Made by a program: the position numbers and the translations under genes | Notes under the pieces: generated by a model | What the model was told of the DNA's origin: nothing | Seen by the model: only the letters and a program-made list of their open reading frames with translations | Databases searched by the model: none | Shown here: positions 1 to 15,812 of the stretch, one piece after another | How positions within the stretch are numbered: the first letter of the stretch is position 1 | How the letters are laid out: every line of letters starts with the position of its first letter | Assembly (NCBI GenBank): GCA_012060505.1 | Contig: GCA_012060505.1_3027.2 | Reading direction: 5' to 3' (one strand) | Source: a phage | DNA length: 15,812 nt

Positions 1-129
1 TGAACGAGTTAAAGCAGATTTAAGCACGCTGTATCTATCAGGAAATTTACCGTGTTCATTATAATACGCTATTGCTAATTCACGGACTGCCTTTTCAGCA
101 GCCTCCATATATTCTTTACGCTTGGTCAT
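1..129 (-). CDS. Hypothetical protein, N-terminal 43 aa only (gene continues beyond window start)
   Basis: Reverse-complement ATG at 127-129 opens frame [43 protein letters not shown], which runs off the window; sits 2 nt after the TAA stop of the upstream gene. Confidence 0.45.
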
Positions 130-131
130 TT

Positions 132-521
132 TTAATCCAAAATATTATTAGGCATTGGTTGAACACTCACAAGTTCTTTAAAGAACTCAGTAGAGTCAGG
201 CAATTTAACCATTTCCGGAGCATGCTTACTGAATTTATGTTTACAATGACGGCATTTATATTCAAGCTCTGGTTTACGCCAGTTAATCAATTGAACTTGT
301 TCAGTACCGCATTCAGGGCAATTAGGAACGTTTTTAGAAGCTCTTTCACGTCGTTCAACCATAGCCATAATAGCATCCCATGATGGAGGTTTAAAATCTA
401 AATCGTCGCAGCCGTGAATCTTTCCACGCATTTTCATATCATCTTCCTCACCAGCCATAATAATTTTAATTAAACTAGAATTACTTGAAGCTGCAATGTC
501 TTCTAATAAACGCTTTTTCAT
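132..521 (-). CDS. Hypothetical 129-aa protein with probable zinc ribbon (CPECG...CRHCKH)
   Basis: ORF track; ATG at 519-521 preceded by GAGGT; ATGA stop-start overlap with upstream gene; paired Cys motifs. Confidence 0.7.
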
Positions 522-1447
522 TTCAATACCTCAATAGCATTACGTAAACCATTTGCTTTTGCATTAAGAGCTTTTAACAATTTGGTGTGTTCTGCAATTT
601 GGGCTTCAACTTCAATCAAACGAGCATTGAGATATTCGCGTTCTTCACTCAGATTATCAGCCTTTTCTGCTTTAGGTTCTTTTACAACTTGCTTATATGT
701 ATTAGGGTTCTTCAGTTTAATTAGAATGCGTGAACTGTACAGCATTGAACCATTATCTTCGGTTTCGTCATACATTTCCACTACGTCCATCATCTCCACC
801 ATCGTGCAGAGTTTATAAGACAACGAACGAATAATTTTGTTGTACTTATTAATTTCTCTAGCTGTCATGGTGCCGAGATTACGTGAGTAATAATAAGGAA
901 CCTGGATATTAATTAATACTGATGAACCACCTGGCTTGTGTGTTACTTCATCAGCAATAACCCAATCCTTAACATGAACTGTATTTGTACGGTCATCGCC
1001 CGCGGTAAATAGTTTACGAGCATGCTTAAAAAGCATATTCACTTGGTCATTGAATTGACAAGCGAATTTATCAGCAAATTTAGTTTCGGGAATGGTAGAT
1101 AACCAATCAGCCAAATGGGTCTTTTTAACATCGTTAACAATAGTAAATTCAACCAAATCGGTTATAGATGTCTCAGATTTAATGAAGCTCGGCTTCATAA
1201 AGTTTTTAATGTTATCACTAGCTACAGTAGAAGATAACAGACGAGAACGTTTAAACCATTGAAGTAAATTGCCTAACGAATAAGAATAAGCGTTTTGAGT
1301 ATCTTTACAAATATGGTTTTCCCATCCAATATAGTCTAAAAAATCACGAAGAATATTATTGATTACTGCTCTGTGCCCGATCTGATAATTACGGTGTTTA
1401 GTAATAAGACTGTCAAAATAATCAATATAATGTTTACGAGTTTTCAT
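518..1447 (-). CDS. Hypothetical 309-aa protein, N-terminus MKTRK, C-terminal coiled coil
   Basis: ORF track; ATG at 1445-1447; heptad-like C-terminus [42 protein letters not shown]. Confidence 0.75.
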   Translation of the reverse strand: MKTRKHYIDYFDSLITKHRNYQIGHRAVINNILRDFLDYIGWENHICKDTQNAYSYSLGNLLQWFKRSRLLSSTVASDNIKNFMKPSFIKSETSITDLVEFTIVNDVKKTHLADWLSTIPETKFADKFACQFNDQVNMLFKHARKLFTAGDDRTNTVHVKDWVIADEVTHKPGGSSVLINIQVPYYYSRNLGTMTAREINKYNKIIRSLSYKLCTMVEMMDVVEMYDETEDNGSMLYSSRILIKLKNPNTYKQVVKEPKAEKADNLSEEREYLNARLIEVEAQIAEHTKLLKALNAKANGLRNAIEVLK

Positions 1448-1469
1448 GTTCTTCTCACTTGGTTAATGA

Positions 1470-1499
1470 TTTATACTCCGAGCCATCCTTGGCTTTAAA
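1470..1499 (-). promoter_or_regulatory. Weak promoter-like element (TATAAAT-type box) with hairpin AGCCA-tcct-TGGCT
   Basis: Minus strand reads ggagTATAAATcat upstream of the 518-1447 start; short inverted repeat at 1481-1494; no good -35. Confidence 0.3.
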
Positions 1500-2501
1500 T
1501 TACTTAATTAACTGTAAAGCTTGTTCAAGACGATCAAGACGATTAACAGATTCTTCCCAAATCCTTTTAGCTTGCTCATATTCTTTCTGTGCTTTATTAG
1601 AAATTTCTAGAACTTCTTTATAAGCTTTTTCTAGTGCAATAACTTCTGGACGAATTTCTACCGATTCAGGTGAATCATCAAGATTATCCATTAGTTCCTC
1701 AAGGGTAGTTTCTTCTTTAGGAGTATTCACAATTTCTTCGCATTTTTGTTGGTAAATTTCTTTATCAGTTAGTGAATAAGCACATTTCACTTCACGAAGA
1801 CTAATTACAATTTTATATCCTTCCCAACCACCAATATTTTTGAAAGGATATGTATGAATACTTTTTACAGTTTCCATACAATCCAAAGCCGTCTCTAATT
1901 GATGAGTTATAGTGCTAGCAATTGAGAAAAATTTATTAATATTCTTTTGGTTAGCTTCTGGTGTAAAAAATTCATAATTCACAAAAATAGCTACTTTATT
2001 TTTATCAAGCTCATATTCTTTTACGATAATCATATCAGAAGCCAAAGGATGAATTTGACGATAATCGCCATAACATAATTTAGAAGCTGATTTTAGAATT
2101 TTTCCTTTAAAAAGTCTGAAATTACTAATCCAACGACGAGTAAAAATATTCTTAGGGTCTTCTTTGATATTAAGATGATAAGAATTAACATCACCGAACC
2201 AATTGTATCCTATTACACCTTTAGTTCGTTTAATTTCTTTCCCAAAATTACCAAGAATATCCCGATTAACTAAATATGAAAGAAGACGAGACCCTTTAAA
2301 GATTATCTTAATATCATCTTTATCTACACGGCTAGAAATTTCACGAACTTCATGAATAAATTTACTGGAAGAAACAATACTTGCATCAATACTGCTGAGC
2401 CATTGATTGATAATAGAAAGAACAGCATTCTGACTAGACATGGGTTTAACTTTATCATCAATAACCCTATTGAATGATTTGATATATTCGTTACGAGTCA
2501 T
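1500..2501 (-). CDS. Hypothetical 334-aa protein, N-terminus MTRNEY, C-terminal coiled coil
   Basis: ORF track frame; start moved to ATG 2499-2501 (SD GAGGAG upstream) because the longer track start overlaps the promoter at 2530-2559. Confidence 0.75.
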   Translation of the reverse strand: MTRNEYIKSFNRVIDDKVKPMSSQNAVLSIINQWLSSIDASIVSSSKFIHEVREISSRVDKDDIKIIFKGSRLLSYLVNRDILGNFGKEIKRTKGVIGYNWFGDVNSYHLNIKEDPKNIFTRRWISNFRLFKGKILKSASKLCYGDYRQIHPLASDMIIVKEYELDKNKVAIFVNYEFFTPEANQKNINKFFSIASTITHQLETALDCMETVKSIHTYPFKNIGGWEGYKIVISLREVKCAYSLTDKEIYQQKCEEIVNTPKEETTLEELMDNLDDSPESVEIRPEVIALEKAYKEVLEISNKAQKEYEQAKRIWEESVNRLDRLEQALQLIK

Positions 2502-2529
2502 ATTAATCTCCTCAGTAGAAAGTAAGAAC

Positions 2530-2559
2530 ATTATACCACATCCTTGTGGCAAAGTAAAC
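2530..2559 (-). promoter_or_regulatory. T4-early-type sigma70 promoter
   Basis: Minus strand: GTTTAC - 18 nt - TATAAT with TGG immediately 5' of the -10 (extended -10); placed between the stop of gene 2559-3578 and the start of gene 1500-2501. Confidence 0.6.
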
Positions 2560-3578
2560 TAGTTCAGTGCATTTAATGCATTGTTCAGTTTAGAACGTTG
2601 CTTTGTCAGATTTTGAACCCTTGACTGAGCTTGTTCTAACGCCTTTTCAGCTTCTAGCACTTCATTGGTCGCTTTAACGAGTTCATCATCTACTGCCTTG
2701 ATAGACTTCTCAATCGCATCCGCGTGCCATTTTTCAACAGGTTTAAGACTCGGATTTTCAACAGGAAGAAAATTCACTTTATTGAATTTCCATGCATCAT
2801 TATTACCTGAACTATACATCCAAAATTTAGGATCGTTTGATAAGTAATTGGATAAATTTAAGTTATCTTGTACTTCCTGCTTTTTCTCTTGCGGGACTTC
2901 GTCCTTTCTCAAAAAATCGTATTTAAATGAAACGATCATATCAAGTTCATATGATGTTGTATCTAACTTAAATCGTTCAAAACGAGGTAAAATCTTAGAC
3001 TGAACAGCGGCAACAACATCCATATACTTAAATGCTTCTGTCAACTGTGATTTAAGGCATTCACAAATTGAAAGAGAATTTTTTGTATTAGGTTTAAAGC
3101 TAATTCGTGCAGTTCTATTATTTTCTTTTAATGGTCTTACTTCCATCTGAAGAGTATAACCATCAAATTTCAGGTTCTTTAAGTTAATGTCAGAACCTTT
3201 TAATCGACTAGCTGTCGACAAAATTTGCTTTAACTGTTTACGGAATAGAGCAATAAATCTCCATTCAATACGATAATGATTGGGATTGAAAAATCCAGAT
3301 GATAAATCAACCTTACTCTGACCAACACCTTGAACAAATAGAGGATTTTTATAATCAATAGTTTTACAGAAATCGGTGAGCTGCTCACGAGCAGTCATTT
3401 GTGTAATATATCCCGCTTTACTAAAATGACGTAACCATTCACTGCTATTCATATATTTAAAGTGAATGGAACTATTAACTCTATCAGGGTCTAAATTATT
3501 TTGGCACAAAAATGTCATAACATTACGGGTATAGCTGGCATTACGAACCATATCTTCAATTTGAGAACGAGTTTTCAT
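2559..3578 (-). CDS. Hypothetical 339-aa protein, N-terminus MKTRS, C-terminal coiled coil
   Basis: ORF track; ATG 3576-3578 with SD AAGGAA; C-terminus LVKATNEVLEAEKALEQAQSRVQNLTKQRSKLNNALNALN. Confidence 0.75.
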   Translation of the reverse strand: MKTRSQIEDMVRNASYTRNVMTFLCQNNLDPDRVNSSIHFKYMNSSEWLRHFSKAGYITQMTAREQLTDFCKTIDYKNPLFVQGVGQSKVDLSSGFFNPNHYRIEWRFIALFRKQLKQILSTASRLKGSDINLKNLKFDGYTLQMEVRPLKENNRTARISFKPNTKNSLSICECLKSQLTEAFKYMDVVAAVQSKILPRFERFKLDTTSYELDMIVSFKYDFLRKDEVPQEKKQEVQDNLNLSNYLSNDPKFWMYSSGNNDAWKFNKVNFLPVENPSLKPVEKWHADAIEKSIKAVDDELVKATNEVLEAEKALEQAQSRVQNLTKQRSKLNNALNALN

Positions 3579-3586
3579 AGTGTTCC

Positions 3587-4474
3587 TTAAGATTTAAGTA
3601 AATCAACAATTTTAATTAACTTTTCACGCTCAGATTTAGCTTTACTACTCAATCCAGATAGTCTAAAGATTTCATCGTCATATTGTTGAATAGAAATATT
3701 CAGCTCTTCAATTTGCTTATTAAAATAATCAATTTGCTCAGAATGTTTTTCGTTACTACGAACTGGTACAGGTTTTGTAGGCAATTTAGTTGAACTGGAT
3801 TCATCCGGGCGATAAATTAAAATACAACTTGAACCAATTGGACATTTTGCACCAGATGAATATTCTAATGTTCCAGATTCTTTTAAAACTTCAAAAGCTA
3901 AACAGAGATGATGACCCATATTGACATAATCAGTAGAGCGAGCTCTGATGTAATAATCATCTCCACGAGTACTAAATTTAAAGCATTTAAGGTCTTCTGT
4001 ATTATTGGTCTTAAAAATCATTTGTTTATCTAGACCTTTAGCTAATCGAGCGCCTAATGCTAATAATCGTCGTTGATTTTCCCACAAATCTGCAATCATT
4101 TGGTCAAATGATAATTTTGGCATTAGTCGACCATAAAGGTCATATCCTTTATTATAATTACGAAGAATTTCACTCGCATTAATACGAGACAATGCTCCAA
4201 TTTTATTAAGGGCTTTCATGATGCGATTAGATAAACTCATTCCAGATCCGTTTGTTCGCTGTAAATGTTTTTCTAATCCAAATCCAATATCAACTTTAAA
4301 TTTATCTAAAATTTCAGCATGAACATCTCTGTCAATAACATTCAAATCCAAAGTTGGGTTAAATCTATGAAAAAATTTATCTGGCTCTCCACGACGAAGT
4401 ACAGTCCATTCATTCAATTTTTTATTAACTAAAGATTTAATTACTGTATTGACATTATTAATTACTACTGACAT
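3587..4474 (-). CDS. Hypothetical 295-aa protein with C-terminal coiled coil
   Basis: Track ORF begins at a TTG; internal ATG at 4472-4474 has a strong SD (GAGGAAAAT) and sits 7 nt after the upstream gene stop, so it is preferred. Confidence 0.7.
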   Translation of the reverse strand: MSVVINNVNTVIKSLVNKKLNEWTVLRRGEPDKFFHRFNPTLDLNVIDRDVHAEILDKFKVDIGFGLEKHLQRTNGSGMSLSNRIMKALNKIGALSRINASEILRNYNKGYDLYGRLMPKLSFDQMIADLWENQRRLLALGARLAKGLDKQMIFKTNNTEDLKCFKFSTRGDDYYIRARSTDYVNMGHHLCLAFEVLKESGTLEYSSGAKCPIGSSCILIYRPDESSSTKLPTKPVPVRSNEKHSEQIDYFNKQIEELNISIQQYDDEIFRLSGLSSKAKSEREKLIKIVDLLKS

Positions 4475-4481
4475 ATTTTCC

Positions 4482-4883
4482 TCACTCAATTTTACCAATT
4501 ATGCGGAATAAGATTGAACAGACTATATAAGTACCACATATAGATTGAACTAATGCCATTCCAAAGAACCAAACAATATTATCAAACCATGTCTGTTTTA
4601 CGTCGAAAGGACGTAAACTTACAGTAATATTATCACCTTTTTCTATTGACGAATACATCTCTGGTGAAATATATTCGCTAAATCTATAACCGTCTTTGAG
4701 TTCATATACAGCAATAAATGATAAACTAGACCCCTTTCCTTGAGTTCCTGTAATGGTATTAACTACAGTAACATCATAATCTTTATAATGCATATAATCA
4801 TTAATTGCGTAATAACCATATGCAATTACTATACATAAACAACATATCAATAAATTCAATCTTTTAATTATCAACTGTTTCAT
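4482..4883 (-). CDS. Predicted membrane protein, 133 aa, hydrophobic segments at both ends
   Basis: ORF track; ATG 4881-4883; hydrophobic stretches LNLLICCLCIVIAYGYY and IVWFFGMALVQSICGTYIVCSILF. Confidence 0.7.
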   Translation of the reverse strand: MKQLIIKRLNLLICCLCIVIAYGYYAINDYMHYKDYDVTVVNTITGTQGKGSSLSFIAVYELKDGYRFSEYISPEMYSSIEKGDNITVSLRPFDVKQTWFDNIVWFFGMALVQSICGTYIVCSILFRIIGKIE

Positions 4884-4912
4884 AATAATCTCAATTAAAA
4901 GGGCTTAGAACC

Positions 4913-4941
4913 ATTATACCATCCTTGGTATAAAGCGGTTA
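4913..4941 (-). promoter_or_regulatory. Promoter-like element with TGG-TATAAT extended -10 but degenerate -35
   Basis: Minus strand reads ccaaggatggTATAATgg upstream of the 4482-4883 start; -35 position does not match GTTTAC. Confidence 0.35.
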
Positions 4942-5466
4942 TGCGAGTACCGTCTTTAACCGTTCTTCAAATTTCCGAAGAGTGTTCTGGCGTTCAGCTC
5001 TTTGCTTTTTGTAAGTTTCAATACGCTCTGAAATGAGAGTGTATCGTTCATTTACTGATTCTTTCATAAAATCAGGAATTTCACGAGAAGCTTTAATCTC
5101 ATCAAATTTATCAATAACAGCTTGCTCTTCAGCAATTAAGTTATCATACATTAAAATATCTTTCTTGATGAACTCAATATCTTCTTGAGTTACACGAGAT
5201 AATTTAGATGCTTTATCCTTTTTGTACTGTTCGTTAGTATCACGAGACCAGTGTAATGTACGATTTTTATTCGTATTTTTGTAAATTTCTACAATACCAA
5301 TTTCATCAATAATAACGATCCAATTCCAACGGGATTTGTAAATTTGTCCTCCATCAACAGTGATTTCACCTCCGATTGAGATGTCATTAAAGAACTTGCT
5401 TTGTGCTTCAGATTTAAATTTACCATCGTTGTAATTTACCAGGTTGAAAATATCTTTAGCATTCAT
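4939..5466 (-). CDS. Hypothetical 175-aa protein, C-terminal coiled coil
   Basis: ORF track frame; start moved to ATG 5464-5466 (SD GGAGG) because the longer track ORF runs through the promoter at 5495-5524. Confidence 0.7.
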   Translation of the reverse strand: MNAKDIFNLVNYNDGKFKSEAQSKFFNDISIGGEITVDGGQIYKSRWNWIVIIDEIGIVEIYKNTNKNRTLHWSRDTNEQYKKDKASKLSRVTQEDIEFIKKDILMYDNLIAEEQAVIDKFDEIKASREIPDFMKESVNERYTLISERIETYKKQRAERQNTLRKFEERLKTVLA

Positions 5467-5494
5467 TTTCTGTTCCTCCGTAGTTGATAGTTGT

Positions 5495-5524
5495 ATAGTA
5501 CCACAGAGGAACAGTCTTGTAAAC
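5495..5524 (-). promoter_or_regulatory. T4-early-type sigma70 promoter
   Basis: Minus strand: GTTTAC - 18 nt - TACTAT, TGG 5' of the -10; shares a 22-nt identical core (5482-5503) with the promoter at 6934-6963. Confidence 0.6.
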
Positions 5525-5526
5525 AA

Positions 5527-5829
5527 CTAAAAGAAACTTCTTTCACAATTTTTTCCACTGAACCATGCGCTGACCGCTTTCTTAGTCTCAGGAGCAGTGT
5601 TATCCATAAACCATTCAAAGGCAGCCTTTTTATGATTCTGGAGGGCTTCTCGGGCTTTAATCTGCTCACGGTCTATTAACACTAACATATGAGCCTTTCT
5701 TGTCACCAAGGGCTTCTTATGATTCTTGGAGTATTCCCAGTCATTTGTCCAACGCATTGTCGTTGCGAACTGATGAACCGCGTCTTTAATTTTAGTTTCA
5801 TAAATTTCACGAGCCTTTGAGTATAACAT
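5527..5829 (-). CDS. Hypothetical 100-aa protein
   Basis: ORF track frame; start taken at ATG 5827-5829, which follows SD GGAGG by 5 nt. Confidence 0.6.
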   Translation of the reverse strand: MLYSKAREIYETKIKDAVHQFATTMRWTNDWEYSKNHKKPLVTRKAHMLVLIDREQIKAREALQNHKKAAFEWFMDNTAPETKKAVSAWFSGKNCERSFF

Positions 5830-5930
5830 CACTACCTCCATTCACCAGTTTAATTCTAGTCATCTTTTTGATGGCAGTCCATATAATCTATTTCTGAACT
5901 GCCTTTTTGTCATAGAAGTCCTCTTATGAA

Positions 5931-6899
5931 TTATTTCAGAAGAGTAACCTCAGCGATTTCTTCCCAACCGTTTTTGTCGGTCATAATAAAGTCAGCAAGA
6001 TAAAGAGCAGTACGCAGTGAAACATTGCGTAAACGATTAACATTGACTTTCATCCATGATAATGCTTTATAAGTTTCTTCATCAGAAAGACCGCGCTTTT
6101 GCATCATGTCAGTTGAAAGAATAACATCTTCAACCCTGACCATAATTTCTTCATTAGTGTGAACACCCAAATCCAAATAAACTGAGCGGGACACTAATGC
6201 TTGTAAATGTGGAGCAAGTTTAGTACCACGGTCTAATTCGCGGTCAATATCAACGTTTGTGATAAAAACAATCGTTCCTTTAAATTCAAACTCACGCTCA
6301 ATGCCTTTTTCTTCTAAGTAAGAAGATGCAGTGCTCCAGCAGACTTTACGGGTCTCTCCAGTGTCCAGAGCAGCTTTTAGAAGATTAAGAATGTCCATAT
6401 CAGAGAAAACATCCACATCATCAATCAAAAGGACAGAATTCTCTTCACGATTATTCCAAAGCTGTTCATAAAGACCAATACCAGAGATTTTACCATTAAT
6501 GCTTTTATACTCAATGTATCCAATATCATTTGCTTTATTTAAAGCTTTATCTAAAGAATACGTTTTACCAATACCTGCTGCTCCCGAGATAATTAATGAA
6601 CGAATGTTTCCGTTAATAATACCATTCGTCATCATTCCCATAACATTAAATCTTTTATTAATGCGGGTTTTCATATCTTCATACGATTCTTTAACTTCTT
6701 CAACTTTTACACCATCATATGAAATGTCTGATTTGTAAACCCAAACACCGCGACGTTTACCGTCAATTTCAACAAAAACTTTACCATCTCCTTGTGCATC
6801 TACCGGAGCATTATCTGGGAACCATTCGCCTAAGAGCTCAAAAGTTCCAGAGATTTCTTTACCGAAGTAGATACCCTTATTGATAGTTACAGTTTTCAT
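5931..6899 (-). CDS. AAA+/P-loop ATPase-like protein, 322 aa
   Basis: Walker A SGAAGIGKTY, Walker B-like VLLIDDVD, sensor-like IVFITN; start ATG 6897-6899 with SD GGAGAAT, just downstream of the promoter at 6934-6963. Confidence 0.8.
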   Translation of the reverse strand: MKTVTINKGIYFGKEISGTFELLGEWFPDNAPVDAQGDGKVFVEIDGKRRGVWVYKSDISYDGVKVEEVKESYEDMKTRINKRFNVMGMMTNGIINGNIRSLIISGAAGIGKTYSLDKALNKANDIGYIEYKSINGKISGIGLYEQLWNNREENSVLLIDDVDVFSDMDILNLLKAALDTGETRKVCWSTASSYLEEKGIEREFEFKGTIVFITNVDIDRELDRGTKLAPHLQALVSRSVYLDLGVHTNEEIMVRVEDVILSTDMMQKRGLSDEETYKALSWMKVNVNRLRNVSLRTALYLADFIMTDKNGWEEIAEVTLLK

Positions 6900-6933
6900 T
6901 TTATTCTCCAAATCCGTATCAGTTGATAGTTGT

Positions 6934-6963
6934 ATAGTACCATAAAGCTTTATGCTTGTAAAC
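6934..6963 (-). promoter_or_regulatory. T4-early-type sigma70 promoter
   Basis: Minus strand: GTTTAC - 18 nt - TACTAT with TGG extended -10; sits immediately downstream of the terminator at 6986-7013. Confidence 0.6.
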
Positions 6964-6985
6964 AATTTTGTGAAAAAATTTTTGA

Positions 6986-7013
6986 AATAAAAAAAGGGAG
7001 CCCGAAGGCTCCC
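6986..7013 (-). terminator. Intrinsic terminator, 7-bp GC stem with UUCG loop and U-run
   Basis: Minus strand reads GGGAGCC-ttcg-GGCTCCC followed by TTTTTTTATTT, directly after the TGA of gene 7016-8029. Confidence 0.8.
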
Positions 7014-7015
7014 TA

Positions 7016-8029
7016 TCATTTATAATAACTTCGGTGGTTTTCAAGATAGACCTTCTCAAGGAAGTCATCCCAGAAACCCATGTCTACTTTTTGCTGCATA
7101 CCGTTCTTAGAAGCTTCAATAGATGCTGCTTCTACTTGATCGACCACATCTTCCAAAAACTCTTGAACTGTTTTAAATGGATGTTTACCCAACTTCACGT
7201 CGAGAATAAATGGAGCATCTTGAAGTGGATAAACCAAGTCACCAGTTTTGTAAATTTCCAATAGTTGAAGTCCACCACGGCAAGCATGGCTCAGAGCTTT
7301 CCAGTCAATACCTTCATTGGCTTCGGCCTTACGAGCACGTTCACCGTATTCGGCATCAAGTTTATTCAAAGACTGCTTAAGCTCAATAAGAGAAAGCGTT
7401 GTCTGATATTTACGACCCAACACAGTGTAGAACGTTTGTGGACCGGTTTTCTCATGATTATGGAATACCCATTCACAAAACTCGTTTTCAGGGAGTCGGT
7501 GTTTGATATCTTCTACCTTAGTTCGGCGTAAACGATCTGGAATTCCCTCTTGGTAATCAACCCACTGGTCAGGGATTTGATTAACTACTTTCAATACATC
7601 ACGTAATGCGGCCAAACGAGAACCCTTGACACCGTATTTAGAAGCTTGCTTGCGAACATATCCTAAATAGGATTTCATGTTAGTCGTATAAAAACGAGAA
7701 CGATTGTCTTGAATAAACTTCCATACATCAGGCAAATCAGATTTAACTACCAGTTCAAGTGGAGTGTGGAGCATATCCAATGCTACGGTTTCACCATCTG
7801 CTGCTAATTTAAAGAAATATTTAAGACTGTATAGTTCATGGTCAATATCATCTTTGGTGTTTTTAGATGATGTGTTGTTAGTGTTTTTACTCATATGCTC
7901 TTTGACATTTCCGATAAGAATATCGCGAGCAGGAGGAACAAAGATTTCTTTAAAATCTACATCAGATTCTGGAGTAGAAGTTCCATAAAGATGACTACCA
8001 AAATAGCTTTTCATTACTGTTTTCATCAT
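7016..8029 (-). CDS. Pol-beta-superfamily nucleotidyltransferase-fold protein, 337 aa
   Basis: N-terminal motif GSHLYGTSTPESDVDF (G[SG]-x9-13-D-x-D) plus downstream acidic ALD; ATG 8027-8029 overlaps the upstream stop as ATGA. Confidence 0.75.
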   Translation of the reverse strand: MMKTVMKSYFGSHLYGTSTPESDVDFKEIFVPPARDILIGNVKEHMSKNTNNTSSKNTKDDIDHELYSLKYFFKLAADGETVALDMLHTPLELVVKSDLPDVWKFIQDNRSRFYTTNMKSYLGYVRKQASKYGVKGSRLAALRDVLKVVNQIPDQWVDYQEGIPDRLRRTKVEDIKHRLPENEFCEWVFHNHEKTGPQTFYTVLGRKYQTTLSLIELKQSLNKLDAEYGERARKAEANEGIDWKALSHACRGGLQLLEIYKTGDLVYPLQDAPFILDVKLGKHPFKTVQEFLEDVVDQVEAASIEASKNGMQQKVDMGFWDDFLEKVYLENHRSYYK

Positions 8030-8487
8030 TCAGCCTTATATTCAATAACAGGACATACTTTAGCTTTACGAGCTTTTAAAAATTCAACGATAATCGATTT
8101 CTTGGGTTGAATAGGAGGTAAACCTTTATACGCCCTATCAATATTTTCTACGTGTAAAGCATAGTCCTTTTTCCATTTATAATCTTTATATTTTTCACGC
8201 AGTTGTGCAGGAATAACAAATGAACCGATAATAAGTAAAACAACCAAAAGCGCAAGTATAAATGCTGATGGAAGCAAAGTCCATAAACTACCGAAAATAA
8301 GCCAACGTTGTAGGCTTTCTGCACAAATAATTGTTAGCCCTATGAGTATAGTACACCCAAAAATAGAAACGAAAAATGTAGGTATGGCAATAGACCAAAA
8401 ATATGCGCATAGTGTCTTAGGTCGTTGCCATTCATCGTTAAACAATTTGAATAATTTATAGTGCCAAGAGTTTTCATTAATAATCAT
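8026..8487 (-). CDS. Predicted multi-pass membrane protein, 153 aa
   Basis: ORF track; ATG 8485-8487 with SD AAAGGA; three long hydrophobic segments. Confidence 0.7.
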   Translation of the reverse strand: MIINENSWHYKLFKLFNDEWQRPKTLCAYFWSIAIPTFFVSIFGCTILIGLTIICAESLQRWLIFGSLWTLLPSAFILALLVVLLIIGSFVIPAQLREKYKDYKWKKDYALHVENIDRAYKGLPPIQPKKSIIVEFLKARKAKVCPVIEYKAE

Positions 8488-8489
8488 AA

Positions 8490-9011
8490 TTATCCTTTCA
8501 TTGAAGGCGTAACGGTTGTTAAATACTTAATCATAGCTTCAGCTTCTGATTTTGATAGTGAAATTTCTTCACCGTTTTGGCGAATAGAAACAAAATCTGG
8601 ATGACGATCACCACCAGCTTTTAAAACACACATATAAGTATCAGCTTCGCCTTCAATATTTGAAATGATTGAAGCAGTTCCACACGAATGTGGTTTTTGA
8701 TAAATCAATACAGCTTTTCTTCCACCATTTGACTGTTCATAGGCTTTTAATACATCAAACAAATCAGTTCTTTTATCAATAGCTAAAATGTTATTTTCAT
8801 CTTCAATGTTAAATCCTTCGGATACTTCATAAAGCGTTACCCATAAATCGCCAATATCAATAACAGCATTTACTTTTCCACGGCTTTCAAGAGTATGACA
8901 AATTTTCTTGATTTCGTCATAACTCATTTTAATAATATCATCTCCTTGACTAAGGAAGATGTCATTTTTAAATTCAACACGAATTAAACCGCTTCCACTT
9001 GAAATAAACAT
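8490..9011 (-). CDS. Hypothetical 173-aa protein, paralog of the next gene
   Basis: ORF track; ATG 9009-9011 with SD GAGGAAAT; C-terminus EAEAMIKYLTTVTPSMKG resembles the C-terminus of the 9018-9560 product. Confidence 0.7.
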   Translation of the reverse strand: MFISSGSGLIRVEFKNDIFLSQGDDIIKMSYDEIKKICHTLESRGKVNAVIDIGDLWVTLYEVSEGFNIEDENNILAIDKRTDLFDVLKAYEQSNGGRKAVLIYQKPHSCGTASIISNIEGEADTYMCVLKAGGDRHPDFVSIRQNGEEISLSKSEAEAMIKYLTTVTPSMKG

Positions 9012-9017
9012 ATTTCC

Positions 9018-9560
9018 TCACTTTGAAATCATAGTTGGAATTACAGAATCAAGATAAGTCTTTAGTGCAATAGCTTCGTCTTTGGTAAATGTGACAATAT
9101 GTGCTCGAGAATCATCAATTTGGCGAACAAGTACGACATCGCCATCTTCATAAGAAGTCTTGACATCCAAAGTCGTAGTATAATTTGCAGCTACTGGATT
9201 AATAATGCTAGCACCGCGATCTTTAGCCCATTGAAGTTTAGCCTTTTCGGGTGTTTCGACTGTTTCAGATTCTAAGAATTCTTTCACCTTGACAACGAAT
9301 GTTGCCCAATTGCTGATAGAAAGACACATAAATTCAGTTTCAATATTACCGCCGTAAAGGCCACGATAAAAACGAACTTGGAGGTCGTCTGTAATATTAG
9401 TTACACCGGTAACTCCTGAGGGAGCATAAGATAAAATCGCAGCCAGTTCCATAGGAAGAATAGTAATACTATCGTCTTCCTGCGTCAGAACGTATACATT
9501 ACCACGTTTTTCGATAACCAGGTCACCGAACAAATCAGTTGTTTCAATTACAGCTTTCAT
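9018..9560 (-). CDS. Hypothetical 180-aa protein, paralog of the previous gene
   Basis: Track ORF begins at a TTG; ATG at 9558-9560 is used instead; C-terminus DEAIALKTYLDSVIPTMISK. Confidence 0.65.
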   Translation of the reverse strand: MKAVIETTDLFGDLVIEKRGNVYVLTQEDDSITILPMELAAILSYAPSGVTGVTNITDDLQVRFYRGLYGGNIETEFMCLSISNWATFVVKVKEFLESETVETPEKAKLQWAKDRGASIINPVAANYTTTLDVKTSYEDGDVVLVRQIDDSRAHIVTFTKDEAIALKTYLDSVIPTMISK

Positions 9561-9561
9561 A

Positions 9562-9747
9562 TTATTTACCAATTAAAGTTTCAATATAAGAATCAAGATT
9601 TACTTTAGCTTCTTCCATAAGAGTTTTGTATTTAATCTTGTTGGCATGTCCGGAGAAAGCTGATTCATCAATAACTGTTGCTGTATGAACAGCTTTGCTA
9701 TATGTTTCAATTAATTCTCTTAATTTAAAAGCCTGCTCACTTGTCAT
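9562..9747 (-). CDS. Small helical protein, 61 aa, member of a ~60-aa paralog family
   Basis: ATG 9745-9747 follows SD AGGAG by 6 nt; N-terminus MTSEQAFKLRELIETYSKAV. Confidence 0.6.
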   Translation of the reverse strand: MTSEQAFKLRELIETYSKAVHTATVIDESAFSGHANKIKYKTLMEEAKVNLDSYIETLIGK

Positions 9748-9851
9748 CACATACTCCTCTGAATCATATCAATAATGTTATTCACCAGATTATAAGTAAA
9801 CATTGGGTAATTATATTGAATCATCACATACACAACAAACAAAACTTTCAT
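9747..9851 (-). CDS. Possible 34-aa hydrophobic micro-protein (below ORF-track threshold)
   Basis: Manual translation MKVLFVVYVMIQYNYPMFTYNLVNNIIDMIQRSM; SD AAGGAG upstream; lies just downstream of promoter 9880-9909; stop overlaps the next start. Confidence 0.35.
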   Translation of the reverse strand: MKVLFVVYVMIQYNYPMFTYNLVNNIIDMIQRSM

Positions 9852-9879
9852 TCTCTTCTCCTTGACAGTTGACAAGATT

Positions 9880-9909
9880 ACTATACCATAACCTTGCCAA
9901 CTTGTAAAC
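9880..9909 (-). promoter_or_regulatory. T4-early-type sigma70 promoter
   Basis: Minus strand: GTTTAC - 18 nt - TATAGT with TGG extended -10. Confidence 0.6.
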
Positions 9910-9911
9910 CA

Positions 9912-10085
9912 TTAAATGGTGTTTTCAATAAAATTCTGAAGCTTTGTGTGAGCATCAACCATGATTTTCATTTCTTCTTTGGCGAAAGCTGTACCTCTTT
10001 CCCGAGAAGAACATTCATAGTCAGAAACTGCATTAGCATATTCTTCAATTAGTTTCATTAAAAACATCTGCTTTTCAGTTTTCAT
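9912..10085 (-). CDS. Small helical protein, 57 aa, paralog-family member (below ORF-track threshold)
   Basis: Manual translation MKTEKQMFLMKLIEEYANAVSDYECSSRERGTAFAKEEMKIMVDAHTKLQNFIENTI; SD AGGTGG; 11-nt overlap with upstream gene. Confidence 0.5.
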   Translation of the reverse strand: MKTEKQMFLMKLIEEYANAVSDYECSSRERGTAFAKEEMKIMVDAHTKLQNFIENTI

Positions 10086-10269
10086 TATTCCACCTAATCA
10101 TTTCAAGATATTGAACTAACTTAGCTTTAGATTTATCCAAATCCTTTTTAGCTGTTTCTATACCGTCGTATGAATATCCTTCACAATGCTCAACTGCTAA
10201 TTGGTATGAATCTATTTCAATATCACGTGCTAATTTAATGATTTTTTCAAACTGTTCACGTGTTAGCAT
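10075..10269 (-). CDS. Small helical protein, 64 aa, paralog-family member
   Basis: ORF track; ATG 10267-10269; N-terminus MLTREQFEKIIKLARDIE. Confidence 0.6.
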   Translation of the reverse strand: MLTREQFEKIIKLARDIEIDSYQLAVEHCEGYSYDGIETAKKDLDKSKAKLVQYLEMIRWNNEN

Positions 10270-10271
10270 AC

Positions 10272-10475
10272 TTAAACTCTCGTATTATGATCAATAATTT
10301 CATCAAGAAACATATCTAACGCTTCTAAAGCATTATCCACTTTAGTTTCAAAGTCTTTAATGCCTTTATTCGAAATACCCGATGAATACCAAGCAAAGTC
10401 AATCAGCTCTTCATCTGCTTTGCGAATTGAAGCCACTAATTCCTTGATTTTATCCGCTTGCTCTACACTAATCAT
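10272..10475 (-). CDS. Small helical protein, 67 aa, paralog-family member
   Basis: ORF track frame; start taken at ATG 10473-10475 (TAATG overlap with upstream stop); N-terminus [18 protein letters not shown]. Confidence 0.6.
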   Translation of the reverse strand: MISVEQADKIKELVASIRKADEELIDFAWYSSGISNKGIKDFETKVDNALEALDMFLDEIIDHNTRV

Positions 10476-10663
10476 TATTCCACCACATATGAAAGAGAGA
10501 ATATTGCACACGCCATATGAGTTGCAACTTCATCACACATATTATAACGTTTCTTAAGAAGTTCTACAAGTTCTTCACTGGTAACTTCATCCATGTCGAC
10601 GAAAAAATCACCATTAATGATGACGTAGATATTTCCTTCTTGATTGAGTGCTTCAATTTTCAT
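10475..10663 (-). CDS. Hypothetical 62-aa protein
   Basis: ORF track frame; start moved to ATG 10661-10663 (SD AGAGGAGA) because the longer track ORF overlaps promoter 10692-10721. Confidence 0.6.
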
Positions 10664-10691
10664 GATGTTCTCCTCTTTATCTAATAGTTGT

Positions 10692-10721
10692 ATAGTATCA
10701 CAGCTCAAACGGAAAGTAAAC
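10692..10721 (-). promoter_or_regulatory. T4-early-type sigma70 promoter
   Basis: Minus strand: GTTTAC - 18 nt - TACTAT; immediately downstream of terminator 10726-10754. Confidence 0.6.
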
Positions 10722-10725
10722 CGGT

Positions 10726-10754
10726 AAAATGAAAAAAGTCTCCCGAAGGAGACT
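10726..10754 (-). terminator. Intrinsic terminator, 7-bp stem with UUCG loop and U-run
   Basis: Minus strand reads AGTCTCC-ttcg-GGAGACT followed by TTTTTTC, 5 nt after the stop of gene 10759-11145. Confidence 0.75.
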
Positions 10755-10758
10755 AATG

Positions 10759-11145
10759 TTATTCGAGGGAAAGAAGATACTTACTCTGGTAAAACATTCC
10801 AGTAATATCATCTATCGTGCTTTGAATGGCTGGAGGCATTTCTTTATAAATGCTGTTAGATTGGTCTAGTATACGATTAATCATTTTAATTGTGTCGGTA
10901 GGAAGTTTACTGGCATCTGGAATTGAAGGTGTGTATTTTCTACCAGAATACCCCAAATATTGCTCACCAAATTTATCAATCAAATCTGGCAACTCGGAAA
11001 AAATAAAATCGTATGCTTTGTGTCTAGCATAACTTTTAGTTTCAAAATGCGCAGAATGAAAATAAGCTTGTGCAGCCATTAATAAACCTAAGTATTCATC
11101 TGCCTTTGAAGGTTTTCCACTTTGTGAAAAGTCACTGAATTTCAT
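10759..11145 (-). CDS. Hypothetical 128-aa protein in the position of T4 rI.-1
   Basis: ORF track; ATG 11143-11145 with SD GGAGA; ATGA overlap with rI stop; name by synteny recall only. Confidence 0.7.
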
Positions 11146-11435
11146 TCAGTCTCCAATTTAATGTTCATAATTCTAGCGTATGATTGTGCCATCTCCGCGC
11201 CTCGTTCTACACATTCAAAATCAGAAGAGCACGGGTCATTTTTATAGGTCGTTCTCATAAAACTATAGAACTGTTCAGATGATTCTACGCTTTTATTTTC
11301 AAAAAGCATATAAACATGTCTAATACCAGATTCCATAAATTTATCAAAATGAGGATCGACATTCGCTTCAATTGGTGGAGATAAAGCAAATGACAATCCT
11401 AGCATGGCAAAAAGTGCCGTTGCTTTTAAGGCCAT
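11142..11435 (-). CDS. rI: Lysis-inhibition regulator rI, 97 aa, N-terminal signal-anchor
   Basis: Translation MALKATALFAMLGLSFALSPPIEANVDPHFDKFMESG... matches my recall of T4 RI in length and sequence; SD AGGAGG; lies next to tk. Confidence 0.8.
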   Translation of the reverse strand: MALKATALFAMLGLSFALSPPIEANVDPHFDKFMESGIRHVYMLFENKSVESSEQFYSFMRTTYKNDPCSSDFECVERGAEMAQSYARIMNIKLETE

Positions 11436-11447
11436 AAAGGCCTCCTA

Positions 11448-11660
11448 TCATTTTTGTCCTGTATTTACTTTATGCCGATGCACGGCCTTAACTTTATCAA
11501 GGTATTTTTCAAAATTTCGCAATCTAGTATAGTCTGCCGGAGATTGGTTGAGTGATACTTCTCGACGCAAAGCTGAAATGATATTTCCAACTTCCCTACG
11601 AATTTCATCTAATTGAAGCACAGTAAGATTGCGAAGTTGCTTTTCAGTTAATTGTAGCAT
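11448..11660 (-). CDS. Hypothetical 70-aa protein in the position of T4 rI.1
   Basis: ORF track; ATG 11658-11660 with SD AAGGGG. Confidence 0.65.
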
Positions 11661-11685
11661 ATATACCCCTTTAGTTAGATAAACC

Positions 11686-11693
11686 TATTTATA
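11686..11693 (-). promoter_or_regulatory. T4 late-promoter box TATAAATA (gp55-type)
   Basis: Exact TATAAATA on the minus strand, about 26 nt upstream of the ATG at 11660, between the tk stop and the rI.1-like start. Confidence 0.45.
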
Positions 11694-11702
11694 ACTTTTG
11701 CA

Positions 11703-12284
11703 CTAACCGAGCTTTTTAGTTAATTCATTCCAATGTTTTCTACACAAAGAAACATAAATTTCATCACCAATACAGATTTGATTACCTTCTTTAACTGGTG
11801 TTCCATCTTCCATTAATCGAGCTGTCATAATCGCTTTTTTGCCGCAATGACAAACTGCCTTTAGTTCAATAAGTTTATCTGCAATCGCTAAAAGTTCTTT
11901 AGAACCTTCAAACAATTTTCCAGCGAAATCAGTCCTTAATCCATAAGCCATAACAGGAACATTATATGTATCAACAATTCGACTTAATTGATGCACCTGT
12001 TCAGTTTTTAAAAATTGGGCTTCATCTACAAATACGCAATGAATATCTTTTTGTGCTTCAGCCCATTTATAGAACTCGAAAATATCCATATCATCTGTAA
12101 TAATATTCGCTTCCTGTTTAATTCCAATGCGAGAAACAACTTCACAGACAGAATCGCGAGTATCAATAGCAGGCTTAAGAACTAATACACTCATTCCACG
12201 TTCTTTATAATTATGTGCAGCAGTCAAAAGAGAAGCAGATTTTCCAGCATTCATTGCTGCATAAGTAAAAATTAAACTCGCCAT
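11703..12284 (-). CDS. tk: Thymidine kinase, 193 aa
   Basis: P-loop AAMNAGKS at the N-terminus, C-terminal Cys cluster (CHCGKK ... CIGDEIYVSLCRKH) typical of type II thymidine kinases; SD AAGGTGA. Confidence 0.93.
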   Translation of the reverse strand: MASLIFTYAAMNAGKSASLLTAAHNYKERGMSVLVLKPAIDTRDSVCEVVSRIGIKQEANIITDDMDIFEFYKWAEAQKDIHCVFVDEAQFLKTEQVHQLSRIVDTYNVPVMAYGLRTDFAGKLFEGSKELLAIADKLIELKAVCHCGKKAIMTARLMEDGTPVKEGNQICIGDEIYVSLCRKHWNELTKKLG

Positions 12285-12293
12285 ATCACCTTC

Positions 12294-12479
12294 TTAAAGC
12301 GTATTCACATAAGCTATTAATTCATTTTCTTTCTTATCAAACCGATCAGCAAATTCTTCCTGCTGTTCGGGAGATAGCGGGCCGTATTCATCATAAAAGG
12401 TGTTTGCTTCTGTATGCTCATCTAGAAGTTCATGGATAAGCTCAAACAATTTATCTTTTTGTTCTTTACTCAGACTCAT
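12294..12479 (-). CDS. Small acidic helical protein, 61 aa, paralog-family member
   Basis: ORF track; ATG 12477-12479; N-terminus MSLSKEQKDKLFELIHELL. Confidence 0.6.
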   Translation of the reverse strand: MSLSKEQKDKLFELIHELLDEHTEANTFYDEYGPLSPEQQEEFADRFDKKENELIAYVNTL

Positions 12480-12649
12480 ATATTAATTTCCAGGAGTTTT
12501 AAAATAATTCGCTTTTGCTTAAATATTTCCATAGTTAAATGACCAGTATCTTTTTGACCGATTCCAATGGCAAAACCTTTATTAACAGCGAGTTCAATTA
12601 AATTATCAAGCTCACGTAACACTTCGTATTGTAACTCAAAACTATTCAT
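12476..12649 (-). CDS. Hypothetical 57-aa protein (below ORF-track threshold)
   Basis: Manual translation MNSFELQYEVLRELDNLIELAVNKGFAIGIGQKDTGHLTMEIFKQKRIILKLLEINI; ATGA overlaps at both ends link it to its neighbours. Confidence 0.5.
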   Translation of the reverse strand: MNSFELQYEVLRELDNLIELAVNKGFAIGIGQKDTGHLTMEIFKQKRIILKLLEINI

Positions 12650-12852
12650 TTTGGTTTACCTTCTTTAACGAAATCAGGATAAGGATAAAATCCTGAATAA
12701 AATCCTTCACCTTTATGATTGATGCATCCTTTATTAGAACAATAGCACCAATAATCGAAATCACAAGCCATTTCATCATTACATAAAGCAAAAACAACCG
12801 GCCACTTACACTTTTCACAATGGGCATTTTTAAGAATACTAGTTTGGCTCAT
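12646..12852 (-). CDS. Small Cys-rich protein, 68 aa, probable zinc binder
   Basis: Start taken at ATG 12850-12852 (ATGA overlap with upstream stop); seven Cys including CEKC and CYC. Confidence 0.6.
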   Translation of the reverse strand: MSQTSILKNAHCEKCKWPVVFALCNDEMACDFDYWCYCSNKGCINHKGEGFYSGFYPYPDFVKEGKPK

Positions 12853-13061
12853 AACCATGTCACCTTCAAGCAATATTCTTCTACATGCTGTTTACGACCT
12901 TTCTTATCAATAAAGGTATATTCAACGAATGTTCCAATGTAGTCTTTATCTACATCATGTGGACTATTAATTGGACGTTTAGTACGGCAAATGCGTTCCC
13001 ATTGACGAATAATTACTGCTTTGTTTTTAGGATCAAACGGATGTGGGTAATGTACTTTCAT
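12849..13061 (-). CDS. Hypothetical 70-aa protein
   Basis: ORF track; ATG 13059-13061 with SD GTGGTGGA; overlaps the 3' end of the macro-domain gene by 29 nt. Confidence 0.5.
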   Translation of the reverse strand: MKVHYPHPFDPKNKAVIIRQWERICRTKRPINSPHDVDKDYIGTFVEYTFIDKKGRKQHVEEYCLKVTWL

Positions 13062-13512
13062 AATCCACCACTATTAAATCAATATCAGGAGTAAACATGT
13101 CGATTAATTTAGAAACTTTATCCCAATCGCCGGCAGCAATACCACAACCTATACGTGGAATGTAAATTACCGGTTTAAACAAAAGGGTTTCTGCCTGTAG
13201 ATTTAATTCTATCATGCAGTTTACTAAAGCACCATAATCAAGATTAGGACCTGGTTCGTATTGCGTATACAAGTTATAACATATGCCAAAACCATTAGGT
13301 TTATGTTTAAAAACAATAGACATATCGCCTAATTTATCACGAGAACCGTACTCAGTTGTGGTCTTATCTATTTCTAAAATTTTGGGGTAGGCTCTTGCTA
13401 ATTGACCCGCTACACCTGAACCCATAGTATGAAAACAGTTACACCCGTGCGCAATAATATTACCTTCAAGAAAGAGGGCGACAATATCGCCCTTGATATA
13501 TTTTACAATCAT
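13033..13512 (-). CDS. Macro-domain-like (ADP-ribose-binding/processing) protein, 159 aa
   Basis: Motifs HGCNCFHTMGSGVAGQLA and PRIGCGIAAGDW resemble the N-x-x-N...GGGV and G-I-x-G loops of macro domains; ATGA overlap with vs stop. Confidence 0.7.
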   Translation of the reverse strand: MIVKYIKGDIVALFLEGNIIAHGCNCFHTMGSGVAGQLARAYPKILEIDKTTTEYGSRDKLGDMSIVFKHKPNGFGICYNLYTQYEPGPNLDYGALVNCMIELNLQAETLLFKPVIYIPRIGCGIAAGDWDKVSKLIDMFTPDIDLIVVDYESTLPTSV

Positions 13513-13856
13513 CTAGTACTCAATCCTCGATTATAAGAATCTACCAAACGGTCAACCATTGAATGACAAGCGGCTTTATCTTTCTCCTCCGCAACTGAAC
13601 ATTCTAAGGTATTCCACTTTTTAGCATATCGTTTTAACAATGTATCATTTTTATATCTGCTTGATTTATCTCTTTCTCCGTCTTTATATGCATATATTAA
13701 TTTCTGCGCAAATTCAGCTTGGCATGCTTTATTTTTCCCACAATAATCTGCTGCAGTGCGGTTCACATACTCCCTAATTTCAGTATATGATGTATCTGCT
13801 GACGCATAAGCAGAAAATGAAATTAATCCTATACATAAAACCAAAATTTTAGTCAT
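13509..13856 (-). CDS. vs: Secreted 115-aa protein in the position of T4 vs (valyl-tRNA synthetase modifier)
   Basis: N-terminal signal peptide MTKILVLCIGLISFSAYASA; length and position between tk block and regB fit T4 vs by recall. Confidence 0.6.
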   Translation of the reverse strand: MTKILVLCIGLISFSAYASADTSYTEIREYVNRTAADYCGKNKACQAEFAQKLIYAYKDGERDKSSRYKNDTLLKRYAKKWNTLECSVAEEKDKAACHSMVDRLVDSYNRGLSTR

Positions 13857-14394
13857 TTACTATTTCCAAAAGTTTATTATTTTTAAGGTAATTAGCCTTT
13901 TCTAGGACTTCAGAAGCATATTTAGAACCTGCTTTAACATTCCATCCCGAATTATAAGAGGATATTGCTTTTCTTATATCACCCTTATGTATATTTAACC
14001 AATAAGAAAGTTCAATGTACGCCCAGGAAGCTGAATTGGATCGTTTATTCAACATTCTTTTTATTTCAGCATCGGTCATATTATAACCAAGTTCCTTAAC
14101 TCTCGCTCGCATAGTAGGCAAATAATTTTGGAACATTCCGTAGGCGTGATGCTTTGGTTTAGATTTTAAATTAACTCCGCCAGAGCTTTCTTGCCATAAA
14201 ATGGCAGCCATTATATGACCTAATCCGCTCTTGTGGATATTTTTGTGTGTTTTATATTTTCCATCCTTAGAAAACTGTTCCCCGAATTGATACGCGTAAC
14301 GCATGTTATCGAGTTGGACATTACTGAAAGTATGCTCGGAGCTATGTGCCATCATTGAAATGGCCAATAGACCAGCGAGTAGTGCTTTTCTCAT
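13849..14394 (-). CDS. Secreted lytic-transglycosylase-like (SLT-domain) protein, 181 aa
   Basis: Signal peptide MRKALLAGLLAISMMAHS; catalytic-region pattern WQESSGG ... AYGMFQ typical of SLT domains; SD GAGGT. Confidence 0.75.
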   Translation of the reverse strand: MRKALLAGLLAISMMAHSSEHTFSNVQLDNMRYAYQFGEQFSKDGKYKTHKNIHKSGLGHIMAAILWQESSGGVNLKSKPKHHAYGMFQNYLPTMRARVKELGYNMTDAEIKRMLNKRSNSASWAYIELSYWLNIHKGDIRKAISSYNSGWNVKAGSKYASEVLEKANYLKNNKLLEIVND

Positions 14395-14401
14395 GCTTAC
14401 C

Positions 14402-14863
14402 TCATTGAGTTTTAATTACTGCTTTAGAAGCCTTTCCTGGTAAACGACGACTGTTGATAATTGCCATCCTGCATTGAAGTGACGGGTTTTTGAACTTCTC
14501 ATTAGGCTTACAAACCGTAAATCCAAGCCAAAGATTTCCATCTGTGATTTCTAAACGTCCAGGACGATATTCAACCCCATCAATAAAATCCTCGTCAATG
14601 TCAGGACGCGGAGGCATACTCAGGAATTCATTAACTTCTAAAACATGGTCTTTTATTTTATGGAATAATTCAAAAACATATGTCTCATCAATCTCCCGTT
14701 GAATTGCACGATCAAGAAGATGCTGAGAATACTTTAGATGAAACGATGAGACCCCTGCTGCTTTTGATACCTCACGAATCTCATTGTTAATTTGACGAAA
14801 CTCCGACTCAAAGTGACGACGAAGCTTATTTCGACGGATAAAAACTTCTGTGTTGATAGTCAT
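14402..14863 (-). CDS. regB: RegB-like sequence-specific endoribonuclease, 153 aa
   Basis: Length 153 aa and position next to vs with its own early promoter match T4 regB by recall; SD GAGGAGAAT. Confidence 0.7.
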   Translation of the reverse strand: MTINTEVFIRRNKLRRHFESEFRQINNEIREVSKAAGVSSFHLKYSQHLLDRAIQREIDETYVFELFHKIKDHVLEVNEFLSMPPRPDIDEDFIDGVEYRPGRLEITDGNLWLGFTVCKPNEKFKNPSLQCRMAIINSRRLPGKASKAVIKTQ

Positions 14864-14890
14864 GTTATTCTCCTCTTAACTGATAGAAAA

Positions 14891-14920
14891 ATTATACCAC
14901 AGTCAAGAGGAAAAGTAAAT
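14891..14920 (-). promoter_or_regulatory. T4-early-type sigma70 promoter upstream of regB
   Basis: Minus strand: ATTTAC - 18 nt - TATAAT with TGG extended -10. Confidence 0.6.
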
Positions 14921-14922
14921 AG

Positions 14923-15201
14923 TTATTCTTTAAATCTAATCAATTTATTCATAGACTTTGAAACTTCTGCACGAACCTCATGTAAGTTTTTAAGCTGTTC
15001 AAGACGCTGCTCATAGTAAGCAATTTCATCTTCTTCGAGACAGTCCTGTGAATCTTCTTTAAGATAACGTGCATAGTCCTGGAAAGCTTTACGGACTACT
15101 TCCTGGAAATCATCAAGACTTTGAATTTTCTTAGGAGCGACAGATACACGACGAGGGGCAGTATAATACTCATAACCAAACCCTGCACTTAATTGAGCCA
15201 T
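14923..15201 (-). CDS. Hypothetical 92-aa protein
   Basis: Track ORF begins at a GTG; ATG at 15199-15201 forms a TAATG overlap with the upstream stop and is preferred. Confidence 0.55.
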
Positions 15202-15467
15202 TAGTATTTTTCCTCTGGTTGGAACACTGCACGACAAGCCCACATACTGGCTTCTTTGAGTTTCGTTTTAGCAATAGTTAACTGATCGAGGCTTTCAGCA
15301 TAATTCTTCGCGAGTTCATCATCTTCACAGCTATCAAATGCTTCCCAAAATTCATCGTATAAAGCGTCAAAGATAAGTCCCAAACGAACTTCAGCGTCTT
15401 TAATAGCATTTACTTTACCGATTTTTTCGTCGGTATGTGGCTTATAACCTTTAATATCTTCAATCAT
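15201..15467 (-). CDS. Hypothetical 88-aa acidic protein
   Basis: Track ORF begins at a TTG; ATG at 15465-15467 has SD GAGGAAG and is preferred. Confidence 0.55.
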
Positions 15468-15681
15468 ATTTGACTTCCTCACCAGTACATAAATCATATT
15501 CAACTAAACGAATAGGTTCATGAATGCCATATCCTTGAACAGAAATTTCTGTCGTAGGATAAATTCCATCAATATCACTCATGTTCCATGCTTCGTTAAA
15601 TTGCTGTTCGCCTGAATTACTAAACCACTCGGCGAAAGCATTTAGCACATCTTCAGAACCTTCAATAATTATCTTTGCCAT
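15460..15681 (-). CDS. Hypothetical 73-aa protein
   Basis: ORF track; ATG 15679-15681 overlaps the stop of the GrcA-like gene as TAATG. Confidence 0.6.
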   Translation of the reverse strand: MAKIIIEGSEDVLNAFAEWFSNSGEQQFNEAWNMSDIDGIYPTTEISVQGYGIHEPIRLVEYDLCTGEEVKYD

Positions 15682-15812
15682 TACAAACTCTCGGTAAAGG
15701 TACGAGCGATAACGTCGCGCTGCTGTTCCGGAGTCAGAGAGTTAAAGCGAACTGCATAACCGGATACACGGATGGTCAGCTGCGGATATTTTTCCGGATG
15801 CTTAACTGCATC
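15682..15812 (-). CDS. Autonomous glycyl-radical cofactor (GrcA/YfiD-type), C-terminal 43 aa only; gene starts beyond window end
   Basis: Minus-strand translation [43 protein letters not shown]-stop carries the PFL-type glycyl-radical motif RVSGYAV; segment is about 49% GC. Confidence 0.85.

Follow-up and report, generated by a model that had tools for sequence, protein, structure and literature searches.

Tandem genes nrdC.3 to nrdC.6 of a T4-like phage: a proposed paralogue superfamily in a putative anti-defence region

No phage has been studied better than T4, but the majority of its ~150 accessory genes still lack a function. The locus described here raises the question of whether a run of neighbouring accessory genes forms one protein family, and what such a family would do in the infected cell. 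The stretch of DNA that we analyzed, referred to as the window, is 15,812 nucleotides long. The original prediction, made from its letters, saw in it five ORFs with one architecture, in which divergent N-terminal domains are followed by a C-terminal coiled coil, and suggested a diversifying family, for example of oligomerising effectors aimed at different host targets.

The nrdC.3 to nrdC.8 locus

The source of the window is a Tequatrovirus, a T4-like coliphage. Its DNA is 96.6% identical to that of RB14, and the annotation agrees gene for gene over nrdC.3, nrdC.4, nrdC.5, nrdC.6 and nrdC.8. The five predicted ORFs are borne out, all on the minus strand: nrdC.3 (518–1447, 309 aa, named from the RB14 annotation), nrdC.4 (1500–2501, 333 aa), nrdC.5 (2559–3578, 339 aa), nrdC.6 (3587–4474, 295 aa) and nrdC.8 (4939–5466, 175 aa). 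Between the last two, also on the minus strand, lies nrdC.7 (4482–4883), a membrane protein that matches phrog_2547 and stands outside the superfamily proposed below. Genes nrdC.7, nrdC.6 and nrdC.5 make up a tightly packed run in which nrdC.7 comes first and the intergenic gaps are 7 and 8 nt.

The upstream sequences suggest early transcription. An early-type promoter on the minus strand (2530–2558) precedes nrdC.4, with TTTACT and TATAAT separated by 17 nt and a TG extension (full context GTTTAC...TGGTATAAT). A second promoter-like sequence of early type precedes nrdC.8 (5495–5523, minus strand) and sits within a 45-nt repeat that is also present upstream of nrdC.10, and a further promoter-like sequence, ...GGTATAAT, is found upstream of nrdC.7. 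Additionally, nrdC.5 has been termed an early gene (PMC9391042). The best explanation for the locus is that it forms a segment (nrdC.3 to nrdC.8) of the T4-like "nrdC to mobD" block, which is accessory and expressed early.

The original prediction could assign these proteins to no named family; they are in fact T4 nrdC.x ORFs with the Pfam families DUF7235, PF26897 and PF26899. The nrdC.5 product matches DUF7235 (PF23882) at E = 1e-121 with 406.5 bits (cut-off 30) over model positions 1–307 of 307. Both nrdC.3 and nrdC.4 match phrog_1435 (E = 8e-115 and 1e-163, respectively), and the PF26897 label is carried by all nrdC.4 homologues as well as by a fusion protein containing the C-terminal half of nrdC.3. 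The nrdC.6 product matches phrog_2257 (E = 8e-153), with PF26899 as the precomputed label on 105 of 105 of its homologues, and nrdC.8 matches phrog_2274. Searches of Pfam, NCBIfam and PDB sequences with the profile and with single proteins return nothing above noise except DUF7235. At the allele level, nrdC.3 occurs in two old classes, the T4 allele being 60% identical to that of the window. Many GenBank records label these genes "thioredoxin", a label that should be dropped.

Relationships among nrdC.3 to nrdC.6 and the separate nrdC.8

From profile comparisons, we conclude that nrdC.3, nrdC.4 and nrdC.5 are ancient tandem full-length paralogues of one Tevenvirinae-restricted protein, and that nrdC.6 probably is as well. 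Pairwise BLASTP among the five proteins gives no significant match, and profiles are needed to see the relationship. With hhalign, the nrdC.3 and nrdC.4 families align over their full length at 99% probability and the nrdC.4 and nrdC.5 families, again over full length, at 91% (E = 1.3e-7), compared with ≤0.1% for the negative controls. A bridging group from other phages scores 99.8% against the nrdC.3–5 profile and 97% (E = 1.4e-10) against the nrdC.6 profile, and a single Mosigvirus nrdC.6 orthologue reaches 79% against the nrdC.3–5 profile. The direct comparison of the nrdC.3–5 profile with nrdC.6 gives only 40–66% and is the weakest link of the superfamily; we regard the connection of nrdC.6 to the other three as good but not conclusive. 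The grouping of nrdC.3 to nrdC.6 into one superfamily is thus a proposal of this analysis, based on colinear full-length profile similarity and the clean negative controls.

Structure comparison tentatively points in the same direction. A Foldseek search of BFVD with the AlphaFold2 model of nrdC.5, a medium-confidence model (pLDDT 69.9), returns 11 matches at E ≤ 1e-3, which are T4-like phage proteins of ~220–375 residues. The match of this model to the BFVD model of JS10 nrdC.6 has E = 1.5e-4, a probability of 1.0 and a TM of 0.31–0.37, with a high rmsd as expected for a flexible linker. Motifs are colinear in 19 representatives, which have the terminal L..AL..LK in common, and residues T3 and R4 show no variation across a 42-sequence alignment. 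The three MKTR/MTR starts noticed at the outset are confirmed (nrdC.3, MKTR; nrdC.4, MTR; nrdC.5, MKTR). Most conserved positions are hydrophobic or structural, and there is no enzyme signature. The layout common to nrdC.3 to nrdC.6 is best explained as three parts: ~220 N-terminal residues forming an alpha/beta domain, a disordered linker that varies and, at the C-terminus, an amphipathic heptad helix of ~40 to 60 residues that ends in L..AL..LK.

These results change the initial picture in two respects. The N-terminal portions, thought to be unrelated or only distantly related, are homologous among nrdC.3 to nrdC.5, and probably in nrdC.6 too, by profile–profile and fold searches. Furthermore, the view of a shared C-terminal module on unrelated N-terminal domains does not hold, as identity between paralogues is 12–22% in the helix versus 13–24% elsewhere. 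Among orthologues of any one group, conservation is higher in the helix than in the N-terminal part.

The single architecture suggested for all five proteins applies to the four proposed paralogues and is not demonstrable for nrdC.8, which by its sequence is a separate family: hhalign gives 0.1–0.4% probability, and so no relation, between nrdC.8 and the nrdC.3 to nrdC.6 profiles. Its secondary-structure layout is also unlike theirs, ending in two shorter helices (aa 94–126 and 132–174; 4945–5187, minus strand) rather than one long helix. An AlphaFold2 model from the single sequence, with pLDDT 75–90 in the helices and ~50 in the N-terminal domain, predicts that this small protein is rich in beta structure at the front and continues in the two helices.

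The original description of a diversifying family in a hyperplastic early region is supported, as regards a diverging family and a plastic region, by copy number and losses. The superfamily adjoins nrdC across the Tevenvirinae genera sampled, with 1 to 4 copies per genome, and in individual phages a copy has been lost, fused or broken. A HMMER search with the nrdC.3–5 profile matches only 19 clusters (50% identity) among 1.84 billion representatives, and thus finds no distant relatives outside T-even-like phages in that set. Between the window and T4, dN/dS (Nei–Gojobori) is 0.33 for nrdC.3 and 0.31 for nrdC.4, compared with 0.03–0.19 for their neighbours. Positive selection was considered and rejected, as dN/dS is below 1 in every gene and sliding segment, the nearest approach being ~0.93 at nrdC.3 residues 161–200. 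We also set aside a candidate for module swapping, P0236 (173 residues), in which a new N-terminal 120 residues precede a helix 100% identical to that of an nrdC.5 allele; it lies on an 803-bp metagenome contig whose left part has no match in the phage collection, and is possibly an assembly chimera.

Heptad periodicity in the C-terminal helices

We compared the 3.5-residue periodicity of family-averaged hydrophobicity, calculated from the family alignments, with 2000 shuffles. For nrdC.4 and nrdC.5, 0 of 2000 shuffles reach the observed value; the signal is moderate for nrdC.6 (p = 0.012) and nrdC.3 (p = 0.023), and the last helix of nrdC.8 is not significant in the same test (p = 0.28). A long unbroken helix with a/d periodicity is indicated in nrdC.4 and nrdC.5, moderately so in nrdC.3 and nrdC.6, and not in nrdC.8, so that of the five heptad-like coiled coils originally proposed two are strong, two are moderate and one falls away. 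Of the window's 33 genes, nrdC.4 and nrdC.5 alone show p ≤ 0.001 together with a final 42 residues that lack Pro and Gly and consist of E/K/Q/R/A to at least 50%. A cruder 28-residue heptad score against whole-protein shuffles, which placed the nrdC.4 maximum at residues 186–213 rather than at the C-terminus, was replaced by the periodicity test.

Across nrdC.3 to nrdC.6, hydrophobic residues fill 83–94% of core a/d positions versus 19–33% of other positions. The nrdC.5 helix (aa 280–338; 2565–2741, minus strand) has at least seven heptads and a 94% hydrophobic core, and AlphaFold2 renders it as one unbroken helix preceded by disordered residues 230–276, a monomer model that is compatible with a coiled coil and with a lone helix alike. 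The nrdC.3 helix (aa 268–309; 521–646, minus strand) keeps an unbroken a/d register with an 83% hydrophobic core and aligns with that of nrdC.5. The nrdC.4 helix covers aa 285–333 (1503–1649, minus strand), and the helical region of nrdC.6 (aa 246–295; 3590–3739, minus strand) has a kink at SGLSS and one Gly in the segment.

Published and proposed anti-defence functions, and alternative explanations

Two of the five genes have published anti-defence roles. T4 nrdC.5 expressed alone from a plasmid in the host restores infection and plating on Dsr1 (SIR2) cells (PMC9391042). This activity was shown with the T4 allele, to which the window's protein is linked by orthology: it is 95.6% identical, of equal length and at the same position in conserved synteny, with no substantive difference. 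Bas37_0203, the nrdC.8 orthologue, inhibits Druantia type III (bioRxiv 10.1101/2025.11.20.689424); the window's nrdC.8 shares 174 of 175 residues with it at the same locus position, and both have the predicted two-helix C-terminus and are unrelated to nrdC.3 to nrdC.6. The suggestion that these genes encode effectors aimed at different host targets is borne out to this extent. Neighbouring genes have also been published as inhibitors, nrdC.1 of Septu and gp49.2 of OLD. Genes nrdC.2 to nrdC.11 are all non-essential and dispensable on a K-12 laboratory host, and the accessible parts of the published screens give no phenotype for nrdC.3, nrdC.4 and nrdC.6. As nrdC.5 and nrdC.8 are published defence inhibitors, the remaining three make good candidates for such a role.

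We think it reasonably likely that the region is an early-expressed, non-essential anti-defence island with an expanded paralogue family, whose members bind different defence proteins and self-associate through the helix. Each paralogue would be made immediately after infection, its fast-diverging alpha/beta domain would bind a different host immune protein, and its coiled coil would mediate self-association, which may add avidity against oligomeric defence proteins. Divergence of the helices could keep the paralogues from mixing, and nrdC.3, nrdC.4 and nrdC.6 would be inhibitors of further defence systems.

Several other explanations have to be weighed against this one. It is very unlikely that there is no family at all, with the helices a chance or convergent likeness of Lys- and Glu-rich phage proteins on unrelated N-terminal domains. 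Such a reading, the fallback of the original prediction itself, is true of nrdC.8 and fits both the BLASTP result and the three separate families kept by Pfam; however, it is largely refuted for nrdC.3 to nrdC.5 and runs against the colinear full-length profile matches with their clean controls, the PHROGs cluster that already merges nrdC.3 and nrdC.4, the structural match of the nrdC.5 model to nrdC.6, and the motifs and terminal L..AL..LK held in common. Packaging is another idea, in which the MKT... N-terminus would be a capsid-targeting sequence like that of T4 IPI to IPIII and the proteins would be injected with the DNA. The T4 IP targeting sequence is MKTYQEFIAE, and the capsid-targeting motif consists of an N-terminal targeting helix followed by a (L/I)-x-E prohead-protease site near residue 10. 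A loose likeness to the IP sequence is seen in the N-termini MKTRKHYIDYF, MTRNEYIKSF and MKTRSQIEDM, and injected anti-defence proteins such as IPI* exist, but no (L/I)-x-E site is found near residue 10 when MKTRKHYIDYFDSLI, MTRNEYIKSFNRVI and MKTRSQIEDMVRNAS are read. Given the missing site we reject the targeting-sequence idea for these proteins, and packaging is made extremely improbable also by the early-type promoters and by the activity in the host of plasmid-supplied nrdC.5 (PMC9391042).

The remaining alternatives concern how the proteins act. They could be general host take-over or regulatory proteins of ordinary early-infection physiology, with an indirect anti-defence effect, for example through a change in when, or in what amount, the phage trigger appears, in host NAD+ metabolism or in host proteolysis. 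Neither source paper gives a mechanism for nrdC.5 or nrdC.8, the genes sit among the nucleotide-metabolism genes nrdC, nrdD and tk, and the accessible screen data report no anti-defence phenotype for nrdC.3, nrdC.4 and nrdC.6. We nevertheless consider this unlikely, given that all the genes are dispensable on K-12, that the family is confined to T-even-like phages, that copy number varies and single genes are freely lost, and that the Pfam, NCBIfam and PDB sequence searches found no catalytic motif or known-domain match, a pattern typical of arms-race accessory genes and not of core physiology. Alternatively, the proteins could be structural decoys, whose alpha/beta domain mimics a conserved virion protein of tail-terminator-like fold and soaks up the pattern-recognition sensors of defence systems (Dsr1, Avs-type TPR sensors), so that effector domains would not be what they block. 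Conserved virion folds, tail terminators among them, are indeed recognised by bacterial sensors, and that of Dsr1 responds to the major capsid protein (PMC12803255); moreover, the nrdC.5 model retrieves tail completion and terminator proteins from BFVD at Foldseek probability 0.5–0.9 and lambda gpU from the PDB at 0.72. This reading is quite unlikely, as no PDB match reaches E ≤ 1e-3, sandwiches of the ribosomal S6-like and RNA polymerase alpha-like kinds do almost as well, identity to the fold matches is 5–13%, the model is of medium confidence, and Dsr1 is reported to be triggered by the capsid protein rather than by a terminator, with no capsid protein among the fold matches. A more elaborate version makes nrdC.3 to nrdC.6 multivalent sensor blockers or decoys, with a tail-terminator-like domain on a coiled-coil stalk, duplicated and retuned so that each copy neutralises a different clade of bacterial pattern-recognition sensors (for example the TPR sensor common to Dsr1, Avs7 and related effectors), and with helices diverged against cross-pairing; we hold this to be doubtful. 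Compared with lambda gpU-like tail terminators, to which the nrdC.5 similarity is not significant in Foldseek and absent in sequence, nrdC.3 to nrdC.6 are early and non-structural, and their proteins have in addition a helical part at the N-terminus, a linker and a coiled coil.

The anti-defence island that we favour over these alternatives combines known and new elements. The roles of nrdC.5 and nrdC.8 were already known; the superfamily grouping of nrdC.3 to nrdC.6 is new and of moderate interest, and neither the domain layout of nrdC.5 nor its paralogy with nrdC.3, nrdC.4 and nrdC.6 was found in the accessible parts of the literature on its anti-defence activity. With a scaffold and origin in common with a proven anti-Dsr1 protein, and a position among four proven inhibitors (nrdC.1, gp49.2, nrdC.5 and nrdC.8), nrdC.3, nrdC.4 and nrdC.6 become specific, cheap-to-test candidates. 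The locus also offers a natural system in which to study the retargeting of a single inhibitor scaffold once it has been duplicated, and the ways in which paralogues with coiled coils are kept from disturbing each other.

Two known systems invite comparison. Like nrdC.5, DSAD1 is made by a phage and overcomes a SIR2 NADase defence; it is reported to bind DSR2 (SIR2) and counteract activation by a virion protein. It differs in phage group and target, and for nrdC.5 binding is something we only infer. The T-even IPI to IPIII genes and the dmd-tifA-adfA island are likewise clustered, non-essential, early or injected, each directed against a different host system, and easily lost or amplified (PMC9391042). 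The tifA island genes are distinct inhibitors according to the same paper, whereas here four neighbours appear to be full-length paralogues on one scaffold.

Gene layout and expression signals

The five-gene, 5.2-kb stretch is 95–99% identical to many Tequatrovirus (T4-like) genomes. Gene names were assigned by overlay on the annotated phage RB14, which places nrdC.3 at 518-1447, nrdC.4 at 1500-2501, nrdC.5 at 2559-3578, nrdC.6 at 3587-4474 and nrdC.8 at 4939-5466, all on the minus strand. The coordinates, lengths and MKTR/MTR starts given for these ORFs in the original prediction are all correct, and T3 and R4 are invariant in an alignment of 42 nrdC.3, nrdC.4 and nrdC.5 homologues. A membrane protein gene, nrdC.7, lies between nrdC.6 and nrdC.8, and beyond nrdC.8 the window runs on through nrdC.9, nrdC.10 (AAA-type ATPase), nrdC.11 (nucleotidyltransferase), tk and regB. 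Many deposited GenBank genomes label nrdC.2 to nrdC.11 homologues 'thioredoxin', which looks like annotation carry-over from the name of the neighboring gene nrdC; none of the proteins that we checked matches a thioredoxin domain. A homing-endonuclease gene is absent from the window at two sites occupied in relatives: where T4 carries mobD after nrdC.11, the window instead encodes a 153-aa membrane protein (8026-8487), and it is without the seg-like ORF found between nrdC.9 and nrdC.10 in RB14.

Early-type promoter sequences (GTTTAC, ~17 nt, TGGTATAAT or TACTAT) are located upstream of nrdC.4, nrdC.8 and nrdC.10, with related -10 regions upstream of nrdC.3 and nrdC.7. The intergenic gaps in nrdC.7/nrdC.6/nrdC.5 are only 7–8 nt, and these three genes are probably co-transcribed. 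nrdC.5 has been termed an early gene (PMC9391042), and the nrdC.8 Shine-Dalgarno sequence GGAG is moderately cleaved by RegB (PMC1702504). A 45-nt direct repeat (5482-5526 and 6921-6965, 82% identity) precedes both nrdC.8 and nrdC.10 and includes their early-type promoters and 5' leaders. Additionally, a strong GC-rich hairpin of 8 bp (6 G-C) with a TTCG loop sits between nrdC.11 and nrdC.10 (6995-7014), just upstream of the nrdC.10 promoter; on the minus strand a T-run comes after it, giving a terminator-like arrangement.

Small paralogue sets also occur elsewhere in the window. Two adjacent minus-strand ORFs of ~175 aa (8490-9011 and 9018-9560) form a tandem paralogue pair (29% identical across 173 residues, E 5e-7) whose products share the ending ...EA.A...YL..V.P[ST]M, and they are the counterparts of mobD.1-like genes in T4 relatives. 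Two minus-strand ORFs of ~60 aa (9562-9750 and 10272-10475) are 35% identical (E 9e-5), and by eye several more small helical ORFs (9.5-10.7 kb and 12.3-12.65 kb) resemble them; these small ORFs may therefore constitute a paralogue family.

Paralogy and domain layout

In the original prediction, the N-terminal parts of the five proteins looked unrelated or only distantly related. Pairwise BLASTP among the five indeed returns no match; profile comparison, a fold match and common motifs nevertheless identify nrdC.3 to nrdC.5, and probably nrdC.6, as full-length paralogues. PHROGs places nrdC.3 and nrdC.4 in a single family, and in profile-profile comparison the family alignments of nrdC.3 and nrdC.4 match at 99%, and those of nrdC.4 and nrdC.5 at 91% (E 1.3e-7), both full length and colinear. 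Four distant members (two metagenomic proteins, a 324-aa Jiaodavirus protein and a 332-aa Karamvirus protein) were combined into a bridging group, which scores 99.8% (E 1e-26) against the nrdC.3-5 profile and 97% (E 1.4e-10) against that of nrdC.6, with nrdC.8 and four unrelated window proteins, used as controls, all at or below 0.1%. Since a mixed profile could in principle join two unrelated families, single sequences were also compared, and a lone Mosigvirus nrdC.6 orthologue aligns along its whole length with the nrdC.3-5 profile, at 79% (E 2e-6). Furthermore, a BFVD search with our nrdC.5 model recovers JS10 nrdC.6 (E 1.5e-4, probability 1.0), along with uncharacterized proteins of ~220-375 residues from T4-like phages of Enterobacter, Klebsiella, Erwinia, Acinetobacter, Yersinia, Pectobacterium, Citrobacter and Aeromonas. 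We consider the paralogy of nrdC.3 to nrdC.5 established and nrdC.6 a probable member of their superfamily. nrdC.8, which had been counted among the same-architecture proteins, belongs to a different family.

An alignment of 19 representatives reveals the common motifs F-x-x-S-R-x-L-S...L-x-x-F-G, F...I-L...A-S-[KR]-L..G-D and L..Q-L..A-L..M..V, together with a proline ahead of the helix and L..AL..LK at the terminus. Between the window paralogues, identity is 13–24% in the N-terminal part and 12–22% in the helix, so the helix is not a better-conserved shared module.

The proposed shared C-terminal coiled coil was tested by comparing the 3.5-residue periodicity of family-averaged hydrophobicity with that of 2000 shuffles. 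The observed value was reached by 0/2000 shuffles for both nrdC.4 and nrdC.5, with p = 0.012 for nrdC.6, p = 0.023 for nrdC.3 and p = 0.28 for the last helix of nrdC.8. In one register across nrdC.3 to nrdC.6, a/d positions are 83–94% hydrophobic vs 19–33% elsewhere. Just two of the 33 window genes, nrdC.4 and nrdC.5, show strong periodicity and also have a final 42 residues that are free of Pro/Gly and at least 50% E/K/Q/R/A; the next in single-sequence periodicity are nrdC.6 (p = 0.015), nrdC.8 (p = 0.06) and nrdC.3 (p = 0.07). Taken together, these tests bear out the observation well for nrdC.4 and nrdC.5, moderately for nrdC.3 and nrdC.6, and weakly for nrdC.8. The original observation is confirmed in part. 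An AlphaFold2 model of nrdC.5 (mean pLDDT 69.9) contains an alpha/beta domain (1-218), a disordered segment (230-276) and a single helix (280-338). In a single-sequence model of nrdC.8, two helices (94-126 and 132-174) follow a beta-rich front that is poorly defined.

Distribution and divergence

The sequence family is tiny: only 19 clusters matched when 1.84 billion representatives were searched exhaustively with HMMER. Every named homologue is from a T-even-like phage or from a bacterial assembly in which DNA of such a phage is evidently present. Tequatrovirus carries nrdC.3, nrdC.4, nrdC.5 and nrdC.6; Mosigvirus carries nrdC.3, nrdC.5 and nrdC.6; Gaprivervirus and Dhakavirus carry nrdC.4, nrdC.5 and nrdC.6; and Karamvirus and Jiaodavirus each have one member, upstream of nrdC. 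There are also differences within Tequatrovirus: LYE-01 is without nrdC.4 and Ec_YwIITB1 has nrdC.5 in two pieces. In one further Tequatrovirus, nrdC.4 is deleted and an in-frame nrdC.5::nrdC.3 fusion (P0119) joins nrdC.5 ~147-275 to nrdC.3 ~138-309 at a short FN..VN motif common to both, which from its sequence looks like recombination between paralogues. No DNA-level repeats between paralogues were found in the window, so the duplications are old.

There are two old nrdC.3 alleles, 60% identical, with conserved ends and divergence mostly in residues ~61-260. Between the window and T4, nrdC.3 and nrdC.4 have dN/dS values of 0.33 and 0.31, respectively, vs 0.03–0.19 for neighbors; no value above 1 was found in this comparison. 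Conservation inside every orthologue group is higher in the helix than in the N-terminal part.

Several alleles differ in length or composition. nrdC.2 (132-521) encodes 129 aa here with a zinc-ribbon motif, CPEC...CRHC, and its match to the T4 allele is confined to residues 1-99 (78% identity; CDS of 315 nt in T4 vs 390 nt here); its allele classes of ~98%, 78% and 60% identity are mosaic, as in nrdC.3. In T4 NC_000866 (L009, 5023-5909), nrdC.6 is annotated as 275 aa; its frame departs from that of the window near residue 258, with loss of the C-terminal helix, while the T4 annotation in the supplement of the phage gene screen HIDEN-SEQ gives 891 nt; the discrepancy is either a strain difference or a reference-sequence error. 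A 173-aa protein (P0236) from an 803-bp ENA metagenome contig (L013) has 120 N-terminal residues with no match and 53 C-terminal residues with 100% identity to the helix of an nrdC.5 allele; either a swapped domain or a chimeric assembly would explain it.

Anti-defense function

All five ORFs have long been known in T4, and anti-defense roles are published for two of them. A T4 clone that lost nrdC.5 does not infect ECOR17, and infection is restored by deletion of host dsr1, which encodes a SIR2 defense protein; cloned dsr1 protects MG1655, and plasmid-borne nrdC.5 alone restores plating (PMC9391042). The window nrdC.5 is 95.6% identical to this anti-Dsr1 T4 protein. Similarly, the window nrdC.8 is identical at 174/175 residues to Bas37_0203, a published inhibitor of Druantia type III (bioRxiv 10.1101/2025.11.20.689424) whose gene occupies the nrdC.8 position in the Bas37 record. 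Supplementary material to that study gives nrdC.2 to nrdC.11 as non-essential in T4 and Bas37, and gp49.2, encoded a few genes away, inhibits OLD (PMC13096335). Together, these activities, the non-essentiality and the anti-OLD neighbor make an anti-defense island the best reading of the region.

Neither the family alignments nor domain searches returned catalytic-type conserved residues or enzyme domains, and we therefore infer that the nrdC.3 to nrdC.6 proteins work through binding. Target choice would lie with the alpha/beta domain, which diverges faster, and the heptad helix would drive self-association; as the helix is conserved within an orthologue group but diverged between paralogues, it may keep the copies from mixing. 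We predict that nrdC.3, nrdC.4 and nrdC.6 inhibit other defense systems. The original reading of a diversifying family, for example of oligomerizing effectors aimed at different host targets, is partly supported by these results. Pfam and PHROGs cover the orthologue groups separately, except that PHROGs joins nrdC.3 and nrdC.4, and we found neither the superfamily, nor its common layout of alpha/beta domain, linker and coiled coil, nor the anti-defense prediction for nrdC.3, nrdC.4 and nrdC.6 in the papers and family libraries consulted. What is new is the grouping and its candidate members among phage anti-defense accessory genes, not a new kind of system.

A different mode of action, in which a tail-terminator-like alpha/beta domain serves as a decoy that soaks up defense sensors, was prompted by the fold of the nrdC.5 domain model. 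A Foldseek search of the PDB with this model returns nothing at E <= 1e-3; the best matches are ARPC2, mitoribosomal proteins and S6, with the lambda tail terminator gpU at E 0.049. The gpU-like similarity is a grey-zone lead that by itself gives the decoy idea no support. Moreover, the reported trigger of Dsr1 is not a terminator but a capsid protein, as its TPR sensor, which Avs7 also has, is reported to recognize phage major capsid proteins (PMC12803255, a 2026 preprint).

Follow-up and report, generated by a model that had tools for sequence, protein, structure and literature searches.

A short stem-loop in the promoter spacers of T4-type phages and its possible recognition by CsrA on read-through mRNA

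Background

PeSL cassettes, repeated intergenic units in which a promoter is joined to a stem-loop, are found in the hyperplastic region of T4-type genomes and have been described, degraded ones included, for the T4/PST pair (Arbiol 2010; Comeau 2014). They mark junctions where genes are gained, lost or exchanged, and recombination between copies deletes the genes lying between them. The motif described here resembles PeSL in all these respects. In PeSL, however, the stem-loop is a terminator placed upstream of the -35 element, whereas the hairpin of the present motif lies between the -35 element or MotA box and the -10 box, is short, presents a fixed GGA loop and has no U-tract.

A second likeness is offered by the T4 genes e, soc, 49 and I-TevI, in which a 5' element carried by long transcripts begun upstream silences the gene, while transcripts begun at the embedded promoter are made without it. 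There, inhibitory hairpins with a late promoter in the 5' arm sequester the Shine-Dalgarno sequence directly; the hairpin of the motif, in contrast, is a local structure without pairing to the Shine-Dalgarno sequence, and a protein, putatively CsrA, would be required for such an effect.

The published CsrA/RsmA consensus is CANGGAYG, with the GGA in a stem-loop, and the CsrA SELEX consensus is RUACARGGAUGU, in which ACA and GGA are 100% conserved and the GGA is exposed in the loop. According to the dual-site model, a high-affinity upstream hairpin is combined with a low-affinity site at the Shine-Dalgarno sequence, 10-63 nt apart (PMC3856055). The motif shares with CsrA/RsmA hairpins, such as those of glgC-type leaders and of the CsrB/RsmZ repeats, the GGA in the loop, the short stem and the C-G closing pair. 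It departs from these systems in that it belongs to a lytic phage, lies upstream of the start site and is present in 4-5 copies per genome, the match being one to the consensus only. During T4 infection the host sRNA CsrB gains unusual stability. The literature consulted yielded no report of a cis-acting CsrA element encoded by a lytic phage.

Results and discussion

The window, i.e. the whole stretch of 15,812 nucleotides that was analysed, is a segment of a T4-like coliphage which extends from nrdC.2 through regB, with its genes on the minus strand, and which is 95-99% identical to Tequatrovirus genomes. The 10-mer CCAAGGATGG and its 14-nt form CCACAAGGATGTGG were verified at every position at which they had been reported (Table 1), and the same words are found in T4 at 49895, 50950 and 53338. 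Under a first-order Markov model 0.011 copies of the 10-mer are expected in the window, which has two, and 0.14 in the T4 genome as a whole, which also has two, while the two T4 copies of the 14-mer compare with 0.0004 expected. As many as 699 10-mers are repeated in the window, Markov simulations giving 580 +/- 32, so the mere repetition of a 10-mer is unremarkable. The intergenic DNA of the window (461 nt) holds just two repeated blocks, namely the motif and the promoter core TGTGGTATAATG.

All three words represent copies of a single small stem-loop with the arrangement stem-CAAGGAYG-stem. A covariance model recovered these three copies and no others in the window, and four copies plus a variant at ndd.6 in T4, all of them intergenic and on the sense strand. 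This genome-wide search upheld the proposed tie to promoters: in T4, early-promoter spacers hold both 14-mer copies and the variant, and a middle-promoter spacer holds one 10-mer copy. The predicted hairpins are real at all three sites and longer than first described, with stems of 5-8 bp, the 8 bp being reached at site 3 by a perfect-complement scan of the T4 copy. A paralogy reading of the repeated word was rejected or weakened.

Table 1. Features of the window relevant to the three stem-loop copies
Feature	Position	Strand	Remarks	Covariance-model score	Predicted fold
Site 1 stem-loop, AGCCA-AGGA-TGGCT	1481..1494	-	holds 10-mer 1483-1492	23.7 bits, E = 0.0068	5 bp, -5.8 kcal/mol, z = -2.2
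GGAGTATAAAT after site 1	1469..1479	-	TATAAAT earlier taken as -10 box; promoter status unsupported		
Shine-Dalgarno GAGGAG of nrdC.4	2508..2513	-	GGA 32 nt past loop GGA; candidate second CsrA contact		
Early promoter of nrdC.4	2530..2559	-	GTTTAC 2559-2554; 14-nt spacer; GTGG 2539-2536; TATAAT 2535-2530		
Site 2 stem-loop, TGCCACA-AGGA-TGTGGTA	2534..2551	-	holds 14-mer 2536-2549 and ACAAGGATGT	30.2 bits, E = 0.00016	7 bp, -8.2 kcal/mol, z = -3.5
Middle promoter PnrdC.7	4906..4936	-	MotA-box-like GCTTTA 4936-4931; TGG 4921-4919; TATAAT 4918-4913		
Site 3 stem-loop, TTATACCA-AGGA-TGGTATAA	4914..4933	-	holds 10-mer 4919-4928 and core CAAGGATG	26.8 bits, E = 0.0012	7 bp (18-nt segment), -5.5 kcal/mol, z = -3.0
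regB	14402..14863	-			

At site 2 the motif occupies the spacer of a consensus T4 early promoter. The sequence GTTTAC-TTTGCCACAAGGAT-GTGG-TATAAT fits exactly, in the promoter scan and the T4 genome scan, the early consensus GTTTAC(N14)gtggTAttaT, which was taken from the annotation of the relative SA21RB, where this early promoter is likewise marked. Its GTTTAC overlaps the stop codon of nrdC.5 (TAG, 2561-2559), and an A/T-rich UP element is absent at -40 to -60, where the 3' coding end of nrdC.5, AATGCACTGAACTA, is not A-rich; coding sequence also lies upstream of the T4 rIIA.1 copy.

Site 3 is the spacer of the T4 middle promoter PnrdC.7, whose start was experimentally mapped at T4 53325 (Hinton 2010, Table 1) and falls, by the T4/window offset, at 4906, 7 nt past the -10 box. 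The site is identical in T4 (53333-52), is retained 3' of nrdC.8 in Dhakavirus and Gaprivervirus, and coincides with a T4 middle promoter annotated in SA21RB. Middle promoters have a MotA box, (a/t)(a/t)(a/t)TGCTTtA, near -30 and TAnnnT 11-13 bp downstream, often with TGn. The box at site 3, aaCCGCTTTA (4940-4931), is a partial match in which GCTTTA fits and the preceding T is replaced by C; the 12 nt between GCTTTA and TATAAT, with TGG before the -10 box, are within the middle-promoter range. According to gene-level RNA-seq, in which read-through is a confounder, nrdC.7 RNA was 2.1-fold up in a motA-amber infection, and the density rise from nrdC.8 to nrdC.7 was 2.05-fold in the wild type and 2.46-fold in motA-amber. 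Since nrdC.7 RNA was not reduced, PnrdC.7 may also function as a plain extended -10 promoter.

At both sites the 3' arm of the hairpin also serves as the extended -10 element, and the identity between them extends past the -10 box as far as about +5, TATAATG(G)TTCT. The original prediction of an element directly upstream of TATAAT or TATAAAT boxes is thus correct for sites 2 and 3 and wrong for site 1, where 7 bases (CTCGGAG) intervene before TATAAAT. Likewise, its view of the motif as a conserved spacer element agrees with the location of two of its three copies in promoter spacers but has to be narrowed, as half of the motif (TGG/TGTGG) is the ordinary extended -10 or 'gtgg' sequence. The original description identified neither T4 and its known promoters nor the likeness to a CsrA site. 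The 5' half, CCA(CA)AGGA, is outside the consensuses of both early and middle promoters and is confined to a sub-family. It is very probable that in T4-type phages the stem-loop lies inside the spacer of a sub-family of promoters used by the host RNA polymerase.

Site 1 is probably a relic copy, out of promoter register. It has neither a -35 element nor a MotA box at 16-18 or 11-13 nt, nor the late TATAAATA. The segment TATAAATC lies 7 nt past its motif, and close relatives have TATAAAC or TACAAAT in place of the TATAAAT box. No density rise was observed by RNA-seq from nrdC.4 to nrdC.3 across the site (12.7 vs 12.2 reads/nt). Owing to the lack of an upstream box, the variable TATAAAT and the flat density, site 1 was rejected as a promoter. 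Decay of the hairpin is also seen in some relatives, e.g. L014, where the closing pair is broken by a change from TGGCT to TAGCT.

On a broader scale, the recurrence of the motif is a matter of spread and recombination of the promoter cassettes of this sub-family among genes and genera. The 14-mer spacer is found in GTTTAC-N4-...-TAnnnT promoters before at least nine different genes in some 14 T4-like genomes, Jiaodavirus and Winklervirus among them, and in a distant T4-like contig it is associated with a TTGACA -35 element. The gene located 3' of the promoter varies between genera, and the promoters mark exchange junctions of neighbouring genes. In one of ~500 records, that of phage TadeuszReichstein, a natural deletion fuses nrdC.8 to nrdC.3, the junction falling within the 10-mer; in phage Elenatom a deletion nearby occurred via an unrelated 8-bp microhomology. 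The genes downstream of the copies are diverse and mostly non-essential, with no gene-specific logic visible.

The stems vary in a concerted manner. Pairing is seen in 87.8% of cells across 14 variants, compared with 71.7% in shuffles, and double-change cells number 12 against 3.2 expected, neither value being attained in 500 shuffles; the family is small and its members are related by descent, and this covariation corresponds to perhaps five independent events. Slid controls gave 20-50% pairing, and pair 9-21 occurs in four forms (A-U, C-G, G-C and U-G). The invariant columns of the motif read C-A-A-G-G-A-(Y)-G, an invariance which is partly one of ascertainment, several variants having come from exact-match or core-anchored searches; the comparisons T4/RB69, T4/CHI14 and T4/Jiaodavirus and those of the site 1 orthologues are unbiased. 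In the RB69 orthologue of site 3 the hairpin is retained via two compensatory changes while the TGn element is lost, and at site 1 it is maintained outside any promoter register. Because the stems covary around eight fixed central bases, the hairpin itself is probably under selection. Templated correction of quasi-palindromes is known in T4 and could have generated the compensatory changes without selection.

The fixed centre resembles a CsrA site. The core CAAGGATG matches CANGGAYG at 8/8 positions at all three sites, and ACAAGGATGT at site 2 matches 10/10 positions of ACARGGAUGU and 10/12 of the full SELEX consensus, while sites 1 and 3 have CCA in place of ACA. In all three predicted minimum-free-energy structures AGGA forms the loop, so that the GGA is displayed in a short hairpin. 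A second GGA follows 27-39 nt downstream in 20/23 family contexts, a figure which does not discriminate, as a GGA-bearing Shine-Dalgarno sequence is the rule in T4. Within the window it is found at 32 nt for site 2 and at 9 nt for site 1 (GGAG, not a Shine-Dalgarno sequence), and is missing for site 3; the Shine-Dalgarno sequence of T4 nrdC.7 is without GGA. CANGGAYG is not enriched genome-wide in T4 (22 vs 18.5 +/- 4.1 expected), and its hits embedded in hairpins number 5 vs 2.2 +/- 1.6 expected. From the match to the consensus, it is possible, if doubtful, that CsrA is the ligand and that this function was selected.

The sites sit between co-oriented, contiguously expressed early genes without a strong terminator, and the element, lying wholly upstream of the start sites, would be carried by read-through mRNA alone. 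The best explanation as a whole, which we favour tentatively, is a promoter-spacer hairpin possibly bound by CsrA on read-through mRNA. The transcript of the upstream gene would read through the embedded promoter and thus carry the hairpin, to which CsrA would bind, its second RNA-binding face contacting the Shine-Dalgarno GGA 27-39 nt downstream. The downstream gene might then be repressed in translation, or its message altered in stability, on read-through transcripts only, whereas transcripts begun at the embedded promoter, being without the hairpin, would escape. The wider proposal, that enterobacterial T4-type phages have built a high-affinity CsrA hairpin into the spacer of a promoter sub-family, CsrA then silencing or re-routing read-through mRNA, is rather unlikely. 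If true, one DNA segment would play two roles, as a promoter in DNA and as a translational insulator dependent on a host protein in RNA.

It is quite possible, instead, that the motif is promoter DNA only, i.e. the spacer and extended -10 of homologous PeSL-type cassettes copied by duplication, gene conversion and recombination, with the palindrome and the likeness to CsrA sites being incidental or derived from templated quasi-palindrome mutation. This would account for the two of three copies inside genuine promoters, for TGG/TGTGG as the known TGn and 'gtgg' consensus, and for the identity of sites 2 and 3 past the -10 box. Several sub-families of T4 early promoters with near-identical spacers emerged from the T4 genome scan, the cassettes reported in the PeSL papers include degraded ones, and the location of the promoters at gene-exchange junctions, the TadeuszReichstein junction in the 10-mer and the lack of genome-wide enrichment of the CsrA word point the same way. 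Promoter function alone, however, is disfavoured by covarying stems around a fixed centre and by the persistence of the hairpin where TGn is lost (RB69) or where there is no promoter (site 1). Furthermore, the 14-mer form has its AAGGA block 2 bp farther from the -10 box than the 10-mer form has, which disfavours a fixed polymerase contact, and the spacers of other T4 early promoters bear no relation to the motif at the corresponding positions, so RNA polymerase does not need it.

The remaining alternatives dispense with CsrA. A protein-independent hairpin on read-through RNA, which would either attenuate or pause transcription weakly or form an intercistronic barrier (3'-end or RNase E), is improbable. 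Terminator predictors flag sites 2 and 3, as does the SA21RB annotation, in lenient scans only; PeSL stem-loops are terminators or attenuators; and 5 min after infection RNA-seq density falls at both 14-mer sites, from 26.7 to 12.7 reads/nt between nrdC.5 and nrdC.4 and from 68 to 48.5 reads/nt between gene 60 and rIIA.1, gene-level densities being a crude measure. Yet density goes up at site 3 and stays level at site 1, the stems are of 5-8 bp and -5.5 to -8.2 kcal/mol, and a purely structural hairpin would not need the invariant CAAGGAYG loop and closing pair. An intrinsic terminator is not supported, the tails UAUAAUG... and CUCGGAG having no U-tract. Cleavage by the endoribonuclease RegB, for which the unpaired loop GGA followed by a constrained U (GGAU) would be the target, is scarcely credible. 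RegB cuts GGAG and, rarely, GGAU in early-gene intergenic regions, cleaves structured RNA with a loop GGA and paired fourth base without S1, and is encoded within this window; when the 30 intergenic GGAU of T4 were tested by primer extension in wild type and regB mutant, though, only those before 55.2 and motB.2 were cut (Durand et al. 2006), which contradicts this reading if the four sites are among the 30. GGAU also requires a strict A-rich 3' context, the A-rich 7-mer of RegB sites being absent after the loop of the motif, and RB69 and ndd.6 have GGAC, which makes the poorest substrate. An operator on the DNA for a dimeric phage or host repressor or activator at a promoter subset would suit the dyad symmetry within the spacer and the unexplained shut-off of T4 early promoters, and is very improbable nonetheless: the conserved centre lacks symmetry, site 1 is outside any promoter, and the arms (TACCA/TGGTA, AGCCA/TGGCT and CCACA/TGTGG) differ within one genome yet remain complementary, the signature of base pairing and not of half-site recognition. 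Between the protein-binding site and the RNA structure originally suggested, the symmetric DNA-binding protein is therefore unlikely, and RNA on read-through transcripts is best supported, by covariation and by position.

Motif copies in the nrdC region

Positions 1-8000 of the window share 95-99% identity with hundreds of Tequatrovirus (T4-like) genomes, and alignment with the T4 record identifies the minus-strand genes as nrdC.2 through nrdC.11, continuing to regB. The 10-mer CCAAGGATGG occurs at sites 1 and 3, and its 4-nt-longer variant, the 14-mer CCACAAGGATGTGG, at site 2. On rechecking, the coordinates and sequences of all three copies in the original prediction were correct, and the same words are present in T4.

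Coordinates of the motif copies and of other features discussed
Feature	Window position	Strand	T4 position	Context
Site 1 (10-mer)	1483-1492	minus	49895-49904	intergenic, nrdC.4 / nrdC.3
Site 2 (14-mer)	2536-2549	minus	50950-50963	intergenic, nrdC.5 / nrdC.4
Site 3 (10-mer)	4919-4928	minus	53338-53347	intergenic, nrdC.8 / nrdC.7
PnrdC.7 start	4906		53325	
nrdC.7	4482-4883	minus		
End of nrdC.8 with PnrdC.7	4884-4960			
GGAG past site 1	1476-1479	minus		
One-mismatch match to the motif	14261-14270			
Stem bracketing a -10 box	9858-9912	minus		
regB promoter region	14858-14922	minus	62796	
UUCG terminator	6995-7014	minus		
UUCG terminator	10737-10754	minus		
TadeuszReichstein junction	4919-4928 joined to 1483-1492			
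Elenatom deletion region	~1465-2490			

One repeated exact 10-mer is unremarkable in 15.8 kb, the window holding 699 such repeats against 580 +/- 32 in Markov simulations. In the intergenic DNA (461 nt), the only repeated words are the 10-mer motif and the promoter core TGTGGTATAATG. Counting across the genome, which had been set as a test, showed the motif words to be far above expectation in T4, with two copies of the 10-mer against 0.14 expected and two of the 14-mer against 0.0004. In the window and in T4, a covariance model of 11 variants recovered no copies beyond the known ones, the next matches having E > 1, and Rfam gave no match at the gathering threshold across the whole window. The one-mismatch match lies inside a coding region (E = 6) and was rejected as a further copy.

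Judging from protein comparisons, the repeats are not explained by tandem paralogy of the flanking genes (nrdC.3, nrdC.4, nrdC.5, nrdC.8) carrying intergenic DNA along; the best E value in all-against-all BLASTP of nrdC.2-nrdC.11 was 0.017. A short ORF from the ATG within the motif was also rejected, its length being inconsistent (2 to 9 codons) and its Shine-Dalgarno spacing unusable, as was a CRP-type site, for which half-site order and spacing are wrong.

Promoter context

Site 3 forms the spacer of PnrdC.7, with the architecture GCTTTA (MotA-box-like), 12 nt, TATAAT, and TGG as extended -10; the start of this T4 middle promoter has been mapped (Hinton 2010, Table 1). Base by base, site 2 follows the T4 early consensus GTTTAC(N14)gtggTAttaT, and this fit, together with a relative's annotation, points to a T4 early promoter. 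As these are known early and middle architectures, the 3' arm of the spacer element, which had been presented as unexplained, is the ordinary TGn/gtgg element read by sigma-70 region 3. Sites 2 and 3 do abut a -10 box, as was claimed for every copy, but site 1 does not: CTCGGAG separates the motif from TATAAAT, no fitting upstream promoter element is found, and close relatives have TATAAAC or TACAAAT in place of the box.

A whole-genome scan of T4 returned about 30 early promoters, whose spacers include several near-identical sub-families; the 14-mer characterises one of these, at rIIA.1 and nrdC.4, and ndd.6 carries a variant. Other sub-families with identical or near-identical spacers are located at T4 55383 and 146874; 123092 and 136335; and 27079, 70695 and 166806 (sequences L002-L005). 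One of these spacers is AGCATAAAGCTTTA, containing the perfect palindrome CATAAAGCTTTATG that ends at TGn, and others are AGTCCCTCGTGTTG and AGACTGTTCTTCC[A/G].

Among the matches listed, about 14 T4-like genomes, those of Klebsiella (Jiaodavirus) and Serratia (Winklervirus) phages among them, carry promoters of the form GTTTAC-N4-CCACAAGGATGTGG-TAnnnT, upstream of no fewer than nine different genes, and in one distant T4-like contig the 14-mer spacer accompanies a TTGACA -35. The IMG/VR matches to the 14-mer were filtered for promoter context, the unfiltered matches listed being mostly chance or coding. In 175-177 kb T4-like genomes of other genera from IMG/VR, the same hairpin occupies MotA-box-type contexts, namely TAATTTGCTG-CCACAAGGATGTGG-TAGTTT (relative L063, 1035-1048) and TAATTTGCTT-CCACAAGGACGTGG-TAGTAT (relative L160), so that the spacer element appears common to early-type and middle-type promoters beyond T4.

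In a motA-amber infection, nrdC.2 to nrdC.10 are all up 1.7- to 4-fold at 5 min (T4 RNA-seq, Table S1, PMC6024815). Since the two-fold density rise from nrdC.8 to nrdC.7 remains without MotA in these data, PnrdC.7 (TGGTATAAT) may also be active independently of MotA, as an extended -10 promoter.

Probable constraint on the hairpin

The short hairpins with CCA/TGG arms proposed in the original prediction are real, but their predicted stems are longer: site 1 has 5 bp, site 2 has 7 bp and site 3, in the 18-nt segment folded, likewise 7 bp, rising to 8 bp by perfect-complement scan. Local z-scores were -2.2, -3.5 and -3.0, respectively.

When 14 variants were aligned on the loop, pairing across the seven positions of the stem was 87.8%, compared with 71.7% in column shuffles (0/500 reaching the observed value) and 20-50% in a slid-partner control, several variants having come from searches that fix the centre. 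Four stem pairs changed on both sides, with 12 double-change cells against 3.2 expected, in variants related by descent that comprise perhaps five independent events. The T4 outer pairs are TA/TA at site 3, AG/CT at site 1 and CC-AC/GT-GG at site 2. Furthermore, the site 3 orthologue in RB69 (ACCC-AAGGAC-GGGT) carries two compensatory changes and has lost TGn, and site 1 retains its 5-bp stem without the promoter register. The position of the AAGGA block differs between the two forms, being -20..-16 for the 10-mer and -22..-18 for the 14-mer, a shift which argues against a fixed polymerase contact. Covariation of the stems speaks for a constraint on the hairpin itself; wobble cells, with three G-U on the sense strand against three A/C (G-U on the antisense strand), did not distinguish the folding strand.

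A candidate CsrA site on read-through mRNA

The element survives as a promoter-embedded stem-loop which, in its sequence, has the exact anatomy of a predicted site for CsrA, a host RNA-binding regulator (consensus CANGGAYG, with GGA in a hairpin loop). Its never-varying columns read C-A-A-G-G-A-(U/C)-G. SELEX on E. coli CsrA yielded the optimum RUACARGGAUGU, whose ACA and GGA do not vary and whose GGA occupies the loop; the 14-mer contains ACAAGGAUGU, in which ACA/UGU are paired around an AGGA loop. The original prediction was largely right in its observation; the promoter context proved to be known biology, and the idea of a separate element persists in sharpened form.

As the hairpin lies wholly upstream of the start sites, it would be carried by read-through mRNA only. 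The candidate CsrA site would mark such transcripts, and hairpin plus Shine-Dalgarno GGA would constitute a dual-site arrangement. In the published repression model, one CsrA dimer bridges an upstream high-affinity hairpin and a weaker Shine-Dalgarno site over 10-63 nt (PMC3856055); the Shine-Dalgarno GGA stands 27-39 nt downstream of the hairpin in 20/23 family contexts. The logic would be that of T4 e, soc, 49 and I-TevI, whose inhibitory structures contain a promoter in their 5' arm.

Against the CsrA reading, the T4 genome has no excess of CANGGAYG or AGGA-loop hairpins beyond the motif family, to which the covariance model added no members, the T4 nrdC.7 Shine-Dalgarno sequence is without GGA, and site 1 decays in some relatives. 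No paper tying T4 to CsrA sites was found in a literature search; one transcriptome study reported that the host sRNA CsrB is unexpectedly stabilised in T4 infection.

If true, the CsrA reading would link T4, the most thoroughly studied lytic phage, with a global post-transcriptional regulator of the host that is new to T4 biology, and provide a mechanism for insulating small genes in dense promoter cassettes from upstream transcription. It would also account for 'spacer' conservation across genera, as the hosts Escherichia, Klebsiella, Serratia and Yersinia share CsrA.

Alternative explanations

The main competitor is promoter DNA alone, with a palindrome that is incidental or mutationally templated. 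This account remains substantial, if on the improbable side, and would reduce the case to the ordinary: T4 promoters and a shuffling of cassettes that are both already known. Less probably, the hairpin could serve as a weak attenuator or stabiliser: RNA-seq read density is halved from nrdC.5 to nrdC.4, across site 2, and falls from gene 60 to rIIA.1, but it goes up across site 3 and stays level at site 1, and such a role would not need a fixed loop.

That the arms covary within one genome makes recognition of the motif by a dimeric DNA-binding protein improbable. RegB, the phage endoribonuclease, is encoded in the window, and the loop would offer it a GGA whose next base is a constrained U. 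Its cleavage of the GGAU loop was nevertheless rejected, since published in vivo primer-extension mapping of the 30 intergenic GGAU sequences of T4 contradicts it. As a separate observation, the GGAG past site 1 belongs to GGAGUAUAAAU, which matches 9/11 of the strong RegB/S1 consensus GGAGRAYARAA; at 31 nt ahead of the start codon of nrdC.3, it is not a Shine-Dalgarno sequence.

Early promoters within strong hairpins

Many T4 early promoters reside within strong hairpins in which the spacer makes up the 5' arm and the 3' arm comes from the initial transcribed region, frequently together with the Shine-Dalgarno sequence. Across 31 T4 early promoters, mean minimum free energy was -10.8 kcal/mol, against -5.7 for random 48-mers (mean z = -2.6). 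At regB, base pairing joins the spacer UUUUCCUCUUGACUG to CAGUUAAGAGGAGA (-21.6 kcal/mol, z = -5.3), and at 9858-9912 the -10 box is enclosed by a stem of 15 bp (-19 kcal/mol, z = -4.8). These hairpins could form on read-through RNA only, extending to early promoters the principle described for the late promoters of e, soc, 49 and I-TevI.

Cassette shuffling and deletions

In Dhakavirus and Gaprivervirus, PnrdC.7 is found nearly unchanged 3' of nrdC.8, homology to the window stops just past the start site, and the next gene is nrdC.6. The promoter drives nrdC.6 in these phages and RB69, nrdC.7 being absent. The last ~50 nt of nrdC.8 and PnrdC.7 share ~96% identity between Tequatrovirus and these genera (L016-L019, the relatives WG01, dhabil, TH44 and RB69), while the NrdC.8 proteins reach only 68-70% overall. 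By these alignments, the PnrdC.7 promoter is a mosaic junction.

In Escherichia phage TadeuszReichstein (MZ501106; L020 262-400), a ~3.4 kb deletion, unique among ~500 related records, has removed nrdC.7 to nrdC.4 and joined nrdC.8 straight to nrdC.3, site 3 passing into site 1 exactly within the direct repeat CCAAGGATGG. Escherichia phage Elenatom (PP925844; L026 290-450) bears an independent neighbouring deletion of nearly all of nrdC.4, leaving a 29-codon remnant ORF, through the 8-bp microhomology AAATCATT between nrdC.4 codons 8-10 and sequence past the site 1 TATAAAT box. As this microhomology is unrelated to the motif, crossover at the motif is a matter of convenience, not of any special property.

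Such shuffling has been published for promoter-early stem-loop (PeSL) cassettes, including degraded copies in the T4/PST pair. The motif copies behave likewise in gene exchange, recombination junctions and degraded copies, but their stem-loop lies within the spacer, whereas that of PeSL is upstream of the -35. Two intrinsic terminators of the canonical UUCG-tetraloop type, AGGGAGCCUUCGGGCUCCCU with a U7 tail (6995-7014) and AGUCUCCUUCGGGAGACU with a U6 tail (10737-10754), each stand just upstream of an early promoter, which is the classical PeSL arrangement, unlike the nested motif hairpins.

Follow-up and report, generated by a model that had tools for sequence, protein, structure and literature searches.

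A small open reading frame whose product is hydrophobic at both ends raises the question of what an early membrane protein of a T4-like phage may do. The frame lies in a phage DNA stretch of 15,812 nucleotides (contig GCA_012060505.1_3027.2), called here the window. An earlier note, made from the letters of this DNA, described the product as a two-segment membrane protein and considered it a candidate for superinfection exclusion or lysis timing, adding that nothing in the sequence identifies it. This last remark is essentially true as to function. The frame is orthologous to T4 nrdC.7 and is a genuine accessory gene of T4-like phages, which is expressed and can be dispensed with; its identity and the architecture of its product, taken alone, are almost certain.

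Identity of the gene and extent of its family

The ORF list and the sequence define the gene as follows.

4482..4883, minus strand: nrdC.7 coding sequence, 133 aa plus TGA stop (ATG at 4883-4881, TGA at 4484-4482); PHROG 2547, and Pfam PF26908 on its homologues

A stretch of 801 bases around this ORF shares about 98% DNA identity with phage T4 and several hundred other Tequatrovirus genomes, and the T4 annotation under the match comprises nrdC.6, nrdC.7 and nrdC.8. The window protein is about 98% identical in amino acids to T4 NrdC.7 (NP_049705; UniProt P39258), from which it differs by three substitutions. It matches PHROG 2547, a family annotated as of unknown function, with an E value of 7.1e-66 (residues 3-133 on profile positions 1-132 of 137), and no other PHROG family. 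The Pfam family PF26908 ('Phage_T4_Y05C') is precomputed on all 37 close homologues. A Pfam scan of the window protein, run on a copy that does not include the PF26908 model, returned no family at E up to 1, and scans against NCBIfam and PADLOC gave only noise.

The T4 records label nrdC.7 as "conserved hypothetical, predicted membrane protein". The gene, its annotation as a membrane protein and its own Pfam and PHROG families are thus already known. Literature searches for nrdC.7, PF26908, P39258 and NP_049705 found no relevant paper. Many orthologues carry in GenBank the labels "thioredoxin" or "Mur ligase domain-containing". These labels are without any support and look like names carried over from nrdC.

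Word-indexed searching recovers close relatives only. A profile search of 1.84 billion representatives detected 136 clusters (at 50% identity) with E up to 0.001. Lengths are 120-165 aa in nearly all of them, the matches run from end to end and the layout is the same. Named members are found in Tequatrovirus, Mosigvirus, Moonvirus (phage Merlin), Karamvirus, Pantoea phage Survivor and the Pseudomonas jumbo phages 201phi2-1 and OBP, in the last two of which they are annotated as "putative NrdC.7". All the named members seen are from T4-like or jumbo phages, and most clusters are unnamed metagenome sequences, some of them on contigs of 120-290 kb. Judging from the named members and the contig sizes, no clearly bacterial member was found among the clusters of the family.

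Architecture of the protein

The two hydrophobic ends and the hydrophilic domain of about 70 residues described in the earlier note are confirmed by Kyte-Doolittle windows and by the layout of the 136 clusters. Windows of 19 residues scoring above 1.6 are confined to residues 1-29 and 103-129. The middle stretch (about residues 30-102, some 73 aa) is hydrophilic and contains 7 K/R and 10 D/E. The transmembrane prediction proposed there as a check gives two segments by Kyte-Doolittle and AlphaFold2 helices at residues 2-27 and 99-132. The parts of the protein are encoded as follows.

4803..4859, minus strand: transmembrane helix 1, core residues 9-27 (Kyte-Doolittle; AlphaFold2 helix 2-27, pLDDT above 90)
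4590..4802, minus strand: predicted periplasmic domain, residues 28-98, a small beta-barrel
4506..4577, minus strand: transmembrane helix 2, residues 103-126 (Kyte-Doolittle; AlphaFold2 helix 99-132)

This layout is kept in an alignment of 100 members with a mean column identity of 20%. Both hydrophobic segments exceed 1.3 in 96 of the aligned members and 1.6 in 85 of them. The sequences of the membrane segments are poorly conserved, the core domain being far better conserved than the helices that flank it. The best-conserved positions are Y30, F68, D94, Q97 and N102 (90% or more), followed by G83, R91 and T98 (77-89 of 100 members) and by N28 and D29 (62-66 of 100). These positions map to the end of helix 1, the barrel core and the short stretch that precedes helix 2.

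The AlphaFold2 model built with 14 close sequences has a pLDDT of 78.5, and that built with the 100-sequence alignment reaches 95.5 (five models, all above 94); both show the same topology. The barrel is formed by strands 34-48, 53-61, 67-72 and 85-90, with short helices at 74-79 and 92-95. The product is predicted to be a helical-hairpin protein of the inner membrane, in which two packed transmembrane helices hold a beta-barrel of about 70 residues. The domain starts with the family-conserved N28, D29 and Y30 and ends with R91, D94, Q97 and T98; in the models these residues, together with N102, would form a neck between the barrel and the membrane. The conservation of the neck residues could be purely structural.

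A lipoprotein or a cleavable signal peptide in helix 1 was considered and rejected, because no lipobox was seen by eye and the cysteines of this helix are not conserved.

The possibility that the ORF is a chance frame or a decaying remnant with hydrophobic ends has in its favor that no phenotype appears in the published screens considered, as far as their available parts go. Against it, nrdC.7 is conserved in about 690 phage records, its layout is the same down to about 20% identity, the core domain is the better conserved part, the structure prediction is highly confident, and the protein has been detected in infected cells (PMC9697503, supplement). Conservation and proteomics effectively refute this possibility, whose probability is negligible.

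Comparison with DUF2500 and DUF3592 domains

The best structure matches to the barrel are, with both models, DUF2500 structures, which score 8.1 and 7.9 with the second (100-sequence) model; the other hits of this model are generic helical hairpins. One of the structures, 3q6c, is annotated as DUF2500/YhhM, and 3rd4 is also a DUF2500 domain according to the YhhM profile (E 3e-7). At the level of fold the soluble domain of NrdC.7 agrees with DUF2500, and on the models its closest solved relatives appear to be the DUF2500 (PF10694) domains of enterobacterial YhhM-like proteins (3q6c, 3rd4 and 2l0c).

At the level of sequence, hits to DUF2500 are below threshold. They are found in 10 of the 100 members (best E 0.0012), and the best score, with members scanned individually, is 17.3 bits versus a Pfam gathering cut-off of 33.5 bits. 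The Pfam scan gave no DUF2500 hit for the window protein itself. Alignment of the family to a shallow YhhM alignment with hhalign yields an E value of 9e-5 and a probability of 59%, and lines up an N-D motif located, in both groups of proteins, after the membrane helix. A profile search of the PDB sequences with the family alignment gave nothing meaningful (best E 0.82). The link to DUF2500 is therefore seen only by fold and by a weak profile-profile signal, the sequence evidence being weak but consistent.

The architectures are different. DUF2500/YhhM proteins are bacterial, possess a single N-terminal membrane helix and end with the domain, whereas the phage protein NrdC.7 has a second helix after it. 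One N-terminal helix followed by the domain is not the arrangement of NrdC.7 nor that of 85-96 of its 100 relatives.

The layout of DUF3592 proteins (PF12158), a helix, a beta domain and a second helix, is like that of NrdC.7, and UniProt names the homologues of Citrobacter phage Merlin and Pectobacterium phage PM2 'DUF3592 domain-containing'. None of the 14 proteins scanned individually matched DUF3592 (the window protein at E up to 1; the others, including that of Merlin, at E up to 10), and this domain is absent among the 25 families listed for the Pfam scan of the 100 members. The DUF3592 label was rejected, as it stands in UniProt names and the sequences of Merlin and of the other members give no Pfam match to it.

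Orientation in the membrane

We consider it probable, from the sequences of the family, that both termini are in the cytoplasm and that the barrel lies in the periplasm, on the outer face of the inner membrane. Across the 100 members, the K/R density is 0.31 in the N tails, 0.18 in the C tails and 0.13 in the loop; the tails being richer in K/R than the loop, both termini inside are favored. In the window protein, the predicted cytoplasmic N tail ahead of helix 1 (MKQLIIKR) contains 3 K/R, arranged as KxxxxKR, and acidic residues are found after this helix. The short C tail that follows helix 2, also predicted to be cytoplasmic, is RIIGKIE.

Cysteines point in the same direction. A CxKxxC pair is present at the beta1-beta2 hairpin in 13 of the 100 members, always in the same two columns, and no member has a single cysteine there. 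Among these 13 members, pairwise identity is no more than 22-53%. Such strict pairing over this divergence suggests a disulfide and, hence, an oxidising periplasm.

The inverted topology would place the barrel in the cytoplasm, where it could act on a cytoplasmic host target, or mimic or compete with host YhhM. The nearest structural relatives of the barrel are indeed the DUF2500/YhhM domains, with a weak profile-profile similarity that includes the junction motif, and in YhhM four K/R follow the membrane helix. The K/R-rich tails of the 100 members, the paired cysteines of 13 of them and the position of the KxxxxKR motif and acidic residues around helix 1 of NrdC.7 argue against this orientation, which we regard as quite unlikely. 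E. coli YhhM carries its positive residues after its one helix, and NrdC.7 carries them in the tails. By the same rule, the YhhM domain would be cytoplasmic. A shared fold is thus no guarantee of a shared compartment, and the NrdC.7 and YhhM families may be working on opposite sides of the membrane.

Gene cluster and transcription

In the window, T4 and phage Bas37, nrdC.7 is located between nrdC.8 and nrdC.6. The two neighbors in the window are the following.

4939..5466, minus strand: nrdC.8, upstream neighbor, 175 aa, identical to Bas37_0203 in 174 of 175 positions
3587..4474, minus strand: nrdC.6, downstream neighbor, PHROG 2257, 295 aa, the same length as bas37_0201

The ATG of nrdC.6 (4474-4472) begins 7 nt past the stop codon of nrdC.7, and its GAGG ribosome-binding site overlaps that stop. 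From this spacing and overlap, co-transcription of nrdC.7 and nrdC.6 and translational coupling between them are probable. In Mosigvirus, Moonvirus and Karamvirus, nrdC.7 belongs to the same cluster and occupies another position; for instance, in Mosigvirus JS09 it is found between nrdC.2 and nrdC. An obligate partnership of nrdC.7 with nrdC.6 or nrdC.8 was rejected because of this different position in Mosigvirus and because the anti-Druantia phenotype of nrdC.8 does not need nrdC.7. The window also resembles phage Bas37 in that it lacks mobD.

The signals that could direct expression of nrdC.7 are listed below.

4913..4936, minus strand: MotA-type middle-promoter-like element (GCTTTA at 4936-4931, spacer of 12 nt, TATAAT at 4918-4913)
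4890..4892, minus strand: weak Shine-Dalgarno sequence GAG, 6 nt ahead of the ATG
5495..5523, minus strand: early-promoter-like site ahead of nrdC.8 (TTTACA, 17 nt, TACTAT, with an upstream TG), from the sigma-70 scan

The earlier note had the gene served by a promoter-like element at 4913-4941. An element is present there, in the gap of 55 nt that follows the nrdC.8 stop codon, and it fits the MotA middle class and not that of sigma-70 early promoters. No sigma-70 −35 hexamer accompanies the TATAAT at 4918-4913, and the element is not in the list of the sigma-70 scan. GCTTTA is the core of the T4 MotA box and stands at a spacing typical of middle promoters, the putative class being assigned on the published MotA-box consensus. 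The window contains the pattern GCTTYA-N11-13-TANNNT 5 times versus 1.57 expected, and a count of 5 was attained in 1 of 200 shuffles. The gap between nrdC.8 and nrdC.7 is 100% identical in T4 and Bas37; the T4 GenBank record contains no promoter features.

The early-promoter-like site ahead of nrdC.8 is the likely source of an early transcript that reads through into nrdC.7. A second early-type site with the same hexamers, spacing and TG is present at 6962..6934, a short distance downstream of a hairpin (7014..6995) that resembles a strong terminator. As judged by these signals, nrdC.8, nrdC.7, nrdC.6 and probably nrdC.5 appear to be transcribed as a single unit, inside which lies a middle promoter. 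The placement of the gene in the early region holds, since nrdC.7 belongs to the early nrdC-mobD cluster of T4 and is classed as early by its RNA. It has been described as 'early RNA / late protein', with the T4 protein detected by proteomics, and nrdC.8 RNA is also classed as early (PMC9697503, supplement). Transcription of nrdC.7 would begin early, by read-through from the promoter upstream of nrdC.8, and would then be sustained by its own MotA-type middle promoter, and the protein would accumulate through infection.

Different reports assign anti-defence functions to genes of this cluster. For instance, nrdC.1 has been reported to inhibit Septu and nrdC.5 to counter Dsr1 (PMC9391042). In the available part of another study, Bas37_0203, the NrdC.8 ortholog, is reported to inhibit Druantia type III, and insertions in bas37_0203 show a log2FC of −5.80 on CFE303 (10.1101/2025.11.20.689424). 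A genome-reduction study obtained viable T4 with deletions of nrdC.1-6 and of nrdC.11-mobD.3.

Fitness screens

Knock-down of T4 nrdC.7 by CRISPRi-ART was scored as 'Not Fit' (score 0.13, p 0.64; PMC11879866, supplement). In transposon mapping by HIDEN-SEQ, 52 of the 53 TA sites of T4 nrdC.7 and 51 of the 53 of its Bas37 ortholog, bas37_0202, were disrupted, both genes being non-essential according to the data of that study which were available (10.1101/2025.11.20.689424). In the same partial data, bas37_0202 insertions show log2FC values of +0.11 on CFT073 and −0.07 on CFE303, and T4 nrdC.7 insertions a value of −0.21 in one contrast, with adjusted p = 1 in all cases. The conditional data on the two genes thus consist, in the accessible tables, of three contrasts, from a study that uses few hosts. 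The main text of the HIDEN-SEQ paper never mentions nrdC.7. CRISPRi-ART and HIDEN-SEQ, two genome-wide screens in both of which nrdC.7 is dispensable, measure gene fitness and are not readouts of exclusion or lysis inhibition.

Superinfection exclusion and lysis timing

The suggestion that the protein is a superinfection-exclusion or lysis-timing factor found no support, PHROG 2547 being its sole match, with none to the Imm, Sp or RI families. Imm, Sp and RI are, like NrdC.7, small proteins of the inner membrane or periplasm, expressed early or early-middle and dispensable in single infection. However, they have no sequence relationship with NrdC.7 and a different fold, and none of the three is known to have the helix-barrel-helix layout.

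In superinfection exclusion, the periplasmic barrel would prevent the DNA of a second T-even phage from entering or would block its tail lysozyme, as Imm and Sp do. Early transcription from the early region and a predicted location suited to meeting the incoming tail tip are in line with this role. Dispensability in single-infection screens is also what is expected of an exclusion gene, and in the available portion of the same Bas37 table imm and spackle insertions are likewise without fitness cost (10.1101/2025.11.20.689424). On the other side, the protein is related to Imm or Sp neither by sequence nor by fold, and its family reaches the nucleus-forming Pseudomonas jumbo phages 201phi2-1 and OBP, whose injection machinery is quite different. 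Moreover, imm and sp mutants already explain T4 exclusion genetically. We consider a role in exclusion unlikely.

As a lysis-timing factor, NrdC.7 would use its periplasmic domain to modulate the holin T or the antiholin RI and would thereby aid lysis inhibition. NrdC.7 shares with RI and with the C-terminal domain of T the condition of a small membrane protein with a periplasmic domain, it accumulates late (PMC9697503, supplement), and rI is in the same window, about 6 kb away. Nevertheless, many genes separate rI from nrdC.7, which is not adjacent to t either, and its position in the cluster is not conserved. Neither RI nor RIII shows a sequence relationship with it, and the presence of the family in Pseudomonas jumbo phages also counts against this role. 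Decades of r-mutant hunts have defined rI, rIII, t and sp and are not known to have yielded nrdC.7. Lysis timing is very improbable.

A proposed accessory role at the envelope

A generic conditional accessory role at the envelope is ranked, softly, above superinfection exclusion and lysis timing. The reasons are the surroundings of the gene in its cluster, the wide spread of the family, the missing connection to Imm, Sp or RI and the many years of T4 genetics on exclusion and lysis inhibition. We tentatively propose that NrdC.7 would act by stoichiometric binding of a component of the host, or of an incoming phage, on the periplasmic side of the inner membrane. Its size is too small for it to be an obvious enzyme and no catalytic-looking motif was seen in it, which points to a non-enzymatic binder. 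Its benefit would be restricted to particular hosts or situations, so that it could be a host-range, counter-defence or envelope-protection factor.

A conditional benefit is proposed because the neighbors in the accessory cluster behave in this way. Guilt by neighborhood is a weak argument here, the cluster being made up of unrelated accessory genes. Against a conditional role stand the HIDEN-SEQ contrasts themselves, where insertions in the NrdC.7 orthologs had no effect in the data available. Besides, most known defence systems act in the cytoplasm, which makes a periplasmic domain an odd fit for counter-defence. The complete picture, in which the ortholog assignment and the architecture are joined by the periplasmic barrel, early plus middle expression and the binding mechanism, falls a little short of an even chance.

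As far as the literature searched shows, three points are new with respect to the existing annotation: the link, through a high-confidence fold, of the family to the uncharacterised bacterial DUF2500/YhhM domain, the sequence evidence for a periplasm-facing domain, and a position between experimentally supported anti-defence genes in a cluster of fluid order. On these grounds, it would be reasonable to include NrdC.7 in targeted screens on wild hosts. The T4 counter-defence genes characterised so far are mostly active in the cytoplasm, and an envelope function, if true, would add a compartment to this picture. As it stands, the finding is of little consequence, nrdC.7 being a real but ordinary gene.

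The Gnarl proteins were considered as an analogy for envelope modification and discarded; they are unrelated, have 40-90 aa, and at least one of them acts on the cytoplasmic GalU.

A broader and doubtful idea is that the family could constitute an unrecognised class of periplasm-facing phage effectors, in which a tethered DUF2500-like barrel would bind a conserved component of the Gram-negative envelope. If this were true, such effectors might blunt immunity at the level of the envelope or that mediated by membrane effectors, exclude competitors by a route other than Imm and Sp, or displace a host YhhM-type protein, and they would provide the first functional handle on the DUF2500/YhhM fold. 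The class would be common to T4-like phages and the nucleus-forming Pseudomonas jumbo phages.

Reported anti-defence neighbours of nrdC.7

The Dsr1 defence gene of ECOR17 is reportedly counteracted by T4 NrdC.5 (PMC9391042), and Septu has been reported as the target of nrdC.1, which belongs to the same cluster. Because of these two activities, the nrdC cluster looks like an anti-defence island. With respect to NrdC.8, transposon insertions in its ortholog from the related Tequatrovirus Bas37 (bas37_0203) were 2^5.8-fold depleted on host CFE303 (HIDEN-SEQ, 10.1101/2025.11.20.689424).

2559..3578, minus strand: NrdC.5, PHROG 2351
4939..5466, minus strand: NrdC.8, encoded upstream of nrdC.7

Orthologues of NrdC.7

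Wrong labels are widespread on NrdC.7 orthologues, which appear as "thioredoxin", "putative thioredoxin" or "Mur ligase domain-containing protein" in related phage records (for instance, PV287714.1, NC_054900.1 and OK272484.1). The apparent source from which these labels have spread is either the gene name or a weak FolC-like match, TIGR01499 (E 0.006; 16 bits against a cut-off of 163 bits). The Bas37 NrdC.7 (locus L007, 3001..3390) has 129 aa and ends in ...SLFHHILRI, whereas the protein studied here ends in ...VFSIIFCVFSKIE. The differing end is present in Bas37 and some relatives (proteins P0021 and P0026) and, as judged from the sequences, looks as if a frameshift had occurred towards the end of helix 2, which would shorten the second membrane segment.

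Organization of the region upstream of nrdC.8

Further accessory genes of the same cluster are nrdC.10 and nrdC.11, which are separated by a strong terminator-like hairpin; an early-promoter-like site is located directly downstream of this hairpin, and a similar one precedes nrdC.8.

5495..5523, minus strand: early-promoter-like site ahead of nrdC.8
5931..7019, minus strand: nrdC.10, weak clamp-loader (AAA+) PHROG matches
6934..6962, minus strand: early-promoter-like site ahead of nrdC.10
6995..7014, minus strand: terminator-like hairpin, AGGGAGCC-TTCG-GGCTCCCT, with a T run after it
7016..8029, minus strand: nrdC.11, whose Bas37 counterpart carries PF10127 (RlaP nucleotidyltransferase-like)
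8026..9011, minus strand: two ORFs, 153 and 173 aa

Both early-promoter-like sites consist of TTTACA, 17 nt and TACTAT, with TG in front of the latter. Mechanical ORF calling runs nrdC.8 and nrdC.10 upstream through these sites, and therefore the N-terminal extensions of both called products, which share "GTIQLST" and a match to PHROG 28140, are spurious.

In T4, nrdC.11 is followed by the homing endonuclease gene mobD, whereas the window carries the 153- and 173-aa ORFs instead. Since these agree in size with bas37_0207 and bas37_0208, the window resembles here a Bas37-like Tequatrovirus more than T4 itself.

Other middle-promoter candidates

Besides the site preceding nrdC.7, the MotA-box-plus--10 pattern is matched three more times on the coding strand; judging by their sequence, these sites may be further middle promoters.

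1497..1520, minus strand: in the gap that precedes the nrdC.3-like ORF 518..1447
10309..10331, minus strand: pattern match
13206..13230, minus strand: pattern match

Follow-up and report, generated by a model that had tools for sequence, protein, structure and literature searches.

Terminator and early promoter modules in the nrdC-tk region of a Tequatrovirus: T4-type early promoters and putative PeSL-type recombination joints

Promoter-early stem-loop cassettes (PeSLs) have been described from T4-type phages (Arbiol et al. 2010, PMC2839356; Comeau et al. 2014, PMC4122927), with a PST/T4 consensus of TTTACW-N17-TAYWAT plus a stem-loop (PMC4122927). T4 early promoters have been documented to possess a UP/−35/TGn/−10 architecture with additional conserved regions (Hinton 2010, PMC2988021). 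For T4 e, soc, 49 and I-TevI, hairpins in the read-through transcripts were reported to occlude translation (McPheeters 1986, as reviewed in PMC3014915).

The analysed stretch of DNA (15,812 nt; termed the window) is the nrdC.2-to-regB segment of a Tequatrovirus and shares 98% identity with phage CAM-21; the orthologous nrdC-tk region of PST lies at about 50-52 kb. All genes of the window are located on the minus strand, and all positions given in the preliminary description hold if the cassettes are read on this coding strand. The three repeat sites are T4-family early promoters in front of nrdC.8, nrdC.10 and mobD.5, two of them preceded by terminators; the cassettes are of an ordinary, already described kind (T4 early promoters/PeSLs), and their novelty is low. 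In common with the PeSLs, they consist of an A/T-rich segment, a sigma-70-type early promoter and a stem-loop followed by the Shine-Dalgarno sequence (SD) and ATG of the next gene, occur in many dispersed copies in the hyperplastic region and bound indels and gene swaps between relatives; the likeness to PeSL modules originally noted was borne out by the fit to the published consensus. There is no essential difference, and the window cassettes represent T-even versions in the nrdC-tk region, known here from sequence. As to the stem-loop, two cassettes (nrdC.10, mobD.5) have a canonical terminator ahead of the promoter, and the third (nrdC.8) has a hairpin straddling the −10 box.

Both promoters bearing the repeated 22-mer (nrdC.8 and nrdC.10) are T4-type early promoters of the form TTTACA-17-TGGTACTAT, with TTTACA, 17 nt and TACTAT including a TG extended −10 at 5523..5495 and 6962..6934. 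The nrdC.10 promoter (6934..6962; −35 TTTACA, 6962-6957; TGG, 6942-6940; −10 TACTAT, 6939-6934) holds the palindrome ATAAAGCTTTAT in its 17-nt spacer; it is preceded by the A/T-rich, UP-like segment TTCAAAAATTTTTTCACAAAATTG (6963..6985), which is common to other T4 early promoters and part of the repeat flanking the T2 insert (see below), and is followed by a 34-nt leader with SD GGAG and the ATG (6897..6933; ATG, 6899-6897), the leader sequence ACAACTATCAACTGATACGGATTTGGAGAATAAAATG recurring at other T4 loci. The nrdC.8 promoter (5495..5523; −35 TTTACA, 5523-5518; 17-nt spacer, TGG; −10 TACTAT, 5500-5495) has a leader of 28 nt (5464..5494 including the ATG at 5466-5464). The mobD.5 promoter (10692..10720; −35 TTTACT, 10720-10715; 17-nt spacer, TGA; −10 TACTAT, 10697-10692) is followed by a leader with SD GAGGAG and the ATG (10661..10691; ATG, 10663-10661). 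Overall, the minus strand of the window contains six TTTAC[AT]-17-TGnTAnnnT elements, each followed by an SD and ATG at a distance of 27-34 nt; the additional three precede mobD.2a (9880..9908; same class, 15-bp hairpin around the −10 box), regB (14891..14919; 18-bp hairpin around the −10 box that would bury the regB SD) and nrdC.4 (2530..2558; short spacer hairpin GCCACA/TGTGGT). All six are present at orthologous positions in T4, T2, RB32, Kha5h and others; those of nrdC.8, nrdC.10 and mobD.5 are direct orthologues of T4 elements and are kept in 10-11 relatives, and the orthologue in phage fPS-2 carries an annotated "promoter" feature. The GTTTAC −35 box, 17-bp spacer, TGn extended −10, UP-like segment and position immediately upstream of early genes are shared with the T4 early promoters (PMC2988021), whereas the −10 box is TACTAT instead of TATAAT and the sub-family has a common ACAACTATCAACT 3' of the −10 box. 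This architecture and the T4 orthology were observed directly; promoter and terminator activity as well as the exact transcription start we infer from the sequence in conjunction with the T4 literature.

The two intrinsic terminators of like architecture with a UUCG loop that had been proposed were confirmed by stem, loop, U-tract and folding energy. Terminator 1 (RNA AGGGAGCC-UUCG-GGCUCCCU plus U7, 7014..6988, minus strand; −17.5 kcal/mol, z −3.6) comprises a stem-loop at 6995..7014, beginning 1 nt past the nrdC.11 stop codon (7016-7018), and the U-tract UUUUUUUAU (6986..6994); the annotation of phage Kha5h lists it as a rho-independent terminator. Terminator 2 (RNA AGUCUCC-UUCG-GGAGACU plus U6, 10754..10731, minus strand; −10.8 kcal/mol, z −2.6) comprises a stem-loop at 10737..10754, beginning 4 nt past the rI.-1 stop codon (10759-10761), and a U-tract at 10731..10736; its T4 orthologue is located at 58814. 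The GC-rich stem of 7-8 bp, UUCG loop, U-tract of at least 6 nt and start on the coding strand 1-4 nt past the stop codon are those of rho-independent UUCG terminators in general; the stem sequences vary by site while loop and architecture are kept. In contrast to such terminators, each is coupled here to a restart promoter, the −35 box starting 32 nt (terminator 1) and 16 nt (terminator 2) past the stem, in agreement with the early promoter expected soon after each. T4 holds six terminator-then-promoter modules, with a UUCG loop in four. The description as terminator-plus-promoter cassettes is valid for nrdC.10 and mobD.5 and has to be withdrawn for the nrdC.8 promoter (5523..5495), which lacks a terminator and abuts the nrdC.9 stop codon (5527-5529).

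The 22-mer AGTTGATAGTTGTATAGTACCA reported as identical at two promoters occurs in exactly two exact copies in the window (5482..5503 and 6921..6942, minus strand; the latter TGGTACTATACAACTATCAACT on the coding strand), and the 14-nt repeat of it at 10684-10697 was found as ATAGTTGTATAGTA inside the mobD.5 promoter; a repeat search yielded a core family of 45 nt with three copies of 100, 82 and 67% identity. The 22-mer spans the extended −10 and −10 boxes and the inferred start site, and takes in about the first 7 bases of the transcript. That it might be a chance or low-complexity repeat without function, for which only the A/T richness of the region speaks, is of negligible probability and was ruled out: no match was obtained in 200 dinucleotide-preserving shuffles with up to 3 mismatches tolerated, the element is kept at orthologous sites in hundreds of genomes, and its position is fixed relative to the −35 box, SD and ATG. 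The identity of the two 22-mers stems from the membership of both promoters in a single dispersed promoter/leader repeat family, which is evident from direct comparison: the T4 genome contains six exact copies of the 22-mer within this family, a 122-nt promoter/leader query gave 7-10 matches per Tequatrovirus genome (blastn), and near-identical leaders (...ACTGATACGGATTTGGAGAATAAAATG) are present at T4 27079, 55383 and 167085. The nrdC.10 and frd.3 (T4 146874) promoters have identical upstream halves and diverge from inside the core onwards; the core is unchanged in T4, T2, RB32, Kha5h, Sf25 and LH2. Judged from this distribution, the identity is old and genome-wide and not a sign of recent exchange between the two sites; selection for promoter strength, together with exchange among the copies, would keep the family alike.

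T4 early promoters lie within predicted hairpins that straddle the −10 box. For nrdC.8, a 15-bp hairpin (5470..5514, minus strand; 5' arm 5514-5500, 3' arm 5484-5470 with SD GGAGG) is predicted that could form only in RNA begun upstream and would cover the GGAGG: the read-through RNA folds with −23.2 kcal/mol (z −4.7), the own-promoter transcript with 0 kcal/mol. The corresponding values are −19 kcal/mol (z −5.3) for the mobD.2a and −21.6 kcal/mol (z −4.9) for the regB hairpin. Based on these predicted structures, the surroundings of the core could have been shaped mainly by a hairpin flanking the −10 box and start site: read-through RNA would bury the ribosome-binding site at nrdC.8 and regB, whereas RNA from the own promoter, being devoid of the 5' arm, would be translated, tying expression to the immediate-early period. 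Among 31 T4 early promoters, pairing of the spacer with its own leader was indeed stronger than with non-cognate leaders (−9.9 versus −5.8 kcal/mol, permutation p=2e-4), and the SD was fully paired in the read-through RNA in 11 of the 31 compared with 19% of chimeric pairs (p=0.009). The arms of the nrdC.8 hairpin covary across genera, and the orthologues of the nrdC.8 promoter in Mosigvirus, Dhakavirus and Gaprivervirus retain a hairpin around the −10 box despite different arm sequences. The late-promoter precedents T4 e, soc, 49 and I-TevI (PMC3014915) likewise have the promoter between the hairpin arms and the SD in the 3' arm, so that the ribosome-binding site is free only in transcripts from the internal promoter, as is predicted here; in contrast to these known cases, in which expression is delayed, the internal promoter here is early and, placed within a hairpin, would limit expression to the early period. 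Only nrdC.8 among the three cassettes, and regB elsewhere in the window, appear comparable. However, such a hairpin is missing at nrdC.10 and mobD.5, the two terminator-bearing cassettes (T4 orthologues: −1.8 and −6.9 kcal/mol), the nrdC.8 hairpin excludes the SD in two of four genera, cognate and chimeric constructs showed no difference in mean SD accessibility (p=0.75), and the 22-mer identity is left unexplained, most of the 22-mer being in the loop. Translation gated in this manner is a tentative possibility as the main influence on the surroundings of the core.

As to the proposed role of the cassettes as recombination substrates, the nrdC.10 site provided evidence in favor and nrdC.8, with no event, provided none. 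At least five states of the nrdC.11|nrdC.10 junction exist among relatives, with insertion and transfer boundaries directly visible in the modules. YUEEL01, HY03, ZCEC14 and Geo contain 2-3 extra ORFs at the nrdC.10 cassette, each with its own early promoter, and their homology to the window ends directly after ...CTATCAA or at the ATG. T2 carries a ModA-like ORF at the junction between two terminator+TTTTATTTCAAAAATTTTTCACAAA+promoter repeats, the insert being flanked by direct repeats of about 30 nt that consist of terminator tail and UP segment. The ModA-like cassette is 96-98% identical across three genera (T2; Gelderlandvirus STML-198; Moonvirus Moon), while its flanks are much less alike (nrdC.11: 67% in STML-198 and Moon; nrdC.10: 76% in STML-198; in Moon, nrdC.10 falls within one HSP together with the cassette, 84% on average), and the block edges fall at promoter and terminator modules. 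These comparisons support a transfer of the cassette across genus boundaries, with edges in the modules. Furthermore, BYEP01 shows a precise loss of the nrdC.10 promoter and Sf25 a deletion ending in the mobD.5 promoter spacer. One of the three cassettes, nrdC.10, is a clear hot spot of gene swapping.

A general role is restricted by the breakpoint counts. Relatives showed about 16 structural differences in the window. Four touched a cassette, none of them that of nrdC.8; the other 12 were homing-endonuclease insertions, nrdC.3/nrdC.4 paralogue recombination and microhomology at gene starts. Breakpoints, when mapped against the cassettes, were significantly enriched only relative to the whole-window null (p=0.018) and not relative to the intergenic DNA of the window. 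Since cassettes make up 68% of this intergenic DNA, the breakpoints may just mark sites tolerating indels. A search of 50,697 phage records gave no instance of the recombinant that a crossover between the two identical 22-mers would produce; a length of 22 bp is short for homologous recombination to be efficient. In line with these null results and with the unchanged core spanning recognised promoter elements, the 22-nt identity and family likeness could reflect only that a very strong early promoter is selected for; the cassettes would then be without a special role in recombination, and indels would occur there only because intergenic DNA tolerates them. This explanation is rather unlikely: at several unlinked loci the identity runs 25-30 nt into the leader, the upstream halves of the copies assort independently of the downstream halves, and both the repeats bounding the T2 insert and the 97%-identical cassette amid 67-76% flanks, with edges in the modules, are at variance with it.

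The cassettes are therefore best regarded, with high probability, as the standard modules for intergenic control in the T-even early region that also serve as PeSL-type recombination joints. In such a module, a rho-independent terminator (GC stem, UUCG tetraloop, U-tract) would stop the upstream unit (nrdC.11, rI.-1), and within 16-32 nt transcription would be restarted by a strong early promoter for host sigma-70 (A/T-rich UP-like segment, −35 GTTTACA, 17-bp spacer, TGn, −10 TACTAT). A leader of 28-34 nt would provide nrdC.10 or mobD.5 with a ribosome-binding site of the GGAG type; the promoter of nrdC.8 would be of like kind, enclosed by a hairpin in place of the terminator. With regard to the recombination mechanism, we infer that the modules, being the longest stretches that otherwise unrelated gene neighbourhoods have in common, would be the joints for cassette exchange and, as in the PeSL model, would permit the insertion, deletion and swapping of gene cassettes.

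In megablast searches, the window matched phage CAM-21 most closely (98% identity), together with hundreds of further records at 95-97%, and corresponds to the stretch from nrdC.2 to regB in T4-like phages (Tequatrovirus). Compared with the annotated records of T4 and Kha5h, all of its genes are located on the minus strand, so the repeats have to be read on that strand. The identical 22-mer noted in a preliminary description was recovered exactly and occurs only twice in the window, in front of nrdC.8 (5482-5503) and of nrdC.10 (6921-6942); none of 200 shuffled sequences contained such a match, even with up to three mismatches permitted. The repeat stretches to 45 nt, and the 14-nt match reported in addition is contained in a third, weaker copy at 10679-10723 in front of mobD.5.

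According to their sequence, these elements are predicted promoters of the T4 early (Pe) design with a GTTTAC-type -35 box, 17-bp spacer, TGn, -10 box and UP-like segment; T4 early promoters have been described as UP/-35/TGn/-10 elements with additional conserved regions (Hinton, PMC2988021). On the coding strand, the promoters of nrdC.8 (5523..5495) and nrdC.10 (6962..6934) read TTTACA-17 nt-TGGTACTAT-ACAACTATCAACT and that of mobD.5 (10720..10692) TTTACT-17-TGATACTAT-ACAACTAT; all three have the TG extended -10 (TTTACA/TTTACT-17-TACTAT) and carry an A/T-rich stretch ahead of the -35 box (nrdC.10: ATTTCAAAAATTTTTTCACAAAATTG; mobD.5: TTTTTCATTTTACCGG; nrdC.8: AAGTTTCTTTTAGTTG). Shine-Dalgarno (SD) sequence and ATG follow the -10 box by 28-34 nt (28 or 34 nt at the two full copies), the SD being of the GGAG, GGAGG or GAGGAG type, 5-8 nt upstream of the ATG. 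Six promoters of the same design are present on the minus strand of the window (upstream of regB, mobD.5, mobD.2a, nrdC.10, nrdC.8 and nrdC.4) and are kept at the orthologous sites in T4, T2, RB32, Kha5h and seven further relatives. In T4, nearly identical elements with -35 boxes at 53942, 55383 and 58779 precede the same genes (nrdC.8, nrdC.10, mobD.5); in phage fPS-2, other annotators have placed a 'promoter' at the nrdC.8 orthologue.

The two stem-loops with UUCG loop and U-run described earlier were likewise predicted, both on the minus strand. Terminator 1 (7014..6988; AGGGAGCC-UUCG-GGCUCCCU-U7; -17.5 kcal/mol, z -3.6) starts 1 nt after the nrdC.11 stop codon (7016-7018), terminator 2 (10754..10731; AGUCUCC-UUCG-GGAGACU-U6; -10.8 kcal/mol, z -2.6) 4 nt after that of rI.-1 (10759-10761). 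Both have the sequence features of rho-independent terminators, i.e. GC-rich stem, short loop, U-tract and a position behind a stop codon on the coding strand, and the hairpin of terminator 1 has been marked as a terminator by other annotators in Kha5h. A terminator precedes the promoters of nrdC.10 and mobD.5; the description has to be corrected for nrdC.8, the promoter of which lacks one and directly follows the nrdC.9 stop codon. In T4, six modules consist of a terminator and then a promoter, and the loop is UUCG in four of these. Within a coding region of the window, a GC-rich 8-bp stem-loop (13475-13493; AGGGCGAT/GTCGCCCT) also scored terminator-like, on both strands, and is devoid of a clear U-tract; an Rfam covariance-model scan of the whole window returned no family at gathering score.

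The 22-mer is a family trait rather than a private link between the nrdC.8 and nrdC.10 sites. A whole-genome scan of T4 revealed six exact copies and at least 13 related promoters, and a 122-nt promoter/leader query gave 7-10 blastn matches per relative genome. Longer stretches are common to the T4 early-promoter family, e.g. the leader ACAACTATCAACTACTGATACGGATTTGGAGAATAAAATG at T4 27079 and 167085, and a second T4 promoter sub-family is characterized by TACTATTACCCTATCAA. The family copies are mosaics: From the UP segment as far as ACAACTATC, the nrdC.10 promoter equals the frd.3 promoter (T4 146874), beyond which point the two differ, and other T4 copies have the same leader joined to different spacers. 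In T4, the frd.3 promoter, identical to that of nrdC.10 up to ACAACTATC, is preceded by the terminator GGGGACC-CTAGA-GGTCCCC (T4 146925-146840 compared with window 7014-6921); a near-identical one, GGGGGCC-CTAGA-GGTCCCC, belongs to the downstream module of an insert in T2, and thus one module type is found at two distant loci. That one 22-mer had recently been converted by the other was rejected: the same nrdC.8/nrdC.10 core identity is present in T4, T2, RB32, Kha5h, Sf25 and LH2, which indicates that it is old or maintained, and the core recurs at four further T4 loci. Similarly, the idea that the nrdC.10 promoter of the window arose simply by joining the promoters flanking the insert of phage YUEEL01 into a chimera was ruled out by its leader, which is a complete family member matching T4 27079 and 167085.

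The window was aligned with eleven relatives and all structural differences were listed in order to test for recombination. In this comparison, the nrdC.11|nrdC.10 junction stands out as a hot spot, existing in at least five states. In the window, T4 and others, terminator and promoter are present; BYEP01 has precisely lost the promoter from -35 box to leader, with terminator and SD kept. In YUEEL01, HY03 and ZCEC14, a second early promoter comes after an ORF of 49 aa and a DUF4031 ORF; Geo has a third ORF and a third promoter. In T2, a 161-aa ModA paralogue is encoded there, flanked on either side by a full terminator+TTTTATTTCAAAAATTTTTCACAAA+promoter module; its relationship to T4 ModA rests on pairwise BLASTP (28% identity, E 6e-11), a Pfam search of the ORF being without match. 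Homology to the window ends right after ...CTATCAA in YUEEL01, HY03 and Geo and at the ATG in ZCEC14, i.e. the joints vary from phage to phage.

The T2-type cassette (T2 7160-7860), which has a predicted promoter and terminator of its own, recurs with 96-98% identity in the Gelderlandvirus STML-198 (2421-3056) and the Moonvirus Moon (2421-3060). The neighboring genes are much less similar to those of T2: nrdC.11 beside the cassette shows 67% identity in both phages, and nrdC.10 76% in STML-198 (in Moon, nrdC.10 forms one HSP together with the cassette at an average of 84%). The block of high identity begins in the cassette's promoter, at the -35/UP region, and extends into the downstream terminator/promoter, and STML-198 has kept the Tequatrovirus core TACTATACAACTATCAACTGATACGG joined to an unrelated ORF. 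The difference in identity between the cassette and its neighbors (67-76%) points to a recent transfer of the ModA-like cassette across genus boundaries, as predicted by the promoter-early stem-loop (PeSL) model of T4-type phages (PMC2839356, PMC4122927), which PMC2839356 addressed with reporter assays and PCR for circular junctions.

The suggestion that the repeated cassettes act as recombination substrates is therefore supported at the nrdC.10 cassette, but not as a general enrichment. About 16 events were recorded, four of which touch a cassette (three at nrdC.10, one at mobD.5); breakpoint mapping yielded an enrichment compared with the whole-window null (p=0.018) that vanished compared with intergenic DNA; the cassettes make up 3.3% of the window but 68% of its intergenic DNA. 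The mobD.5 event is a 145-nt deletion in Sf25 (window 10703-10849) that takes the 3' end of rI.-1, terminator 2 and the mobD.5 -35 box; it ends in the promoter spacer, TGTGGTACTATACAACTATCGG now being joined to the rI.-1 coding sequence. No structural event was seen at the nrdC.8 cassette among the eleven relatives. A query representing the predicted 22-mer x 22-mer junction, with nrdC.9-nrdC.10 deleted, had no full-length match in 50,697 phage records; its best matches were the ordinary nrdC.8 promoter (91-92%).

The events outside the cassettes include an endonuclease insertion, a mobD exchange, the nrdC.3/nrdC.4 deletion, a gene-start deletion and small-ORF turnover near tk. RB32 carries a seg-like endonuclease gene between nrdC.10 and nrdC.9 (window 5924-5950); T4 and BYEP01 have mobD in place of two unrelated ORFs of the window (8026-8487 and 8490-9011; region 8026-9011). 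The genes nrdC.3 and nrdC.4 look like paralogues in view of their similar N-termini (MKTRKHYIDYF versus MTRNEYIKSF; window 1441-2482), and in HY03 and LH2 a 1040-nt deletion from one gene start to the other, with an overlap of 17 nt, has left a single gene behind the nrdC.4 promoter. HY03 also lacks 2036 nt (window 8039 to 10076) between gene starts with common ...AATGAAAAC and a 23-nt overlap. From this joint, translation-initiation regions appear to act as short recombination homologies as well. The number of small, translationally coupled ORFs near tk (tk.1-tk.3, window 12284-12848) varies among relatives, the breakpoints being situated at promoter-free gene boundaries. As a separate observation, window 9152-9746 (approximately 590 nt, covering the mobD.2 region and the mobD.1-like ORF in its 5' part) was shared among the relatives retrieved by Kha5h only; most others have 400-425 nt of different sequence instead.

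Folding predictions revealed a further stem-loop type. In the nrdC.8 read-through RNA, a 15-bp hairpin (5514-5500 with 5484-5470; -23.2 kcal/mol, z -4.7) buries the SD GGAGG, whereas the transcript from the gene's own promoter is predicted to be unstructured. An 18-bp hairpin predicted at the regB promoter (14860-14925, minus strand; -21.6 kcal/mol, z -4.9) likewise buries the SD in the read-through RNA, and the mobD.2a promoter (9855-9915, minus strand) has a predicted 15-bp hairpin (-19 kcal/mol, z -5.3). It is known that regB is auto-regulated through cleavage of its SD. Across 31 T4 early promoters, spacers folded more stably with their own leader than with other leaders (-9.9 versus -5.8 kcal/mol, permutation p=2e-4), and the SD was fully paired in the read-through RNA of 11 of them compared with 19% of chimeras (p=0.009); the mean SD accessibility did not differ between cognate and chimeric promoter/leader constructs (Wilcoxon p=0.75). 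The nrdC.8 orthologues of Mosigvirus, Dhakavirus and Gaprivervirus also show a strong -10-box hairpin with different arm sequences, the SD lying inside the nrdC.8 helix in two of four genera. The hairpin does not account for the 22-mer, since folding gave no -10-box hairpin at the nrdC.10 and mobD.5 promoters.

The nrdC.8, regB and mobD.2a hairpins match the PeSL class of RB49/phi1 in which the stem-loop overlaps the -10 box (PMC2839356). Those of nrdC.8 and regB also resemble, with early promoters, the late-promoter switch of the T4 genes e, soc, 49 and I-TevI (PMC3014915); gene e-type SD occlusion (SD in the helix, start between the arms) was found in silico at these two only. It is a tentative and rather doubtful proposal that T-even early promoters systematically lie within hairpins flanking the -10/start region, with arms covarying by promoter and genus, and that in about one third, those of nrdC.8 and regB among them, the ribosome binding site would be the 3' arm, the gene being translated only from its own immediate-early transcript and silent on read-through, as an early mirror of the late switch; the inverted repeats of these early promoters could also make the modules recombination-prone.

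In sum, the preliminary observation was correct and its interpretation essentially right. By sequence comparison, the elements are orthologues of early promoters and terminators that have long been known from T4, and they agree with the description of T-even PeSLs: The promoters at all three sites conform to the published consensus TTTACW-N17-TAYWAT (PMC4122927) and have the A/T-rich upstream segment; the stem-loop is a terminator hairpin at nrdC.10 and mobD.5 and the -10-straddling hairpin at nrdC.8; at the 3' end lie the SD and start codon of the gene that follows; and dispersed copies, as in hyperplastic regions, comprise the six window promoters, the T4 copies and the blastn matches of each genome. 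The association with indels differs by cassette, from the multiple states at nrdC.10 through one deletion end at mobD.5 to none seen at nrdC.8. Phage PST, used in PMC4122927, has the same genome region. Given these known orthologues and the published PeSL fit, novelty is low; useful additions are the multi-state nrdC.11|nrdC.10 hot spot, the module-bounded, inter-genus ModA-like cassette and the statistical evidence for -10-straddling hairpins. In the annotation of Tequatrovirus genomes, true start codons as well as early promoters and terminators can be reliably located by means of the cassettes, and for phage engineering they would mark natural insertion sites that bring their own expression signals. 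The current understanding is unaltered, and documented examples are added to the PeSL model: The cassettes would account for the expression of this small early-gene block as short, restartable transcription units, and they show where genes such as the ModA-like ADP-ribosyltransferase paralogue and the DUF4031 gene pair at the nrdC.11|nrdC.10 junction enter and leave.

Follow-up and report, generated by a model that had tools for sequence, protein, structure and literature searches.

Five paralogous genes of the small phage-specific DUF7438 family in the early region of a Tequatrovirus

The stretch of phage DNA that was analysed (15,812 nucleotides, called the window below) contains a Tequatrovirus early region in which a preliminary description had pointed out four small open reading frames (ORFs) in a row and a fifth one beside tk. 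All five were present at those positions, all of them on the minus strand. The features of the locus are as follows.

9562..9747, minus strand: paralogue A, 61 aa; DUF7438 protein without T4 counterpart; PHROG 4859; Pfam 58 bits; leave-out HMM 35 bits
9912..10085, minus strand: paralogue B, 57 aa; T4 mobD.2a; Pfam 56 bits; leave-out HMM 20 bits; pN/pS 0.11
10075..10269, minus strand: paralogue C, 64 aa; T4 mobD.3; Pfam 63 bits
10272..10475, minus strand: paralogue D, 67 aa; T4 mobD.4; Pfam 57 bits; ATG overlapping the mobD.5 stop codon
12294..12479, minus strand: paralogue E, 61 aa; T4 tk.2; Pfam 70 bits; directly upstream of tk
10692..10754, minus strand: PeSL-type composite element (terminator hairpin and early promoter) driving the mobD.5-mobD.4-mobD.3-mobD.2a operon
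9880..9908, minus strand: second early-type promoter, predicted; TTTACA-N17-TATAGT with extended TG, 10/12 positions matched (promoter scan)
10459..10484, minus strand: start-region repeat, copy 1, at the mobD.5/mobD.4 junction; Shine-Dalgarno, overlapping stop/start and first codons
10069..10094, minus strand: start-region repeat, copy 2, at the mobD.3/mobD.2a junction

Four of the five genes are located in or behind an early operon which starts at the PeSL element upstream of mobD.5 and whose genes are linked through overlapping stop and start codons; its first gene, mobD.5, does not belong to the family. The published PeSL consensus begins with a stem-loop, continues with a promoter of the form TTTACW-N17-TAYWAT and a Shine-Dalgarno sequence, and leads to a start codon (PMC4122927). 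The element upstream of mobD.5 corresponds to this definition and its promoter fits the consensus: the terminator scan gave a hairpin at 10754-10737 followed by a T-run, and the early promoter TTTACT-N17-TACTAT was read from the sequence at 10720-10692, followed by AAAGAGGAG and then by the mobD.5 ATG. A transcript from the mobD.5 promoter has been documented in T4 (PMC1702504). The second promoter, found by prediction between paralogues B and A, would be placed to serve mobD.2 and paralogue A, whose ATG overlaps the mobD.2 stop codon (TGATG). The four ORFs of the row had been called adjacent; the positions hold, but the 34-aa mobD.2 and this early-type promoter intervene between 9747 and 9912. 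Further upstream, the ATG of paralogue E overlaps the stop codon of a 57-aa ORF, and its own stop codon lies 9 nt before the ATG of tk.

The two start-region repeats form a 26-nt direct repeat, 81% identical, whose core GGTGGAATAATGA has these two copies and no others in the window; two matches were obtained in none of 200 shuffles. The 390-nt spacing of the copies suggested that the D-C pair had been duplicated into B-A, an explanation that was rejected, as similarity is lowest for the pairs B-D and A-C.

In order to assign the five ORFs to a family, their products were compared with profile models. All of them matched Pfam DUF7438 (PF24219) from end to end, over positions 1-56 or 1-57 of 57, with scores of 56-70 bits for a gathering threshold of 25 bits (A 58.2, B 56.0, C 63.4, D 57.4 and E 69.6 bits; E 1e-15 to 3e-19). 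When the profile for each ORF was built without its own orthologues, these leave-one-orthogroup-out HMMs still scored each of the five at 20.1-35.1 bits, a level reached by 0/1000 shuffles (shuffle maximum 14.0). The likeness noticed initially is thus significant against shuffled controls, and the N-terminal pattern then proposed is in essence that of the family consensus M-h-T-x-E-Q-x-x-K-h-x-x-L-h. Pairwise Smith-Waterman similarity among the five proteins is weak, yet it joins them into one connected network (z of 7.7 for A-D, 5.1 for A-B, 3.7 for C-D and 3.4 for C-E). Upon searching all 314 ORFs of the window with the family HMM, these five were the only matches, the next best having an E-value of 0.36. 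It was concluded that these ORFs are true, expressed genes and paralogous members of a single small, phage-specific family, which is already known and catalogued as Pfam DUF7438 and as PHROGs 653, 4859 and 2758.

PF24219 was absent from five neighbouring small ORFs (mobD.5, the 57-aa ORF, rI.1, a Zn-binding ORF and DUF7202). Three of these had been considered as additional members and were set aside: rI.1, which also starts L-T-E-K-Q, and the 57-aa ORF at 12476-12649 each gave an hhalign probability of at most 0.2%, and mobD.5 had no Pfam match. An exhaustive profile search of 1.84 billion representatives returned just 32 matches; the two large proteins among them, one a TPR-STAND NTPase and the other spectrin-like, were recovered as repeat or composition artefacts.

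All five window proteins are identical to public database entries, for example from phages RB27 and RB68. Since the paralogues are just 14-27% identical to each other, their duplication is ancient and not a recent amplification. The duplications are older than the split of the Tevenvirinae genera, and for this reason the "tandem amplification" of the preliminary description is too strong a term. Four of the five have T4 counterparts, 54-95% identical (mobD.2a, mobD.3, mobD.4 and tk.2). The DUF7438 proteins of T4 are MobD.2a, MobD.3, MobD.4, Tk.1 and Tk.2; the window has no Tk.1-type paralogue, whereas T4 is devoid of the one at 9562-9747, which was not found at the T4, JS10, VR5, E33 and moha loci. 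The copy beside tk is indeed a family member upstream of that gene, but its orthologue is T4 tk.2 and not tk.1. In T4, mobD.2a is split in two frames by a frameshift and the annotated product has 38 aa.

Two database labels attached to these proteins were examined and discarded. The "helicase loader" label on paralogue A and PHROG 4859, which has been propagated in GenBank records, was not borne out by domain matches: only DUF7438 and one sub-threshold ToastRack match were obtained, and no helicase-loader (T4 gp59-like) domain. The label "MobD, molybdopterin-guanine dinucleotide biosynthesis" on paralogues C and D had no corresponding Pfam or NCBIfam match; it goes back to the T4 locus name mobD, which stands for a homing endonuclease gene.

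The translation of such genes, on which the initial reading depended, is supported by T4, in which four homologues have been detected by mass spectrometry. In the time-resolved proteome, MobD.3 and MobD.4 belong to the early-RNA/early-protein class, and Tk.1 and Tk.2 to the early-RNA/middle-protein class (PMC9697503). The pN/pS ratios of the five genes range from 0.09 to 0.22 (0.21 for paralogue A), compared with 0.15 for tk and 0.09 for rI, and all five are under purifying selection comparable to that on these two genes. By a crude per-segment pN/pS, no segment exceeded 1, loops included, and there is therefore no arms-race signature. Furthermore, a T4 deletion from nrdC.11 to mobD.3, which spans mobD.2a and mobD.3, is tolerated (PMC9825161), and truncated or fused DUF7438 variants occur in several isolates. 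The DUF7438 genes are thus dispensable accessory genes in a hyperplastic region.

Dispensability in the laboratory, the frameshifted T4 mobD.2a, the truncated or fused variants and the location in a hyperplastic region (beside mobD in T4, beside the inserted endonuclease gene in VR5) would all suit non-functional or selfish filler ORFs, kept solely through linkage or through recombination at PeSL elements and homing-endonuclease sites. This explanation is nevertheless hardly credible in view of the purifying selection on all five genes, the detection of four T4 homologues as proteins, and the retention of paralogue types across genera together with the highly conserved mobD.3 loop.

All five proteins are of about 7 kDa and neutral to acidic (pI 4.3-6.1); Tk.2 and MobD.4, with net charges of -10 and -7, respectively, are strongly acidic. 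AlphaFold2 models were computed for paralogues D and E. For E, a two-helix hairpin was obtained (H5-32/H37-60, pLDDT 91.8), and for D likewise (H4-30/H36-66, pLDDT 88.9, the loop block at 72). For each of these two proteins the prediction is accordingly one antiparallel hairpin of two helices, which in both models stands alone within the size range of about 57-67 aa. A sequence search of solved structures with paralogue E gave no significant match. Three features are conserved across the whole family and look like fold determinants: at the N-terminus, a helix-capping box T/S-x-x-E with a Q after it; along both helices, a wide hydrophobic stripe; and at the C-terminus, L-x-x-[YF]-h-x-x-h. The hairpin loop and the exposed faces, for their part, appear to be paralogue-specific. 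In paralogue C, the loop motif CEGYSY-x-GIE is kept across genera and the loop has a pN/pS of 0.10, versus 0.30-0.50 for the helices; in paralogue D the loop is hypervariable, with indels and length variants. Taken together, the Pfam and profile matches, the two predicted hairpins, the early RNA classes and detected proteins of the T4 homologues, and the purifying selection confirm the initial view of a paralogous family of helical early proteins of about 60 aa.

The family alignment contains no conserved stretch of 7-10 columns, and the distribution of the family was followed in T4-like loci sampled through their tk homologue (40 viral contigs). The preliminary description had called for structure prediction, which gave the hairpins of D and E, and for a search of T4-like genomes for further members; the latter yielded from 0 to 5 copies within 5 kb of tk, with none in 15 of the 40 loci. 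All paralogue types are kept from genus to genus; the most widespread site is the one just upstream of tk, which is still occupied at tk identities of 67-72%. The region neighbours mobD in T4 and an inserted endonuclease gene in VR5. Compared with T4, tk is 99% identical and tk.2 just 54%; compared with Dhakavirus JS10, tk.2 is 90% identical and tk just 71%. Paralogue D is 73% identical to T4 MobD.4, against 100% for the flanking mobD.5; paralogue C is 95% identical to T4 MobD.3 and 64-73% to the Dhakavirus copies. As judged from these sequences, alleles are exchanged between phage genera independently of the flanking genes. Outside the T4-like phages, a bona fide DUF7438 member (55 bits) is the leading gene of an accessory cassette of four genes, which lies on the opposite strand within the tail module of an unrelated Klebsiella phage, a Jedunavirus of 49 kb; neither tk nor rI is among the annotated neighbours. 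A further member was found in a 72-kb Klebsiella phage.

These data bear on the possibility that the proteins are accessory subunits or regulators of phage processes, acting on Tk and the dNTP supply (the tk-adjacent copy), on lysis inhibition (rI.-1, rI, rI.1) or on the adjacent MobD.1/y05I-like putative transcription factors. The tk-upstream position, kept even where tk has diverged to 67-72% identity, the 9 nt that separate the two genes and the early-RNA/middle-protein class that T4 Tk.2 shares with tk are compatible with such a role, and so is the fact that the mobD cluster adjoins the rI lysis-inhibition genes, whose accessory neighbours are reported to affect lysis inhibition (PMC2962797). 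However, a tight partner of Tk should co-vary with it, while tk.2 has been exchanged independently of tk (54% versus 99% identity to T4), and 15 of the 40 tk loci have no copy within 5 kb. In addition, the Jedunavirus cassette is found away from annotated tk or rI genes, and rI.1 falls outside the family by hhalign. A phage-internal role is on this balance rather unlikely.

The surroundings of the five genes include three anti-defence factors reported from experiments. Acb2/Vs.4 (Acb2_Tad1_hairpin, PF24729) is encoded at 15201-15467, 5 kb away in the same 15.8-kb window, which also encodes Tk.4, the macrodomain protein AdfM reported to counteract DarTG2, and a protein 99.4% identical to Bas37_0203, which is reported to act against Druantia III. 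Bas37_0203 was checked as a possible DUF7438 member and proved to be a 175-aa NrdC.8 homologue. For the DUF7438 genes themselves, the text of the HIDEN-SEQ study named none among the conditionally essential genes of T4 or of Bas37, which has four. No functional study of a DUF7438 protein emerged when the literature was searched for the gene names, the UniProt-style names and the Pfam name, and the supplements of two accessory-gene screens contained no exact DUF7438 peptide string. The PADLOC defence and anti-defence models gave only two sub-significant matches (E about 0.008-0.01). The original suggestion of host takeover or anti-defence is no more than plausible: accessory status, neighbourhood, allele movement and the Klebsiella phage member speak for it, but the literature searched ties no DUF7438 gene to a defence system by experiment.

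One specific form of this suggestion would be an oligomeric sponge for immune signalling nucleotides, in which antiparallel dimer or tetramer interfaces sequester cADPR isomers or cyclic oligonucleotides, by analogy with Acb2/Vs.4 and with Sequestin. The latter (PF21825; T4 Y16O, 64 aa) is a 3'cADPR sponge inhibiting type I Thoeris; Sequestin proteins are helical antiparallel homodimers of 60-80 aa that contact their ligand through R8, E12, Q47 and R61 (bioRxiv 10.1101/2025.07.12.664507). The size of the DUF7438 proteins, the all-helical hairpin and the wide hydrophobic stripes are compatible with homo-oligomers, and the family-wide N-terminal E-Q pair and C-terminal Y/F could make a shared polar-aromatic site. 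Immune signalling is already the target of three small T4 inhibitors (Acb1, Acb2 and Y16O), one of which, Acb2, is encoded in the window. In spite of these points, none of the five proteins matched PF21825 or PF24729 at E-values up to 1, and hhalign against the window's own Vs.4 gave a probability of 0.3%. Moreover, the family consensus has no conserved Arg comparable to R8 or R61 of Sequestin, Tk.2 and MobD.4 are strongly acidic, and neither PF24219 nor four DUF7438 peptide strings were found in the supplements of a sponge-prediction study. Nucleotide sequestration is therefore quite improbable for this family.

The explanation that we favour, and to which we give about an even chance, is that the small DUF7438 proteins oligomerise and bind host factors. 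Their hairpins would assemble into units of the four-helix-bundle type, and early in infection these oligomers would bind or inhibit host factors in a stoichiometric manner, each paralogue with a target of its own. The genes would then be dispensable modules of host takeover or anti-defence and not part of the phage's own machinery. A host-directed role is preferred to a partner-locked one because tk.2 alleles are swapped without tk and because members are present in an unrelated Klebsiella Jedunavirus and in a 72-kb Klebsiella phage. The conserved location just upstream of tk may instead stem from a phage-internal role.

A bolder version of the host-binder explanation, which we put forward as a tentative and minority possibility, is that DUF7438 constitutes a new class of modular anti-defence inhibitors with a common oligomerising scaffold and paralogue-specific loops and faces. 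Each of the five or six copies per genome would neutralise a different immune component or signal, alleles being swapped as hosts change; redundancy among paralogues, or hosts without the relevant defences, would explain the silence of these genes in single-gene transposon screens.

T4 is the best-studied virulent phage, and still the literature searched gave no function for a family of five or six expressed copies per genome. As it sits among genes recently shown to defeat CBASS, DarTG2 and Druantia III, this family offers a well-defined and cheap target for study. If the hairpins are inhibitors with paralogue-specific targets, they would represent a new anti-defence scaffold and help to explain host-range differences among therapeutic T-even phages; if their role is phage-internal, the conserved tk-upstream position would point to an unrecognised accessory factor.

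Among known systems, the PeSL-bounded accessory cassettes of the T4 hyperplastic regions resemble the present locus, in which gene content likewise differs between close relatives. PeSL elements, however, are a regulatory and recombination context and not a protein family, and recombination at the mobD.5 element is putative. As regards the fold, the closest likenesses include generic oligomerising alpha-hairpins (designed homo-oligomers, the 71-aa hairpin 2js5 and the histidine-kinase DHp domain), the fold searches being uninformative. Acb2/Vs.4, a cyclic-dinucleotide sponge reported to form hexamers, is like DUF7438 a small early T4 protein based on a helical hairpin; it differs by its greater length (88-94 aa), by the lack of any Pfam cross-match and by the low hhalign probability given above. 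Sequestin differs from DUF7438 in sequence and profile, which do not match, and its residues R8, E12, Q47 and R61 appear to lack an equivalent in the consensus of DUF7438. Nevertheless, both are small, alpha-helical and phage-specific proteins present in Tevenvirinae, and Sequestin is an antiparallel homo-oligomer, an assembly that the modelled DUF7438 hairpin could also adopt.

The five small ORFs first taken from the sequence as a helical protein family were found exactly as described, all on the minus strand:

9562-9747, minus strand: paralogue A, without a T4 counterpart
9912-10085, minus strand: equivalent of T4 mobD.2a
10075-10269, minus strand: equivalent of T4 mobD.3
10272-10475, minus strand: equivalent of T4 mobD.4
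12294-12479, minus strand: next to tk, orthologue of T4 tk.2

All five matched Pfam DUF7438 (PF24219; cut-off, 25 bits) over the full 57-position model, with 56-70 bits (E 1e-15 to 3e-19), and five neighbouring small ORFs gave no match to it. In PHROGs, mobD.3, mobD.4 and tk.2 were assigned to 653, paralogue A to 4859 and mobD.2a to 2758, with cross-hits among these groups for four of the five. Pairwise similarity was weak, yet it formed one connected network (z values: A-mobD.4, 7.7; A-mobD.2a, 5.1; mobD.3-mobD.4, 3.7; mobD.3-tk.2, 3.4; mobD.4-tk.2, 3.2). The relatedness also survived the shuffled controls by which the preliminary description had proposed to refute it: against a profile limited to family members below 35% identity to the ORF concerned, each ORF scored 20-35 bits, while the 1000 shuffles all stayed at or below 14 bits. 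When the family HMM was run over all 314 ORFs of the window, only these five were recovered (next best E, 0.36). Two superficially similar candidates, rI.1 and a 57-aa ORF, were unrelated by hhalign. The paralogous family is thus genuine but already catalogued, as DUF7438 and the matching PHROGs; in T4, its members are annotated genes. Databases contain identical proteins under the names 'hypothetical' or 'DUF7438 family protein'. For 9562-9747, 10075-10269 and 10272-10475, some records bear the label 'helicase loader' or 'molybdopterin-guanine dinucleotide biosynthesis protein MobD'; both labels are spurious, lacking Pfam or NCBIfam support, and the latter appears to stem from a misreading of the T4 locus name mobD.

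The window represents early, minus-strand DNA of a Tequatrovirus, a T4-like phage. Bases 9400-12600 matched over 500 phage records at 95-99% identity, the best being Escherichia virus CAM-21 (98.9%). From annotated relatives and T4 itself, the minus-strand gene order was established as follows:

vs.1, vs, tk.4, tk.3, zinc-binding 68-aa ORF, 57-aa ORF, tk.2, tk
then rI.1, rI, rI.-1, mobD.5, mobD.4, mobD.3, mobD.2a, mobD.2, gene without T4 counterpart (paralogue A), mobD.1

Four paralogues are indeed clustered, but their supposed adjacency is broken by the 34-aa mobD.2 and a promoter. T4 tk.1, a sixth paralogue type, is absent from the window. The tk.2-tk.3 interval (12476-12852, minus strand) holds the 57-aa ORF (PHROG 3452) and the gene of a phage zinc-binding protein of 68 aa (PF23895), neither of which occurs at the T4 locus, where tk.1 lies between tk.2 and tk instead; this is another indel in a hyperplastic region. 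The hydrophobic mobD.2 (9747-9851, minus strand), between mobD.2a and paralogue A, is conserved (94% identity to T4, pN/pS 0.13). Searched against Pfam, it gave no match; PF26864, listed in the precomputed Pfam annotation of the frameshift-fusion protein P0022, most likely falls on its mobD.2 part. Two tandem MobD.1/y05I-like 'putative transcription factor' genes (PF24449 and PF24448; 8490-9011 and 9018-9560, minus strand) are present where T4 has one copy only (mobD.1, 47% identical to that of the window), and thus form a second paralogous pair directly downstream of the DUF7438 cluster.

The mobD operon begins at a PeSL-type element, in which a terminator hairpin (10754-10737) is followed by TTTACT-N17-TACTAT; for T4, a transcript from the mobD.5 promoter has been documented. 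Its genes are joined by overlapping stop/start codons, and another promoter of early type (9908-9880) lies ahead of mobD.2 and paralogue A. One repeat was detected:

10069-10094 and 10459-10484, minus strand: 26-nt repeat, 81% identical, at the mobD.2a and mobD.4 start regions

In both genes it extends over the ribosome-binding site, the stop/start overlap and the initial codons. The window contains exactly two occurrences of its core, GGTGGAATAATGA; none of 200 shuffles gave two. The repeat might serve as a conserved signal for translational coupling, or be a trace of recombination or gene conversion.

A single antiparallel helical hairpin was predicted by AlphaFold2 for tk.2 (H5-32/H37-60, pLDDT 91.8) and for mobD.4 (H4-30/H36-66, pLDDT 88.9, with 72 in the loop block). 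Conserved throughout the family are T/S-x-E-Q at residues 3-7, which we read as a classical S/T-x-x-E helix-capping box, K10, the helix 1 hydrophobic positions h11, L14, h15 and h18, and L-x-x-[YF]-h-x-x-h at the end of helix 2.

Pooled pairwise pN/pS values of the five ORFs were 0.09-0.22; for comparison, tk and mobD.5 both gave 0.15 and rI gave 0.09. No segment exceeded 1 when pN/pS was followed segment by segment, and within mobD.3 constraint was strongest in the loop CEGYSY-x-GIE (0.10). In the time-resolved T4 transcriptome and proteome (PMC9697503 supplements), MobD.3 and MobD.4 fall in the early-RNA/early-protein class and Tk.1 and Tk.2 in the early-RNA/middle-protein class; no protein class is given for MobD.2a, whose gene carries a frameshift in T4. 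Four T4 homologues were therefore detected by mass spectrometry, which counters the objection that such ORFs might not be translated. That they are non-functional filler is very unlikely.

Only 32 matches, two of them repeat artefacts, came out of an exhaustive profile search that covered 1.84 billion representative proteins. By tblastn, members were found in T-even-type phages of Escherichia, Shigella, Salmonella, Klebsiella, Citrobacter, Enterobacter, Yersinia, Edwardsiella and Raoultella. Among 40 viral contigs recovered through tk, 0 to 5 copies per locus were counted within 5 kb of that gene; tandem pairs were frequent and the commonest position was directly upstream of tk. Since paralogues share only 14-27% identity and several types are common to different genera, the duplications must be ancient. 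The region has a mosaic make-up. Against T4, tk.2 of the window shows 54% identity and tk 99%; against Dhakavirus JS10, tk.2 shows 90% and tk only 71%. Similarly, mobD.4 shows 73% identity to T4 between flanking genes at 95-100%, with length variants in its loop. The conserved position upstream of tk would fit a role in the phage's own processes, linked to tk or to lysis inhibition; however, alleles are exchanged independently and many tk-containing loci lack a copy, and we regard this role as rather unlikely.

DUF7438 also reaches beyond T4-like phages, into two Klebsiella phages, a 49-kb Jedunavirus and a 72-kb phage. In the former (vB_KpnM_15-38_KLPPOU148, NC_071128), the 58-aa member (55 bits) comes first in an opposite-strand four-gene cassette within the tail module (4501-5815), the other three genes being an unannotated 94-aa ORF, one with the label 'peptidase HslV family' and one for a DUF551 protein. 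This arrangement looks like that of a moron.

The DUF7438 genes lie among several for which experiments have reported anti-defence activity. In T4, tk.4 encodes the macrodomain AdfM, reported to counter DarTG2 (HIDEN-SEQ preprint). Bas37_0203 is reported in that preprint to inhibit Druantia type III; the 175-aa ORF of the window at 4942-5466 (minus strand), the NrdC.8 homologue, is 99.4% identical to it. The 88-aa ORF at 15201-15467 (minus strand), with an Acb2/Tad1 hairpin domain (PF24729, 71 bits), is a homologue of the Vs.4/Acb2 anti-CBASS sponge. Among the T4 and Bas37 hits named in the HIDEN-SEQ text there is no DUF7438 gene, though Bas37 has four. The Tk.4 of the window (13033-13512, minus strand) is 57-58% identical to the T4 and NBEco003 alleles and 97% to that of vB_SsoM_113, while its flanking genes are 94-99% identical, pointing to cassette-like allele exchange.

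While gene, family and fold are solid, the function is one that we infer; full-text literature searches found no functional study of DUF7438 genes, and T4 tolerates a deletion from nrdC.11 to mobD.3 (PMC9825161). Dispensability, copy-number plasticity, flank-independent allele exchange, spread into the accessory cassette of an unrelated phage and the anti-defence neighbourhood suggest, at about even chances, that the small hairpins would oligomerise and bind host factors early in infection, the loop and exposed faces setting specificity. Because neither a profile match nor conserved basic pocket residues were found, it is improbable that DUF7438 proteins act as nucleotide sponges, attractive as such a mechanism may be by analogy with Sequestin or Acb2.

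Follow-up and report, generated by a model that had tools for sequence, protein, structure and literature searches.

The window analysed here, a stretch of 15,812 nucleotides of phage DNA, carries a diverged allele of the T4 gene tk.4, whose product is a true macrodomain and is likely to act as an orphan antitoxin-like ADP-ribosyl glycohydrolase, removing from single-stranded phage DNA the ADP-ribose that DarT2 attaches to thymine, by a Gln84/Asn25-type chemistry. The gene, its macro domain and the anti-DarTG2 role of the T4 ortholog are already known. New to this analysis are, first, the presence of Gln84 in place of lysine in the Tk.4 family and, second, the mosaic origin of the allele.

Background

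An A1pp/macro motif was reported in tk.4 orthologs in 2006 (PMC1524935), and GenBank labels these orthologs 'phosphatase', 'contains A1pp phosphatase motif' or 'macro domain protein'. In a T4 transposon screen described in a preprint of November 2025, tk.4 was the single gene specifically required on a host expressing darTG2, and a clean T4 tk.4 knockout was sensitised to DarTG2, the gene being named adfM (bioRxiv 10.1101/2025.11.20.689424). This sensitivity fits the earlier report that T2 and T4 remain resistant to DarTG2 without adfA and adfN (PMC11825919). The T4 evidence for protection against DarTG2 is genetic, comes from a preprint and concerns the T4-type allele, which is also carried by T2 and T6. 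For gp104 of phage PhiKZ, removal of the DarT2 ADP-ribose from a TNTC oligonucleotide has been shown biochemically (PMC13309987, Cell Rep 2026). The initial annotation of this DNA described the gene as encoding a macro-domain-like protein, a description which stands as far as it goes, and it missed both the identity with the known gene tk.4 and the status of a diverged allele.

A T4-like locus with an intact tk.4

The window comes from the genome of a T4-like (Tequatrovirus) coliphage. Around tk.4 it holds a 2.3-kb stretch that is 98% identical to many Tequatrovirus genomes, and the neighbours upstream of tk.4 include vs.1 and regB, 100% and 98.7% identical to those of T4. The tk.4 (adfM-type) coding sequence is one intact open reading frame (ORF) on the minus strand (13033..13512) that encodes a stand-alone macrodomain of 159 aa. 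It is flanked on the same strand by two synteny anchors, namely vs, the valyl-tRNA synthetase modifier gene, upstream (13509..13856; 99% identity to T4 Vs and only 46% to JS98 Vs), and tk.3 downstream (12849..13061; 94% identity to Tk.3 of T4 and 73% to that of JS98). This ORF is the positional ortholog of T4 tk.4: the slot between vs and tk.3 belongs to a gene order common to T4, T2, T6 and JS98, the window protein is 58% identical to T4 Tk.4 over 155 aa (E=2e-70), and it matches PHROG 335 with E=6.7e-70.

The stop codon of vs and the start codon of tk.4 overlap in an ATGA (13509..13512, minus strand), an arrangement found likewise in T4, which suggests that the two genes are translationally coupled. 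A scan for sigma-70-like promoters over 12200-15812 gave 13 sites against 13.3 in shuffled sequence, that is, no excess, and the sole site at an expected place lies upstream of regB (14919-14891). Inside tk.4, at codons 7-15, a terminator-like scan picked out a hairpin with a GC-rich stem of 8 bp, AGGGCGATATTGTCGCCCT, and a T-rich run after it (13475..13493, minus strand). The hairpin is identical in T4 and R5505, its stem is retained in JS98 despite flanks that are only about 55% identical, and it occurs in every examined IMG/VR relative (L086-L126) that encodes KGDIVAL, with a compensatory change from G-C to A-T in L098. Some distant relatives have hairpins of other sequence at the equivalent codons, and a 'terminator' feature under the tk.4 match is present in several GenBank annotations. 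The hairpin may work between vs and tk.4 as an attenuator or as an element governing mRNA stability.

The product is a minimal macrodomain

The macro-domain call of the initial annotation is confirmed by Pfam, by PHROG 335, by the comparison of a homolog profile with solved macrodomains, and by an AlphaFold2 model searched with Foldseek. The Pfam Macro family (PF01661) matches at 31 bits, above its gathering score of 22 (E=2.7e-7), over profile positions 2-117 of 118, and a profile of 65 homologs matches macrodomain structures with E down to 4.6e-19. The AlphaFold2 model of the window protein, for which the input alignment held 64 sequences with the T4 sequence left out, has a mean pLDDT of 93.5 and a pTM of 0.88 and takes the three-layer alpha/beta/alpha macro fold; Foldseek gives a probability of 1.00 for this model against TARG1, Poa1p, BT1257 and DarG. 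The glycine-rich loops 1 and 2 are conserved, with G33, A35, G122 and G124 invariant and M30 nearly so among 64-65 homologs. The domain is minimal and without extensions, and the nearest structures are TARG1, DarG, SCO6735 and BT1257. On the strength of the Pfam, PHROG, profile, model, Foldseek and loop evidence, we place the protein in the minimal ALC1/TARG1-like class described in PMC7050489.

A putative glutamine-type active site

The translation, the invariant columns and the alignments locate the candidate active-site elements on the minus strand: loop 1 with the active-site segment HGCNCFHTMGSGVAG (residues 22-36; 13405..13449), the NLYTQ motif (residues 80-84; 13261..13275), in which N80, Y82, T83 and Q84 do not vary, and the diphosphate-binding loop 2, PRIGCGIAAGDW (residues 119-130; 13123..13158). 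Apart from the loop residues named above, the set of positions invariant in the 64-65 homologs comprises H22, G23, N25, D49, G62, N80, Y82, T83, Q84, G88, P119 and I121.

Asn25 is equivalent to N22 of DarG, N27 of SCO6735 and N23 of PhiKZ AdfM. In the profile alignment Gln84 falls on the catalytic Lys84 of TARG1 and Ala126 on its Asp125; the TARG1-type Lys84/Asp125 dyad is absent from the window protein. Alignment to two DarG macrodomains, with an M. tuberculosis sequence that is 100% identical to PDB 5M3I, puts Gln84 on Lys80 and Asn25 on Asn22, and the active site of PhiKZ gp104 is N23/K78 (PMC13309987). BT1257 and SCO6735 have NMIGQHG where Tk.4 has its NLYTQ region, and V25, N27 and Q85 of SCO6735 (chain numbering minus 20) stand opposite G23, N25 and Q84 of the window protein. 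The BT1257 glutamine was misplaced in a 10-sequence MAFFT alignment, for which reason the HMM profile and the pairwise alignment of BT1257 with SCO6735 were relied on instead; a PDB search with a C-terminal fragment, aimed at the glutamine region of SCO6735, recovered loop 2 and nothing else. Because Gln84 and Asn25 align with Q85 and N27 of SCO6735 and the lysine of DarG and TARG1 is replaced, the Tk.4 family is assigned from its alignments to the Gln-type (SCO6735/BT1257 type) enzymes, unlike the Lys-type DarG, TARG1 and PhiKZ gp104.

What is known of SCO6735 gives this assignment its meaning. The enzyme hydrolyses thymidine-linked ADP-ribose on DNA, and the substitutions Q85A/E and N27S abolish this activity; Gln85 positions the distal ribose, a backbone-held water acts, and Lys89 and Lys94 in the mobile loop after the glutamine are implicated in DNA binding (PMC9411070). 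The mobile loop of the window protein, QYEPGPNLDY, is shorter, acidic and without lysine when set against QHGMKTGSKGAPVRY in SCO6735.

An allele imported from another phage genus

Sliding DNA identity against T4 and JS98, together with protein identities, delimits a Dhakavirus-type patch at 13020..13470 within the Tequatrovirus backbone. DNA identity to T4 is 92-100% through regB, vs.1, vs and tk.3 and drops to 38-73% at about 13030-13420; identity to JS98, a Dhakavirus, is 87-94% over most of tk.4, against 43-70% over most of regB, vs.1 and vs, with a brief peak of up to 81% within vs.1. At the protein level, the window Tk.4 is 93.7% identical to that of JS98, while Tk.4 of T2 is identical to that of T4 and Tk.4 of T6 is 98.7% so. 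The first 66 nt of tk.4 in the window are exactly the T4 sequence, and in the first 36 residues the window protein and T4 Tk.4 have only three differences. The tk.4 of the window is thus a cassette swap of about 450 bp, by which a diverged allele was imported from another phage genus. At the other end, the end of tk.4 and the start of tk.3 overlap by 29 nt (13033..13061, minus strand; ORF coordinates and DNA alignment with T4), because 13 nt of T4 are missing at the 3' junction of the cassette. The overlap encodes a low-confidence tail, ...YESTLPTSV (pLDDT 64 for the last residues), and JS98 has a 29-nt overlap of tk.4 and tk.3 too.

A tblastn search found a tk.4 homolog in 2757 of 50,697 phage records. 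The window allele is found at an identity of at least 90% in 319 records of the phage database and the T4-type allele in 224; a further 159 records have an allele 80-90% identical to that of T4 (e.g. AlbertHofmann, 84.5%), and 114 have alleles 60-80% identical to that of the window. Among sequenced T4-like coliphages the window allele is the most frequent form of tk.4, whereas the allele behind the T4 genetics is the T4-type. Both alleles retain all the family-invariant residues. Their divergence is located in the beta-hairpin 64-79, the helix 93-114 and the C-terminal third (secondary structure from the model), and synonymous sites between them are saturated where DNA identity is 38-68%.

One position in loop 2 calls for comment. 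At codon 127 (13132-13134) the window has Ala (GIAAGDW), whereas R5505, P0001 and the JS98-type have Gly (GIAGGDW), T4 has Lys and TARG1 has Arg. The idea that G127A inactivates the enzyme was rejected, since the functional T4 allele has Lys there and TARG1 has Arg; judged from these sequences, the change to Ala127 is probably tolerated or neutral.

With two or more tk.4 alleles that are 58% identical, maintained at comparable frequency in Tequatrovirus genomes that are near-identical elsewhere, and swapped between genera as a cassette, it is conceivable, if unlikely, that the alleles are non-equivalent, each being tuned to its own DarT2 variant, through catalysis or DarT binding, or else to its own kind of ADP-ribosylated base or nucleic acid. 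Were this true, tk.4 would encode an anti-defence enzyme whose alleles form a balanced polymorphism driven by an arms race.

Other features were observed elsewhere in the window. The tk.1/tk.2 region at 12290-12850 is unlike that of T4, with tk.1 absent. The ORF at 12294-12479 is a JS98-type tk.2, with 90% identity to that of JS98 and 54% to that of T4, and makes up a second Dhakavirus-like patch. The ORFs at 12476-12649 and 12646-12852 match RB32ORF110c and RB32ORF111c of T2/T6 (95-98%), genes absent from T4; the protein resembling ORF111c is rich in cysteine (CxxC...C...CxC...C). At 8026-9011 the homing endonuclease gene mobD of T4 is absent, and in its place stand two ORFs, one 98% identical to RB32ORF096c of T6 and the other 96.5% identical to RB32ORF097c of T6, the RB32ORF097c-like one having the Pfam domains T4_y05I_N and T4_y05I_C (putative transcription factor). 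A MobD.1-like ORF of 184 aa (9018-9572) is only 51% identical to T6 MobD.1, a strongly diverged allele in a conserved block. Within 5931-8029, an nrdC.10-like ORF (362 aa) gives weak, below-threshold Pfam matches to AAA/STAND-NTPases, and the nrdC.11 ORF (337 aa) matches RlaP (E=7.7e-12), a DNA polymerase beta family nucleotidyltransferase of an RNA repair pathway.

Proposed function and alternative explanations

The mechanism we propose would run as follows. The gene tk.4 would be transcribed with the pre-replicative vs-regB gene block. Once host DarTG2 is triggered, DarT2 ADP-ribosylates thymine at TNTC motifs in single-stranded phage DNA. The ADP-ribose is predicted to bind in the cleft between loop 1 (HGCNC..MGSGVAG) and loop 2 (PRIGCGIAAG), where Tk.4 would hydrolyse the N-glycosidic bond between thymine and ribose and so restore replicable DNA. 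Hydrolysis would follow the scheme of SCO6735 and not the lysine scheme of DarG and TARG1: Asn25 would hold Gln84, Gln84 would position the distal ribose, and a backbone-held water would act.

By analogy with the T4 ortholog, we infer that the window allele acts on the same substrate and likewise counters DarTG2. Points against this reading are the identity of only 58% between the window protein and the T4 allele used in the genetics, the replacement of the Lys-rich DNA-binding loop of SCO6735 by QYEPGPNLDY, and Ala127 in loop 2 where close relatives have Gly. There may also be other substrates, the macrodomains of this class being promiscuous in vitro.

The general idea of the initial annotation, that a phage macro domain could erase ADP-ribose marks, gains support from the genetics of the T4 ortholog and from the SCO6735-like active site. 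Its two suggested substrates, the marks of Alt/Mod enzymes and ADP-ribose-derived defence signals, are not the best supported, as the T4 genetics point to thymine-linked ADP-ribose made by DarT2; and its view that sequence alone does not reveal the substrate is now too pessimistic, given that Asn25/Gln84 matches the thymidine-ADPr hydrolase SCO6735 (PMC9411070).

Among the alternatives, a quite improbable one is that Tk.4 is a small-molecule hydrolase with ADP-ribose-1''-phosphate phosphatase or O-acetyl-ADP-ribose deacetylase activity, serving metabolite clearance and not DNA repair. The older label 'phosphatase / A1pp motif' carries this implication, but it comes from a domain match and not from an assay, and a small-molecule activity would leave the DarTG2-specific knockout phenotype of the T4 ortholog unexplained. 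We know of no source of Appr1p (a Tpt1/KptA-type pathway) in T4 infection. Of the Poa1p residues that a structural study probed (His23, Ser30 and Phe152), alignment pairs His22 with His23 and Thr29 with Ser30, while Phe152 is unalignable; the histidine does not discriminate, as it is conserved also in the glycohydrolases TARG1, SCO6735 and BT1257.

Very improbable, too, is a role as a protein or RNA de-ADP-ribosylase, acting either on the phage's own Alt/ModA/ModB marks or on host defence marks (mRNA marks of the CmdTAC type, or uracil-linked ADP-ribose on RNA). An mRNA ADP-ribosyltransferase defence does target T-even phages, and RNA ADP-ribosylation, uracil bases included, is reported as reversible. 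T4 Alt, ModA and ModB are arginine-specific transferases. Erasure of their marks, as the initial annotation had it, is unlikely because the substrates of macrodomain hydrolases are Asp/Glu esters, O-acetyl-ADPr and nucleic-acid-linked ADPr, whereas arginine-ADPr is a substrate reversed by ARH1/DraG-type enzymes (PMC7050489). Glu/Asp-linked ADP-ribose on proteins is also removed by TARG1 and SCO6735 (PMC9411070, PMC7050489); against such an activity in Tk.4, the Lys84/Asp125 dyad which serves TARG1 on protein esters is replaced by Gln84 and Ala126, and no link of tk.4 to protein- or RNA-ADP-ribosylating systems has been reported from genetics.

It is hardly credible, finally, that the protein is non-catalytic, sequestering ADP-ribose-derived immune signals (Thoeris gcADPR) or inhibiting DarT2 by direct binding, since the strict invariance of Asn25 and Gln84, residues on which catalysis depends in SCO6735 and DarG, points to an enzyme, the nearest structural relatives are all hydrolases, and the phage Thoeris sponges Tad1 and Tad2 have unrelated folds.

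Implications

As a discovery this is small, the gene and its macro domain being annotated in hundreds of phage genomes, and the additions to research on DarTG and phage counter-defence are modest. With a Gln-type rather than a Lys-type site, the proposed mechanism and the mutants of choice (Q84, N25) differ. With a commonest allele that differs from the T4 allele tested, the DarTG2 resistance of therapeutic T4-like phages is not to be assumed from T4.

Comparison with known systems

In phmmer comparisons the window protein scores 206 bits against T4 Tk.4, 82-110 bits against stand-alone bacterial relatives, with which the phage Tk.4 family clusters, 40 bits against BT1257, 32 against SCO6735, 26 against M. 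tuberculosis DarG, 19 against TARG1 and 8 against PhiKZ gp104 (5-8 for Tk.4 proteins overall), whereas PhiKZ gp104 scores 72-91 bits against DarG. The 80 closest relatives in bacterial genomes are 33-43% identical, are encoded by ORFs of about 150 aa and come from Rhodobacteraceae, Desulfobacterales, Verrucomicrobia and others; 75 of them have the NxYTQ motif, and loop 2 is mostly GAGLAGGDW. A tblastn search with P. aeruginosa DarT2 as query found no DarT2 homolog within 4 kb of any of the 80, and when their 719 flanking ORFs were clustered, no family recurred in more than 12 loci, the top clusters being taxon-specific synteny or spurious ORFs. An origin of the protein as a fragment of a DarG operon was rejected, as these bacterial relatives have neither a DarT2 partner nor a conserved neighbour beside them.

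Compared with DarG of the DarTG2 systems (M. tuberculosis, 5M3I; T. aquaticus, 5M31/5M3E), the window protein lacks the C-terminal DarT-binding domain, its neighbours are vs and tk.3 whereas DarG sits in an operon with darT, and the catalytic Lys80 is exchanged for Gln84, with Asn22 retained as N25. Its sole PADLOC and NCBIfam matches are weak ones to the macro part of DarG: NF048014 scores 24.5 bits against a cutoff of 250 over model positions 2-142 of 338, and the protein stops at residue 159. Tk.4 probably works like DarG, yet it is not a member of the DarG family.

With T4 Tk.4, that is AdfM (anti-DarT factor Macrodomain), the window protein has in common the slot, the length class (155 and 159 aa), PHROG 335 and the invariant residues; it differs in loop 2, GCGIAAGDW against GAGIGKGNW in T4, and in the 9-residue tail that overlaps tk.3. 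SCO6735 of Streptomyces coelicolor and BT1257 of Bacteroides thetaiotaomicron are stand-alone ALC1-like proteins about 25-29% identical to it (32-40 bits); the mobile loop of the phage and bacterial family, NxYTQ(Y/F)xPGxN, is shorter than that of SCO6735 and without the lysines implicated there in DNA binding. Human TARG1/OARD1 has the Lys84/Asp125 dyad against Gln84/Ala126 here, and yeast Poa1p resembles the window protein in sequence mainly in the N-terminal half.

PhiKZ gp104 AdfM is also an orphan phage macrodomain that counters DarTG2, but it is DarG-like with Lys78. Because only 5-8 bits connect the two and gp104 is DarG-like, the T4-type and PhiKZ-type AdfM are independent recruitments, and the name AdfM now stands on two unrelated phage macrodomains, the Gln-type, SCO6735-like T4 Tk.4 and the Lys-type, DarG-like PhiKZ gp104. 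If the Gln-type chemistry holds, Tk.4 would be a counterpart of DarG and of PhiKZ AdfM that was recruited independently and differs from them in mechanism.

Follow-up and report, generated by a model that had tools for sequence, protein, structure and literature searches.

Stand-alone glycyl-radical proteins that repair oxygen-damaged pyruvate formate-lyase (PFL) are known from Escherichia coli and from phage T4. The PFL-activating enzyme (PFL-AE) installs the radical on E. coli YfiD as well as on T4 Y06I, and each of the two proteins reactivates oxygen-cleaved PFL (Wagner 2001, from Knappe and co-workers, as cited in PMC8683613 and also in PMC13450708). According to PMC8683613, no other spare-part protein for glycyl radical enzymes has been validated experimentally. 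Nolan et al. 2006 (PMC1524935) report conservation of vs.6, the T4 gene for Y06I, in six of the six T4-like genomes compared. Mechanistically, the host activating enzyme installs the radical on the glycine of the C-terminal glycyl-radical domain in the 120-aa Y06I. This domain then docks into a host PFL that has lost its own to cleavage by oxygen, and activity is restored. The gene may thereby keep PFL supplying acetyl-CoA, ATP, and formate in microaerobic infected cells. Formate is the reductant of the class III ribonucleotide reductase, which T4 encodes, and vs.6 may have relevance to the formate supply of this enzyme.

Exchange between phage genes and their host counterparts has been described for the photosynthesis genes of T4-like cyanophages. 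Phage copies of psbA and psbD contain internal patches of host-type G+C content and sequence that testify to repeated exchange with the host (Sullivan et al. 2006, PMC1484495). As a host-derived metabolic gene with intragenic host patches in T4-like phages, psbA is the closest precedent for the structure presented here. The two cases differ in gene, hosts, and environment. Furthermore, the patch in vs.6 corresponds to a single structural domain, has the same edges in two genera, and matches two enterobacterial hosts at 97-98%.

The locus considered here lies at the end of a 15,812-nt stretch of DNA, which was analyzed as a whole and is referred to as the window. Its source is a Tequatrovirus (T4-like phage). 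Its alignment with T4 covers nrdC.1 to vs.6 by way of tk, vs, and regB, and every gene lies on the minus strand. Identity to T4 reaches 91.5-95.6% over four long aligned blocks, although the window is closer to Escherichia phage vB_Eco_QOTSP and lacks mobD. Among the records listed, Tequatrovirus genomes share 97.7-98.6% identity with the last 1,013 nt of the window, and the corresponding open reading frame (ORF) is annotated in them as autonomous glycyl radical cofactor or vs.6. QOTSP is the best match (98.6%), and 495 phage records hold most of this stretch.

The gene at the window end is T4 vs.6 (T4p117, NP_049730, historically Y06I), already known and biochemically characterized. It shares strand and place with its T4 orthologue in the tk-vs-regB-vs.3-vs.8 cluster, as well as the TAATG coupling to vs.5. 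Position (regB-vs.3-vs.4-vs.5-vs.6-vs.7-vs.8), strand, and high DNA identity all place it in the T4 vs.6 orthologue group. Over its 363 nt, T4 vs.6 is 98.3% identical to that of QOTSP, the nearest full-length relative, and two synonymous sites separate the T4 gene from the stretch in the window. About 234 nt of the 5' part lie outside, beyond the window end. In the closest relatives (98-99% identical to the window), vs.6 is an intact ORF of 120 aa preceded by vs.7. The features within the window are collected in Table 1. Translation of vs.5 is probably coupled to that of vs.6; the host sequence at the position of the overlap is TAAGG, without an ATG.

Table 1. Features at the vs.6 end of the window, with coordinates in the numbering of the window.
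Feature	Coordinates	Strand	Evidence or remark
vs.6 (T4 Y06I), last 43 sense codons	15684..15812	-	Translation, Tequatrovirus identity, Pfam Gly_radical, NCBIfam GrcA positions 84-126
Putative host-derived patch, in-window part: 119 nt identical to E. coli grcA including synonymous sites	15694..15812	-	Continues past window end
GGT codon of the radical-bearing glycine of RVSGYAV (Gly95 in T4 Vs.6, Gly102 in E. coli GrcA, Gly734 in PflB)	15759..15761	-	
Last four sense codons ACC GAG AGT TTG (E. coli ACT GAA AGC CTG), phage-type 3' edge of patch	15684..15695	-	
TAATG overlap: vs.6 stop TAA (15681-15683) and ATG of the next gene (15679-15681)	15679..15683	-	
vs.5, 73 aa, AT-rich phage sequence, downstream of vs.6	15460..15681	-	

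Protein comparisons support the assignment. The 43 aa encoded in the window match Pfam Gly_radical (PF01228) with E = 3.7e-10, compared with 9.6e-18 for full-length T4 Vs.6, and include the radical-glycine motif RVSGYAV. Residues 58-120 of T4 Vs.6 align with PFL 697-759 (E = 2.8e-25), and residues 22-120 align with the YfiD NMR structure 6OWR (E = 4.5e-41). Against the GrcA equivalog model of NCBIfam (TIGR04365), the window fragment scores 90.2 bits. T4 Vs.6 scores 151.1 bits over model positions 25-126 only, below the cutoff of 170 bits, because its N-terminal half has diverged. Vs.6 is a phage subfamily and not a full-length orthologue of bacterial GrcA.

What sets this end of the window apart is its composition. 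An initial annotation of the sequence reported about 49% GC for the last 131 nt (15682-15812), from a count of 65 in 132; recounting gives 65 of 131 nt (49.6%), against 34.7% in the remaining window. The sliding-window and codon-usage analysis suggested there bears the contrast out. No overlapping 131-nt window (mean 0.347, sd 0.044) exceeds the GC content of this segment (z of about 3.4), and none outside the last 200 nt equals it; the next peak there is 0.473 at 7212-7406. Its codons are host-type: all nine Leu, Arg, and Pro codons are CTG, CGY, or CCG, compared with 158 of 693 in the other ORFs of the window (p = 2e-6). The 43 residues are 100% identical to E. coli GrcA, as anticipated when the peptide was read as the C-terminus of GrcA/YfiD, and the gene that T4 was said to carry is indeed vs.6. 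At the DNA level, every one of 5,426 complete E. coli genomes has a grcA that is 96.9% identical to the 131 nt. When the whole 15.8-kb window was compared with these genomes by megablast, the grcA-like stretch at the 3' end was the sole matching part (grcA, plus a weaker match of 86% to pflB). All four mismatches to E. coli grcA are synonymous and lie in the last four sense codons, with the mismatched bases within 15684-15693. The compositional boundary had been placed at the TAATG junction; the overlap is real, but the boundary is not exactly there, the last four codons being already phage-type. The second-highest GC island mentioned above lies inside the nrdC.11 (nucleotidyltransferase) homologue and has no DNA match to E. 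coli genomes.

Because the window stops inside the gene, the mosaic structure of vs.6 was analyzed on full-length relatives, namely QOTSP, two T4 records, CCU7, RB69, and six IMG/VR contigs. In a codon alignment of T4 vs.6 with E. coli grcA, the two ends of the gene behave differently. Nucleotide identity is 43.9% over the 60 alignable N-terminal codons, 45 of which carry non-synonymous changes, and 98.3% over the last 60 codons, with three synonymous and no non-synonymous differences. The perfect run between the two genes extends over 164 nt (T4 CDS nt 193-356). GC content rises from 0.33 in the 5' half to 0.49-0.50 in the 3' half. Protein identity to E. coli GrcA (YfiD, PDB 6OWR) is 100% over the C-terminal 60 residues (about 98% in DNA), and the proteins share the RVSGYAV motif and the role of spare domain for PflB. 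By contrast, the phage protein is 7 residues shorter and has a changed N-terminal half, and its last codons and flanks are phage sequence. The host-like part is confined to Glu61 to Glu118, which is the glycyl-radical domain and aligns with PFL 700-757; the full patch covers about 164-176 nt, or T4 Vs.6 codons 61-118.

The N-terminal half is AT-rich and shows 73-75% DNA identity to the vs.6 genes of Jiaodavirus and Karamvirus, which lie in the same regB/vs neighborhood. It is still homologous to GrcA at the protein level (ARxIVxK, ED, and RE.x.E motifs), and tblastn located this phage-type half in 1,013 phage records. Since it matches other phage vs.6 genes at the same genomic position, vs.6 appears to be an old phage gene. 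Its end would look host-like because the radical-bearing half has been overwritten with E. coli grcA sequence.

Pairwise distances over the last 180 nt point to the donor. T4 differs from E. coli at 3 positions, from another Escherichia species at 4, from Citrobacter amalonaticus at 15, and from Salmonella at 31; E. coli itself differs from Citrobacter at 12 and from Salmonella at 28. The nearest neighbor of the T4 patch was Escherichia in 1000 of 1000 bootstraps and, as in psbA-type mosaics, the N-terminal part groups with phages. These distances imply that the transfer postdates the split of Escherichia from its sister genera. The E. coli-type patch also occurs in vs.6 of RB69, a Mosigvirus (L177:10064-10426), with three differences in the first 168 nt, and is joined there to an N-terminal half of the CCU7 type. 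The interior of the RB69 patch carries one non-synonymous change, from Val to Ile. A donor role of pflB was considered and rejected, as the identity to E. coli pflB is 86%, compared with 96-97% to grcA, and the PflB protein differs (TKEQQQDVITRTFTQSM).

A codon close to the 5' edge of the patch merits separate mention. Almost all E. coli-type phage patches encode Gln65 (T4 CDS nt 190-192) by CAA, which they share with one non-coli Escherichia genome (L003), whereas the 5,426 E. coli genomes invariably have CAG. The CAA codon could go back to a polymorphism in the donor or to a mutation acquired later by the phage, or it could mark the true 5' edge of the tract.

A corresponding patch of different origin is found in Jiaodavirus (PSE-D1, KPV15, and IMG/VR contig L120), whose members infect Klebsiella. 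The C-terminal part of vs.6 has a GC content of 0.57-0.58 in these phages. The patch is 97.1% identical to K. pneumoniae grcA, the sequence of which was taken from a chromosome that PLSDB lists among plasmids. Within its first 168 nt, the patch shows 4 differences from this allele and 11 from the next-nearest sampled bacterial grcA. It differs from E. coli at 24 of 180 nt, and the other sampled enterobacterial genera (K. pneumoniae left aside) are 17-21 differences away. K. pneumoniae was the nearest neighbor in 953 of 1000 bootstraps. The edges are as in T4, with phage-type AAA ATT/GTT just before GAA GG and the terminal codons ACA GAG GCA CTA. Compared with all phages, the K. pneumoniae allele matches 106 records at 95-99% and 28 at 90-95%. 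Among the matches listed, those of at least 94% are all Klebsiella phages, and E. coli phages reach 86-88%, which equals the distance between E. coli and Klebsiella. Two amino-acid differences between the host alleles (LEDAVK vs LLDAVE) partition the phages likewise. Jiaodavirus and K. pneumoniae thus provide an independent host-matched occurrence in another phage lineage. Regarding the bacterial records, the PLSDB entries L175 (CP125156.1) and L176 (LR134122.1) are filed as plasmids and include a 5.37-Mb K. pneumoniae chromosome labeled 'plasmid unnamed2'. The grcA gene of K. aerogenes NCTC10006 is annotated as truncated owing to a frameshift.

Other phage genera encode the same small stand-alone type of protein with a near-invariant C-terminal domain, including Slopekvirus, Karamvirus, Krischvirus, T5-like Tequintavirus, and jumbo phages, and they do so without a recent host patch. 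The N-terminal halves of T5-like and Krischvirus GrcA differ from the T4 type. No recent patch was found in Slopekvirus, Pseudotevenvirus, Karamvirus, Krischvirus, or T5-like phages, which show 29-52 differences in 180 nt from any sampled bacterium. Given these unpatched genera of Klebsiella, Enterobacter, and E. coli phages, the process appears to be sporadic and not universal. No Salmonella-matched patch was detected among the phages searched, the best phage match to the 3' end of Salmonella grcA being 83.8%, and the IMG/VR contigs contained no host-matched patch beyond Tequatrovirus and Jiaodavirus. Several IMG/VR contigs that had seemed to be patched phages have bacterial GC content (about 0.5): L164-L174 carry pflB 3' ends and L123 a Yersinia-like grcA, and bacterial DNA is their probable source. 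Beyond the T4-like phages, stand-alone GrcA homologues occur widely. The GrcA of T5-like phages (L091, L137-L162) differs in its N-terminal half, and its diverged radical domain lies 44-48 differences from any sampled bacterium. Jumbo phages of 345-357 kb (L119, L121, L122) also have one; the C-terminal part, measured in L121 only, shows 46 differences. In fENko-Kae01 (360 kb) and TH47 (352 kb), the matches are to the phage-type N-terminal half only.

Together, these comparisons favor a reading to which we assign a probability of roughly 80%. An old phage vs.6 would have had its radical domain (codons 61-118) replaced through homologous recombination with host grcA, from E. coli in Tequatrovirus and Mosigvirus and, independently, from K. 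pneumoniae in Jiaodavirus. Replacement by the allele of the current host on at least two occasions is the best explanation of the sequence patterns. A broader proposition, toward which the balance tilts only slightly, is that the radical domain is repeatedly re-copied from grcA of the current host. The protein would then track the PflA/PflB allele by gene conversion and not by point mutation.

The replacement could proceed in a manner resembling marker rescue. Host chromosomal DNA would have recombined with an ancestral phage copy whose radical domain shared roughly 75-85% identity with that of host grcA. Rescue of markers from homologous DNA present in the cell is an efficient activity of the T4 recombination system. 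Both patch edges would be set in this process because crossovers can fall only within the block of phage-host homology. On the 5' side, the limit would lie at Glu61, upstream of which host and phage are not alignable. On the 3' side, TAATG would be kept because it holds the start codon of vs.5, which the host sequence TAAGG lacks. Once part of the block had become host-identical, further exchange would be easier, and the tract could extend to the limits of homology, which is where its edges are found. Replacement would be tolerated and perhaps favored (neutral or beneficial), since the domain must fit host PflA and PflB. The early breakdown of host DNA in T4 infection limits the opportunity for such exchange.

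The number of events is a more delicate matter. Between T4-type and RB69/CCU7-type genes, the N-terminal part holds 18 fixed differences in 183 nt and the patch interior none in 155 nt (p = 1e-5). Counting synonymous codons only, the values are 11 of 61 and 0 of 52, respectively (p = 8e-4). Along the T4-CCU7 alignment from vs.7 through vs.4, identity is 65-88% in vs.7 and vs.5, 85-93% in the 5' half of vs.6, and 98-100% in the patch. Judged by these values, the patch arose later than the phage lineages in which it occurs. Either the E. coli allele entered Tequatrovirus and Mosigvirus separately or repeatedly, or one patch spread between phages.

The latter course underlies the strongest competing explanation, in which one conversion took place per host type (E. 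coli, Klebsiella) and was followed by spread among co-infecting T4-like phages, with no ongoing host conversion. The edge states are the same in nearly all E. coli-type phages (CAA near the 5' edge, GAG/AGT near the 3' edge), as spread from a single source would predict, and T4-like phages recombine readily with each other. Homing-endonuclease (HEG)-mediated and homologous exchange are treated in PMC2993671. However, the shared edge states may be ancestral phage sequence outside the tract. Moreover, passing the patch without its diverged flanks across two genera requires crossovers inside a 170-nt block each time, and the 18 fixed N-terminal differences directly adjoin a patch that has none. 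The data are compatible with this course as well as with repeated conversion from the host; we consider spread from one conversion per host rather unlikely, albeit worth serious attention.

Import of the complete gene is a far weaker contender. The initial annotation had read the segment as a recent capture from an enterobacterial host, and under this explanation a whole grcA would be freshly acquired and not yet drifted to phage composition. The visible part fits, with its 96.9% identity to E. coli grcA, high GC content, and host codon usage, and it does appear to be recent and derived from the genus Escherichia. The capture of an entire gene does not follow, because the 5' half is phage-type in the relatives: their 5' 180 nt are 44% identical to E. 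coli grcA, have 33% GC, and are 73-75% identical to the genes of other phage genera. The annotation itself stated that disappearance of the GC shift over a longer flank would count against capture, and in relatives 98-99% identical to the window, the shift is gone upstream. Saturation at synonymous sites affects the 5' half but leaves those of the 3' half untouched, a pattern that one recent import cannot explain. Whole-gene capture is accordingly rated as highly improbable.

Extreme purifying selection on the radical domain, combined with convergent codon usage, could in principle generate similarity without any recombination. All phage and bacterial homologues have nearly the same C-terminal 60 residues, and the C-terminal part is somewhat richer in GC than the N-terminal part in every phage group. 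Nevertheless, the same constraint leaves 28 differences between E. coli and Salmonella and 34-45, mostly synonymous, between T4 and Slopekvirus, Karamvirus, or Krischvirus, compared with only three between T4 and E. coli. Where K. pneumoniae and E. coli differ, Jiaodavirus has the K. pneumoniae state, and selection at the protein level cannot fix host-specific synonymous states. This explanation is scarcely credible.

The two weakest explanations carry negligible weight. The position of the host-like stretch at the very end of the window might raise suspicion of host reads in a phage contig or of a chimeric window, but the junctions are in frame, the terminal codons are phage-specific, and the same junctions recur across hundreds of genomes that were sequenced independently, among them the T4 reference and RB69. 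A reverse transfer, by which E. coli would have obtained the radical-domain half of its grcA from a phage, has nothing specific in its favor beyond a near-identity that by itself has no direction. It is countered by the presence of grcA in all 5,426 genomes with host GC content and codons, and a separate occurrence in K. pneumoniae would be needed. Both halves of E. coli grcA are evenly related to their orthologues (88.6% to Citrobacter in the N-terminal part and 93.3% in the C-terminal part), and the direction is therefore taken to be from host to phage.

The searchable literature, including Nolan 2006 (PMC1524935) and Petrov 2010 (PMC2993671), yielded no description of the vs.6 mosaic, and a mention in Wagner 2001, Miller 2003, or Bowman 2019 is possible. 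The host-matched conversion patch is apparently an undescribed detail of modest interest. If the broader, host-tracking reading of repeated re-copying from host grcA is correct, strictly lytic T-even phages recombine with the host chromosome in nature despite degrading host DNA, and vs.6 would offer a clear and datable case. A marked patch, in the presence or absence of host grcA, could then serve as a simple measure of such recombination, and the natural patch could indicate the recent host of a phage lineage. It would also suggest that the fit between the phage radical domain and host PflA-PflB is under selection, or at least maintained by conversion. A practical caution concerns annotation, since islands of GC content or identity at a window edge can be partial conversion tracts and not whole imported genes.

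Several minor observations accompany the genome comparisons. In RB55 (L084:601-950), 13 nt are deleted from the patch of vs.6, whose ORF lacks an annotation, and in KPV15 (L087:601-962) a frameshift splits the gene into two CDS; these disruptions represent either gene decay or sequencing error. The T4 reference NC_000866 (L094:17058-17420) encodes His at residue 74 (LRHETLED), where the T4 record OZ209057, the lineage of the window, and E. coli GrcA have Arg. This His74 may be an old sequencing error or a strain variant. Finally, two stretches of the window cannot be aligned to T4. At 8030-8993, the mobD homing-endonuclease gene is replaced by two small ORFs on the minus strand (8026-8487 and 8490-9011), and the stretch at 12284-12848 differs in the tk.1-tk.2 region. 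Both differences are typical of the mosaicism of T4-like phages.
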